Shown: in pieces, positions 1 to 64,000 of the stretch
Numbering within the stretch: the first letter of the stretch is position 1
How the letters are laid out: every line of letters begins with the position of its first letter
Assembly: GCF_963921235.1 (NCBI RefSeq)
Contig: NC_086108.1
Span: forward strand, 31,188,001-31,252,000
Direction of reading: 5' to 3'
Length of the DNA stretch: 64,000 bases
From: Mobula hypostoma
Lineage: Eukaryota
Notes under the pieces: generated by a model
What the model was told of the DNA's origin: nothing
What the model saw: only the letters and a program-made list of their open reading frames with translations
Database searches by the model: none
Made by a program: the position numbers and the translations under genes

Positions 1-3000
1 TCACCTCCCAGTTTCTCACGTTATCCCCCGTCCCTCTCACCTTGTCTCATATATCACCTCCAAGTTTCTCACGTTATCCCCGGTCCCCCTCACCTGCTCT
101 CATATATCACCTCCCAGTTTCTCACCTTATTCCCGCATCCCCCTCACCTCGTCTCATATATCACCTCCCAGTGTCTCACGTTATCCCCCGTCCCCCTCAC
201 CTGGTCTCATATATCACCTCCCATTTTCTCACGTTATCTCCCATCCCCCTCACCTGATCTCATATATCACCTCCCAGTTTCTCACCTTATCCCCCGTCCC
301 CCTCACCTGTTCTCATATATCACCTCCCAGTTTCTCACGTTATCCCCCGTCCCTCTCACCTTGTCTCATATATCACCTCCAAGTTTCTCACGTTATCCCC
401 GGTCCCCCTCACCTGCTCTCATATATCACCTCCCAGTTTCTCACCTTATTCCCCGTCCCCCTCACCTGGTCTCATATATCACCTCCCATTTTCTCACGTT
501 ATCTCCCATCCCCCTCACCTGGTCTCATATATCACCTCCCCGTTTCTCAAGTTATCCCCCATTCCCCTCGCCCGGTCTCATATATCACCTCCCAGTTTCT
601 CACATTTCCCCCATCCCCTTCACCTCGTCTCATATATCACTTCCCAGTTTCTCACGTTATCCCCCAACCCCCTCACCTGGTCAAATATATCACCTCCCAA
701 TTTCTCACCTTATTCCCCCATCCCCCTCTCCTGGTCTCATATATCACCTCCCAGTTTCTCACGTTATCCACCATCCCCCTCACCTGGTCTCATATATCAC
801 CTCCCAGTTTCTCACCTTATCCCCCATCCCCCTCACCTGGTCTCATATATCACTTCCGGTTTCTCACCTTATCCCCCATCTCCGTCACGTGGTCTCATAT
901 ATAACCTCCCAGTTTCTCACGTTATCCCCCATCCCCCTCACCCGGTCTCATAAATCACCTCCCGGTTTCTCACCTTATCCCCCATCCCCGTCACGTGGTC
1001 TCATATATCACCTCCCAGTTTCTCACGTTATCCCCCATCCCCCTCACCTGGTCTCATATATCACCTCCCAGTTTCTCAGGTTATCCCGCATCTCCCTCAC
1101 CTGGTCTCATATATCACTTCCTAGTTTCTCACGTTATCCACCAACCCCCTCACCTCATCTCATATATCACCTCCCAGTTTCTCACTTTATCCCCCATCCC
1201 CCTCACCTGTTCTCATATATCACCACCCAGTTTCTCACGTTATCCCGCATCCCCCTCACCTGGTCTTATATATCACATCCCAGTTTCTCACCTTATCCCC
1301 CATCCCCCTCACCTCGTCTCATATATCACTTCCCAGTTTCTCACGTTATCCCCCATCCCCCTCACCTGGTCTCATATATCACCTCCCAGTTTCTCATGTT
1401 ATCGCCCATCCCCATCACCTCATCTCATATATCACCTCCCCGTTTCTCACGTTATCCCCCATCCACCTCACCTGGTCTCATATATCACCTCCCGGTTTCT
1501 CACCTTATCCCCCATCCCCCTCACCTGCTCTCATACATCACCTCCCAGTTTCTCACGTTATACCCCATCCCCCTCACCTGGTCTCATATATCACCTCCCA
1601 GTTTCTCACGTTATCCCCCATCCCCCTCACTCGGTCTCATGTATCACCTCCCAGTTTCTCACGTTATCCCCCATCCCCCTCACTCGGTCTCATATATCAC
1701 CTACCAGTTTCTCACCTTATCCCCCAACCCCCTCACCTCATCTCATATATCACTTCACAGTTTCTCATCTTATCCCCCATACCCCTCACGCGGTCTCATA
1801 TATCACCTCCCAGTTTCTCACGTAATCCCCCATCCCCATCACCTGGTCTCATATATCACCTACCAGTTTCTCACCTTATCCCCCATCCCCCTCACCTCAT
1901 CTCATATATCACTTCACAGTTTCTCATCTTATCCCCCATCCCCCTCACCCGGTCTCATATATCACCTCCCAGTTTCTCACCTTATCCCCCATCCCCCTCA
2001 CCTGGTCTCATATATCACCTCCCAGTTTCGCACGTTATCCCCCATCCCCCTCACTCGGTCTCATATATCACCTACCAGTTTCTCATCTTATCCCCCATAC
2101 CCCTCACCCGGTCTCATATATCACCTCCCAATTTCTCACGTTATCCCCCATCCCCATCACCTGGTCTCAATTATCACTTCGCAGTTTCTCACCTTATCCC
2201 CCATCCCACTGACCTCGTTTCATATATCACTTCACAGTTTCTCACCTTATCCCTCGTCACCCTAACCCGGTCTCATACATCACCTCCCAGTTTCTCACGT
2301 TATCCACCGACCCCCTCACCTGGTCTCATATATCACCTCCCAGTTTCTAACATTATCCCCCATCCCCCTCACCTGTTCTCATATATCACCTCCCAGTTTC
2401 TCACCTTATCCCCCGTCCCCCTCACCTGTTCTCATATATCACCTCCCAGTTTCTCACGTTATCCCCCGTCCCTCTCACCTTGTCTCATATATCACCTCCA
2501 AGTTTCTCACGTTATCCCCGGTCCCCCTCACCTGGTCTCATATATCACCTCCCAGTGTCTCACGTTATCCCCCGTCCCCCTCACCTGGTCTCATATATCA
2601 CCTCCCATTTTCTCACGTTATCTCCCAGCCCCCTCACCTGGTCTCATATATCACCTCCCCGTTTCTCAAGTTATCCCCCATTCCCCTCGCCCGGTCTCAT
2701 ATATCACCTCCCAGTTTCTCACCTTTCCCCCATACCCTTCACCTCGTCTCATATATCATCTCCCAGTTTCTCACCTTATTCCCGCATCCCCCTCACCTCG
2801 TCTCATATATCACCTCCCAGTGTCTCACGTTATCCCCCGTCCCCCTCACCTGGTCTCATATATCACCTCCCATTTTCTCACGTTATCTCCCAGCCCCCTC
2901 ACCTGGTCTCATATATCACCTCCCCGTTTCTCAAGTTATCCCCCATTCCCCTCGCCCGGTCTCATATATCACCTCCCAGTTTCTCACCTTTCCCCCATCC

Positions 3001-6000
3001 CCTTCACCTCGTCTCATATATCACTTCCCAGTTTCTCACGTTATCCCCCAACCCCCTCACCTGGTCAAATATATCACCTCCCAATTTCTCACCTTATTCC
3101 CCCATCCCCCTCACCTGGTCTCATATATCACCTCCCAGTTTCTCACATTATCCCCCATCCCCCTCACCTGGTCTCATATATCACCTCCCAGTTTCTCACC
3201 TTATCCCCCATCCCCCTCACCTGGTCTCATATATGACCTCCCGGTTTCTCACCTTATCCCCCATCTCCGTCACGTGGTCTCATATATCACCTCCCAGTTT
3301 CTCACGTTATCCCCAATACCCCTAACCCGGTCTCATAAATCACCTCCCGGTTTCTCACCTTATCCCCCATCCCCGTCACGTGGTCTCATATATAACCTCC
3401 CAGTTTCTCACGTTATCCCCCGTCCCCCTCACCTGGTCTCATATATCACCTCCCAGTTTCTCACTTTATCCCCCATCCCCCTCACCTGTTCTCATATATC
3501 ACCACCCAGTTTCTCACGTTATCCCGCATCCCCCTCACATGGTCTTATATATCACATCCCAGTTTCTCACCTTATCCCCCATCCCCCTCACCTCGTCTCA
3601 TATATCACTTCCCAGTTTCTCACGTTATCCCCCATCCCCCTCACCTGGTCTCATATATCACCTCCCATTTTCTCACGTTATCTCCCATGCCCCTCACCTG
3701 GTCTCATATATCACCTCCCCGTTTCTCACGTTATCCCCCATCCCCTTCGCCCGGTCTCATATATCACCTCCCAGTTTCTCAAGTTATCCCCCATCCCCCT
3801 CACTAGGTCTCATGTATCACCTCCCAGTTTCTCACGTTATCCCCCATCCCCCTCACTCGGTCTCATATATCACCTACCAGTTTCTCACCTTATCCCCCAA
3901 CCCCCTCACATCATCTCAAATATCACTTCACAGTTTCTCATCTTATCCCCCATACCCCTCACCCGGTCTCATATATCACCTCCCAGTTTCTCTCGTAATC
4001 CCCCATCCCCATCACCTGGTCTCATATATAACCTACCAGTTTCTCACCTTATCCCCCATCCCCCTCACCTCATCTCATATATCACTTCACAGTTTCTCAT
4101 CTTATCCCCCATCCCTCTCGCCCGGTCTCATATATCACCTCCCAGTTTCTCACCTTATCCCCCATCCACCTCACCTGGTCTCATATATCACCTCCCGGAT
4201 TCTCACCTTATCCCCCATCCCCCTCACCTGCTCTCATACATCACCTCCCAGTTTCTCACGTTTTCCCCCGTCCCCCTCACCTGGTCTCATATATCACCTC
4301 CCAGTTTCTCACGTTATCCCCCATCCCCCTCACTCGGTCTCATATATCACCTTCCAGTTTCTCACCTTATCCCCCATCCCCCTCACCTCATCTCATATAT
4401 CACTTCACAGTTTCTCATCTTATCCCCCATACCCCTCACCCGGTCTCATATATCACCTCCCAGTTTCTCACGTTATACCCCATCCCCCTCACCTGGTCTC
4501 ATATATCACCTCCCAGTTTCTCACGTTATCACCCATCCCCCTCACTCGGTCTCATGTATCACCTCCCAGTTTCTCACGTTATCCCCCATCCCCCTCACTC
4601 GGTCTCATATATCACCTACCAGTTTCTCACCTTATCCCCCAACCCCCTCACCTCATCTCATATATCACTTCACAGTTTCTCATCTTATCCCCCATACCCC
4701 TCACGCGGTCTCATATATCACCTCCCAGTTTCTCACGTAATCCCCCATCCCCATCACCTAGTCTCATATATCACCTACCAGTTTCTCACCTTATCCCCCA
4801 TCCCCCTCACCTCATCTCATATATCACTTCACAGTTTCTCATCTTATCCCCCATCCCCCTCGCCCGGTCTCATATATCACCTCCCAGTTTCTCACTTTAT
4901 CCCCCATCCCCCTCACCTGGTCTCATATATCACCTCCCAGTTTCGCACGTTATCCCCCATCCCCCTCACTCGGTCTCATATATCACCTACCAGTTTCTCA
5001 TCTTATCCCCCATACCCCTCACCCGGTCTCATATATCACCTCCCAATTTCTCACGTTATCCCCCATCCCCATCACCTGGTCTCAATTATCACTTCACAGT
5101 TTCTCACCTTATCCCCCATCCCACTGACCTCGTTTCATATATCACTTCACAGTTTCTCACCTTATCCCTCATCCCCCTAACCCGGTCTCATACATCACCT
5201 CCCAGTTTCTCACGTTATCCACCGTCCCCCTCACCTGGTCTCATATATCACCTCCCAGTTTCTAACATTATCCCCCATCCCCCTCACCTGTTCTCATATA
5301 TCACCTCCCAGTTTCTCACCTTATCCCCCGTCCCCCTCACCTGTTCTCATATATCACCTCCCAGTTTCTCACGTTATCCCCCGTCCCTCTCACCTTGTCT
5401 CATATATCACCTCCAAGTTTCTCACGTTATCCCCGGTCCCCCTCACCTGGTCTCATATATCACCTCCCAGTGTCTCACGTTATCCCCCGTCCCCCTCACC
5501 TGGTCTCATATATCACCTCCCATTTTCTCACGTTATCTCCCAGCCCCCTCACCTGGTCTCATATATCACCTCCCCGTTTCTCAAGTTATCCCCCATTCCC
5601 CTCGCCCGGTCTCATATATCACCTCCCAGTTTCTCACCTTTCCCCCATCCCCTTCACCTCGTCTCATATATCACCTCCCAGTTTCTCACCTTATTCCCGC
5701 ATCCCCCTCACCTCGTCTCATATATCACCTCCCAGTGTCTCACGTTATCCCCCGTCCCCCTCACCTGGTCTCATATATCACCTCCCATTTTCTCACGTTA
5801 TCTCCCAGCCCCCTCACCTGGTCTCATATATCACCTCCCCGTTTCTCAAGTTATCCCCCATTCCCCTCGCCCGGTCTCATATATCACCTCCCAGTTTCTC
5901 ACCTTTCCCCCATCCCCTTCACCTCGTCTCATATATCACTTCCCAGTTTCTCACGTTATCCCCCAACCCCCTCACCTGATCAAATATATCACCTCCCAAT

Positions 6001-9000
6001 TTCTCACCTTATTCCCCCATCCCCCTCACCTGGTCTCATATATCACCTCCCAGTTTCTCACGTTATCCACCATCCCCCTCACCTGGTCTCATATATCACC
6101 TCCCAGTTTCTCACCTTATCCCCCATCCCCCTCACCTGGTCTCATATATGACCTCCCGGTTTCTCACCTTTTCCCCCATCTCCGTCACGTGGTCTCATAT
6201 ATCACCTCCCAGTTTCTCACGTTATCCCCCATACCCCTAACCCGGTCTCATAAATCACCTCCCGGTTTCTCACCTTATCCCCCATCCCCGTCACGTGGTC
6301 TCATATATAACCTCCCAGTTTCTCACGTTATCCCCCGTCCCCCTCACCTGGTCTCATATATCACCTCCCAGCTTCTCACGTTATCCCGCATCTCCCTCAC
6401 CTGGTCTCATATATCACTTCCTAGTTTCTCACGTTATCCACCAACCCCCTCACCTCATCTCATATATCACCTCCCAGTTTCTCACTTTATCCCCCATCCC
6501 CCTCACCTGTTGTCATATATCACCACCCAGTTTCTCACGTTATCCCGCATCCCCCTCACCTGGTCTTATATATCACATCCCAGTTTCTCACCTTATCCCC
6601 CATCCCCCTCACCTCGTCTCATATATCACTTCCCAGTTTCTCACGTTATCCCCCATCCCCCTCACCTGGTCTCATATATCACCTCCCAGTTTCTCATGTT
6701 ATCGCCCATCCCCATCACCTTATCTCATATATCATCTCCCAATTTCTCACGTTATCCCCCATCCCCCTCACCTGGTCGCATATATCACCTCCCATTTTCT
6801 CACGTTATCTCCCATGCCCCTCACCTGGTCTCATATATCACCTCCCCGTTTCTCACGTTATCCCCCATCCCCTTCGCCCGGTCTCATATATCACCTCCCA
6901 GTTTCTCACGTTATCCCCCATCCCCCTCACTCGGTCTCATGTATCACCTCCCAGTTTCTCACGTTATCCCCCATCCCCCTCACTCGGTCTCATATATCAC
7001 CTACCAGTTTCTCACCTTATCCCCCAACCCCCTCACCTCATCTCAAATATCACTTCACAGTTTCTCATCTTATCCCCCATACCCCTCACCCGGTCTCATA
7101 TATCACCTCCCAGTTTCTCTCGTAATCCCCCATCCCCATCACCTGGTCTCATATATCACCTACCAGTTTCTCACCTTATCCCCCATCCCCCTCACCTCAT
7201 CTCATATATCACTTCACAGTTTCTCATCTTATCCCCCATCCCCCTCGCCCGGTCTCATATATCACCTCCCAGTTTCTCACCTTATCCCCCATCCACCTCA
7301 CCTGGTCTCATATATCACCTCCCGGATTCTCACCTTATCCCCCATCCCCCTCACCTGCTCTCATACATCACCTCCCAGTTTCTCACCTTTTCCCCCGTCC
7401 CCCTCACCTGGTCTCATATATCACCTCCCAGTTTCTCACGTTATCCCCCGTCCCCCTCACCTGGTCTCATATATCACCTCCCGGTTTGTCACCTTATCTC
7501 CCATCCCCATCACCCCGTCTCATATATCACTTCAGAGTTTCTCACCTTATCCCCCATCCCCCTCACCCGGTCTCTAATATCACCTCCCAGTTTCTCACCT
7601 TATCCTCCATCCCCCTCACCTCGTCTCATAAAACACTTCCCAGTTTCTCACGTTATCCCCCATCCCCGTCACCCGGTCTCATATATCACCTCCAAGTTTC
7701 TCACCTTATCCCCCATCGCCCTCACCTGGTCTCATGTATCACCTCCCTGTTTCTCACCTTATCACCAATCCCCCTCACCTCGTCTCATATATCACCACCC
7801 AGTTTCTCACGTAATCCCTCGTCCCGCTCACCTGGTCTAATTTATCACCTCCCAGTTCCTCACGTTATCCCCCATCCCCCTCACCTGATCTCATATATAT
7901 CCTCCCGGTTTCTCACCTTATCCCCCATCCCCCTCACCTCATCTCAGATAGCACTTCACAGTTTCTCACCTTATCCAACATCCCCCTCACCCGGTCTCAT
8001 ATATCACCTCCCAGTTTCGCACCTTATCCCGCATCCCCCTCACCTCGTCTCATCTATCACTTACCAGTTGCTCACGTTATCCCCCATCCCACTCACCTGG
8101 TCTCATATATCACCTCCCCTTTACTCACGTTATCCCCCATCCCCCTCACCTGGTCTCATAGATCACCTCCCAGTTTGTCACGTTATCCCCATCCCCTTCA
8201 CCTCGTCTCATATATCACTTCCCAGTTTCTCACGTTATCCACCATCCCCCTCACCTGGTCTCATATATCACCTCCCAGTTTCTCACATTATCCCCCATCC
8301 CCCTCACCTCATCTCATATATCACCTCCCAGTTTCTCACGTTATCCCCCATTGCCCTCACCTGGTCTCATTTATCACCTCCAAGTTTCTCACCTTACCCC
8401 CATCCCCATCACTCGTCTCATATATCACTTCCCAGTTTCACACGTTATCCCCCATCCCCCTCACCTGGTCTCATATATCACCTCCCAGTTTCTCATTTTA
8501 TCCCCCATCCCCCTCACCTCATCTCATATATCACCTCCCGGTTTCTCACGTTATCCCCCATCCCCCTCACCTCATCTCATATATCACCTCCCAGTTTCTC
8601 AACTTATCCCCCATCCCCCTCACCTGGTCTCATATATCACCTCCCGGATTCTCACCTTATCCCCCATTCCCCTCACCCGGTCTCATAAATCACCTCCCAG
8701 TTTCTCACCTTATCCCCCGTCCCGCTCACCTGGTCTCATAGATCACCTCCCAGTTTCTCACGTTATCCCCTATCCGCCTCACCCGGTCTCATATATCACC
8801 TCCCAGTTTCTCACGTTATCCCCCATTGCCCTCACCTGGTCTCATTTATCACCTCCCAGTTTCTCACCTTACCCCCATCCCCCTCACTCGTCTCATATAT
8901 CACTTCCCAGTTTCACACGTTATCCCCCATCCCCCTCACCAGGTCTCATATATCACCTCCCAGTTTCTAATTTTATCCCCCATCCCCCTCACCTCATCTC

Positions 9001-10432
9001 ATATATCACCTCCCGGTTTCTCACGTTATCCCCCATCCCCCTCACCTCATCTCATATATCACCTCCCAGTTTCTCAACTTATCCCCCATCCCCCTCACCT
9101 GGTCTCATATATCACCTCCCGGATTCTCACCTTATCCCCCATTCCCCTCACCCGGTCTCATAAATCACCTCCCAGTTTCTCACCTTATCCCCCATCCCCC
9201 TCACCTCGTCTCATATATCACTTCCCAGTTTCTCACGTTATCCCCCATCCCCGTCACCCCGTCTCATATATCACCTCCAAGTTTTTCACCTTATCCCCCA
9301 TCCCCCTCACCTGGTCTCATGTATCACCTCCCAGTTTCTCACCTTATCCCCCATCCCCCTCACCTCGTCTCATATATCACCTCCCAGTTTCTCACGTTAT
9401 CCCCCGTCCCGCTCACCTGGTCTCATAGATCACCTCCCAGTTTCTCACGTTATCCCCTATCCGCCTCACCCGGTCTCATATATCACCTCCCAGTTTCTCA
9501 CCTTATCCCCATCCCCTTCACCTCGTCTCATATATCACTTCCCAGTTTCTCACGTTATCCACCCTCCCCCTCACCTGGTCTCATATATCACCTCCCAGTT
9601 TCTCACGTTATCCCCCATCTCCCTCACCTCATCTCATATATCACCTCCCATTTTATCACGTTATCCCACATCCCACACTCCTGGTCTCATATATCACCTC
9701 CCAGTTTCTCACGTTATCCCCCATCCCTCTCACCTGGTCTCATATATCACTTCCTAGTTTCTCACGTTATCCCCCATCCCCCTCACCTCATCTCATATAT
9801 CACCTCCCAGTTTCTCACGTTATCCCCCATCCCCCTCACCTGGTCTCATAGATCACCTCCCAGTTTCTCACGTTATCCCCCATCCCCCTCACATGTTCTC
9901 ATATATCACCTCCCAGTTTTTCACGTTATCCCCCATCCCCGTCACCTGGTCTCATATATCACTTCCAAGTTTCTCACGTTATCTCCCATCGCCGTCACCT
10001 CATCTCATATATCACCTCCCAGTTTCTCACGCTATCCCCCATCCTCCTCACCTGGTCTCATTTATCACCTCCCAGTTTCTCACGTTACCCGCACCCCCTC
10101 ACCTGGTCTCAAATATCACTTCCCTGTTTCTCACGTTATCCCCCATCCCCCTCACCTGGTCTCATTTATCACCTCCCCGTTTCTGATTTTATCCCCCATC
10201 CCCCTCACCTCATCTCATATATCACCTCCCAGTTTCTCCCGTTATCCCCCATCCCCCTCACCTGGTCTCATATATCACTTCCCGGTTTCTCACCTTATCC
10301 CCCATCCCCCTCACCCGGTCTCATAAATCACTTCCCAGTTTCTCACGTTATCCCCCGTCCCGCTCACCTGGTCTCATATATCACCTCCCAGTTCCTCACG
10401 TTATCCCCCATCCCCCTCACCTGGTCTCATAT
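1..10432. repeat. 53-bp tandem satellite, left block (runs off the window's left edge)
   Basis: Consensus monomer read directly: TCACCTCCCAGTTTCTCACGTTATCCCCCATCCCCCTCACCTGGTCTCATATA (53 nt), repeated head-to-tail with scattered substitutions and occasional 1-nt indels. Confidence 0.98.
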
Positions 10433-11097
10433 TCGAAGAAGGAGTCTGAGAGTCTGAGTGGGAGTGCCGAGAAAGAGATTTTTGAAATTTTCGTTATTTT
10501 TTTTCTCCAACGGCTTTCTGAGAGGCGGGACTGCGCAGGCGTGTGACGTCGGGCAGTGCAGCGCGGCAGATTTAAAAGGGCAGACATCCTGCTTCGGATT
10601 TGATTCGAAGAAGGAGTCTGAGAGTCTGAGTGGGAGTGCCGAGAAAGAGATTTTTGAAATTTTCGTTATTTTTTTTTCTCCAACGGCTTTCTGAGAGGCG
10701 GGACTGCGCAGGCGTGTGACGTCGGGCAGTGCAGCGCGGCAGATTTAAAAGGGCAGACATCCTGCTTCGGATTTGATTCGAAGAAGGAGTCTGAGAGTCT
10801 GAGTGGGAGTGCCGAGAAAGAGATTTTTGAAATTTTCGTTATTTTTTTTCTCCAACGGCTTTCTGAGAGGCGGGACTGCGCAGGCGTGTGACGTCGGGCA
10901 GTGCAGCGCGGCAGATTTAAAAGGGCAGACATCCTGCTTCGGATTTGATTCGAAGAAGGAGTCTGAGAGTCTGAGTGGGAGTGCCGAGAAAGAGATTTTT
11001 GAAATTTTCGTTATTTTTTTTTCTCCAACGGCTTTCTGAGAGGCGGGACTGCGCAGGCGTGTGACGTCGGGCAGTGCAGCGCGGCAGATTTAAAAGG
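10431..11097 (+). promoter_or_regulatory. Four tandem ~172-bp CpG-rich monomers forming the LINE 5' UTR, putative promoter array
   Basis: ATTCGAAGAAGG starts at 10431, 10603, 10776 and 10948. Copies differ only in a T-run (8,9,8,9). Each has GAGGCGGGAC (GC-box-like), TGCGCAGGCG (NRF1-like), TGACGTC (CRE-like) and TTTAAAAG (TATA-like). The repeat is seen directly; promoter function is inferred. Confidence 0.8.
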
Positions 11098-11259
11098 AAC
11101 AAAGCCTCATAGAGCGGGCAGCGTAGTTTGCGGGCGGCGGAGTGAGCCGGGAGCAGAGTGAAGACTTAAGGGCTTCGGCTCAACGGGCTTAGGCGGAAGC
11201 GGGCGAGGCGAGGAAGGTTTGACATTCATTTTCTGTTGCTATTTGAGGAGAGGGGCATT

Positions 11260-12195
11260 ATGACTGTGAGGGCAGTTTGCTGTTCTCGGTGTCGGATGTG
11301 GGAGGCCCTGGAGTCTCCAAGCCTCCCGGACGTCTACATCTGCGCCAAGTGCATCGAGATGCAGCTCCTAAGGGACCGCGTTACGGAACTGGAGCTGCAG
11401 CTCGATGACCTTCGTCTGGTCAGGGAGAGCGAGGAGGTGATAGAGAGGAGTGGAAGGCAGGTGGTCACGCCGGGGCCACGGGAGGCAGACAAGTGGGTCA
11501 CGGTTAGGAGAGGGAAGGGGAAAAGGCAGGTGATGAGGAGTACCCCGGCGGCTGTGCCCCTTAACAACAGGTACTCCTGTTTGAGTACTGTTGGGGGGGA
11601 CAGCTTACCCGGGGGAAGCGACAGTGGCCCTGCCTCCGGCACAGAGTCTGGCCCTGTAGCTCAGAAGGGTAGGGCAAGGAAGAGGAGGGCAGTTGTGATA
11701 GGGGACTCGATAGTAAGGGGGTCAGATAGGCGATTCTGTGGACGCAGTCCAGAGACTCGGATGGTAGTTTGCCTCCCTGGTGCCAGGGTCCGGGATATTT
11801 CTGATCGTGTCCAAGATATCCTGAAGTGGGAGGGTGAAGAGCCAGAGGTCCTGGTACATATAGGTACCAATGACATAGGTAGGAAAAGGGATGAGGTCCT
11901 GAAAGAAGAATATAGGGAGCTAGGAAGGGAGTTGAGAAAAAGGACCGCAAAGGTAGTAATCTCGGGATTACTGCCTGTGCCACGCGACAGTGAGAGTAGG
12001 AATGCGATGAGGTGGAGGATAAATGCGTGGCTGAGGGATTGGAGCAGGGGGCAGGGATTCAAGTTTTTGGATCATTGGGACCTCTTTTGGCGTAGGTGTG
12101 ACCTGTACAAAAAGGACGGGTTACACTTAAATCCTAGGGGGACCAATATCCTGGCAGGGAGATTAGCGGGGGCTACTGAGGTGACTTTAAACTAG
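11260..12195 (+). CDS. CR1 ORF1p: N-terminal CxxC...CxxC zinc finger, leucine-zipper coiled coil, SGNH/GDSL esterase domain
   Basis: The ORF track opens at TTG 11236; the first ATG is at 11260. Motifs: CSRC...CAKC, LLRDRVTELELQLDDL, and SGNH blocks VIGDSIVRG, LPGARV, HIGTNDI, DGLHLN. Confidence 0.93.
   Translation: MTVRAVCCSRCRMWEALESPSLPDVYICAKCIEMQLLRDRVTELELQLDDLRLVRESEEVIERSGRQVVTPGPREADKWVTVRRGKGKRQVMRSTPAAVPLNNRYSCLSTVGGDSLPGGSDSGPASGTESGPVAQKGRARKRRAVVIGDSIVRGSDRRFCGRSPETRMVVCLPGARVRDISDRVQDILKWEGEEPEVLVHIGTNDIGRKRDEVLKEEYRELGRELRKRTAKVVISGLLPVPRDSESRNAMRWRINAWLRDWSRGQGFKFLDHWDLFWRRCDLYKKDGLHLNPRGTNILAGRLAGATEVTLN
12186..12195 (+). other. Putative -1 programmed ribosomal frameshift site (T_TTA_AAC followed by the ORF1 stop TAG)
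   Basis: ORF1 codons read ACT TTA AAC TAG. The -1 frame TTT AAA CTA GAA TGG TTG... is continuous with ORF2. The same arrangement occurs in the older CR1 at 42374-42383 (- strand). Confidence 0.65.
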
Positions 12196-12200
12196 AATGG

Positions 12201-15200
12201 TTGGGGGGTGGGAATCAAATTAAAGCAGCTAGGTGTGAGGAGGTTAGTTCACAACAGAGGGATGGGAACCAGTGCAGAGAGACAGAGGGGTGTAAAGTGA
12301 GCGTAGAAGCAAAAAGTACAAAGGGGAAAAGTAAAAGTGGCAGGCCGACAAATCCAGGGCAAGCATTAAAAAGGGCTAAGAGAGTTGTAAAAGAGCGCCT
12401 GAAGGCTTTATGTGTCAATGCAAGGAGCATTCGTAATAAGGTGGATGAATTGAAAGTGCAGATTGTTATTAATGATTATGATATAGTTGGGATCACAGAG
12501 ACATGGCTCCAGGGTGACCAGGGATGGGAGCTCAACGTTCAGGGATATTCAATATTCAGGAGGGATAGACATGAAGGAAGGGGAGGTGGGGTGGCGTTGC
12601 TGGTTAAAAAAGAGATTAACGCAATAGAAAGGAAGGACATAAGCCGGGAAGATGTGGAATCGATATGGGTAGAGCTGCATAACACTAAGGGGCAGAAGAC
12701 GCTGCTGGGAGTTGTGTACAGGCCACCTAACAGTAGTAGTGAGGTCGGAGATGGTATTAAACAGGAAATTAGAAATGTGTGCAATAAAGGAACAGCAGTT
12801 ATAATGGGTGACTTCAATCTACATGTAGACTGGGTGAACCAAATTGGTAAAGGTGCTGAGGAAGAGGATTTCTTGGAATGTATGCGGGATGGTTTTTTGA
12901 ACCAACATGTCGAGGAACCGACTAGAGAGCAGGCTATTCTGGACTGGGTTTTGAGCAATGAGGAAGGGTTAATTAGCGATCTTGTCGTGAGAGGCCCCTT
13001 GGGTAAGAGTGACCATAATATGGTGGAATTCTTCATTAACATGGAGAGTGACGTAGTTAATTCAGAAACAAAGGTTCTGAACTTAAAGAGGGGTAACTTT
13101 GAAGGTATGAGACATGAATTAGCTAAGATAGACTGGCAAATGACACTTCAAGGATTGACGGTGGATATGCAATGGCAGGCATTTAAAGGTTGCATGGATG
13201 AACTACAACAATTGTTCATCCCAGTTTGGCAAAAGAATAAATCAAGGAAGGTAGTGCACCCGTGGCTGACAAGAGAAATTAGGGATAGTATCAATTCCAA
13301 AGAAGTAGCATACAAATTAGCCAGAGAAAGTGGCTCACCTGAGGACTGGGAGAAATTCAGAGTTCAGCAGAGGAGGACAATGGGCTTAATTAGGAAGGGG
13401 AAAAAAGATTATGAGAGAAAACTGGCAGAGAACATAAAAACGGACTGTAAAAGCTTTTATAGATATGTAAAAAGGAAAAGACTGATAAAGACAAATGTAG
13501 GTCCCCTGCAAACAGAAACAGGTGAATTGATTATGGGGAGCAAGGACATGGCAGACCAATTGAATAATTACTTTGGTTCTGTCTTCACTAAGGAGGACAT
13601 AAATAATCTTCCAGAAATAGTAAGGGACAGAGGGTCCAGTGAGATGGAGGAACTGAGCGAAATACATGTTAGTAGGGAAGTGGTGTTAGGTAAATTGAAG
13701 GGATTGAAGGCAGATAAATCCCCAGGGCCAGATGGTCTGCATCCCAGAGTGCTTAAGGAAGTGGCCCAAGAAATAGTGGATGCATTAGTGATAATTTTTC
13801 AAAACTCGTTAGATTCTGGACTAGTTCCTGAGGATTGGAGGGTGGCTAATGTAACCCCACTTTTTAAAAAAGGAGGGAGAGAGAAACCGGGGAATTATAG
13901 GCCGGTTAGCCTAACGTCGGTGGTGGGGAAACTGCTGGAGTCAGTTATCAAGGATGTGATAACAGCACATTTGGAAAGCGGTGAAATGATCGGACAAAGT
14001 CAGCATGGATTTGTGAAAGGAAAATCATGTCTGACGAATCTCATAGAATTTTTTGAGGATGTAACTAGTAGAGTGGATAGGGGAGAATCAGTGGATGTGG
14101 TATATTTGGATTTTCAAAAGGCTTTTGACAAGGTCCCACACAGGAGATTAGTGTGCAAACTTAAAGCACATGGTATTGGGGGTAAGGTATTGGTGTGGGT
14201 GGAGAATTGGTTAGCAGACAGGAAGCAAAGAGTGGGAATAAACGGGACCTTTTCAGAATGGCAGGCGGTGACTAGTGGGGTACCGCAAGGCTCAGTGCTG
14301 GGACCCCAGTTGTTTACAATATATATTAATGACTTGGATGAGGGAATTAAATGCAGCATCTCCAAGTTTGCGGATGACACGAAGCTGGGCGGCAGTGTTA
14401 GCAGTGAGGAGGATGCTAAGAGGATGCAGGGTGACTTGGATAGGTTGGGTGAGTGGGCAAACTCATGGCAGATGCAATTTAATGTGGATAAATGTGAAGT
14501 TATCCACTTTGGTGGCAAAAATAGGAAAACAGATTATTATCTGAATGGTGGCCGATTAGGAAAAGGGGAGGTGCAACGAGACCTGGGTGTCATTATACAC
14601 CAGTCATTGAAAGTGGGCATGCAGGTACAGCAGGCGGTGAAAAAGGCGAACGGTATGCTGGCATTTATAGCGAGAGGATTCGAGTACAGGAGCAGGGAGG
14701 TACTACTGCAGTTGTACAAGGCCTTGGTGAGACCACACCTGGAGTATTGTGTGCAGTTTTGGTCCCCTAATCTGAGGAAAGACATCCTTGCCATAGAGGG
14801 AGTACAAAGAAGGTTCACCAGATTGATTCCTGGGATGGCAGGTCTTTCATATGAAGAAAGACTGGATGAACTGGGCTTGTACTCGTTGGAATTTAGAAGA
14901 TTGAGGGGGGATCTGATTGAAACGTATAAGATCCTAAAGGGATTGGACAGGCTAGATGCGGGAAGATTGTTCCCGATGTTGGGGAGGTCTAGAACGAGGG
15001 GTTACAGTTTGAGGATAGAGGGGAAGCCTTTTAGGACCGAGATTAGGAAAAACTTCTTCACACAGAGAGTGGTGAATCTGTGGAATTCTCTGCCACAGCA
15101 AACTGTTGAGGCCAGTTCATTAGCTATGTTTAAAAGGAAGTTAGATATGGACCTTGTGGCTACAGGGGTCACGGGGTATGGAGGGAAGGCTGGGTTCTGA
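12201..15200 (+). CDS. CR1 ORF2p: apurinic-like endonuclease plus reverse transcriptase (frame open from 12180; no ATG until 12804)
   Basis: EN motifs NARSI, GITETW, VYRPP, MGDFN, SDHN. RT motifs KSPGPDG, NYRPVSLTS, QHGF, YLDFQKAFDKV, GVPQGSVLGP, FADD. No stops or frameshifts over ~1000 codons. Confidence 0.97.
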   Translation: MGGGNQIKAARCEEVSSQQRDGNQCRETEGCKVSVEAKSTKGKSKSGRPTNPGQALKRAKRVVKERLKALCVNARSIRNKVDELKVQIVINDYDIVGITETWLQGDQGWELNVQGYSIFRRDRHEGRGGGVALLVKKEINAIERKDISREDVESIWVELHNTKGQKTLLGVVYRPPNSSSEVGDGIKQEIRNVCNKGTAVIMGDFNLHVDWVNQIGKGAEEEDFLECMRDGFLNQHVEEPTREQAILDWVLSNEEGLISDLVVRGPLGKSDHNMVEFFINMESDVVNSETKVLNLKRGNFEGMRHELAKIDWQMTLQGLTVDMQWQAFKGCMDELQQLFIPVWQKNKSRKVVHPWLTREIRDSINSKEVAYKLARESGSPEDWEKFRVQQRRTMGLIRKGKKDYERKLAENIKTDCKSFYRYVKRKRLIKTNVGPLQTETGELIMGSKDMADQLNNYFGSVFTKEDINNLPEIVRDRGSSEMEELSEIHVSREVVLGKLKGLKADKSPGPDGLHPRVLKEVAQEIVDALVIIFQNSLDSGLVPEDWRVANVTPLFKKGGREKPGNYRPVSLTSVVGKLLESVIKDVITAHLESGEMIGQSQHGFVKGKSCLTNLIEFFEDVTSRVDRGESVDVVYLDFQKAFDKVPHRRLVCKLKAHGIGGKVLVWVENWLADRKQRVGINGTFSEWQAVTSGVPQGSVLGPQLFTIYINDLDEGIKCSISKFADDTKLGGSVSSEEDAKRMQGDLDRLGEWANSWQMQFNVDKCEVIHFGGKNRKTDYYLNGGRLGKGEVQRDLGVIIHQSLKVGMQVQQAVKKANGMLAFIARGFEYRSREVLLQLYKALVRPHLEYCVQFWSPNLRKDILAIEGVQRRFTRLIPGMAGLSYEERLDELGLYSLEFRRLRGDLIETYKILKGLDRLDAGRLFPMLGRSRTRGYSLRIEGKPFRTEIRKNFFTQRVVNLWNSLPQQTVEASSLAMFKRKLDMDLVATGVTGYGGKAGF

Positions 15201-15298
15201 GTTGGATGATCAGCCATGATCATAATAAATGGCGGTGCAGGCTCGAAGGGCCGAATGGCCTACTCCTGCACCTATTTTCTATGTTTCTATGTTTCTAT
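15201..15298 (+). other. CR1 3' UTR with stem-loop and 8-bp terminal repeats
   Basis: GGTGCAGG...CCTGCACC inverted repeat encloses GGCC-GAAT-GGCC, followed by TTTCTATG TTTCTATG TTTCTAT; typical CR1 3' end. Confidence 0.85.
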
Positions 15299-18200
15299 AT
15301 ATCACCTCCCAGTTTCCCACCTTATCCCCCATCCCCCTCACTTGGTCTGATATATGACCTCCCGGTTTCTCACCTTATCCCCCATCCCCCTCACCTCAAC
15401 TCATATATCACTTCACAGTTTCTCACCTTATCCCGCATCCCCCTCACCCGATCTCATATATCACCTCCCAGTTTCTCACCTTATCCCCCATCGCCCTGAC
15501 CTGGTATCATAGATCACCTTCCAGTTGCTCAAGTTATCCCCCATCCCACTCTCCTGGTCTCATATATCACCTCCCCGTTTCTCACGTTATCCCCCATCCC
15601 CCTCACCTGGTCTCATACATCACATCCCAGTTTCTCACGTTATCCCCTATCCCCCTCACCCGGTCTCATATATCACCTCCCAGTTTCTCACGTTATCCCA
15701 CATCCCCCTCAATTGGTCTCATATATCACCTCCCAGTTTCTCACGTTATCCCCCATCCCCCTCACATGGTCTCATAGATCACCTTCCAGTTTCTCACGTT
15801 TCCCCCATCCCCCTCACATGGTCTCATAGATCACCTTCCAGTTTCTCACGTTATCCCCCATCCCCCTCATCTGGTCTCATATATCACCTCCCAGTTTCTC
15901 ACCTTATCCCCCATCCCCCTCACACGGTCTGATATATCACTTCACATTTTGTCACCTTATCCCCCATCCCCCTCGCCTGGTCTCATATATCACCTCCCAG
16001 TTTCTCATGTTATCCCCCATCCCCCTCACCCGGTCTCATATATCACCTCCCAGTTTCTCACTTTACGCCCATCCCTCTCACTTCGTCTCATATATCACTT
16101 CCCAGTTTCTCACGTTATTCCCCATCCCCCTCACCTGGTCTCATATATCACCTCCCCGTTTCTCACGTTATCTCCCATCCCCTTCGCCCGGTCTCATATA
16201 TCACCTCCCAGTTTCTCACCTTTCCCTCATCCCCTTCACCTCGTCTCATATATCACTTCCCGGTTTCTCACGTTATCCCCCAAAGCCCTCACCTGGTCTC
16301 ATATATCACCACCAAATTTCTCACCTTATTCCCCCATCCCCCTCACCCGGTCTCATGTATCACCTCCCAGTTTCTCACGTTATCCCCCATTCCCCTCACC
16401 TGGTCTCATATATCACCTCCCAGTTTCTCACCTTTCCCCCATCCCCTTCACCTCGTCTCATATATCACTTCCCAGTTTCTCACGTTATCCCTAAACCCCC
16501 TCACCTGGTCTCATAAATCACCTCCAAATTTCTCTCCTTATTCCCCCATTCCCCTCACCTGGTCTCATATATCACTTCCCAGTTTCTCACGTTAACCCCC
16601 ATTCCCCTCACCTGGTATCATATATCACCTCCCAGTTTCTCACCTTATCCCCCATCCCCCTCACCTCGTCTCATATATCACCTCCCAGTTTCTCACCTTA
16701 TCCCCCATCCCCCTCACCTGTTCTCATATATCACCTCCTAGTTTCTCAGGTTATCCCCGGTCCCCCTCACATTGTCTCATATATCACCTCCAAGTTTCTC
16801 ACGTTATCCCCGGTCCCCCTCACCTGTTCTCATGTATCACCTCCTAGTTTCTCACCTTATTCCACCATCCCCCTCACCTGGTCTCATACATCACGTCCCA
16901 GTTTCTCACGTTATCCCCCATCCCCGTCACCCGGTGTCATACATCACCTACAAGTTTCTCACCTGATCCCCCATCCCCCTCACCTGGTCTCATATATATC
17001 CTCCCAGTTTCTCACCTTATCCCCCATCCCCCTCACCTCATTTCATATATCACCTCCCTGTTTCTCACGTTATCCCCCGTCCCCCTCACCTGGTCTCATA
17101 TGTCACCTCCCAGTTTCTCACCTTATCCCCCATTCCACTCACCTCGTCTCATATATCACCTCCCAGTTTCTCACGTTATCCCCCATCCCCCTCACCTGGT
17201 CTCATATATCACTTCACAGTTTCTCACCCTATCTCCCATACTTCTCACCCGGTCTCATATATCACTTCCCAGTTTCTCATCTTATCCTCCATCCCCCTCA
17301 CCTGGTCTCATATATCACCTCCCAGTTTCTCACCTTATACCCCATCCCCCTCACCTCGTCTCATATATCACCTCCCTGTTTCTCACGTTATCTCCCATCC
17401 TCCTCACCTGGTCTCATATATCACCTCCCAGTTTGTCACGTTATCCTCCATCCCACTCACAGGGTCTCAAATATCACCTCCCAATTTCTCACCTCATCCC
17501 CCATCCCCCTCACCTGGTCTCATATATCACCTCCCAGATCCTCATGTCAATTCCCATCCCCCTCCCTGGTCTCATATATCACCTCCCAATTTCTCACCTT
17601 ATCCCCCATCCACATCACCTGGTCTCATATATCACCTCCCGGTTTCTCACCTTATCCCCCATCCCCTTCACCTGCTCTCATATATCACCTCCCAGTTTCT
17701 CACGTTATCCCCCATCCCCCTCACTCGGTCTCATATATCACCTACCAGTTTCTCACCTTATCCCCCATCCCCCTCACCTCATCTCATATATCACTTCACA
17801 GTTTCTCATCTTATCCCCCATACCCCTCACCCGGTCTTATATATCACCTCCCAGTTTCTCACGTTATCCCCCATCCCCATCACCTGGTCTCAATTATCAC
17901 TTCACAGTTTCACACCTTATCCCCCATCCCCCTCACCCGGTCTCATATATCACCGCCCTATTTCTCACCTTATCCCCCATCCCACTGACCTCGTTTCATA
18001 TATCACTTCACAGTTTCTCACCTTATCCCTCATCCCCCTAACCCGGTCTCATACATCACCTCCCAGTTTCTCACGTTATCCCCCATCCCCCTCACCTGGT
18101 CTCATATATCACCTCCCAGTTTCTAACATTATCCCCCATCCCGCTCACTTGTTCTCATATATCACCTCCCAGTTTCTCACGTTATCCCCCGTCCCCCTCA

Positions 18201-21200
18201 CCTGGTCTCATATATCACCTCCCGGTTTCTCACCTTATCCCCTATCCCCATCACCCCGTCTCATAGATCACTTCACAGTTTCTCACCTTATCCCCCATCC
18301 CCCTCACCTCATCTCATAAAACACTTCCCAGTTTCTCACGTTATCCCCAATCCCCGTCACCCGGTCTCATATATCACCTCCCAGTTTCTCACCTTATCCC
18401 CTATCCCCCTCACCTCGTCTCATATATCACCTCCCAGTTTCTCACCTTACCCCCATCCCCTTCACCTGGTCGCATATATCACTTCACAGTTTCTCACCTT
18501 ATCCCCCATCTCCCTCACCCGGATTCATATGTCACATCCCAGTTTCTCAACTTATCCCCCATCCCCCTAACCCGGTCTCATATATCACCTACCAGTTTCT
18601 CACGTTTTCCCCCGTCCCCCTCACCTGGTCTCATATATCACCTCCCAGTTTCTCACCTTATCCCCCATCCCCCTCACCTGTTCTCATATATCACCTCCCA
18701 GTTTCTCACGTTATCCCCCGTCCCTCTCACCTTGTCTCATATATCACCTCCAAGTCTCTCACGTTATCCCCGGTCCCCCTCACCTGGTCTCATATATCAC
18801 CTCCCAGTTTCTCACCTTATTCCCGCATCCCCCTCACCTCGTCTCATATATCACCTCCCATTTTCTCACGTTATCTCCCATCCCCCTCGCCCGGTCTCAT
18901 ATATCACCTCCCAGTTTCTCACCTTTCTCCCATCCCCTTCACTTCGTCTCATATATCACTTCCCAGTTTCTCACGTTATCCCCCAACCCCCTCACCTGGT
19001 CAAATATATCACCTCCCAATTTCTCACCTTATTCCCCCATCCCCCTCATCTGGTCTCATATATCACCTCCCAATTTCTCACGGTATCCACCATCCCCCTC
19101 ACCTGGTCTCATATATCACCTCCCAGTTTCTCACCTTATCCCCCATCCCCCTCACCTGGTCTCATATATCACCTCCCGGTTTCTCACCTTATCCCCCATC
19201 TCCGTCACGTGGTCTCATATATCACCTCCCAGTTTCTCACGTTATCCCTCATCCCCCTCACCCGGTCTCATAAATCTCCTCCCGGTTTCTCACCTTATCC
19301 CCCATCCCCGTCACGTGGTCTCATATATCACCTCCCAGTTTCTCACGTTATCCCCCGTCCCCCTCACCTGGTCTCATATATCACCTCCCAGTTTCTCACG
19401 TTATCCCGCATCCCCCTCACCTGGTCTCATATATCACTTCCTAGTTTCTCACGTTATCCACCAACCCCCTCACCTCATCTCATATATCACCTCCCAGTTT
19501 CTCACTTTATCCCCCATCCCCCTCACCTGTTCTCATATATCACCACCCAGTTTCTCACGTTATCCCGCATCCCCCTCACCTGGTCTCATATATCACCTCC
19601 CAGTTTCTCACCTTATCCCCCATCCCCCTCACCTCGTCTCATATATCACTTCCCAGTTTCTCACGTTATCCCCCATCCCCCTCACCTGGTCTCATATATC
19701 ACCTCCCAGTTTCTCATGTTATCGCCCATCCCCATCACCTCATCTCATATATCATCTCCCAGTTTCTCACGTTATCCCCCATCCCCCTCACCTGGTCGCA
19801 TATATCACCTCCCATTTTCTCACGTTATCTCCCATGCCCCTCACCTGGTCTCATATATCACCTCCCCGTTTCTCACGTTATCCCCCATCCCCCTCGCCCG
19901 GTCTCATATATCACCTCCCAGTTTCTCACCTTATCCCCCATCCACCTCACCTGGTCTCATATATCACCTCCCGGTTTCTCACCTTATCCCCCATCCCCCT
20001 CACCTGCTCTCATACAACACCTCCCAGTTTCTCACGTTATCCCCCGTCCCCCTCACCTGGTCTCATATATCACCTCCCAGTTTCTCACGTTATCCCCCAT
20101 CCCCCTCACTCGGTCTCATGTATCACCTCCCAGTTTCTCACGTTATCCCCCATCCCCCTCACTCGGTCTCATATATCACCTACCAGTTTCTCACCTTATC
20201 CCCCAACCCGCTCATCTCATCTCATATATCACTTCACAGTTTCTCATCTTATCCCCCATACGCCTCACCCGGTCTCATATATCACCTCCCAGTTTCTCAG
20301 GTTATCCCCCATCCCCATCACCTGGTCTCATATATCACCTACCAGTATCTCACCTTATCCCCCATCCCCCTCACCTCATCTCATATATCACTTCACAGTT
20401 TCTCATCTTATCCCCCATCCCCCTCGCCCGGTCTCATATATCACCTCCCAGTTTCTCACCTTATCCCCCATCCACCTCACCTGGTCTCATATATCACCTC
20501 CCGGTTTCTCACCTTATCCCCCATCCCCCTCACCTGCTCTCATACATCATCTCCCAGTTTCTCACGTTATCCCCCGTCCCCCTCACCTGGTCTCATATAT
20601 CACCTCCCAGTTTCTCACGTTATCCCCCATCCCCCTCACTCGGTCTCATATATCACCTACCAGTTTCTCACCTTATCCCCCATCCCCCTCACCTCATCTC
20701 ATATATCACTTCACAGTTTCTCATCTTATCCCCCATACCCCTCACCCGGTCTCATATATCACCTCCCAGTTTCTCACGTTATCCCCCATCCCCATCACCT
20801 GGTCTCAATTATCACTTCGCAGTTTCTCACCCTATCCCCCATCCCACTGACCTCGTTTCATATATCACTTCACAGTTTCTCACCTTATCCCTCATCCCCC
20901 TAACCCGGTCTCATACATCACCTCCCAGTTTCTCACGTTATCCACCGTCCCCCTCACCTGGTCTCATGTATTACCTCCCAGTTTCTAACATTATCCCCCA
21001 TCCCCCTCACCTGTTCTCATATATCACCTCCCAGTTTCTCAAGTTATCCCCCGTCCCCCTCACCTGGTCTCATATATCACCTCTCGCTTTCTCACGTTAT
21101 CTCCCGTCCCCCTCACCTGGTCTCATATATCACCTCCCGGTTTCTCACCTTATCTCCCATCCCCATCACCCCGTCTCATATATCACTTCACAGTTTCTCA

Positions 21201-24200
21201 CCTTATCCCCCATCCCCCTCACCCGGTCTCTAATATCACCTCCCAGTTTCTCACCTTATCCTCCATCCCCCTGACCTCGTCTCATAAAACACTTCGCAGT
21301 TTCTCACGTTATCCCCCATCCCCGTCACCCGGTCTCATATATCACCTCCAAGTTTCTCACCTTATCCCCCATCGCCCTCACCTGGTCTCATGTATCACCT
21401 CCCAGTTTCTCACCTTATCCCCCATCCCCCTCACCTCATCTCATATAGCACTTCACAGTTTCTCACCTTATCCCACATCCCCCTCACCCGGTCTCATATA
21501 TCACCTCCCAGTTTCGCACCTTATCCCGCATCCCCCTCACCTCGTCTCATCTATCACTTCCCAGTTTCTCACGTTATCCACCATCCCCCTCACCTGGTCT
21601 CATATATCACCTCCCAGTTTCTCACATTATCCCCCATCCCCCTCACCTCATCTCATATATCACCTCCCAGTTTATCACGTTATCCCCCATCGCCCTCACC
21701 TCATCTCATATATCACCTCCCAGTTTCTCACGTTATCCCCCATCCCCCTCACCTGGTCTCATTTATCACCTCCCTGTTTCTCACCTTACCCCCATCCCCC
21801 TCATCTCGTCTCATATATCACTTCCCAGTTTCACACGTTATCCCCCATCCCCCTCACCTGGTCTCATATATCACCTCCCAGTTTCTCATTTTATCCCCCA
21901 TCCCCCTCACCTCATATCATATATCACCTCCCGGTTTCTCACGTTATCCCCCATCCCCCTCACCTGGTCTCATATATCACCTCCCAGTTTCTCAACTTAT
22001 CCCCCATCCCCCTCACCTGCTCTCATATATCACCTCCCGGATTCTCACCTTATCCCCCATTCCCCTCACCCGGTCTCATAAATCACCTCCCAGTTTCTCA
22101 CCTTATCCCCCATCCCCCTCACCTCGTCTCATATATCACTTCCCAGTTTCTCACGTTATCCCCCATCCCCGTCACCCCGTCTCATATATCACCTTCAAGT
22201 TTTTCACCTTATCCCCCATCCCCCTCACCTGGTCTCATGTATCACCTCCCAGTTTCTCACCTTATCCCCCATCCCCCTCACCTCGTCTCATATATCACCT
22301 CCCAGTTTCTCACGTTATCCCCCGTCCCGCTCACCTTGTCTCATTTATCACCTCCCAGTTCCTCACGTTATCCCCCATCCCCCTCACCTCATCTCATATA
22401 GCACTTCACAGATTCTCACCTTATCCCACATCCCCCTCACCCGGTCTCATATATCACCTCCCAGTTTCGCACTTATCCCGCATCCCCCTCACCTCGTCTC
22501 ATATATCACTTACCAGTTGCTCACGTCATCCCCCATCCCCCTCACCTGGTCTCATATATCACCTCCCAGTTTCTCACCTTATCCCCATCCCCTTCACCTC
22601 GTCTCATATATCACTTTCCAGTTTCTCACGTTATCCACCCTCCCCCTCACCTGGTCTCATATATCACCTCCCAGTTTCTCACGTTATCCCCCATCTCCCT
22701 CACCTCATCTCATATATCACCTCCCAGTTTATCACGTTATCCCCCATCCCCCTCACCTGGTCTCATACATCACTTCCTAGTTTCTCACGTTATCCCCCAT
22801 ACCCCTCACCTCATCTCATATATCACCTCCCAGTTTCTCACGTTATACCCATCCCCCTCACTTGGTCTCATAGATCACCTCCCAGTTTCTCACCTTACCC
22901 CCCATCCCCCTCACCTCGTTGCATATATCACTTCCCAGTTTCTCACGTTATCCCCCATCGCCCTCACCTCATCTCATATATCACCTCCCAGTTTCTCACG
23001 TTATCCCCTATCCCCCTCACCTCGTCTCATTTATCACCGCCCAGTTTCTCACGTTACCCCCACCCCCTCTCCTGGTCTCATATATCACATACCAGTTTCT
23101 CACGTTATCCCCCATCCCCCTCACCTGGTCTCATTTATCACCTCCAAATTTCTCACCTTATTCCCCCATCCCCCTCACCTGGTCTCATAGATCACCTCCC
23201 AGTTTCTCATTTTATCCCCCATCCCCCTCACCTCATATCATATATCACCTCCCGGTTTCTCACGTTATCCCCCATCCCCCTCACCTGGTCTCATATATCA
23301 CCTCCCAGTTTCTCAACTTATCCCCCATCCCCCTCACCTGCTCTCATATATCACCTCCCGGATTCTCACCTTATCCCCCATTCCCCTCACCCGGTCTCAT
23401 AAATCACCTCCCAGTTTCTCACCTTATCCCCCATCCCCCTCACCTCGTCTCATATATCACTTCCCAGTTTCTCACGTTATCCCCCATCCCCGTCACCCCG
23501 TCTCATATATCACCTTCAAGTTTTTCACCTTATCCCCCATCCCCCTCACCTGGTCTCATGTATCACCTCCCAGTTTCTCACCTTATCCCCCATCCCCCTC
23601 ACCTCGTCTCATATATCACCTCCCAGTTTCTCACGTTATCCCCCGTCCCGCTCACCTTGTCTCATTTATCACCTCCCAGTTCCTCACGTTATCCCCCATC
23701 CCCCTCACCTGGTCTCATATATCACCTCCCGGTTTCTCACGTTATCCCCCATCCCCCTCACCTCATCTCATATAGCACTTCACAGATTCTCACCTTATCC
23801 CACATCCCCCTCACCCGGTCTCATATATCACCTCCCAGTTTCGCACTTATCCCGCATCCCCCTCACCTCGTCTCATATATCACTTCCCAGTTTCTCACGT
23901 TATCCCCCATCCCCCTCACCTGGTCTCATTTATCACCTCCAAATTTCTCACCTTATTCCCCCATCCCCCTCACCTGGTCTCATATATCACCTCCCAGTTT
24001 CTCATTTTATCCCCCATCCCCCTCACCTCATATCATATATCACCTCCCGGTTTCTCACGTTATCCCCCATCCCCCTCACCTGGTCTCATATATCACCTCC
24101 CAGTTTCTCAACTTATCCCCCATCCCCCTCACCTGCTCTCATATATCACCTCCCGGATTCTCACCTTATCCCCCATTCCCCTCACCCGGTCTCATAAATC

Positions 24201-26150
24201 ACCTCCCAGTTTCTCACCTTATCCCCCATCCCCCTCACCTCGTCTCATATATCACTTCCCAGTTTCTCACGTTATCCCCCATCCCCGTCACCCCGTCTCA
24301 TATATCACCTTCAAGTTTTTCACCTTATCCCCCATCCCCCTCACCTGGTCTCATGTATCACCTCCCAGTTTCTCACCTTATCCCCATCCCCTTCACCTCG
24401 TCTCATATATCACTTTCCAGTTTCTCACGTTATCCACCCTCCCCCTCACCTGGTCTCATATATCACCTCCCAGTTTCTCACGTTATCCCCCATCTCCCTC
24501 ACCTCATCTCATATATCACCTCCCAGTTTATCACGTTATCCCCCATCCCCCTCACCTGGTCTCATACATCACTTCCTAGTTTCTCACGTTATCCCCCATA
24601 CCCCTCACCTCATCTCATATATCACCTCCCAGTTTCTCACGTTATACCCATCCCCCTCACTTGGTCTCATAGATCACCTCCCAGTTTCTCACCTTACCCC
24701 CCATCCCCCTCACCTCGTTGCATATATCACTTCCCAGTTTCTCACGTTATCCCCCATCGCCCTCACCTCATCTCATATATCACCTCCCAGTTTCTCACGT
24801 TATCCCCTATCCCCCTCACCTCGTCTCATTTATCACCGCCCAGTTTCTCACGTTACCCCCACCCCCTCTCCTGGTCTCATATATCACTTCCCAGTTTCTC
24901 ACGTTATCCCCCATCCCCCTCACCTGGTCTCATTTATCACCTCCAAATTTCTCACCTTATTCCCCCATCCCCCTCACCTGGTCTCATATATCACCTCCCA
25001 GTTTCTCACCTTACCCCCATCCCCCTCACCTCGTCTCATATATCACTTCCCAGTTTCTCACATTACCCCCATGCCCCTCACCTGGTCTCATATATCACCT
25101 CCCAGTTTCTCACGTTATCCCCCATCCCCCTCACCCGGTCTCATATATCACCTCCCAGTTTCTCACCTTATCCCCCATCCCCCTCACCTGGTCTCATATA
25201 TCACCTCCCAGTTTCTCAAGTTATCCCCCATCCCACTCACCTGGTCTCATATATCACCTCCCAGTTTCTCACGTTATCCCGCATCCCCCTCACCTGGTCT
25301 CATATATCACTTCCTAGTTTCTCCTGTCATCCACCAACCCCCTCACCTCATCTCATATATCACCTCCCCGTTTCTCACTTTATCCCCCATCGCCCTCACC
25401 TCATCTCATATATCACCTCCCAGTTTCTCACGTTATCCCCCATCCCCCTCACCTGGTCTCATATATCACCTCCGAGTTTCTCACCTTATCCCCCATCCCC
25501 CTCACCTGGTCTCATATATCACCTCCCGGTTTCTCACCTTATCCCCCATTCCCCTCACCTGGTCTCATATATCACCTCCCAGTTTCTCACGTTATCCCCC
25601 ATCCCCCTCACCCGGTCTCATTTATCACCTCCCAGTTTCTCACCTTATCCCCCATCCCCCTCACCTGGTCTCATATATCACCTCCCAGTTTCTCACGTTA
25701 TCCCCCATCTCCCTCACCTGTTCTCATATATCACTTCCCAGTTTCTCACCTTATCCCCCGTCCCCCTTACCTCGTCTCATATATCACCTCCCAGTTTCTC
25801 ACGTTATCCCCCATCCCCCTCATCTGGTCGCATATATCACCTCCCAGTTTCTCACCTTATCCCCCATCCCCCGCACCTGGTCTGATATATCACCTCCCAG
25901 TTTCTCACGTTATCCCCCATCTCCCTCACCTGTTCTCATATATCACTTCCCAGTTTCTCACCTTATCCCCCATCCCCCTTACCTCGTCTCATATATCACT
26001 TCCCAGTTTCTCACCTTATCCCCCATCCCCCTTACCTCGTCTCATATATCACCTCCCAGTGTCTCACGTTAACCCCCATCCCCCTCACCTGGTCTCATAT
26101 ATCACCTCCCAGCTTCTCACGTTATCCCACATCCCCCTCACCTGGTCTCA
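15297..26150. repeat. 53-bp tandem satellite, right block
   Basis: Same monomer and same diagnostic variants as the left block; the last recognisable monomer ends near 26150. Confidence 0.98.
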
Positions 26151-26352
26151 CCTGTCACTTGCCAGCTTTGTACGCCTTTCCCTAACCCCATCTTCCTATC
26201 CTGGCTTCTACCCACTTTCTTTCCAATCCTGATGATGATTTTTAGCCCAAATCTTCGACAGTTTATTTTCCACAGTAACTGCTGTCTGACTTTCTGTGTC
26301 CCTCCAGCATTTTATGTGTGTTATCTGGCATCTGCAGAATCTCTTCTGTCTC
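26151..26352 (+). mobile_element. Decayed 3' terminus of a Penelope-like element, continuous with the last satellite monomer
   Basis: Pyrimidine tract, CCTGATGA..., ...CCTCCAGCATTTTATGTGTG...GCATCTGCAGAATCTC; homologous to the terminus that follows the GIY-YIG fragment at 41390-41811. Confidence 0.65.
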
Positions 26353-26379
26353 TGATTTGCCATTAAGCTTTATCCTTCT

Positions 26380-27080
26380 CACTTAAAGTCTATGCCTTTT
26401 CGCATTTGACATTTCCACCCAGGGATGAAGACTTCTTCTATCTACCTTCTCTCTCATCTTATAACATTTATATACTTCTCTCAAGTCATTTCTCAGCTTC
26501 CAACACCCCCAAGAAAACAATCCCAGTTTGTTCAAACTCTTCTTCATGCTGGTAACCTTCAGTCTGGACAAAATACTAGTGAACCTCTTCTGCACTTTCT
26601 CCGAAGGCCCATATCCCCCCTGTAGGTTGTTGACCAGGATTGCACAATTCACTCAATAGGCGGGCTATATGGCTACAACATGTCTTCTCAAATTTCATAC
26701 TCAAACCTTGAATGATGCAGACAAGAACTCCATGCCCCACCTTTACCACACTGTCCACTTGTATTGCCACTTCTCGCAATACTTCCACCCTAAAATCCCA
26801 CTGCACATTAATGGTGCTGTCATTTACTGTATACTTTTCTCTTGCAGTTGACCTCTCAAAACAGATTAAATCGATTGACCAGATTAAACCCCCACTACCA
26901 TTTCTCAGCTCAGGTTTCCACCTGATTTATATCTTGCTGTATCATTTGTCAACCCTCCCCGTCATCCACAACTCCAATAAGTTTTGAGCAATTTGCAGAG
27001 TTACTAATTAGACCGCCTACATTTAGATACAAATTATTCACTTATACTGCAAATATCAAAATTTTCAGGCCTGATTCTTA
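26380..27080 (-). mobile_element. Decayed CR1 ORF2 3' fragment
   Basis: Minus-strand translation EKVQKRFTSIL...LNKLGLFSW...LRNDLREVYK matches the C-terminus of the intact ORF2. Boundaries approximate. Confidence 0.75.
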
Positions 27081-27120
27081 TGAAAACAAGACAGGAATAA
27101 GCAAAAGGGATGGAAATATA

Positions 27121-27513
27121 TGCGGGGCGATTGATAAGTTCGTGGGCTAAGGTAGAAGGAGTCAATTTTAGAAAACCTGGCATATTTATGTTTCCTACAT
27201 TTACACACTTAGTCAGCGGTCATGGAGCTTACGGATCCCTTCTTTGTAGAAGTCGGCATCTTGGACCTCCAGAAGTGGTCCACAGCAGGGGTGATTGATA
27301 AGTTTGTGGCCTAAGGTAGAAGGAGATGAGTTATTAACTCCTTCGACCTTAGGCCACGAACTTATCAATCAGCCCTGCTGTGGATCACCTGGAGGTCCAA
27401 GATGCTCTCGTTACGTGCATGTGCAGTTCAACTCTTCAAGTGATAATGCAGAAAGTTTGGTTAATAACACATCTCCTTCTACCTTAGGCCACTAGCTTAT
27501 CAATCACCCCTTG
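27121..27513. mobile_element. mariner-type MITE with four copies of its terminal repeat
   Basis: TA-flanked. Terminal inverted repeat GGGG(C/T)GATTGATAAGTT(C/T)GTGG(G/C)CTAAGGTAGAAGGAG at both ends and twice internally. Confidence 0.8.
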
Positions 27514-27676
27514 TAGTAGCTATGATGGAATTTTGGTCAAAAGATGGGAAAGACAAGCAGCTCAGTGTTCCAGAGTACAGATACTACAGGTGTGACAGTA
27601 GTGAAAGGTGGGGGAGGAGTTATGTTTCTTAATTAAGGAGAACATCACAGTAGTATTTAGGATATCCCTCTTGAAT

Positions 27677-28130
27677 CATAGTCATAGTCAAACTTTATTG
27701 ATCCCAGGGGGAAATTGGTTTTCGTTACAGTTGCACCATAATAATAAATAGTGATAGAAATAGTAATAGAACCATAAATAGTTAAATAGTAGTATGTAAA
27801 TTATGCCAGTAAATTATGAAATAAGTCCAGGACCAGCCTATTGGCTCAGGGTGTCTGACCCTCCAAGGGAGGAGTTGTAAAGTTTGATGGCCACAGGCAG
27901 GAATGACTTCCTATGATGATCTCTGTTGCATCTCGGTGGAATCTCGTCTCTGGCTGAATGTACTGTGCCCACCCAGTACATTATGTAGTGGTTGGGAGAC
28001 ATTGACCAAGATGGCATGCAATTTAGACAGCATCCTCTTTTCAGACACCACCGTGAGAGAGTCCAGTTCCATCCCCACAACATCACTGGCTTTACAAATA
28101 AGTTTGTTGATTCTGTTGGTGTCTGCTACC
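27677..28130 (-). mobile_element. Rex1/Babar-type LINE 3' fragment
   Basis: Minus-strand RCNRDHHRKSFLPVAIKLYNSS C-terminus, AATAAA and (GACTAT)n tail; inserted in the CR1 EN region. Clade assigned by motif recall. Confidence 0.6.
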
Positions 28131-30080
28131 CTTCAAGAGGCTATATGGGTAGAATTACAAATAGAAGGGAGTAACCTCTCGGATGGGATTATACCACAGA
28201 CCATCCAAATGGCAGTGGGAATTAAAGGTGCAATTGCGTATGGATATCACAGATTGCTGTGGGAACAATAGCGGTATAATAGTAGGTGATTTTACTTTCC
28301 TTAGTATTAACTGGGACTGCAATAATGCCAAGGGATTCGATGAGGCAGAATTTGTTAAGTAAGTCCAGGAAAGTTTTCTCAAGCAATATGTAGAGAAAGG
28401 GCAACTCTGGGCCTCCTATTCATAAATGAGGCAGGGCAAGTTGCTGGAGGTGTCTGTCAAGTGTCAACTTGGGAACAGTGACCATGATTCTATCAATGTT
28501 AAAACAGTTATGGAAAGAGATAGGACTGCCCCATGAGTTAAACTGGCAGAGACTTTGAATGACTATTTTGTGCCGGTCTTCATGGTAGAGGACATGTCTA
28601 ACATGCCAAAGAGAGATGTGATGGATGTGATGGGAGGTGAGAATCTCGATACAATAGGTATCATTAAAGAGGTAGTGCTGGGCAAACTTGTCGGCCTGAA
28701 GATAAATAAGAACCCTGGTGCTGGTGGGATGCATCCCAGGGTACTGAAAGAAATGGCAGAAGTTATAGTAGAGCTTTGGTGATAATTTACCAAAATTCTC
28801 TAGACTCTGGGCAGGTCCCGGCGGATTGGAAGATGATGAATGTCACGCTACTGTACAAAAACAGTATGTAGGTAAAAGGGAGGTAACTATTGGCCAGTTA
28901 GTTTAACAGCTGTAGTTGGGAAAATGCTTGAAGCTATCGTTAAAGAACAAATAGCAAGACATCTGGAAAGAAATGGATCCATCAGACAGACGCAGCATGG
29001 ATTCAGCAAAGGCAGGTCCTGTTTGACAAACTTACTGGAGTTCTTTGGAGTGCAGTAGATAGAGGGGAACAGATGGATGATATTTACTTGGATTTTGATA
29101 AGGTGCAGCATAAAAGACTTATCCATAAGTTAAGGATTCATAGAGTTGGGGTGATGTATCAGCATGGATAGAGGATTGGTTAGAAAGTAGAAAGTTGGGA
29201 TACATGGGTGTTTCTCTGATTGGCACTCAGTGGTGAGCTGTGTGCCACAGGGGTCAGTGCTGGGCCTGCAACTGTTCACGATATACATTAATGATCTGGA
29301 AGAGGGGACCGAGTGTAGTGCATCTAAGTTTACTGATGATACTAAATTGAGCAGAAAAGCAAATTGTGCAGAAGATAGGAAGAGTCCGCAGAGAGATATC
29401 AATAGGTTAAGTGAGTGGGCAAGGGTCTGGCAGATGGAGTGCAATATTGGTAAATGTGAGGTCATCCACTTTGGAAGGAAAAATGGAAAAGCAGATTATT
29501 ATTTAAATGGTATAAAATTGCAGCATGCTGCTGTAGAGAGGGACTTGGGAGTACTTGTGCATGAATCACAAAAGGTTGGTTTGCAGGTGCAGCAGGCTGT
29601 CAAGAAGGCAAATGGAATGTTGGCCTTCATTGCTCGAGGGATTGAATTTAAGAGCAGAGAGATTATGCTGCAACTGTACAGGGTACTAGTCAGGCCGCAC
29701 CTGGAGGACCGCATGCAGTTCTGGTCTCCTTGCTTGAGGAAGGATATACTCTCTTTGGAGGCAGTGCAGAGGAGGCTCACCAGGTTGATTCCAGAGATGA
29801 GGGAGTTAGAGTATGAGGAAAGATTGAGTTGCCTGGGATTGTACCCGCTGGAATTCAGAAGAATGAGAGAAAATCTTATAGAAACATATAAAATTATGAG
29901 AGGGGTAGATAAGATAGAGGCAAGTAAGTTGTTTCCACTGGTAGGTCAGACTAGAACTAGGGGACATAGCCTCAGGGAATAGATTTAGGACTGAGATGAG
30001 GAGCAACTGCTTCTCCCAGAGAGTGGTGAATCTGTGGAATTCTCTGCCCAATAAAGCAACGGAGACTACCTCAGTAAATA

Positions 30081-30929
30081 CGGTGGCATGCAAAAGTTTG
30101 GGCACCCCTGGTCAAAATTTCTGTTACTGTGAATAGCTAAGTGATTAAAAGATGAACTGATTTCCAAAAGGCATAAAGTTAAAGATGACACTTTTCTTTA
30201 ATATTTTAAGCAAGAAAACTTTTTTTATTTCCATCTTTTACAGTTTCAAAACAACAAAAAAAGGAAAAGGGCCGGAAGCAAAAGTTTGGGCACCCTGTAT
30301 GGTCAGTACTTAATAACACCCCCTTTGGCAAGTATCACAGCTTGTAAACACTTTTTGTAGCCAGCTAAGAGTCTTTCAGTTTTTGTTTGGGGGATTTTCG
30401 CCCATTCTTCCTTGCAAAAGGCTTCTAGTTCTGTGAGATTCTTGGGCCATCTTGCACACACTGCTCTTTTGAGGTCTATCCACAGATTTTTGATGATGTT
30501 TAGGTCAGGTGACTGTGAGGGCCGTGGCAAAACCTTCAGCTTGCACCTCTTGAGGTAATCCATTGTGGATTTTGAGGTGTGCTTAGGATCATTATCCTGT
30601 TGTAAAAGCCATCCTCTTTTCATCTTCGGCTTTTTTACGGTGTGATGTTTGATTCCAGAATTTGCTGGCATTTAATTGAATTCATTCTTCCCTCTACCAG
30701 TAAATGTTCCCCCGCCACTGGCTGCAACACAAACCCAAAGCATGATCAATCCACCCCCGTGTTTAACAGTTGGAGAGGTGTTCTTTTCATGAAATTCTGC
30801 ACCTTTTTTTCTCCAAACATACCTTTGCTCATTGCGGCCAAAAAATTCTATTCAAAAGGTTCAAAGGAACATCAAAACAAGCCTGATGCATTTTGGAAAC
30901 AAGTTCTGTGGACTGATGAAGTTAAAATA
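30081..30929 (-). mobile_element. Truncated Tc1-family DNA transposon with IR/DR-type end
   Basis: TA then CGGTGGCATGCAAAAGTTTGGGCACCC; CAAAAGTTTGGGCACCC recurs near 30279 (inner direct repeat); transposase remnant follows. The second end was not found. Confidence 0.85.
30303..30852 (-). pseudogene. Tc1 DD34E transposase C-terminal remnant
   Basis: PTVKHGGG, QQDNDPKHTS, PSQSPDLNIIKNLW (catalytic E replaced by K); frameshifted. Confidence 0.85.
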
Positions 30930-30981
30930 TATTGTATTTTCTGGCAATTTTGTGTCTCTGTACAGTACTGCTGCTGTAGAA

Positions 30982-31842
30982 TGTGACGAGAATACACATA
31001 AAATTAAGATGTTTGCTGGCCTGGGTTAGCATCAGTGACATCAGCAAGTGGTCTGCCACCTGTCCTCAGGGGAAGGAGAGATAAGGAACAATGGAGCAGC
31101 GTCTGGAGATGTGTAATGAAGGGACGGGGGAGAGAGAGCTGTCTGGAGCGGCTCCCCGCTTTGAACCTTGAACTGTTTGAAGTGATGGACAGGCGATACC
31201 CCAGCAGGGGGATAAAAAGGGACCGGTTCGCTAAGGCAGGACACATGCCACCCGAGGTAACGAGACCCTGGAAGCGGTGCGCCTCTCACGAGTCGGTGGG
31301 AAGTATCAGACAACGGCCAGGGTGGAAATGTACGATCAGCGGGAACCCGGTGTGTGTCCACCCTTGCCTGGGTGCCGGGTTCACTGCAGAGGATCGACCG
31401 CATCTGGAGGAGGGGTCACAGTCGGTGACCTCAGGTGACATCACCAAGGACCCGCCCAAAAGCTGCTTGTGAGCCATATCGCCGGTCTGTGAGTGAAGCC
31501 GTGTCTGAATGATCAGTTGTTCCTGTTCCCTCTCTCTCTCCCCCCACGTTGTCCATCGCCATGGCAACGATTACTGCGAACTGAACTACTAAACTGGACT
31601 GAATTTTGAGTCACTTTGAAATTTGGTCATTTACCCCTAGACAACGATAGAGCTTGGTTGATGCTGTTATCTTAATTCTGTGCACATGTGTGTTTATCAT
31701 TGCTGAACTGTTGCATTTATTATCCTTTCGATTACTGTGTTACTTGTTTCTTTAATAAAACTTTCTTAGTTCTAGTAATCCAGACTCCAACTGAGTGATC
31801 CATTTCTGCTGGTTTGGCAACCCAGTTACGGGGTACGTAACA
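30982..31842 (+). mobile_element. Solo LTR (861 bp), probably Gypsy-type
   Basis: TGTGACG...CGTAACA termini, AGAA 4-bp duplication on both sides (30978-30981, 31843-31846), GATAAAA near 31211, AATAAA near 31754, CpG-rich. Confidence 0.85.
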
Positions 31843-32559
31843 AGAACAACAAATGCCTTGCCATATAACTCAGCGATAATAATTCTGATTCTGAACTATA
31901 AGAATGGGGTTTCCTGGAATTGGCTGATGTTGGGGGAAGAGATGGGCCTGGAAATTATCAAACATATGATAACTACTTTCATATTGTTCAGTTAAAAACA
32001 CTTTCATCGATAACCATACCTACTCCACACCTTCTAGCCAGGTTAGAGGCTCCTGACTGCCAAAAGACAACTTATATTTATCTCGATTAGCTCCTGATGT
32101 TTTTACGACGTTTTGTTGGGAAGGAGTTTTGGGAATGGTTTGTGGCTTACATTTTCTGAAACAATAGGAGTGAGCTTAAAATATTTGAATGTAACTTCTC
32201 CTAGTTTTGTTGTTTGTCTTCACACAGCTATTTCATATTTATATGCAAAAACCCACAACTATTATTTCCAGTTATTCCAGTCACTGCATATCCTCCCTGG
32301 ATAGTTGTCTGCATGCTTGTAAAACTTCAGAGACCATAAAAAGCTAACATAGCACCGAGACTGCCCACTTAGTTTAGATTTTCTTTTCCATGATGAAAAT
32401 TGCAAATACAAACCATCTGGTCAATATCATAGCACTCTCTGACATGCCAAGTATTCCCTGCATCCTTCCTCATTTATTTGGCAAGGGTATGCATCATGAC
32501 TTCAAAGCGTTCTGACTCCATTCCTATCTTTTTACACCAGAAGACTATGGGACAACTGG

Positions 32560-32875
32560 CAGGTCTCTGCCTTAGAACTCCAGTGACCCAGGTCCCTTCT
32601 TGACCTTGGAGGTCATTTTCTGTCTAGTTTGCATGCTCGCTCCTCGACTGCTTGGGTTTTCTCCAGATTGTCCAGTTTTTTCCCACAGATATATATGGTC
32701 AATAGTGTTATCGGTCAGTATAGGATGACGTCTGGTACGTAGATCCATGGTAAAGTCTGGAGGGAGGGTGTTAGTTGATGGGAATGTGGGGGAATTAACG
32801 AAACAGGACTAGCGCAGGATTAGCGTAAATGGATGGTTGCTGGATGGCATGATCTTATTGGATTGGATGGCTTTG
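32560..32875 (+). mobile_element. Decayed V-SINE (HE1-like) relic
   Basis: AGTTTGCATGCTCGCTCC...GCTTGGGTTTTCTCCAGATTGTCCAGTTTTTTCCCACA resembles the V-SINE central domain; recognised from memory, boundaries approximate. Confidence 0.5.
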
Positions 32876-33035
32876 AGTTGCACAGTTCAGAAACAGTCCA
32901 TTACATCCATATCAACCTTTTTTGTCCACCTATACTAATTTAATTTGTCTGTATTAAGTTCTATGTTGTCATGTTATCTGCTAACCTACTAATCATACCA
33001 GCAATGTTCTCATCCAAATCAGTAAAATGTATCAC

Positions 33036-33625
33036 AGGCAACACAGAAAATGATTGAAAAACCTAGCAGGTCAGACAACATATACAGTATGGAAGGAAAC
33101 GGACAGTTGGTATTGAGACCCTTCATCAGGACTAAAGGGAAGAGAGGAGACAGCCAGTATAAAAAGGTGGGATGAAATACAGAGCAGGAGCTGACAGTCA
33201 TCAGGTGGATGCAGGAGATGGGGGAGAAGGAGATTATGAATGATGTAAAAAGCTGAGAGGTGATAGGTGGAAGTGACTAAGGGTTGAAGGTGATGGAAAT
33301 CTGATAGGATGGGACAGTGGAGCATAAAACAAAGGAAAGGAGGACAGAAAGGAAACGAGTGAGGAATGTGTGGATGATTCATTGGTAGATTCAAAGTGTA
33401 GGGGAGGGGAATTAGAAAGCGTGATGGAGCCTTTGGGATAAGGAAACATAAAGGGACCAAAGGGGGTGGAGGGGAGTGTGGTGCTTACCAGAAGTTAGAG
33501 AAATCGACGTTCATGCCATCAAGTTGGAGATTACCAAGGTGGGATATGTATCTAGCCTCATCTTGGCAGTAAATAAGCCATTGACAGGCATTTTAATTCC
33601 ACTTCTCATTCCCACACCAACATGT
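33036..33625 (-). mobile_element. Penelope-like element 3' fragment
   Basis: The minus strand reads ...CTCCAACTTGATGGCATGAACGTCGATTTCTCTAACTTCTGGTAA (GIY-YIG ORF end), a pyrimidine tract, then AGTCCTGATGAAGGGTCTC; homologous to 41130-41811. Confidence 0.75.
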
Positions 33626-34184
33626 CTTTCTCAGCATGTATCACAAACAAGAAGGGGTCGTGCAGTGGTTGGGGCTGTGGTGCGCTTTCTCGATGGAAGT
33701 CTGCCACTTAGGATTTTATTGTCACACAAGTAACACCTCACATTACAGGATTCCGAGGAAACTGAGATCTCAGGGTCACTTGGAATTGCAGTGCTGCAGA
33801 AAATGTGACCAATGGTAAAGCATAGTGTTGGCAGGGATCCGATGCATATAATGAGTATGAAGGGTCTGAATGAAGCCTTTTCTTCCTTGAACTTTCATTC
33901 AAAGTCTATTTGGCCATTCCCTTTTTTTTTCTAAATGATCTATATTAGGAACACCAAAAATTGTATTTCTCAATAGTTGGAATCAACATGAAGACAATGG
34001 CAGATGTATAAGTTGTGAAAATACTCAAAAACAGGTACTTTCCCCATGCAGTAAAGATGATCATTCCCTCCACACCCCTCTCCCCACCACCACCACTTTA
34101 TCATTTCCTGTCAGAGTCACCTGATGTACAGAACTGGATAGCTCAACAGAAAATTCTGGTCAAAGATTTGTTGCTTTAGCTTGA

Positions 34185-34990
34185 AGATTCAAGATTGATG
34201 TTATTTCCTGTACACAAGTGTAAAGGAAAACACCATAATTATTACTCTAAATCTAATGCAGCACAAAAATAAGAACAACAAGATAAAGAACACAATAATA
34301 AAAATACAATAAATATCAACGTGTAAGATAGCTTATATGAATAGAATGATTGTATGTCCATAAAGTGGCACTAGGCAAAGCAGCAACTCAGACGCAAAAA
34401 GTAGTGGTGGTGGAGGGTGTGGATGGGTGGGTTAGTGGGCAGAGGTGTTGATCATCCTTACTGCTTGGGGAAAGTGACTGTTAGTGAGTCTTGTGGTCCT
34501 GGCACGGATGCTGCGTAGCCTTCTTCTTAATGGGATTGAGGAGACAGTTCATAAGCAGAGTAGGTGTGATCCTTCATGAGTTTACTGACCATTTTCTGGC
34601 ACATTTTTGTATATGTGTCCTTGATTGAGGGTAGGCTGGTATCTGGGTATCAGTGATGTGTTGATCAATCTTGACTACCCGTTGCGGAGCCTTCTCGTCT
34701 GCTGCAGCGCAGTTCGTATACCATGCCGTGCAGCAAGTTAGGATGCTCTCTATTGTGCCTCTGTAGGAGGTCATGAGTATTGATGTGCACGGTCGAGCTC
34801 TGCTTACCCTTCTCAGAAGATAGAGGCCACGGTGAGCTTTCCTGTTGGTGTAGGATGTGTTCTGGGACCGTGAGACTTTGTGCGAGATGTGTGCTCCCAG
34901 GAACTTGAAACTGCTAGTAGTTTTCACTGCTGTGTCGCTGATGTAAGAACAGGTGTAAGTGGTGCAAGTTCTCATGAAGTTAATAACCAT
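34185..34990 (-). mobile_element. Rex1/Babar-type LINE 3' fragment
   Basis: FKFLGAHIS...RKAHRGLYLLRR...YRGTIESILTCCTAWY (ORF 34574-35011) and (TCTTGAA)n tail. Confidence 0.75.
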
Positions 34991-35000
34991 TTCCTTTCTT

Positions 35001-36075
35001 CCAAGTTCCAAGTTAATTTATTATCAAAATATATACCTGTATATGTCACTATATACAACCCTGAGATTCATTTTCCTGTGGGCATACTCAGCAAACCTAA
35101 AGAGTAGTAACTATAACAGGATCAATGAAAGACCAACCAGAGTGCAGAATACAACAAACTGCAAATGCAAGTATAAGTAAAGAGTGTTAAATAATGAGAA
35201 AATGAGATAAAGAGTTTTTAAACTGATATCATTGGTTATGGAACATTTCAATGATGGGGCAAGTGAGTGTAGTTATCCCTTCTTATTCAAGAACCTGATG
35301 GCTGAGGAGTAGTAACTGCTGTTGAGCCTGCTGGTGTGAATCCTAAGATGCTCGTACCTTCTACCTGGTGGTAACAACTAGAAGAGAGCATGACCTGGGT
35401 GTTGAGGATCTCTGATGATGGATGCTGCTTTCCGACAACAACGTTTCATGTAGATGTGCTCAATGGTGCAGAGGGCTTTACCCGTGCTGTCCGAGGCTGA
35501 ATTCACTACCTTTTGTAGGATTTTCTGTTCAAAGGCATTGGTGTTTCCATACCAGGCCATGATGCAGCCAGTCAATATACACTCTGCAACACATCTATGG
35601 AGGTTTGTCAAAGTTTTAGATGTCATGCAGAATCGCTGCAGACTCCTGAGGCAGTAGAGGCTCTATCTCTATAACTTATTTGGAGGCAAGGCTTCAATAT
35701 TCACAAGCACAGTACTTATTGCTAAATGCACTATGACAACAACTCACACTTTTAAGGCTTTTCATCACCTACTTATTGCCAAATGCACCATGACAACAAG
35801 TTACGCTTTTAAGACTTTTCATCACCTACCCCCTTCCACATGATGAGAAATTGAGTCATGAAATTGACTAGATGCTTTGTTTGCAATTGCTCTTATGGTT
35901 CCAGGACAGGTCCTCTGAGTAGCAACACCCAGGAATTTAAAGTTGCTAAAGTTGCTAACCCTCTCCAACTCTGACCCTCCAATAAGGACTTGCTCATGAA
36001 CCTCTGGTCTGCCTCTCCTGAAGTCTATAATCTTGTTAACATTGAGGAGGACTTTATTTGTCTGGCACCAGGGAA
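35001..36075 (-). mobile_element. Rex1/Babar-type LINE 3' fragment, interrupted at 35661-35870
   Basis: ECILTGCIMAWYGN...RKAASIIRDPQHPGHALF; the LINE sequence resumes after the insert (CCAGGACAGGTCCTCTGAG). Confidence 0.75.
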
Positions 36076-36939
36076 CCAGTTCAATGTTATTATTTTAACT
36101 ATATTAATGTTTTGTATTGTCATCACTTAGATACCTGTGTTGAAATAAGCTTTATTTCAACACAGGTGAATGGCATAAGAACTTAAATAAACCACCCACT
36201 CAAAATGAACTAAGCAAAGCTTCAAAGGCAACTAGGCTTACTTAGGTGGGTGGAAATTATCTGATATCTTAAGTGATAGTTTCAGGCAGGAAAATAAATG
36301 GAATGTATATATCTATCAAAATGACTTAAATCTATTCCTTTACCTGACAATTTCATAAAGTGGCATCATTAAAGTTAATAACATCACCATCAGGCTAAAA
36401 GAAACAGAAAGAGTTCAAATATTCCATTGGTCCTTAAAGATACCAAAAGAGCCTGACATCTGGTCTTATGTAACATGTAAACATATTGACTTAGAATGAA
36501 AGTAAAGTTGGTTGTGAATTTGTCATAACTTAAGCTGCAAGCTTACTCAATTTCTAGTCATATGGGGGGAGTAGGTGATGAAAAGTCTTAAGAGCATAAC
36601 TTGTTGTCATGGTGCATTTGGCAATAAGTACTAGGCTTGTAAATGTTGAAGCCTTGTCTCCAAATAAATTATAGAGACTGAGTCCAGCCTGTCCAGGCCA
36701 ATAAAAATGGCCATCCAAGCTATTCGGATTTGCCAATATTATTCTAAACCTAAAAGTGGAAAAACTAAATTTCTGATCATTTATCAGATGCTTTCATTAG
36801 GCACTTGACATCTGCTTTGCATCCAAAATCACACAACTTAGCTATTTGAATTTGAAGTTTGGGGATATAACTGGATTGAAATGCTGCTGATTTTATCACA
36901 TTTTTATGTAATAGGAATGGTGGGTGAAATCGCAGTCTC

Positions 36940-37360
36940 AAACACCCAGGACATGATCTCTTCTCACTGCTTCCATCAGAAAGAAAGTACAGGAACCTCA
37001 GGACTCACACCACCAGGTTCAGAAACAGTTATTATCCCTCAACCATGAGGCTCTAGAACCAAAGGGGACAACTTCACTCAACTTTACTTGCCCCAACATT
37101 GAAATGATCTCACAACCTATGGACTCCATCTCATATCTTCAATATTCATTGCTTATCTATTTCTTCTTCTTCTTATTATTTATTTATTTTTGTATTTGCG
37201 CAGTTTGTTGTCGTTTGCATACTGGTTGAACCCAATGGTGTGGTCTTTCATTGATTCTAATGTAGTTATAGACTTATTGAGTATTCATACAAGAAAATGA
37301 AGCTCGGGGTGTATAGGGTGATGTATATGTACTTTGATAATAAATTTGCTTTGAACTTTT
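36940..37360 (+). mobile_element. Rex1/Babar-type LINE 3' end
   Basis: HPGHDLFSLLPSERKYRNLRTHTTRFRNSYYP-coding stretch, 3' UTR, AATAAA and TTTGAAC tail. Confidence 0.7.
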
Positions 37361-39247
37361 AAATGTTGAGAAAATTCCAGGGCCACATTCTAAATAAAGG
37401 GTTTAGCCAAGCTTGAATGCATTCACTTTTCTTAAAAAGTCGATACCGGCCTTAGTTTTGAAAGATTATTATTTAGACAAATGAATGATTAAAGCTCCTT
37501 CTGAGCTGTTTGTTCAGGTCACCTCTGATCTGGAATTTCTAGGTCACTGACCAGCTGACACCTTACAGCAATCAAACCATTCTAGTTCTGATCGAAACAC
37601 ACAGGAGAATGTCATGTCTACCCTCCACCAACCTCCATGGCAGATGCAAACTCTGTATGCCACTTTGAGCAGGATCCAAGCAGAACCCTTTCAGTACATG
37701 GTCCAGCACCTAATGGGTTTATTTTACTGAAGTTAACATTCATTTGAAGCATTCCAAATGAATAGTAGGCCTGTAGGCAATAGATGCTCACCATGCCAAA
37801 AGGAGATGAAATCCAAATTCTAAGCACCAGAGTATTTACAATCCAGCACGTGCAGCCTCTTTTAGTTACATAATTGATGCAAGGTGACCACTGCTGAATC
37901 GCTCTCTTGTTTCTTAGTCAGGGGTTCTGAGTTCAAGTCCCTCATCAGAGACTTCACTAGCACTACTTTGAAGAACAAAGTACAGTGTCAGATGTTCCAT
38001 ATTTTGGAAAAACCATTAGACTGACATCCTTGCTGCTCTTTGAAGTGCAAAGGTTAATTTCTGAGATTAATTTGAAGAACAGTGTTTGTCTAGTGCAACA
38101 AAGAATCTGCTGGAGTACACAGCGGGTCAAGTTCCTCCTACAAATTGTTTGTTGTTCCAGGTTCCAGCATCTGTAGTCTCTTGTGTCTCCAATTTTTACC
38201 TGCTGCTTGGCCTCTACCAATCCCAGGTGCCAACACCACAACAGATTACCTGGCCATTTTTGGTTTGTGGATTCTTCTCTTTCCTAAATGAACTTTGAAT
38301 TGTTAGCACCTTCCTGAAGGAGGCATGAAGCTTCCCTAAGGAACAAAGTCTTTCCCATATATTTTTGTGTTTTTTAGACCATAAGACATAGGGGTGGAGT
38401 TAGGGTATTCGGACCATTAAGCCTCCTCTGCCATTCCATCATGGCTGATTTATTATCCCTCTAACTCCATTCTGCTGTCTTCTCCCCATATTCTTTGTCT
38501 CTTTGACCAATCAAAAACCTATCAACCTCTGTTTTAAAATATTATCAAAGACTTGGTTTCCAGAGCCATCTGTGGCAATGAATTCCATAGATTCACGACC
38601 CTCTGGCTAAGTAAATTCCTCCTCTTCTCTGTTCTCAATGGATACCCCTCTATTCTGAAGCTGTGCCCTCAGGCCCTAGACTCACCCACTGTAGGAAACA
38701 TCCTCTCCACATTCACTATATCTATGTCTTTCAATATTCGGTAGGTTAAAATGAGATTCCTGCTCATCCTTCTAAACTCCAGTGAGTACAGGCTCAGAGC
38801 CATCAAGCACTCCTCATACATTAACCCTTTCACTTTTGAAATCATTCTTTGCACCTCACCAATGCCAGCACATCTTTTCTTAGACAAGGGCCCCAAAACT
38901 GCTCCACAATACTGCAAATGCAGTCTGACCAATGCCCTATAAAGCCTCAGCACTGCATCCTTACTCTTATGTTCTAGTTCTCTCAAAATGAATGCTAATA
39001 TTGTTTTTGCCTTTCTTACCACTGACTCAACCTGCAAGTTAACCTTTAGGGAATATTGCATGAGGACTCCCAAGTGCCTTGGCACATCAGATTTGTCAAT
39101 ATTCTTAGAAAATAGTCTATGCCTTTATTCCTTCTACCAAAGTGCATGACCATACACTTCCCCTCACTATATTCCATCTGGCATTTTCTTGCCCCTTCTC
39201 CCACCTTGCTTCCTCAACACTACCTGCCCCTCTATCTATCTCAGTGT

Positions 39248-39643
39248 CAATAGACAATAGGCAATAGGTGCAGGAGTAGGCCATTTGGCCCTTCGAGCCA
39301 GCATCATCATTCACTGTGATCATGGCTGATCATCCACAATCAGTACCCCGTTCCTGCCTTCTCCCCATATCCCTTGACTCCGCTATCATTAAGAGCTCTA
39401 TTTAACTCTTTCTTGAAAGCATCCAGAGAATTGGCCTCCACTGCCTTTTGAGGCAGAGCATTCCACAGATCCACAACTCTCGGGGTTAAGAGGTTTTTCC
39501 TCAACTCCGTTCTAAATGGCCTACCCCTTGTTCTCAAATTGTGGCCTCTGGTTCTATACTCCCCCAACATCGAGAACATGTTTCCTGCCTCTAGCATGTC
39601 CAATCCCTTAATAATCTTGTATGTTTCAATCAGATCCCCTCTT
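39248..39643 (-). mobile_element. Younger 5'-truncated CR1 3' end nested in the RT region of the old CR1
   Basis: (CTATTG)n-type tail, a 3' hairpin very like that of the intact element, and the RTRGHNLRTRGRPFRTE C-terminus. Confidence 0.85.
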
Positions 39644-40994
39644 ATGCAAACCTAGCCACAAAGGCATCAATTCCATCACCCAATCATTGGCATATAACAT
39701 GAAAAGAAGAGGTTCCAACACTGATCCCTGTGAACCCCCACTATTCACCAGCAGTCATCCAGAATAGACACCCTTTATTTCCACTCTTTGCCTCCTGCCA
39801 GTCAACCAATCTTCTATCCATGCCCGTATCTTTCCTGTAATATTATGGGTTCTTGTCTTGTTAAGCAGCCTCATGTGTGGCACCTTGTCAAATGCTTCCT
39901 GAAAATCCAAGTAACCAATATCCACTAATTCTACTTTGTCTACTCTGCTTGCTATTTCCTCAAAGAATTCCATCAGATTTATCAAGCAAGATCTTCCCTT
40001 GAGAAAACCATGGTGACTTTGGCTTATTTTATCATGTGCTTCAAAATACCCTGAAACCTCATTCTTAATAATTGTCTCCAACATCTTCCCAAATCACTGA
40101 AGTCAGGCTAACTGGTCTATAATTTCCTTTCTTCTGCCTCCCTCCCTGCTTAAAAAGAGGAGTGATATTTGTAATTTTCTAGTCCTCTAGAACCTTTCCA
40201 GAATCTAGTGATTTTTGAAAGATCATTACTAATGCCTCCATAATCTCTTCCACTACCTCTTTTAGAACCATGGGGTGTAGTCCATTTGCTCCAGCTGACA
40301 ACTAGTTTCAGAAATTTCAGCTTTCCAAGCACCTTCTTAGCAATATCAATGACACTCACTTTTGCCCCCTGAACTTCTTTTATTTCTAGCATACTGTTAT
40401 TGTCTTCCACAATGAAGTCCAATGCAAAATGTTTATTAAGTTCAACCGCTATTTCTTTGTCCCCCATTACTAACTCTCCAGCATCATGTTCCAGCAGTCC
40501 AATATCCACTTGTGCCTCTCTTTTACTCCTTTTATATCTGAAAAACTTTTGGTGTCCTCTTTTATATTTTATTGGCTAGCTTACCTTCATACTCCATCTT
40601 GTTCTTCTTTATTACTTATTTAGTTGCTTTCTGTTGGTTTTTAAAACCTCTCCCATCCTCTAACTTCCCACTAATTATTGCTCTAATAAATGCCCTCTCT
40701 TTAGCTTTTATGTTGGCTTTGACTTCTCTTGTCAACCACAGTTGTGTCATCCTGCCTTTAGAATACTTCTTCATCTTTGGGATGTATCTATCCTGCACCT
40801 TCTAAATTACTTCCAGAAATTCCAGCCATTGCTGTTCTACCATCATCCCTGCTAGTGTCCCCTCCTAATAAACTTTGGTCAGCTCTTCTCTCATGCCACT
40901 ATAATTCCCTTTTCTCCATTTTAATAGCAACCTGATTTTCCCTATTTTATTTGCATATCAAAATCCCCCACGACTATTGACCGTTGCCTTTTTA

Positions 40995-41811
40995 ACACAC
41001 ACAAAATGCTGGAGGAACTCAGCAGGCCAGGCAGCATAATGTATGTTGACGTTTCGGGCTGAGACCCTTCAGAAAAAAAGATGAGGAGTAGAATTAAAAG
41101 GTGGGCAGAGAGGAGGGAGAAACCAGGTCATGTACATTGGTGAGACCCAACATGGATAGAGAAACCGCTTCGCTGAGCATCTACACTCAGTCCACCAGAA
41201 GAAGCCGGATCTCCCAATGGCTACCCATTTTAATTCCACTTCCCATTCCCATTTTGATATATCAATCCATAGCTTCCTCTACTGCTGTGATGAGGCCACA
41301 CTCAGGTTGGAGGAACAACGCCTTATATTCTGTTTGGGTAGCATCCAAACTGATGGCATGAACATAGATTTCCTGAACTTCAGGTAATGCCTCACCCACT
41401 CTCCTTCACCATTTCTGTCCCTTTTTCCCTCTTTCACCTTATCTCCTTGCCTGTCCATCATTTCCCTCTGGAAATCCTCCACCCTTTTCTTTCTTCCTTC
41501 TGTCCTCTCCTATTAGATTCCCCCTTCTCCAGCCCTGTATCTCTTTTACCAATGGACTTCCCAGCTCTTTACTTCACCACCGCGCCCCCCCCCCCCCGGT
41601 TTCACGTATCACCTTGTGTTTCTCCCTTCCCTCCCTCACCTTTTAAATCTACTCCTCATCTTTTTTTTCTCTCTGGTCCTGCTGAAGGGTCTTGGCCTGA
41701 GACATCGACTATACTCTTTTCCATAGATACTGCCTGGCCTACTGAGTGCCTCCAACATTTTGTGTGAGTTACTTGGATTTCCAGCATCTGCAGATTTTCT
41801 CTCGCTTGTGA
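40995..41811 (+). mobile_element. Penelope-like element: GIY-YIG C-terminal fragment plus terminus, with an inverted terminus copy at its 5' side
   Basis: YIGET...RFAEHLHSV...ATHFN...LRLEEQRLIFCLGSIQTDGMNIDF*. Positions 40995-41072 are the reverse complement of the 3' terminus. Flanked by TTGCCTTTTTA (40984) and TTGCCCTTTTTA (41812), a probable target-site duplication in the host CR1. Confidence 0.82.
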
Positions 41812-43409
41812 TTGCCCTTTTTACATGCCTTTACCGTCTCCTATTGTAATTCGTACCCTACATCCTGAATACTATTCGGAGGTATCCATATAACTCCCAT
41901 CAGGGTCTTTTTTCCCTTGCGATTTCTTACATCCATCACAAGGGTTCTACATCTTCCAATCCTATGTCACCACTTTCAAAGGATTTGATTTCATTTTTAC
42001 CAATAGAGCCACATCAGCCCCTCTGCCTCCCTGCCTGTCCTTTCAATACAATATATATCCTTGGATGTTAAGCTCCCAGTTATGATCTTCTTTCAGCCAC
42101 AACTCAGTGATGCCACAACATCAGATCTGTTAAAGTCTAACTGCACTAAAAAGATCAACTACCTTATTCCGTATACGGTCTGCATTCAAAGATAACATTT
42201 TCAGCCCTGTGTTCATCACCTTTTTAGATATTGTCCCCGTGCTAGTCTACAACTCATCCCATTACGCTATGATTTGCCTGTCCTTCTTCAATGTCTCACT
42301 ACATACTGAATCTACATGTATACCAACTGCTCCATCCTTAGCGCTATCACTTCGCTTCCCACCCCCTGCCAAATTAGTTTAAACCCTACCAAACAGCCCT
42401 AGCAAACCTGCCCGCAAGGATATTGGTCTCCCTTAGGTTCTGGTGTAACCTCTCCTTTTTGTAGAGGTCACACCTTCCCCAGAGGAGTTCTCAATGATTC
42501 AGAAGTCTGAAACCCTGCACCCTGCGCCAATTCCCCAGCCAAGCATTCATCTGCCAAGTCACCCTATTCTTGCCCTCGCAGGTGCATAGCACAGGCAGCA
42601 ATCCAGAGATTACTCCCTTTGAGGTCCTGCTTTACAGCTTTCTACCTAACTCCCTATGTTCTCTCTTCAGGACCTCCTCCCTTTCCCTATCTATGTTATT
42701 TGTCCCAATATGTACCACAACTCCTGGCTGTTCACCCTCCGCTGTTAGAATGCTGTGGACTTGAACTGAGACATCTCTGATCCTGGCATCTAGGATCAAC
42801 ATACCATCCGGGTGTCCCTCTCATGTCCATAGGATCTCCTGTCTGTTTCTCTATCAATGGAATCCCCTATCACTACTGCACTCGTCTTCACCCCCTTCCC
42901 TTCTGAGCCACAGAGTGATATTGAATGTTCCATTGCAGTTGGTGGGGCTTTCTTAATTTCCACAAAATAACAGCAGGACTTTCACCAATAAATGTGATCA
43001 GATTGACTTTCAAATGACATTTCATTAGAGAACTGCCGGCTTGCTATAACACTGGCACATCTGTCCTCCTACCCCTCAGATAGAATCAGTGCTGAGCCGA
43101 GGGTCATTGTATCTACTCCATTAGCCTTAAATCAGCCCTCACTGGCAGATCTAGAGTGGCTCCATTGACTAAAATGGAACTGCCAAATTTCACTAAAATG
43201 CAGGCATTATATTTTTTATAACTATGCTTTAGTGCTTTAGATAATATCAATTAATTAGAATGAAATATGCTTTTAAATAGATTAATTACTTGCTAAATAT
43301 ATTTATGTATCTAATAACTTCTAATTAGTGAAATGTTTTTCAATTGTCTTTGATCATTGAAAGACTTAGAAGCAGTGAGAAAGGCCTTTGACAACATAAG
43401 GAATCAGGG

Positions 43410-43626
43410 ACACAAGAAATTCTGCAGATGCTGGAAATCCAAAGCAACCCACGGTAAATGCTGGAGGAACATAGCAGGCCAGTCAGCATCAGTGCAATAG
43501 AGTAAACAGTTGACATTTTGAGGCAAGGACTGATGAAGGGTCTTGGCCTGAAACGTCAACTGTTTACTCTTTTCCATAGATGCTGCCTGGCCAGCTGAGT
43601 TCCTCCAGCACTTTGTGTGTGTTGCT
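43410..43626. mobile_element. Short fold-back made of two inverted Penelope-like termini
   Basis: GCTGGAGGAAC...AGAGTAAACAGTTGACATTT versus AAACGTCAACTGTTTACTCT...GTTCCTCCAGC. Confidence 0.7.
43530..43562 (+). ncRNA. Minimal hammerhead ribozyme-like core (best-preserved copy; 5' arm of helix I missing)
   Basis: CTGATGA-AGGGTCTTGGCCT-GAAAC-GTC-AACTG. Other copies supply the helix I arms (AGTC/GGTC before the core, GACT after it). Activity not shown. Confidence 0.55.
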
Positions 43627-43868
43627 CAGGATTCAGGGCGTTAGGTCATCTTTGAATGTCCTCATCAGTGAAGACCTGCACAGCCCCTCAATCGAGATGA
43701 AGGGTCTCGACCTGAAATGCTTTCTATCCATTGCCCTTCACAATGCTGCCTGGCCTACTATGTTGCCTCAGAAGTTTGTTTTTTTTTGCTCAAGGTACAT
43801 GCATCTACATGATTCTGCCAAGAAGCCTATGTAAAGTAGAGGTTGTGAACAGAATGATGGAGTCTAAT

Positions 43869-44097
43869 TGTGGTAAACCATATATATACATTGTGACTGG
43901 GTTAACCGTCTGGACTCGCCCCTCTGCTGACTGCCCCTGTGGCTCCTCCCACAGATCCTGTATAAAGGTGTTTCGCCTTGCCCCTCCCCCTCAGTCCGGG
44001 GGCAGGCACTCACCGTGGAGGTCATATTGTACAGCGAATAAAAGCCTTTCAGTATTTTACCAAACCTCAGTCTTTTGGAGTTATTGAAGATGCTTCA
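43869..44097 (+). mobile_element. Short solo LTR (229 bp)
   Basis: TG...CA termini, exact 5-bp duplication CTAAT (43864-43868, 44098-44102), TATAAA at 43961, AATAAA at 44037. Confidence 0.8.
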
Positions 44098-44169
44098 CTA
44101 ATAAAGCTGAAAACTTTAATAATGCAGATTGTTTCAGTCCATGCTTGCATAGACATATACATATATATC

Positions 44170-44620
44170 ACAGTTAGAGAGTTATACAAGACAGAAATAG
44201 GCCCTTTGTCCCAACTCCCCTATGCCAACCAAGTTGTCTGCTTGAGATAGATCAATTTTCTTGCATTTGGCCCATATTCCTTTCATCTTTCAATGTACCT
44301 GTCCAAATATCTTTTGAACATTTTAATTGTACCTGCCTCGACCACTACCTCTGGCAACTCATTCCATATACCCACCATCCTCTGTGTGAAAACGTGTCTC
44401 TCAGGTTCTTTGAAATCTTTCCCCTGTCTATTAATGTCTATGCCCTCGAGGTTTAGACTCTCCTACACTGGGGGAAAATCTGTTACTACTCACCTTATTT
44501 ATGCCCCATGTGATTCTGTAAACTTCTACGAGGTCACCCCCTCATCCTCCTATGCTCTATAAAAAACAGTCTCAGCCAATAGCTCAAATTCTTCAGTCCA
44601 GTGTAACATCCTTGTCAAAT
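44170..44620 (-). mobile_element. Decayed CR1 3' fragment
   Basis: Reverse complement of a CR1 3' end (ACCACTACCTCTGGCAACTCATTCCATATACCCACCATCCTCTGTGTGAAAA). Confidence 0.7.
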
Positions 44621-45650
44621 AAAGGGAATTTTTAAGTTCATGTTGTCAGGATCTACTCATTGTTCCTCATTTCCCTATTGACCTTCATCAGAGTGACTTT
44701 CTTGCCTTGCAATAATCAACCACACGGGCTGGGTATGAATTCACATATAAGCCTGACCAGGTAAGCAGGGCAGGTTGTTTCTTCTGAGGACTCAATTGCT
44801 GTATCAGGATGTAACAACTAGCAGCATAGTACCAAAAACAGAGGCAATGAGGTATATTGAAATGAAGTCCTGGAGAAAGAAAGAGGGGTACAGGAGAGAT
44901 AAATGAGCAGAGATTAGTGAGTAATGGGGAACTAGCACAGAAGAAGAGTGGAGACCTACTTTAGAGCATTGAATATTGATGACCATAAGACAGACTGAAG
45001 GGCCTACTATAAGCCTGTGTTCTCGTGCAAAGTAGCTCAGTAAGATTGTTCATAACACACATCCCAGGTAACTGAAAAACCAGAAGAGTATTGAAGTACA
45101 ACAGACCCAGAAGACCGCTAAAACCATATCCTATCTTCTATACAGTGATGAGTCGAGTAGCTCTGAGTCATGCTGGCACTTTACACTGAATGGCAAAGTC
45201 AATATTTTTAGACATGAAAGTCACTCTCCTCATCTGAAAGTTCTCTCATATTAAGCTAATGAGTGTTAAAGATTTTTCAGGTTCTCTTGGTCTCTTTGCC
45301 TCAGCATCAACCGTGTTGCAGCAATGCAAGCATACTTTGCGGGCATCTTTTCATCTCTGCAAAAGGTCTTGGTATCCTTACAAACTCCTCCTGTTACATC
45401 TGTATAAAAAGAGCTATTGTAAAATGACACTTCTTCATCTGACTCAGCTTTACTTGTGCTGCATTTAAACTGGATTACTGGAAGAGGATATATCAATATA
45501 ATTGCAATATGCTTCCAAATTCCACCTCAGACCTGGTTCAGCTGGCATAGCTAAATCCACAGAGATGCAGACAAGGTGACTTCAGCAAATTTGGGATCCT
45601 GAAATTAGGAAGTTGGAAGACTGGCCAGTTTTCTTGCTCCAAACCTTCCT

Positions 45651-45690
<40 letters not shown>

Positions 45691-45731
45691 TCTCTCTCAC
45701 TCTCTCGCTCTCTCTCTCGCTCTCTCTCTCT

Positions 45732-45762
<31 letters not shown>

Positions 45763-45815
45763 ACTCTCTCTCTCTCTTTCTCTCTCTCTCCCCTCCCCTC
45801 TCTCATTCTCTCTCA
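45651..45815. repeat. (CT)n microsatellite, followed by a degenerate (CA)-rich tract
   Basis: Directly visible imperfect dinucleotide run. Confidence 0.95.
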
Positions 45816-46631
45816 CTTACAAATATGTTCATACACGTACAAGCATGCCTACACACATGTACACATAAACACAACACTCATATGTCCAAGAAAGAATAGT
45901 GAGAAGTGGGAATTTTATTTGTAAGTTTGTTGATGTTGGGAAGATTGGAATTTTCAAAGCAGTCTGTTATGTGTTTCTTGACATATGGCAAGAGGATAAC
46001 TAAATGGAACACAGTCTAATAATTTTGAGGGACTAAGTGGCCCCTTCAGGATCAGCATCAGGATTATCACCGTTGACACATGTCATGAAATTTGTTTAAT
46101 CACGTCACACGCCGGTGTTAATAAACCTGATTCTGATTCTAATTTTGGCAACAGTACAGGGCAAGTCATAAAAAATAGTATAAGTTGCAACAAAAATAAA
46201 ATAAATAAATAGAACAAAGAAAAATATTGAGGTAGTATCTGTAAGTTCATGGACCATTCCTATGTTCCCAAGATGATGTAACTAAAGAGCATAAGATATA
46301 CTATGAATAAGCTTCTTACCTGCAACGACAAAGAAAAAATCTTGATGTCTGCTGGGATTGATCCATGGGAGTAGAAACCATTCACCTCAGAAGATCCAAA
46401 AGCAGGAAAAACTGTACATGGAATGACAGGTTCAAACAACAGAAATAAACGATCAAAACAGAAACAATCAGCGGGTTTGGGAACATGTGTGGCAAGGGAA
46501 GTGTGGCTAATGTTTTGTGTCAAATGGTCCTTTGACCTGTATGTATCAACACTGTTTCTTTTTGTACATATGGTACATGAGCTGCTCAGTGTTTCTGGAT
46601 TTCATATAACTCTTTATTTCAGGATTTTCAA

Positions 46632-49120
46632 CATTCCCAAGAAGAATGTGGTAAATCTACAAAGGTACCTCAATGACTGTCATCCAGTAGCACTTACATC
46701 TACTGTGTTGAATTGCTTTGAGAGCTTGATTATGAAACATATCAGCTCCTGCCTGGGTTGAGTCAGAAACATTCATATCGTGACCCGGTTAATCCAAAAG
46801 GAGACCAATCCTGACACCACACGCCAGACAAGAATGGCTGACTGTCTGGTGCGACACGCTAAAACAAAACTCCTGCCCATGGAGTGATTTGGATCCACTC
46901 CAATTTGCCTACCGCCACAGCAGATCAACAGCAGATGCCATTTGTACCATATACAACCCTGAGATATATTTTCTAGCGGATATACTCAATGAATCTATGA
47001 TAGAATAATAACCCTAACAGAATCAGTGAAAGGCTGGACTAACTTGGGCATTTAACCAGTGTGCAGAAGAACGCTATCATCTCCTCAAAACTAATCAATA
47101 AGCTCCAAGACCTAGTCCTCAATTCCTCCTTGTGTAACTGGATCCTCAATTTCCTCACTTGTAGACCCCAGTGTGTTTGGACTGGCAACAACGTCTCCAC
47201 AATCTCTGCCAGCATAGGTGCACCTCAAGGCTGTGTGCTTAGCTCTCTAATCTACTTACTTTATACTTATGACTGTGAGGCTAAATATAGCTCCAATGGC
47301 ATATTTAAGATTGCTGATGACACCTCTGTTGTTGGCCATATCAAAGGTTCTAATGAATCAGCATATAGGAGGGAGATTGTAAACCTAGCTGAATTGTGCC
47401 ACAACAACAACCTCTTACTCAATGTCAGCAAAACCAAAGAAATGATGATTGATGACAGGAGGGAAAAAACGGAGGTCCACGAGCCAGTCTTCATCAGGGG
47501 ATCAGAAGTGGAGAGAGTCAGCAACTTTAAATTCCTATGCGTATTAATATCAGAGGGTCTGTCCAGGGTCCCGCACATAACTGCCATAACCAAGAAGGCA
47601 TGGCAGCACCTCTACTTTCTTAGCAGTTTGTAAAGATCTGACATGATATCTAAAACTTTAGCAAACTTCCATAGATGCATAATGGAGAGTACGCTGAATG
47701 GTTGCGACACTGCCTGACATGGGAATACCGCTGCCCTTTGATGGGAAAACCTACAAAACGTGGCCGATTCAGCCCAGTCCAACATGGGTAAAGCCCTGCC
47801 CACCACTGAGTACAATAACAAGAAGCGCTGTCGCAGGAAAGCAGCATCCACCATCAGGGACCCCCACCATCCAGGCCATATTCTCTTCTCACTTTTGCCA
47901 TCAAGAAGTAGATACAGTCGGCCCTCCTCATCCGCGAGTTCTGCATGCGCGAGTTCAATCAACCGTGAATCGAGAAAACCCGGAAGTGCTCTTCCAGCAC
48001 TTGTTGTTTGAGCATGTACAGACTTCTTTTCCTTGTCATTATTCCCTAAACAATGCAGTATAACAACTATTTTACATAGCATTTACGCTGCATTAGGTAT
48101 TATAAGTAATCTAGAGGTGATTTAAAGTATACGGGAGGATGTGCGTAGGTTATTGTGGATCAGGATGGAAAAAAAACAGAAGTTCTCTTAATAAGTAAGT
48201 CGGAACAGGTACATCCAGTACTATTTAGCATCAGTTAGTCAAACGTTTGTCTTAGTATATAATATATATTTTACCTTTCTATGCATATAAAACACTTAAG
48301 AAACGTATGTTTCAGCGCCGGGCTCGGGAGCAGAAATTCCCAAGTTCGATCCAGTGACAGACCGCTCCCGAGCGTGCTCTCCATCTGTGCCGGGTTGATG
48401 TAGAGGATCAAAAACCCAAAACCCCAAAACCCAATAACTAAACCACTGTGTTGCTTAGTAATAATTGTAGTTTTAATCGGGGCAGGGCCTTTCTCACTTT
48501 ATCCTTTAAAATTGTGCCGATTGTTGACTGAGTATAGCCTAATGCTTTTCCAATGACCGATGGTGTTTCGCCTCTTTCTGATCGCTTTATTATTTCCACT
48601 TCATTTTCAATCGTGATCGTGATTCTTTTCGTGAACAGAAACACTGCGGATTCAGAGCTCCACCATCGGGTCCTAATGTCCACCGCACTGAAACAGGTTA
48701 AATAAGGTCCAGGGTTCTGCTGGGTCCTAAGATCCACTGCATTCAGACAGGTTGAATAAGGGACTTGAGCATCCGTGTTTTTTGATATCTGCGAGGGGTC
48801 CCGGAACCAATCCCTCGCAGATATGGAGGGCCGACTGTACATGAGCCTCAGACCCCACAACGCCAGGTTCTGGAACAGTTATTGCCCTTAACTATCGGGT
48901 TTTTGAACCAGAGGGGACAATTTTGCTGAACTTCCAGACCTATGGACTCACTTCCAAGGACTCTACAACTTATGTTCTCGATATTTATTACTTGTTTATT
49001 ATTATTATTATTATTGTTTCTTTGCGCATAGGTTGTTTGTCTGCTTTGTTATGCACAGTCTTTCATTAATTCTATTGTGTTTATTTTTATTTACTATGAA
49101 TATCCACAAGAAGATGACAT
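46632..49120 (+). mobile_element. Decayed Rex1/Babar-type LINE (RT to 3' UTR) with nested insertions
   Basis: [54 protein letters not shown]; split by a Tigger element and smaller inserts. Confidence 0.8.
47915..48837 (-). mobile_element. Tigger/pogo-family non-autonomous DNA transposon
   Basis: TA duplication; ~24-bp TIR CAGTCGGCCCTCC..ATC.GCGAG at both ends; minus-strand CENP-B-like HTH remnant KRITITIENEVEIIKRSERGETPSVIGKALG...STIGTILK. Confidence 0.88.
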
Positions 49121-49127
49121 ATACAAT

Positions 49128-49515
49128 ACTGTAGAAAAGTCCTAGGCACATGTAAAAACTCTGTAAAGTGAAGATGTTTTCAAATAAAATGAAATGAGTA
49201 GTTTCTAAATATCAAAAAAATACTATGGAGCAGTAAACAGTAAAATTCAATCAAATTAGTATGTGGTGTGAACACCTTTTGCCTCTAAACCTGCATCAGT
49301 TCTCTGAAGTACACTCTTGCAGTTTGATAAGAACATTGGATGGTAGGTTGTTCTAAGTATCTTGGAGAACTTGTCACAACTCTTCTGCAGACTTTGGCTG
49401 CTTCTGTCACTCCAGGTAATCCCAGACAGCCTTGATGAAGTTGAGTTCAGGGCTCTGGGGAGGCCATACTATCTGAACCATATGATAAATCTAGACTGCC
49501 TAAGATTGATGCATT
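49128..49515. mobile_element. Decayed Tc1-like non-autonomous element
   Basis: TACTGTAGAAAAGTCCTAGGCAC ... TGCCTAAGA degenerate inverted ends, and an internal Tc1-like TTCAGGGCTCTGGGGAGGCCA segment. Confidence 0.4.
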
Positions 49516-50139
49516 TTTTAAAATTTTCATTTGTAGCAGAAGAAAAAAATTGATTAACTGACTGACTAACTGCTAGCGTTAGTCTCACAAGTGTAGGATG
49601 TAGCCTTGGGCAGGCCAATTGCATTAGAATAATATGTCCTGGTAATCTGACATTTTAATATGTATACTGTGCCCAAGTTACAAATATTGAATTTAATTCT
49701 GGAAGAAACTTAACACTGTTGCCGGCATTCAATGCACTGTAGCTGGGATTGTATTAGTGCTGATAAGCTACAGCCAACAATAATATGTCATAGTGGGACG
49801 TACGGAGAAATGGTTAAATTTGCCTGGTACTCTTCAGAACATACTAAGGTGCTTCACACCGTCCTTTTGTAACGTAGTAAATATGGCCTATCAACTTACA
49901 TTCCAGGCAATAATGACTAAATTATTGTTGAGAGAAGGGAAACAAATAAAGATAAAGCTTAGCTTTATTTATCGCATGTATGTTGAGACATACATGTACA
50001 TTGAGTCAAATCAAATCAGCAGGGATTGTACTAGTCAGCCCACAAGTCTCACCACGCTTTCGGCACCAAAATAGCAAGACGACAAATTATGAGCAAGAGA
50101 GAGATAAAGAAAGAGCGAGGGAAGAGGAGCGAAAGGGGT

Positions 50140-50260
50140 TTGGTATAAGGTCTCTCTTTGAAAGATGGCACCTCCAACAGTATAGATCTTTCTTTGATCT
50201 GCACTGTATGTCAAGCCTAGATTTTAGGCTGATGCCTCAGGAGGACGACTCAGAGGCAAC
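50140..50260 (-). mobile_element. Ancient DeuSINE-like relic (similar remnants near 37915-38040 +, 52480-52650 -, 58900-59040 +)
   Basis: GAAAGATGGCACCTCCAACAGT...CTGCACTG..TGTCAAGCCTAGATTTT resembles the reverse complement of the AmnSINE/SacSINE core; recall-based. Confidence 0.4.
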
Positions 50261-53200
50261 AGCGCCACCAGCAGTGCAATTGCTTACAACTGCTTATCTT
50301 TGGATTTAGCAATAGCTGGGAAACGAGCCAAAACAGCTTGCAGCCCTCTCACTCCTCTGAACCTATTAGTTCTACAAGTAGCCGCCTCCACTGGTGCTAA
50401 CAAAGCTAATACTACTGTAAAGTGACAGCAAGCCATGGAAGGTTGAGCAATAATAAGAGATAAGGTAGAAAGGTAAAAAGTAAGATAAATGAATGGCCTT
50501 TAAAAAGGTGCAGTACATCTACTTTTTCAGGCCACTCCTCTCCAGACATTCTCCAAAGAGCCCAGACTCCCTGACTCCAAGCCCGCCCTCAGCTTAACTT
50601 CTTCCAGACTTTGAGTGTGTCCAATGTTCCCGAGCTTGGAGCCAGCAGGCTGCATCATGTGTCTAACCACAGCCTATTGCTACAAAGGCCCCATCCTCAT
50701 ATTAAACTATCATTCCCCATGGAAAACAAAGAGTTTACCAGCATCCAAAGCGTATCTATGAGTTTTAATTGACAACGATTCATTAGTAAAATCAGCATAT
50801 CAAATCAGGTTAGAAATTCCAGGAGAGCAAGGTTGAGACATTAATGTTTGAGCATCAATGATGGTTGAAAGATAGCAGTTGATCAGGAACTTAGCATTGT
50901 CTGAGACAGCTATCGAATATTGTAACAGGTCACTCAGGGTAGATAGGTTATCATTAGAAAAATACAATGAAGAATATCTTGAAGTGGCTTGTAAAGAAAG
51001 TGGGTTCCACCTATATGGGACTCTAAGCCCGTTATGACAATTGACATCAATTGCTTATTGATGTTACCCTGATTTCCATTTCAATCACATTAAGCATGGA
51101 GGGATCAATTTAGTCTTCCACCATGATCATTGTGCCTTCAGGAATATCTACAAGAAACAGTGGGAAAAGTGTGCAAGATATCCTTGCGGGCATGCATATT
51201 AATCACATTGGGTTCTCTGAGTATTAGGATGTAGCAGCCTTTCTTAGGATCAAGCATCCAAAACATAAGGAGGGCTAGCATGTCTCTTTATTGCTCTTGG
51301 TCTGTAGGGATTAGCTAGTGTTTCTCACCTAGCATGTGACTAGGACAGACCTGATGTTCTCTGCTGTGTGTCCCTATGATCAATGTTGTGAATGACATCT
51401 TTATGCTGGCAGTATAATGATGAAGGGGGCTTCTGTCTGCTCAGCTAGATCTCCCCCACTTCACCCTTTAAAGAGCCCCCATTACCACTTTTCTAAAGCT
51501 GCTGAATTATTCTGCAATTTGCCTGCAAACTTATTACTTGAACTCCTTTCCACCATCCAATTGATTACAGAATACATTCAGCTCCTTCCTTCTAACCAGA
51601 TAGATTCCCTATCAAATCCTTAGTCTCAGAACCCCCAGGAGAACCTCATTAAACTTCTTTCTAGACCAACTGGAAATAGTGTTTTGGGTCACAAACATAA
51701 TTTTGCATTGCAGTTACAATCCAACAGATCTATGCTGGTGTGTATGCTCCTCCTGAGTCTCCATCAAACCTTCTACACGCCGATCTGTGGCATTCCATTC
51801 TTTCTTCTCAACATGGTTATCTTGAAGCATCAAGGCTAATCAGCATCTGCTCCCCGTCCTCCATGTTCCAACCACCCTCTGGATGAACAGGTTTCACCTC
51901 AATTTCCTATTGGTCTATTATTAACCTTAAAGTTTTAGCTCCTTGTTTTGTTCAATTTCAAAGACATCCAATGGATCACTCCTACATTTTACCTTTACTA
52001 AAGTTCAAATTTCAAAATACATTTATTATTAAAGTATGTATACTACATACAACCCTGAGATTCACCTTTTTACAGACAGCCACAAGAGAACCCATTAAAA
52101 TATGAAGACTGTCAAAACACCCAATGTGCAGAAAAAAAGAGATAAGAGGCACGCTTAATTCAACTCCCCCTGTTTCTAACTTAATCCACCCTTACCTTAT
52201 TAAGTGTTCTCAGTTACAGCATCATTTAATCATATGCATAATGTCAGTTTGGTCAATTCCTCCTTAATTTAATGCTGAAAGCAAAAATACTGTAGCTGCT
52301 ATGAACTGGAAATGTTGGAAACGCTCAGCAGGTCAGGCAGAGCAAAGGAGACAGAAACGATTAAAATTCCAGTTCAATGACTATCTATGGTCTCTAGTTT
52401 TAGGAAACTTTTTCATTGAAGAGCTGGTAGCAATCATTTAAATCACTCATTGTAATGGATGGATTATTGTATAAATAGAGAGATGGATATTGATCAGGAC
52501 ACTGGAGACAATTCCACAGTTCTTTCAATCATGTCCTGGAATAATTAAACTCCAATTTATAAATAAAAGAGGCCACAGCTCAATAATTCAAATACATGTC
52601 AGCTTTACCTGCAATACAGCAGTCCCTCAGTAGAGAACAGGAGTGTCGACCTTGTGTGATCGAATCCCAGACTTACATTCAAACTCCAGTGGGGGTAGAG
52701 GTGAGTGGGGGGTGGGGGGGGGGAAACACCTTACCTCTTGACAGAAGAAACAGGATCCTCTGATAAACATCTCGCTGATGTTTGGTAACATATTTTATTC
52801 TGTAGAAGCACATGTTGACTGATGAGTCATTGGCTTCATCACTTTAGAAATAAATGGCAGGGACTTTCCCTAAGAGCAAAAGAATAGTCATACAGTATAA
52901 ACAGGTCCCAGATTAAAGCTCTCTGCACCTTTACAGAGAAATTGGTGTAGGTGTTGCTACTAGCTGTTAACAATATCTCCCTCCTTTCCACTTATTTACC
53001 ATCCAACAATTCCAGTCCAACAATGTAGGCAGCAAGATGTTTGTCTGATCTGAACTTCTATGACTATGTAGTGCTTTTACCGGAGGTGTGTGAATTCAAG
53101 GTGCTGAATTAGTAAAGGCATCTACAAGAGGTTAAGGCTTTCAGGAAAAAGCGAGACTCAAGGCATGGATAAAAACTGGAAGGAAGGGCAAACTATGGTG

Positions 53201-53299
53201 CATCCAGTAATAAAATACTTTTAAATAAGTTCTCCAAACAACATAAGACACTGAACTACAATCTAAACATTGCATAGAATCTGTAGCCCACAGGATGAA

Positions 53300-55640
53300 A
53301 GTTCAAAGTAAATTTATTATCATAATACGTATACATCACCATATATATTTTCTTGGGTTATATTTTCTTGCAGGCATTTACAAGAAAAAATACAATAGAA
53401 TTTTGTGAAAGTCTACGCATGCTATACATAAACAGCCAAAGTGTGACAATCGACCAATGTGCAAAAGAAGCTATGCAAATACACATCACACCAAGACCAT
53501 GAGAAGTAAAAGGATCCTTGAAAGTGAATCTGTCAGTCATAAAATCAGTTCAGAGGAGTGGTGACTGAAGTTATAGAACATAGAACATAGTAATAGTACA
53601 GCACAGTACAGGCCCTTCGGCCCACAATGTTGTGCCGACCCTCAAACCCTGCCTCCCACAGGGTTCATCATTATAAGATCATAACACCATAAGACATAGG
53701 AGCAGAATTATACCATTACATCATGACTCTGCTATTACATCATGGCTGATTTATTATCCCTCTCAACCCCATTTCCCTGCCTTCTCCTTGTAATCTTTGA
53801 CGCCCTGACTAATCAAGAAACTATCAACCTCTGCTTTAAGTATACCCAATAACTTGGCATCCACAGCCGCCTGTGGCAATGAATTCTATAGATTCACTGC
53901 CCTGTGGCCAAATAAATTCCTCCTTAACTCTGTTCTAAATGGACATTCCTCTCTTCTGAGGCTGTGCCCTCTGGCCCTAGCCTCACTAACTATAGAAAAT
54001 ATCCTCTTCACATTGACTCTATCTAGGCCTTTCAGTATTCCATAGGTTTCAATGAGATCATTCTTCTGAACTCCAGCAAGTATAGGCCTAGAGCAACCAA
54101 AGACTCCTCATGCATTGTCTCTTTCATTCCTGGAATCATTCTCATGAACTTCCTCTGGAAACCCTTCAATGACAACGTATCTTTCGTTAGACAAGAGCAA
54201 CTCACAATACTCCAGCTATGGTCTGACCAATGCTTTATAAAGTTAAAGTTAGGTTCAGTTCTAATTGCAGAATTTGGAATACAGCCACCAATCACCATGC
54301 TGACCAGTGAAAAATCAAGTAAAAACGGGTTTGGGAGAAATATCCTGTGCCCACCAGGTCCGGTCCATGTGTGACTTCAGACCCAATAATTTGTGGACGC
54401 CCTCTGAAATGTCCCAGTGGATCACTTTGTTACAGCGTTACAGCAACACCCAAATAGGTACCATGGAAAATTATTTGCAATATACTCCAATCTCTACAGA
54501 AACAAGTTCAAGATGAAGTTTACTGTCATAGGCAGACATACCCAGGGTATACTGTAAATAACACAGAAATGGGCTTTTTCAGCCCCATCACTGTACTGAC
54601 AATCACGATATACTTAAATTGTATGAACATAAATTATACATAACTTATTTGACTCAATAAACAAAACTAACTTAATGACATTAGTGCAAGTTGAGGGAAA
54701 TATAATCCAAGGAAGAATTACCACATAGAACAATACTGCATAGGCCCTTTGGCCCATAATGCTGTGCTAACTGATATAAACCTCCATGATCAATCTAACC
54801 CTTCCTTCCTTCCTATACGACCTATAACCCTCCATGTTTCTTACATCCATATGTCGATCTAAGAGTTTATATGTCTCTATTGTAACAGCCTCTATCATCA
54901 TCCCCAGTGATATGCTGCAGGTACCTATCATGAAATTTGTTAACTTAGTAGTGCAATGCATGATAAATATGGGAAGAAAAATCCGAATGACAGTAAGTAT
55001 ATATATATGGTATAGTTAAATTAAGTAAGTAGTGCAAAAGCAGAAATTAAAAAAAGTTAGTGAGGTAGTGCTCATGGGTTCAATGTCCATTTAGAAATTT
55101 GATGGCAGAAAAGAAGCTACTGTTCCTGAATTGCTGAGTGAGTGCCTTTGGGCTTCTGTACTTCCTTCCTGATGATAATAATGAGAAAGGAGCAGGTCCT
55201 GGGTGGTGGGGGTACTTAATGATGGATGCTGCCTTTTCGAAGCACTGCTCCTTGAAGATTTCTTGGATAAAAGCCCAAGATTGTTCAACATTTCCTCATG
55301 AATTTTGTTCTCTAAGCCAGGCCACATCCTGTTGGATCTCTCTAAACCTTCCATATCCTTCCTATAATGAGGCAACCAGAAATGACCTCAATACACTTCA
55401 ATTTGTTTCAACCACAGTTTTATAGAGCTGCAATATTACCCCACGGCTCTTGAACTTTATCACTCAACCTGATCACCTGACCAACACACTATACACCTTC
55501 TCAACCATGCTATCAAATTGCATGGCAACTTTAAAGGATCAATCACCTTGGACCGTACACTCACTCTGTCCCTCCACACTGCTAAGAATTCTGTCAATAA
55601 CCTTGTACTCAGCCTTTAAGTTCAATTTTCCAATTAAATA
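53300..55640 (-). mobile_element. Cluster of 5'-truncated LINE 3' ends (Rex1-like 53300-53570 and 54925-55260; CR1 53575-53660, 53677-54240, 54720-55640)
   Basis: Tails (CATAGAA)n and (CCATAAGA)n; peptides QRKFMRMIPGMK...LGLYLLEFRR and PHYRKDMEGLER. Boundaries approximate. Confidence 0.7.
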
Positions 55641-56289
55641 AATAACACAAAGGACATTATGCTTGTTCATTTATTTATTGAGAAAAATGGTCCAATATTA
55701 AATTGGGTTTTCTTTATATAGTTTTAGGACTTATGTGAAGATCTGATCACATTTTCGGTCATACTTATGTAGAAATAAGAGAAAATTCTACAACCCCCAC
55801 AAATGTTCCAGCACCACTGTATATATTTGAAGTCCCAATAGACCTTCAATAATTGCTTCTGCATTAGCTGCAAAACCACTGCTTCCTGCATGACAATTAT
55901 TCCTAAAATAAAAACACATTCAGCTAAAAATGAAAGCTAAAATACTGCAGATACTGGAAATCTAAATTAAAAATAGAAACAGCTGAAAACAGAGCTAAAC
56001 TACTGAGTGTATACATTCAACTGCAAAACTGTTTTACAGGATTCAAAGTATTGACTGCATGTTCTGAATTAGGGAACATTGATTTTCAGCAGCAGAGTTC
56101 ATATAATTACATAGAAGATAGAGCACTGAAACAGGTCAGTCAACTGATCTGTGTCAGTGTTTATGTTCCACACAAACTTCCTCCCACCCCTCATTATCTA
56201 ACACTGTCTCTTGGGTAATGCCCTATACTCAGAAAGCAGTGAGTAAACTGAGCTATAAGGCCTCTGTGTCTTAAAGATCTTAAAGGGTT

Positions 56290-57730
56290 TTGAAGGATGT
56301 TGCATGAAGCAATGTTGTAACATTTTTAAAAATGGCAGAGATTAATCTTCAAACTAGGAAATTATAGGCCAGCAAGTCTGACATCAGTGGTGGGAAAGTT
56401 TTTGGTAGGTGTTCTAAGAGACCAAATGTATATGGATAGACAGGGACTGGTTAAGGATAGTCAGCATGGCTTTGAGCATGGTAGGTCATGTCTCACGAAT
56501 CTTACACAGTTTTTCAAGGAAGTTACCAAGAAAATGGATGAAGGCAAGGCAGTGGATGTTGTCTTCATAGACCTTAGCAAGACATTTGACAAGGTCCTGC
56601 GTGCGAGGTTGGTCAATAAGGTTCAATGGCTTTACATTCATGATGAGGTATTAAATTGGATTAGACGTTGGCTTTGTGGGAAAAGCCAGAGAGTGGGAGT
56701 AGATGGTTGCCTCTGTGACTAGTGGTTTGCGGCAGGGATTGGCGCCGGCCCTTTGTTATTTGTCATCTATGTCAATGATCTGGATGACAATGTGGTCAAT
56801 TGGATCAACAAATTTGCAGTTGACACCAGGTTTGGGAGTATACTGGCAATCAGGGAAGTCTATCATGGCTTGCAGAGGGATCTGCATCAGCTGGAAAAAT
56901 GGGCTGAAAAATAGCAGATGGAATTTAATACAGATAAGTACAAGGTTTTGCATTTCCGTAGGACCAGCCAGGGTAGGTCTTATGCAGTGAATGATAGGAC
57001 ACTGAGGAGTGTCGTAGAACAAAGGGTTCTGGGAATACAAGCACATAATTTGTTGAAAGTGGCATCACAAGTAGATAGGGTCATAAAGAAAGCTTTTGGC
57101 ACATTAGCCTTCATAAGTTGGTGTATGGAGTACAGGAGATGGGGAGTTATTTTGAAGTTCTATAGGATGTAGGTGGGGCCTAATTTAGAGTATTGTGTGC
57201 AGTTTTGGTCACCTACCTACAGGAAAGATTTAAACAAGGTTGAAAGAGCTCAGCAAAAATCTACAAGAATGTTGCTGGGTCTGGAGGACTTGAGTTCTAA
57301 GGAATGATTGAGTAGGTTACGACTGTATTCCTTAGAAAGTGGAAGATTAAGAGGAGATTTGATGGAGGTATACAAAATTATGAGGGGAATAGATATGGTT
57401 AATGCAAGCAAGATTTTTCCACTGAGGTTGGGTGGGACAACAACCAGAGGTCATGTGCTAAGGGTGAAAGGTGAAAAGTTTAAGGGGAACGTGAGGGGCA
57501 ACATCTTCACGAATGGAATGAATTGCCAGCACAACTGATGCATGTGAGCTCAATTTTGACGCTTAAGAGAAGTTTGGAAAGGTGCATGGAGCGTAGGGAC
57601 TTTGAGTGCTCTGATCCTGGTGCAGGTTGGTGGGAACAGCAGGTTCAATGGTTTCTGCATGGACTACAATGGCTGACGGGCCTGTTTCTATGCCGTACTT
57701 CTCTATGATTCTGTGACTCTATGACTCTAG
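56290..57730 (+). mobile_element. Decayed CR1 RT-to-3'-end fragment
   Basis: NYRPASLTSVVGK, SQHGF..GRSCLTNL, DLSKTFDKV, RLRGDLMEVYKI, and (CTATGACT)n tail. Confidence 0.85.
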
Positions 57731-59834
57731 GTCAAGAAATTTGCACTTTAATTCATGTATGGACATGGATATTGTTCACATGGTTAACTTTTCAGCTTTC
57801 AATATATTCCCTCGACAAATGAACCTTTGCCCTGATTAGGTATTTTTTAATGGCTGATTAGCAATTCAAGGAAATTAGAATGCCTGTTTACATGAAGTTT
57901 TTTAGGCCATTTCCGAAATTCACACATAAAGGTGCAAGAGTTCCGCTGCGGGATAGGTACTGTTGTAAACTGACTTACTGGATCAGTGAATGGAGGAGAG
58001 CACAGTGACGCAAATTGATGACGCAATGGCATCTCTGAGCAGACGATTGCATTGCCACTGAAACCACATCATGATCGAAAGGGTGAATGCCAGAAAGCTA
58101 AACTGAAAGCACAGCATGCTCGAAAAAAAAGCTCCCTACTGTCTAAATAGAGAAATAGCAGGCCAACCTTTTTGGTGAAAACCCTTTGCTGAAACTGGAA
58201 GCTGAGAGAGTAGCAAACTTAGCTGTGAGCGGTGAAAGGTGTCTGTTGACTAGAGGGGAGAAAGAGGAAGAAAACTGGTTCTAATTGGAAACTCTTTCGA
58301 AGAACCGAAATGAGATGAAGGGACTGAATATCCTCTGCTCAATTTCAATTGAATGGTCAAGTAGACATGCTGAACAATGTTGAGAACAGTTTATTGATAA
58401 AAATAACCAAAACCACAGACTCTCAGCAGGTCAGGTAGCATCTGCTGAGAAGCTTTTGGAACAATGACAGATCTGATAATATTATTTTGTTTGTTGAAGT
58501 AAGTGCTAGAAGTTAAAGCACAGATATTTCTGGCACTGCTGTCAGAATGGAGAGGGTTTGGCTTTCCCCTTGATCCAGCTGATATCTGATTGAATTATTT
58601 CACACAGAAGTGGGGATAGACATGGGACTTTCACTCTTGATTCGATCTTTGCCAAATAACAGCTGAAATGGTGAAGATGTTTCAACTAGTTACCACTCGG
58701 GGAAAGGAAGGGAGAATGTAATGAGGCACAGGAAGGTCACAGCAAGGAAGGAACCTCAACTAGCAGGAGTCGTGTTGATTAAGGCAACAGGATTCCCAGA
58801 AGTTGCGGGAGAGGGGAGGTTATTTAGGCAATGTGTCACTGATGGTGTACTTGATGTGGAGGTGCTAGGTCAATGGTTTCAAGTCTCTCTCAAAGGTCTG
58901 GAGCCCAAAGCTTAGGCTGATAATTCAGTACAGTACTGAGGACGCACTACAACAAGGCAAGTGCCATTTTTTTCTCTAAGGTTTGAGACCAAGGCTCTGC
59001 CTATTTTGTTGGGTGAATATAAAATATTTCTATTCAGAGAAAATGAGTGAACAGGCTAAGGTAGAAATTTAATCTAAAGGAAAACATTAAATTAACTGGT
59101 GAATTCCAATATTAAAAGAAACAAAATTGTATTAATATCATATGATGCCCAAAAGAGTAAACTTACACAAGCATAGAGATCGTATTTACTTCTCAACAAC
59201 TCCCAGCTTGGCCACACTCAACATGCTCTGCGCAGTCTACACACTCTTTATTTTTACACTGTATAAATTATGTTCTGTGTTATCTGTCCCTACCTGCCGG
59301 TAATTTTTTCATTGTGTTGTGTTTCGCCATACTCGTGGACATGATAATAAACTCAACTTGACTTGAAACTCCTGGGTGGGCATAACTGAATGTCTTCCGG
59401 AAAGCCAAATTTGCCACATCCAGGTGCATTTTCCCTCTATTCTAGTAGTCACATCTTCAAAGAACAGCTGATTAGTTAAAAATGGATTTCTTTTCATAAA
59501 TTCATGACAATTCCATACAAACCTATTATTCTTTTCAATTATTATTCTTCACTTCTACCCTTTGTTAACTATTCCAGCATTTCCCCTACCTCCAATATTA
59601 TGCCAATAGATTCCCAGCTCTTTGTTTTCCCTCTCTATCCTTTCGTAAATAATTGAATCGCATTTGCTATCTGACAATCCATCAAAACAATTCCAGAATA
59701 TAGAGGTATATAATTCACTCTCTCTAAAGCCACCTCTTTCAAAGCTTTGTGGTGTAAGTCATCAGCTCCTTGAGATCTGTCAACTTTCAAGTTGTCGAGC
59801 TTCTGCTGTACCGTTTTTGACTAAAAATAATTCT

Positions 59835-60340
59835 GCCCACGGGCTGATTGTCAAACTCCCATCTGGGAAGGGTTACGTAGCGTACACACCAGAACCGCCA
59901 GACTCAAAGGGGTCTTGGCCCAAAACGTCGACTGTACTTCTTCCTAGAGATGCTGCCTGGCCTGCTGCGTTCACCAGCAACTTTTTTTTTTGAGTGTGTT
60001 GCTTGAATTTCCAGCATCTGCAGATTTCCTCGTGTTTGCAAGACTCAAAGATAGTTACTTTTCCCAAACAGTAAGACGGATCAAAACTTTCACCCACTAA
60101 CTCCATCACTACTTTATTATTTTCCGTCAGTCACCTTACGTACAGCCTAGCATCACTTTATGGACATTCAATCAATCTTTGTATATAAGCTATGCTATGC
60201 ATTTATATTTATTGTGTGTGTTTTTTGTGTTATTATTGTCTTCATTATTTTTTGTTGCTGCATCGGATCCGTAGTCAGTATGATTTTGTTCTCCTGACAC
60301 TTCTGTACGGGCGATGACATTAAATAATCTTGAATCTTGA
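59835..60340 (+). mobile_element. Rex1-like 3' end carrying a 131-bp Penelope-like terminus insert (59910-60040)
   Basis: Insert flanked by an exact 10-bp duplication AGACTCAAAG (59900-59909, 60041-60050); the host ends in (TCTTGAA)n. Confidence 0.75.
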
Positions 60341-60589
60341 ACCTAAAAGTTACTTCATTCAACTTCTTATTCTCACTGGACCTTTAATTTGTAAATAAAT
60401 CTGTGTTTTCCTTCGGGAAATTGTTACAGAGTTATACAGAGAAATTGTTTAGTAACTCCATAACTTCCTTAATTCCTTTTATAATTTCTCCTGTCTCTGT
60501 CTATATAGGGCTAAAACTGGCATTCACTAGTCCTTTATTTTTTACATACCTGCAATGGCAAAGTCAATATTTTAAACTATTGTCATACT

Positions 60590-60900
60590 AGAATTAGGCC
60601 ATTCAGTCTATCATTGTCTGTTTCACCATTCCATTCTGGCTCATTTATTATCCCTCTCAACCCCATTCTCCTGCCTTCACATAACCTTTGACACCCTTAC
60701 TAATCAACATACTCATTAAATTTACTCAAAGAATTGACCTCCACAGCCGTCCGTGGCAATGAATTCCATAGATTACCAACCTCTGGTTTGAAAATCCCTC
60801 ATCATCTCTGTTCTAAAAGGATGTCCTTCTATTGTGAGGCTGTGCCCTTTCCCCTACACTCCCCCACTATACAAAACATCCTCTCCACATCCATTCTCTA
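60590..60900 (-). mobile_element. Decayed CR1 3' end
   Basis: Same family as 38376-38750 and 53677-54050 (TTTATTATCCCTCTCAACCCCATT...GTGGCAATGAATTCCATAGATT). Confidence 0.75.
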
Positions 60901-61925
60901 TTGAGACCTTTCTTCATTAGTTTCTCTAGTCTTTGCCTGTTGTGTTCAAAATCTTATTGTCACTTTTCTTGTTTTTTTTGTGTTGTTAAAGATCTTTTTT
61001 GCAACTTTTGCATAATTCCTTTGAATACTAACCTTTGCCTGTCTACTATTACACCTTTCCATGTATTAACCGTAGCCAACTCTCTTCTCACGCCTTCATG
61101 GTTTCCTTTATTTAGAATAAAAACCCATGTATGCTTACTTTTAAATCCAATATCAAATTCTATACACCATGGTCACTCTCCATAATGGCACCCCGACAAA
61201 AAGAAATCAATCAACCCCTTCTGAAACCATCGAAAGAAAGGTGAATAAAGGTAGCTAGTAAGGGGTAGTTAAGTAATATTTAGACTAGCCTAATAGGGCA
61301 AGCTGACCAGTGTTACTATTTGATTAAGTTATAAACTTGTAAGGGATTGGATGATAATAAATATTTTGCAGAGACAGGCATTACTTGGATCGCCTCCACC
61401 TGGTATAAAACATGGCTGCCACACCTTCAGCACTTTTGAGTTATTTGTGCTTGCATGCAGATTATGGCCATCATAATTTGCAGGTGGTCACAATCTGCTG
61501 GAGAAACTCAGAGGGTCAAACGGCGCCTGCGGAAGGAAAGGAATAGTTGATATTTTGGGTCATAACCCTGCATTCTCTTTTGTCTCTATTTGTAGGCAAT
61601 CTCCCTGTTTCAGATGAGGTAAACCATTCCTGATGCACACTGAGCAGCTGAAATATTCTACCGCATTTGAGGTTTAAGAGGCCCCGGTGAGCAATAGACT
61701 GTCCGTCCATGAACTTCCACAATTGGGAAAAGTGAGGTTAGTGAAGAAAGTGTGTTGACAGAAGACTGTAAGGATTGAGTGAGTTTAGGCAGGATCGAGA
61801 GCATTGGTGAGGAGGAGAGTGAGAAGGAGGGAGGGAGGGTAGATAATTGGTGGAGTTTCAGGCAGGAGATCAATGAAGGAACGCTTAGACAAATGAAAGT
61901 AAAGCTTGGATGGGCAAGTCTAGAC

Positions 61926-62004
61926 CAGGGGCTCCCAACCTTTTTTATGCCATGGACTCGTAACATTAACTGAGGGGTCCGTGGACCTGGTTTGGGAACC
62001 CTTT
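61926..62004. mobile_element. 79-bp hAT (Charlie-type) MITE
   Basis: CAGGGGCTCCCAACC ... GGTTTGGGAACCCTTT inverted ends; 8-bp duplication GTCTAGAC / GTTTAGAC, matching the NTCTAGAN preference of Charlie elements. Confidence 0.7.
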
Positions 62005-62269
62005 GTTTAGACAGTGCACACTCAAAACTGAACAAGTGATGGTGAGGGTTGCATACTGGATAGTGAGATTTGGACAAGGGAAAAGAAAGGGAAAGGTTTG
62101 GGCAGAGGAAGTTGGTTGTGAGTCAGGAATGTTGTAAAAGCAAGGCAGTGCAAAAATAAGTATCAACACAAGTCCATGGTTATGTAGGAGGTAGTCCACT
62201 GTTCTGCCTTCGTTGATCAACAAGGTCAGAGCACATACACTGGACTATCATAACAACATAGAATATCAG

Positions 62270-63230
62270 ATAGAAAGCAAAGAGTGCAAGTTAACGGGTT
62301 AATTTGAAGCTGGCAGACCGCGACTGATGGAGCACAGCAAGGATTTGTGCTTAGGCCCCAGTCATAATGATGACTTGGCTGAGGCTACTCCTCATCATAT
62401 TTCCAAGTTTGCTGATGGTGCTAAACTAGATGGGCTTGTGAGTACAGAGAAGATGTAAAGGGATTCCTGGAGACAATGGGTGGATGGAAATAGGATATAA
62501 CATGGAAAACATGTGAGGTGATTCATAAAGAGGCACAGAACAGAACAGAAATGGTAAGAGACAGGGTAGTATTATTACTCAAAGTAACTTAAGTGTGCTT
62601 GTGCACACGGGCAACATACAGAAGAAGCAAGAGCTTACAAGGGCAAATGGTATGTTAACCTTTATTTCAAATGGTTTTGAATACAGCAGTAAAAAGTCTT
62701 ATTGCTACAATGGACACCACAACTGTCCACAGTATTGTGGACAGTTCAGGTCTCCTTTACTAACGAAAGATATATTCCTGCCATAAAAAGCCAGGGCCAA
62801 GATTCAATGGTCTGGCTCCGAGACTAATAGTTTTGCTGTTTGAGGAGTGATTGAATAAACAGGATTGGATTCCGGAGAGTTTGGAAGAATCAAAACATAT
62901 AAAATTCTTGAAGAACATTAGAATGTTTGGCATGTTTGAAAAGTCTAGGACCAGGGAAAAGTCTGATAATAAGGGGCAAGCTGTTTAGGACTGAGATGAG
63001 GAACAATTTCATCACTCGCTGGCTGATGAACCTTTTGGAGTTTTTGCCATGGAGGACTGTGGAGACTCAGCCACTGAGTTCAGTTAAAAGGAGATTGATA
63101 GATTTTTTGAATATGAAGGAAATCAAGTGATGTGGGGATATTGCAGGAAGGTAGTGAGGAGGGGAAGATCAGCCATGATCCTTATGAATAATGAAACCAG
63201 ACAATCTACTGATAACTTTTAGTGTCTTTT
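62270..63230 (+). mobile_element. Highly decayed CR1 RT-to-3'-end fragment
   Basis: TCCAAGTTTGCTGATGGTGCTAAACTAG (SKFADD-like), ANGMLTFISNGFEYSS, FRTEMRNNF, and the GATCAGCCATGATC 3' motif. Confidence 0.7.
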
Positions 63231-63689
63231 GTTCTTACATGTTTTTAACTTTGAATTTCATCCGCATAATTAATTAAAAAATAATGCAAACAGTCTCCCT
63301 ACGCAAGATAACAAGTGCTTATATTTGGATTCAATCCCAGTTGCCTCATGGTGAAAGCTTGTGTGACATTTCCCTATCACTGAAATTAGCGCAGCTATTT
63401 TTAGGCAGATGTTCATCTACTGTTTTTGGTTACTTAATACTGCCCTCTACTGGTGAATATGAACATTAATTTAATCCAAAGAAAAGCGACAACAATTCTT
63501 TGGAATTAATCAACTGTAATACACTGTAATCAGAGTTACACACTGCAGCATTGAATACATTAAAACAGGGTATGCTAACTGACTCCCCCTGAGAAGGTGA
63601 AAATTATATAGAAGAGTTATTCATAAATATCCCTGCTTCACATATCTCTCATCAATTCTCACTGAAATGATGGAAAATCGTACCAAAAG

Positions 63690-64000
63690 TAGTGGCTATG
63701 GCTCAGTCCACCTTGGATAAAGCCTATCCAATCATTGAACGCATCTACATGGAGCACTTTCACAGGAAAGCAACATCCATCATCAGGGACACACACCACC
63801 AAGGACTCTTCTCAATGTTGCCATCAGGAAAAAGAGGCTCAAGACTCACACCACCAGGTTCAAGAACAGTTATTACCTCTCAACCATCAGGCTCTTGAAC
63901 CAAAGGGGATAACTTCACTCAACTTCACCTGCCCCATCATCGAAATGTTCCCACAACCAATGAACACACTTTCAAGGACTCTTCATCTCATGTCCTCGAT
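63690..64000 (+). mobile_element. Rex1/Babar-type LINE 3' fragment (runs off the window)
   Basis: RKATSIIRDTHHQGLFSMLPSGK; homologous to 36940-37120. Confidence 0.7.

Follow-up and report, generated by a model that had tools for sequence, protein, structure and literature searches.

Several known systems join a downstream polymerase frame to an upstream one by -1 ribosomal frameshifting. Retroviral and LTR-element gag-pol and coronavirus 1a/1b have in common with the locus described here a zero-frame X_XXY_YYZ heptamer, a polymerase in the -1 frame and a minimal overlap. In some viruses (RSV, BYDV) a stop codon stands right behind the heptamer. The -1 frameshift signal is defined in PMC7618472, and UUUAAAC is described as an efficient slip site in PMC3919603 (available text in both cases).

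Among LINEs, -1 frameshifting has a precedent in the Dictyostelium elements TRE5-A and TRE3-A, for which it is stated in the available part of a review. Like CR1 these are APE-type non-LTR elements, but they belong to another lineage and host, and the same text notes no esterase ORF1; the word 'frameshift' occurs 0 times in PMC3159450, and no slip-site sequence was seen. Frameshifts are also in print for two-ORF Penelope-like elements (PMC8557442) and Drosophila HeT-A (PMC5009743), both retroelements without LTRs. By the available text a pseudoknot is noted for the former, whose endonuclease is of the GIY-YIG type, and the HeT-A shift lies within gag, without an RT, unlike the shift predicted for CR1.

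In most vertebrate species the dominant retrotransposon is said to be the CR1 group, and a review treats the translation of LINE ORF2 as an open question (available excerpts). No description of a CR1 frameshift was found in the literature covered, to which Haas 1997, Kajikawa 1997, Alisch 2006, Kapitonov and Jurka 2003, Repbase and Dfam did not belong; 'frameshift' occurs 0 times in PMC13343379, PMC3894237, PMC3905857, PMC4120745 and PMC2881922, and 'CR1' 0 times in the two thirds of PMC5009743 covered.

The element and its ORF1-ORF2 junction

The window, a 64-kb stretch of Mobula hypostoma DNA, contains an intact young CR1-type LINE (10431-15298, + strand) inside a 53-bp satellite array; its parts are listed in Table 1. 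A first look at the genome gave 995 candidates, of which 40 were scored, all at 100% identity. The element combines an APE endonuclease and RT in ORF2 with an SGNH esterase ORF1 and a 3' hairpin and microsatellite tail without poly(A), as in canonical CR1; the last of these marks CR1 elements. The N-terminal CxxC-x16-CxxC of ORF1 was recognized by eye in the sequence, without a Pfam call, and ORF1 matched PDB 4c1b (ORF1-encoded protein) with E=6.7e-29. An esterase ORF1 is named as a CR1 feature in the available text of PMC13343379, and the junction region of the window is similar to consensus rows labelled CR1 in its supplement.

Table 1. Features of the CR1 element, in window positions
Feature	Position	Strand	Remarks
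5' UTR tandem monomers	10431..11097	+	173 bp x 3.9, 99% matches
ORF1, 311 aa	11260..12195	+	ATG 11260, TAG 12193-12195; terminal Leu-Asn-stop
SGNH/GDSL esterase domain of ORF1	11695..12141	+	PF13472, E=2.9e-16
TGA closing the ORF2 (-1) frame	12177..12179	+	6 nt upstream of heptamer
ORF2 frame	12180..15200	+	PF03372, PF14529, PF00078
Slippery heptamer T_TTA_AAC, ORF1 phase	12186..12192	+	predicted -1 shift site
Charged linker, 68 codons, -1 frame	12192..12395	+	no ATG; between slip site and endonuclease
ORF1 stop TAG	12193..12195	+	abuts heptamer
Out-of-frame ATG mini-ORF, 8 codons	12197..12223	+	confined to family A (the window's family)
G-rich motif GGGGG-NN-GGGA	12203..12213	+	conserved, 10 nt past heptamer; candidate stimulator
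APE endonuclease of ORF2	~12396-13025	+	PF03372/PF14529
Reverse transcriptase of ORF2	13875-14528	+	PF00078
3' UTR	15201..15298	+	predicted hairpin 15234-15272, TTTCTATG repeat tail, no poly(A)

The first-pass annotation had read the junction as a -1 frameshift signal, and the anatomy on which it relied was recovered. The tail of ORF1 reads ACT TTA AAC TAG, with T_TTA_AAC in X_XXY_YYZ phase before the stop; it is the only heptamer of this form in ORF1 phase throughout ORF1. ORF2 lies in the -1 frame and is open only from the codon behind the upstream TGA. Its first ATG, as had been claimed, is at 12804 within the endonuclease (context GTAVI-M-GDFN), and the ATG just past the ORF1 stop is out of frame, in the +1 frame, with the product MVGGWESN followed by a stop.

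A G-rich tract had been placed about 5 nt downstream of the heptamer; the tract is present, but the part common to the families starts 10 nt after the heptamer. The G6 run of the window (12203-12208) is genuine, being present in 30/30 of the closest copies, the window's own included. Sister copies carrying G5 had been named as one way to refute the frameshift reading. Family A (n=61) gave G6 in 56 copies, G7 in one, a substitution within the run in three, one unmatched copy and G5 in 0/61, and a G5 assembly artefact is ruled out by the G6 of the closest and family copies. Runs X19 and X9 each supplied one contig, of uncertain kind, that spans the junction without a gap.

Conservation of the heptamer and of the -1 phase

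At the codon level, TTTAAAC followed by TAA or TAG is present in all 10 CR1 families sampled in the genome, with TAG in five and TAA in five. Among 218 genome loci, a sample weighted toward the window's family, 178 have TTTAAAC with TAA/TAG, 9 have TTTAAAC alone and 31 have another sequence. The first 30 matches to a junction-free pattern comprised 23 exact sites, 2 with the heptamer only and 5 others.

The use of two stop codons bears on a joining of the frames at the RNA level, with TTTAAACTAG serving as branch point and splice acceptor or with polymerase slippage in the A3/G6 runs. CTAG is acceptor-like, the G runs are not stable from one genomic copy to the next, and indels in G runs ahead of the heptamer have fused several copies in frame. 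Half of the families, however, have TAA and hence no AG, and there is no polypyrimidine tract; the T3 and A3 runs are short for polymerase slippage, and the loss of one G from G6 in family A would engage an ATG that other families lack. Joining of this kind is considered highly improbable.

TTA, AAC and the third-position T before TTA are kept in the ten families, and the T, a synonymous position that the first-pass annotation had proposed to check, is invariant in a codon that specifies six different amino acids. Nine of the families were compared (family J, with 2 copies, one of them in phase 0, stood outside the linker and codon controls); their mean identity is 60% in the esterase and 51% in the endonuclease. 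In the controls a single codon was kept in 7/41 other invariant-residue columns, and a single third base in 2/27 other variable columns. The ORF1 background is 102 TTA among 657 Leu codons and 97 AAC among 292 Asn codons. The families are not independent trials because of common ancestry and unsaturated synonymous sites.

The modal linkers of the nine families with at least 5 copies measure 203/230, 134, 302, 119, 173, 134, 122, 188 and 119 nt, and all equal 2 mod 3, that is, the -1 phase. A variable phase among relatives had likewise been named as refuting, and both of these sequence-level tests supported the frameshift reading. The linkers contain 0 stops in the -1 frame and 1-10 each in the 0 and +1 frames (chance of an open -1 frame, 0.001-0.08 per family), and upstream the -1 frame closes 3-15 nt before the heptamer in 9/10 families. 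With decayed copies counted, 138 of the 174 copies with a measurable linker are in -1 phase; the other 36 are putatively decayed. By the synonymous-site and linker controls, the conservation of the heptamer and the open linker exceed chance.

The downstream ORF is thus open in the -1 frame from the heptamer without a start of its own, with a linker ATG in 3/9 families. An in-frame linker ATG is absent from families A, B, D, F and G; C, E and H have one, as does family I in 1/2 copies, so that ordinary initiation or re-initiation is possible in the families that have it. An ATG just past the ORF1 stop is found in family A only.

Termination-reinitiation or translational coupling, in which ribosomes halted by the ORF1 stop would restart at a near-cognate codon, TTG 12201 for example, or at an ATG in the linker if one is present, is the mechanism that reviews, in their available parts, give for LINE ORF2. 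SART1 and L1 resemble CR1 in having a bicistronic LINE RNA, and the text at hand makes their ORF2 dependent on ORF1 translation; CR1 differs in having no UAAUG-type overlap or in-frame AUG, and its predicted ORF2p would be fused, not separate. Near-cognate codons occur in the linker, ATG codons occur there in three families, and the open -1 linker is also compatible with restart near the stop. Reinitiation leaves unexplained the invariant TTA, AAC and synonymous T as well as a -1 phase that is fixed over linkers of 119-302 nt. No start codon is common to the families either: the ATG at 12197 is confined to family A and does not lie in the ORF2 frame, and the families differ in the codon found at the TTG position. 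This explanation is regarded as improbable.

A programmed -1 frameshift at T_TTA_AAC very probably yields an ORF1-ORF2 fusion, as judged from the sequence. Because a slippery heptamer is followed by a stop and ORF2, in the -1 frame, has no start codon, a slip by a minority of ribosomes is likely. These ribosomes would move back one base at U_UUA_AAC, and most others would terminate and release ORF1p. The tRNA-Leu and tRNA-Asn would slip in tandem from UUA AAC to UUU AAA and CUA would be decoded next, giving the predicted junction peptide ...VTLN-LEWLGGGNQ. The slip product would be a 1313-aa zinc-finger/esterase/endonuclease/RT fusion; the earlier sum of 311+1002 codons is arithmetically right for it, with 1002 counted from 12192 to the ORF2 stop. 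A high ratio of ORF1p to RT would be expected, as gag-pol achieves. With neither a capsid nor a protease in the CR1 LINE, the fusion would presumably remain uncut.

If this is true, two-ORF CR1 elements would work with a fusion enzyme of ~1300 aa that includes esterase and zinc finger, and not with a free ORF2p. The annotation of intact CR1 copies, in which ORF finders begin ORF2 inside the endonuclease, and the design of CR1 mobilisation assays would both change. Few -1 frameshift signals of animal genomes would be as old or as widespread as this one, which would have an unusual and apparently unstructured stimulator.

The region downstream of the heptamer

In contrast to viral signals with a pseudoknot or stable hairpin 5-9 nt downstream, no stable structure was found there for the CR1 heptamer by pseudoknot-free local folds, and the downstream stretch is C-poor. 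The local fold in the window is no better than shuffles (z=0.05), and z falls below -2 in only 2/30 elements, both from one family. The junction was not assigned to the structure-stimulated class of frameshifts because no stable downstream hairpin was found. Between the G tract and the 3' tail, long-range pairing reached -21.1 kcal/mol in the window but a mean z of only 0.09 against shuffled probes (n=24 elements, 6/30 having been dropped for want of a tail match), and the tail arm is already within the local 3' hairpin; this candidate was rejected. A conserved G-quadruplex was also rejected, the two-tier pattern being common in only 2/10 families.

The G run begins exactly 10 nt past the heptamer in most copies of 7/10 families, and the alligator and crocodile consensus rows, in the part of the supplement available, have a comparable G motif at comparable spacing. 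A conserved motif with a fixed and longer spacer, the mark of protein-stimulated frameshifts of the PRRSV or cardiovirus type, is present. In the PRRSV nsp2 -1/-2 frameshift an unstructured motif follows the shift site at a 10-nt spacer (PMC4937337, available text). Both systems have a short homopolymer-rich motif at 10 nt; that of PRRSV is C-rich and bound by nsp1beta/PCBP, whereas GGGGG-NN-GGGA of CR1 is G-rich and a candidate stimulator. The nucleotides of the motif specify a conserved G-x-G-N peptide as well, and the constraint on them may therefore be at the protein level. Within the frameshift model we infer weakly, at slightly less than an even chance, that pausing would be caused by a protein on the unstructured G-rich motif, aided by the adjacent stop, and not by a pseudoknot.

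Relatives in other species

An LN ending was found in 71/74 ORF1 homologues with a normal tail, including those of sharks, rays, coelacanth, frogs, turtles, squamates and a bird; in 48 aligned proteins Asn311 never varies and Leu310 hardly does. The available part of the PMC13343379 supplement has at least 16 CR1 consensus rows with TTTAAAC-TAR at the junction, and motif-bearing rows come from chimaera, bowfin, coelacanth, frog, lizard and crocodilians. A search of the same material by the upstream DGLH codons showed the motif in 7/7 visible junctions. One lizard row has TTTAAAC-TGA, and one catshark row has TTTAAAC without a stop after it.

Distant homologues, known as proteins only, end in a heptamer-encodable dipeptide in 51/75 cases (LN 41, GN 8, KN 2; background 4.9%) and in dipeptides that no heptamer encodes in 24/75. 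Their LN, GN or KN ends sit at differing tail lengths of 24-39 residues. No GN- or KN-type heptamer motif was found at a junction in the supplement search, within the part available. Searches for relatives' DNA in metagenome, viral and prokaryote collections gave one locus in each of two and none in two others; one locus (L061) has bacterial antiporter-like genes and the other (L240) is of bacterial MAG origin.

These protein ends raise the question of whether a C-terminal Leu-Asn required by ORF1p, together with inherited codons, yields the heptamer as a by-product, with ORF2 made otherwise. The near-constant Leu-Asn of the aligned proteins would fit, as would the control columns that likewise retain one codon. 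Such a by-product would not account for a T kept in the codon of six different residues, or for TTA and AAC, both minority codons, still being kept from chimaera to crocodilians. The LN, GN or KN ends at varying tail lengths also speak against it, as does an alignment to the solved esterase that stops 9 residues short of the C-terminus. This explanation is given very little credence.

A wider reading joins these observations: the canonical CR1 RT would have been a Gag-Pol-like ORF1-ORF2 fusion since before the split of sharks and bony vertebrates, made via U_UUA_AAC-stop, with a protein (a G-tract binder of the host, or ORF1p in feedback) and not RNA structure acting as stimulator at the G-rich motif 10 nt downstream, and with related esterase LINEs using G_GGA_AAC or A_AAA_AAC. 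As a whole it is possible but rather doubtful.

Three database proteins continue as ..FKL.., which is what the same DNA encodes in the -1 frame. A search of longer proteins for natural full-length fusions gave 5 matches and little support, P0121 alone joining esterase and endonuclease, via ..GGFKL...

The ORF1/ORF2 junction and its proposed reading

On re-reading of the sequence, all junction coordinates proposed in the first-pass annotation hold (Table). T_TTA_AAC is the sole X_XXY_YYZ heptamer in ORF1 phase within ORF1; the ORF2 frame is the −1 frame, closed by a TGA, and its first ATG lies within the endonuclease. The ATG directly past the ORF1 stop, a position where only the window's family among ten carries one, is out of frame with ORF2 (+1 frame, 8 codons). 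The G6 run, flagged earlier for checking against G5, was G6 in 30/30 closest copies and 56 of 61 family copies (G5 in 0), and was crossed gap-free by contigs of two public runs.

Table. Coordinates of the element, its junction and neighboring features
Feature	Position	Strand	Remarks
Intact LINE, CR1-type	about 10431-15298	+	inserted in 53-bp satellite
5' monomers	10431-11097	+	173 bp x 3.9 copies, 99% identity; 5' UTR
ORF1	11260-12195	+	311 aa
TGA closing the −1 frame	12177
ORF2 frame	12180-15200	+
Heptamer T_TTA_AAC	12186-12192
ATG past ORF1 stop	12197
G6 run	12203-12208
First ATG of ORF2 frame	12804
Satellite, C/T-rich	1-10432; 15297-about 26200		53-bp unit
RT-like open frame	29191-29982	+
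RT-like open frame	38669-39124	-
RT-like open frame	47043-47633	+

From sequence and its conservation, the junction very probably acts by −1 slippage at UUA AAC. At some low rate, ribosomes would slip back by one base, read CUA next and continue through the linker, endonuclease and RT to give a 1313-aa fusion; non-slipping ribosomes would release ORF1p.

Conservation within the genome

The junction is a real, strongly conserved signal, predicted to act in recoding. Loci (218) were gathered by DNA, Pfam, protein and pattern searches, the junction was placed from the esterase DGLH motif, and most loci were sorted into ten families (A-J, A being the window's) by clustering and by eye. TTTAAAC with TAA or TAG was found in 178, the heptamer alone in 9 and neither in 31; the first 30 matches of a junction-excluding pattern gave 23, 2 and 5, respectively. 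TTA, AAC and the third-position T of the preceding codon, which specifies six different residues, are present in 10/10 families. The stop is TAG in five families and TAA in five; joining of the ORFs by splicing or polymerase slippage, which we regard as highly improbable, conflicts with the use of TAA by half of the families. Of the features that the first-pass annotation had proposed to check in relatives, TTTAAAC-stop and the synonymous T before TTA are kept in 10/10 families, and the −1 phase in the modal linker of the nine with at least five copies.

Mean identity among the nine families compared was 60% for the esterase and 51% for the endonuclease (short alignments dropped; 30/36 and 32/36 pairs kept). 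In the esterase domain of nine families, a single codon was kept in 7 of 41 other invariant-residue columns and one third base in 2 of 27 other variable columns; these controls are not independent trials, because the families are related and synonymous sites unsaturated.

The linker, measured from the stop to the endonuclease start, had modal lengths of 203/230, 134, 302, 119, 173, 134, 122, 188 and 119 nt in the nine families of at least five copies, all 2 mod 3; at column mode the linker held 0 stops in the −1 frame vs 1-10 in the 0 and +1 frames. Single copies (n=174) were in −1 phase in 138 cases, +1 in 22 and 0 in 14. In 9/10 families a stop shuts the −1 frame 3-15 nt before the heptamer, so this frame is maintained open from the slip site on but not earlier. 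In-frame linker ATGs are absent from five families and present in C, E, H and one of two copies of I. Reviews of LINE ORF2 translation, in the portions covered, name coupling, reinitiation or an IRES; reinitiation is unlikely here, leaving the synonymous-site constraint and fixed phase unaccounted for.

In family A (loci L001-L060) the linker is mainly either 203 or 230 nt long, a 27-nt difference that preserves the frame; the window copy belongs to the family's shorter-linker, near-identical subfamily. Sporadic copies (L093, L104 and L113 of family C, L128 of D, L129 of G) have ORF1 and ORF2 fused in frame by an indel in a G run shortly before the heptamer; either genuine mutations or homopolymer errors may be the cause. 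Different 3' tails within one ORF1 family (L211 vs L228-L230; L236 vs L237-L239; L226) suggest exchange between CR1 families by recombination or template switching.

Conservation across vertebrates

The matches listed included at least 120 ORF1 homologues, 74 of which combine a DGxH motif with a 25-32-residue tail. LN was the C-terminal end in 71 of these (otherwise IN, VN or GN), among them entries assigned to sharks, rays, coelacanth, frogs, turtles, squamates and a hummingbird. Proteins P0036, P0057 and P0121 continue as ..FKL.., which is what TTT AAA CT yields in the −1 frame. A profile search of 50%-identity representatives added 134 new proteins, of which 125 were read. The motif together with a 24-40-residue tail occurred in 75; by protein sequence only, 51 of these end in a heptamer-encodable dipeptide (LN 41, GN 8, KN 2), compared with 4.9% at internal positions, and 24 do not. 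Constraint on Leu-Asn at the protein level alone has very little probability in our judgment, leaving the T and the GN/KN variants unaccounted for.

From the PMC13343379 supplement, which lists CR1-group consensus sequences, the analysis covered the opening 400 letters of each row. The motif had 23 matches there: 16 in CR1 rows at the junction (by reading), one in an ambiguous Crack row and six elsewhere. Codes of the 16 rows read as chimaera, sharks, rays, bowfin, coelacanth, bullfrog, alligator and crocodile. Upstream DGLH codons gave 15 matches, eight at the esterase end; seven junctions were visible, with the motif in 7/7. Other forms in the covered part were TTTAAAC-TGA in a lizard row and, lacking a stop, TTTAAAC in one catshark row.

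In distant esterase ORF1s P0189, P0208, P0220, P0225 and P0253, KN near the usual end is followed by a few more residues, a pattern that would fit a shift site located before the stop. The entries for CR1-like ORF1 proteins P0022 and P0083 name a bacterium and a flatworm, probably through contamination with host DNA or, in the parasite, through horizontal transfer.

Downstream sequence, known systems and surroundings

Usual −1 signals have a structure 5-9 nt downstream (PMC7618472, in the part covered). No stimulatory RNA structure was found in the window's next 120 nt, which fold like shuffles (z 0.05), and local fold z was below −2 in only 2/30 elements; on this structure test the CR1 junction falls outside the classical RNA-structure-stimulated class. 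Pairing of the G tract with the 3' tail was rejected (no better than shuffled probes), as was a conserved G-quadruplex (two-tier pattern common in only two families).

GGGGG-NN-GGGA, a candidate stimulator, is conserved at +11 to +21, with G at positions 12-15 and 18 in 10/10 families; the G run begins exactly 10 nt past the heptamer in most copies of 7/10. Similar G-rich motifs occur in crocodilian rows of the covered part of the PMC13343379 supplement. PRRSV uses an unstructured, protein-bound C-rich motif with a 10-nt spacer (PMC4937337, part covered); the spacer matches, whereas the CR1 motif is G-rich, and the likeness would be one of analogy only. Read in the −1 frame, this G-rich stretch specifies a conserved G-x-G-N peptide as well, yet its first Gly codon is GGG in 10/10 families vs 29/93 Gly codons in the window's ORF2.

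The CR1 signal would work like that of gag-pol. ORF2 of TRE5-A and TRE3-A needs a −1 frameshift according to a review legend (PMC5911963), and frameshifts are noted for HeT-A (PMC5009743) and some Penelope-like elements (PMC8557442), each source covered in part. No CR1 frameshift was found in the covered parts of the literature searched, CR1 papers included; an older mention may exist.

The window's ORF1 combines a CxxC-x16-CxxC motif with an SGNH esterase (PF13472; PDB 4c1b), the ORF2 frame encodes an APE endonuclease and RT, and the 3' end has a hairpin with a TTTCTATG tail; this feature set appears compatible with canonical CR1. The nearest named ORF1 protein among the matches listed is from a devil ray (98% identical). 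Both young and abundant, the family gave 995 first-look candidates in the genome, with all 40 scored at 100% identity. The degenerate esterase-end pattern had 13,858 genome matches vs 0 with the reversed control.

The insertion site has no clear target duplication (AT overlap of 2-4 bases at most). Each 5' UTR monomer has a TTTAAAA box, and the element starts within a monomer. The flanking satellite spans about 21 kb with an extreme GC skew (about −0.73), and the other RT-like frames in the window are probably older-LINE fragments.
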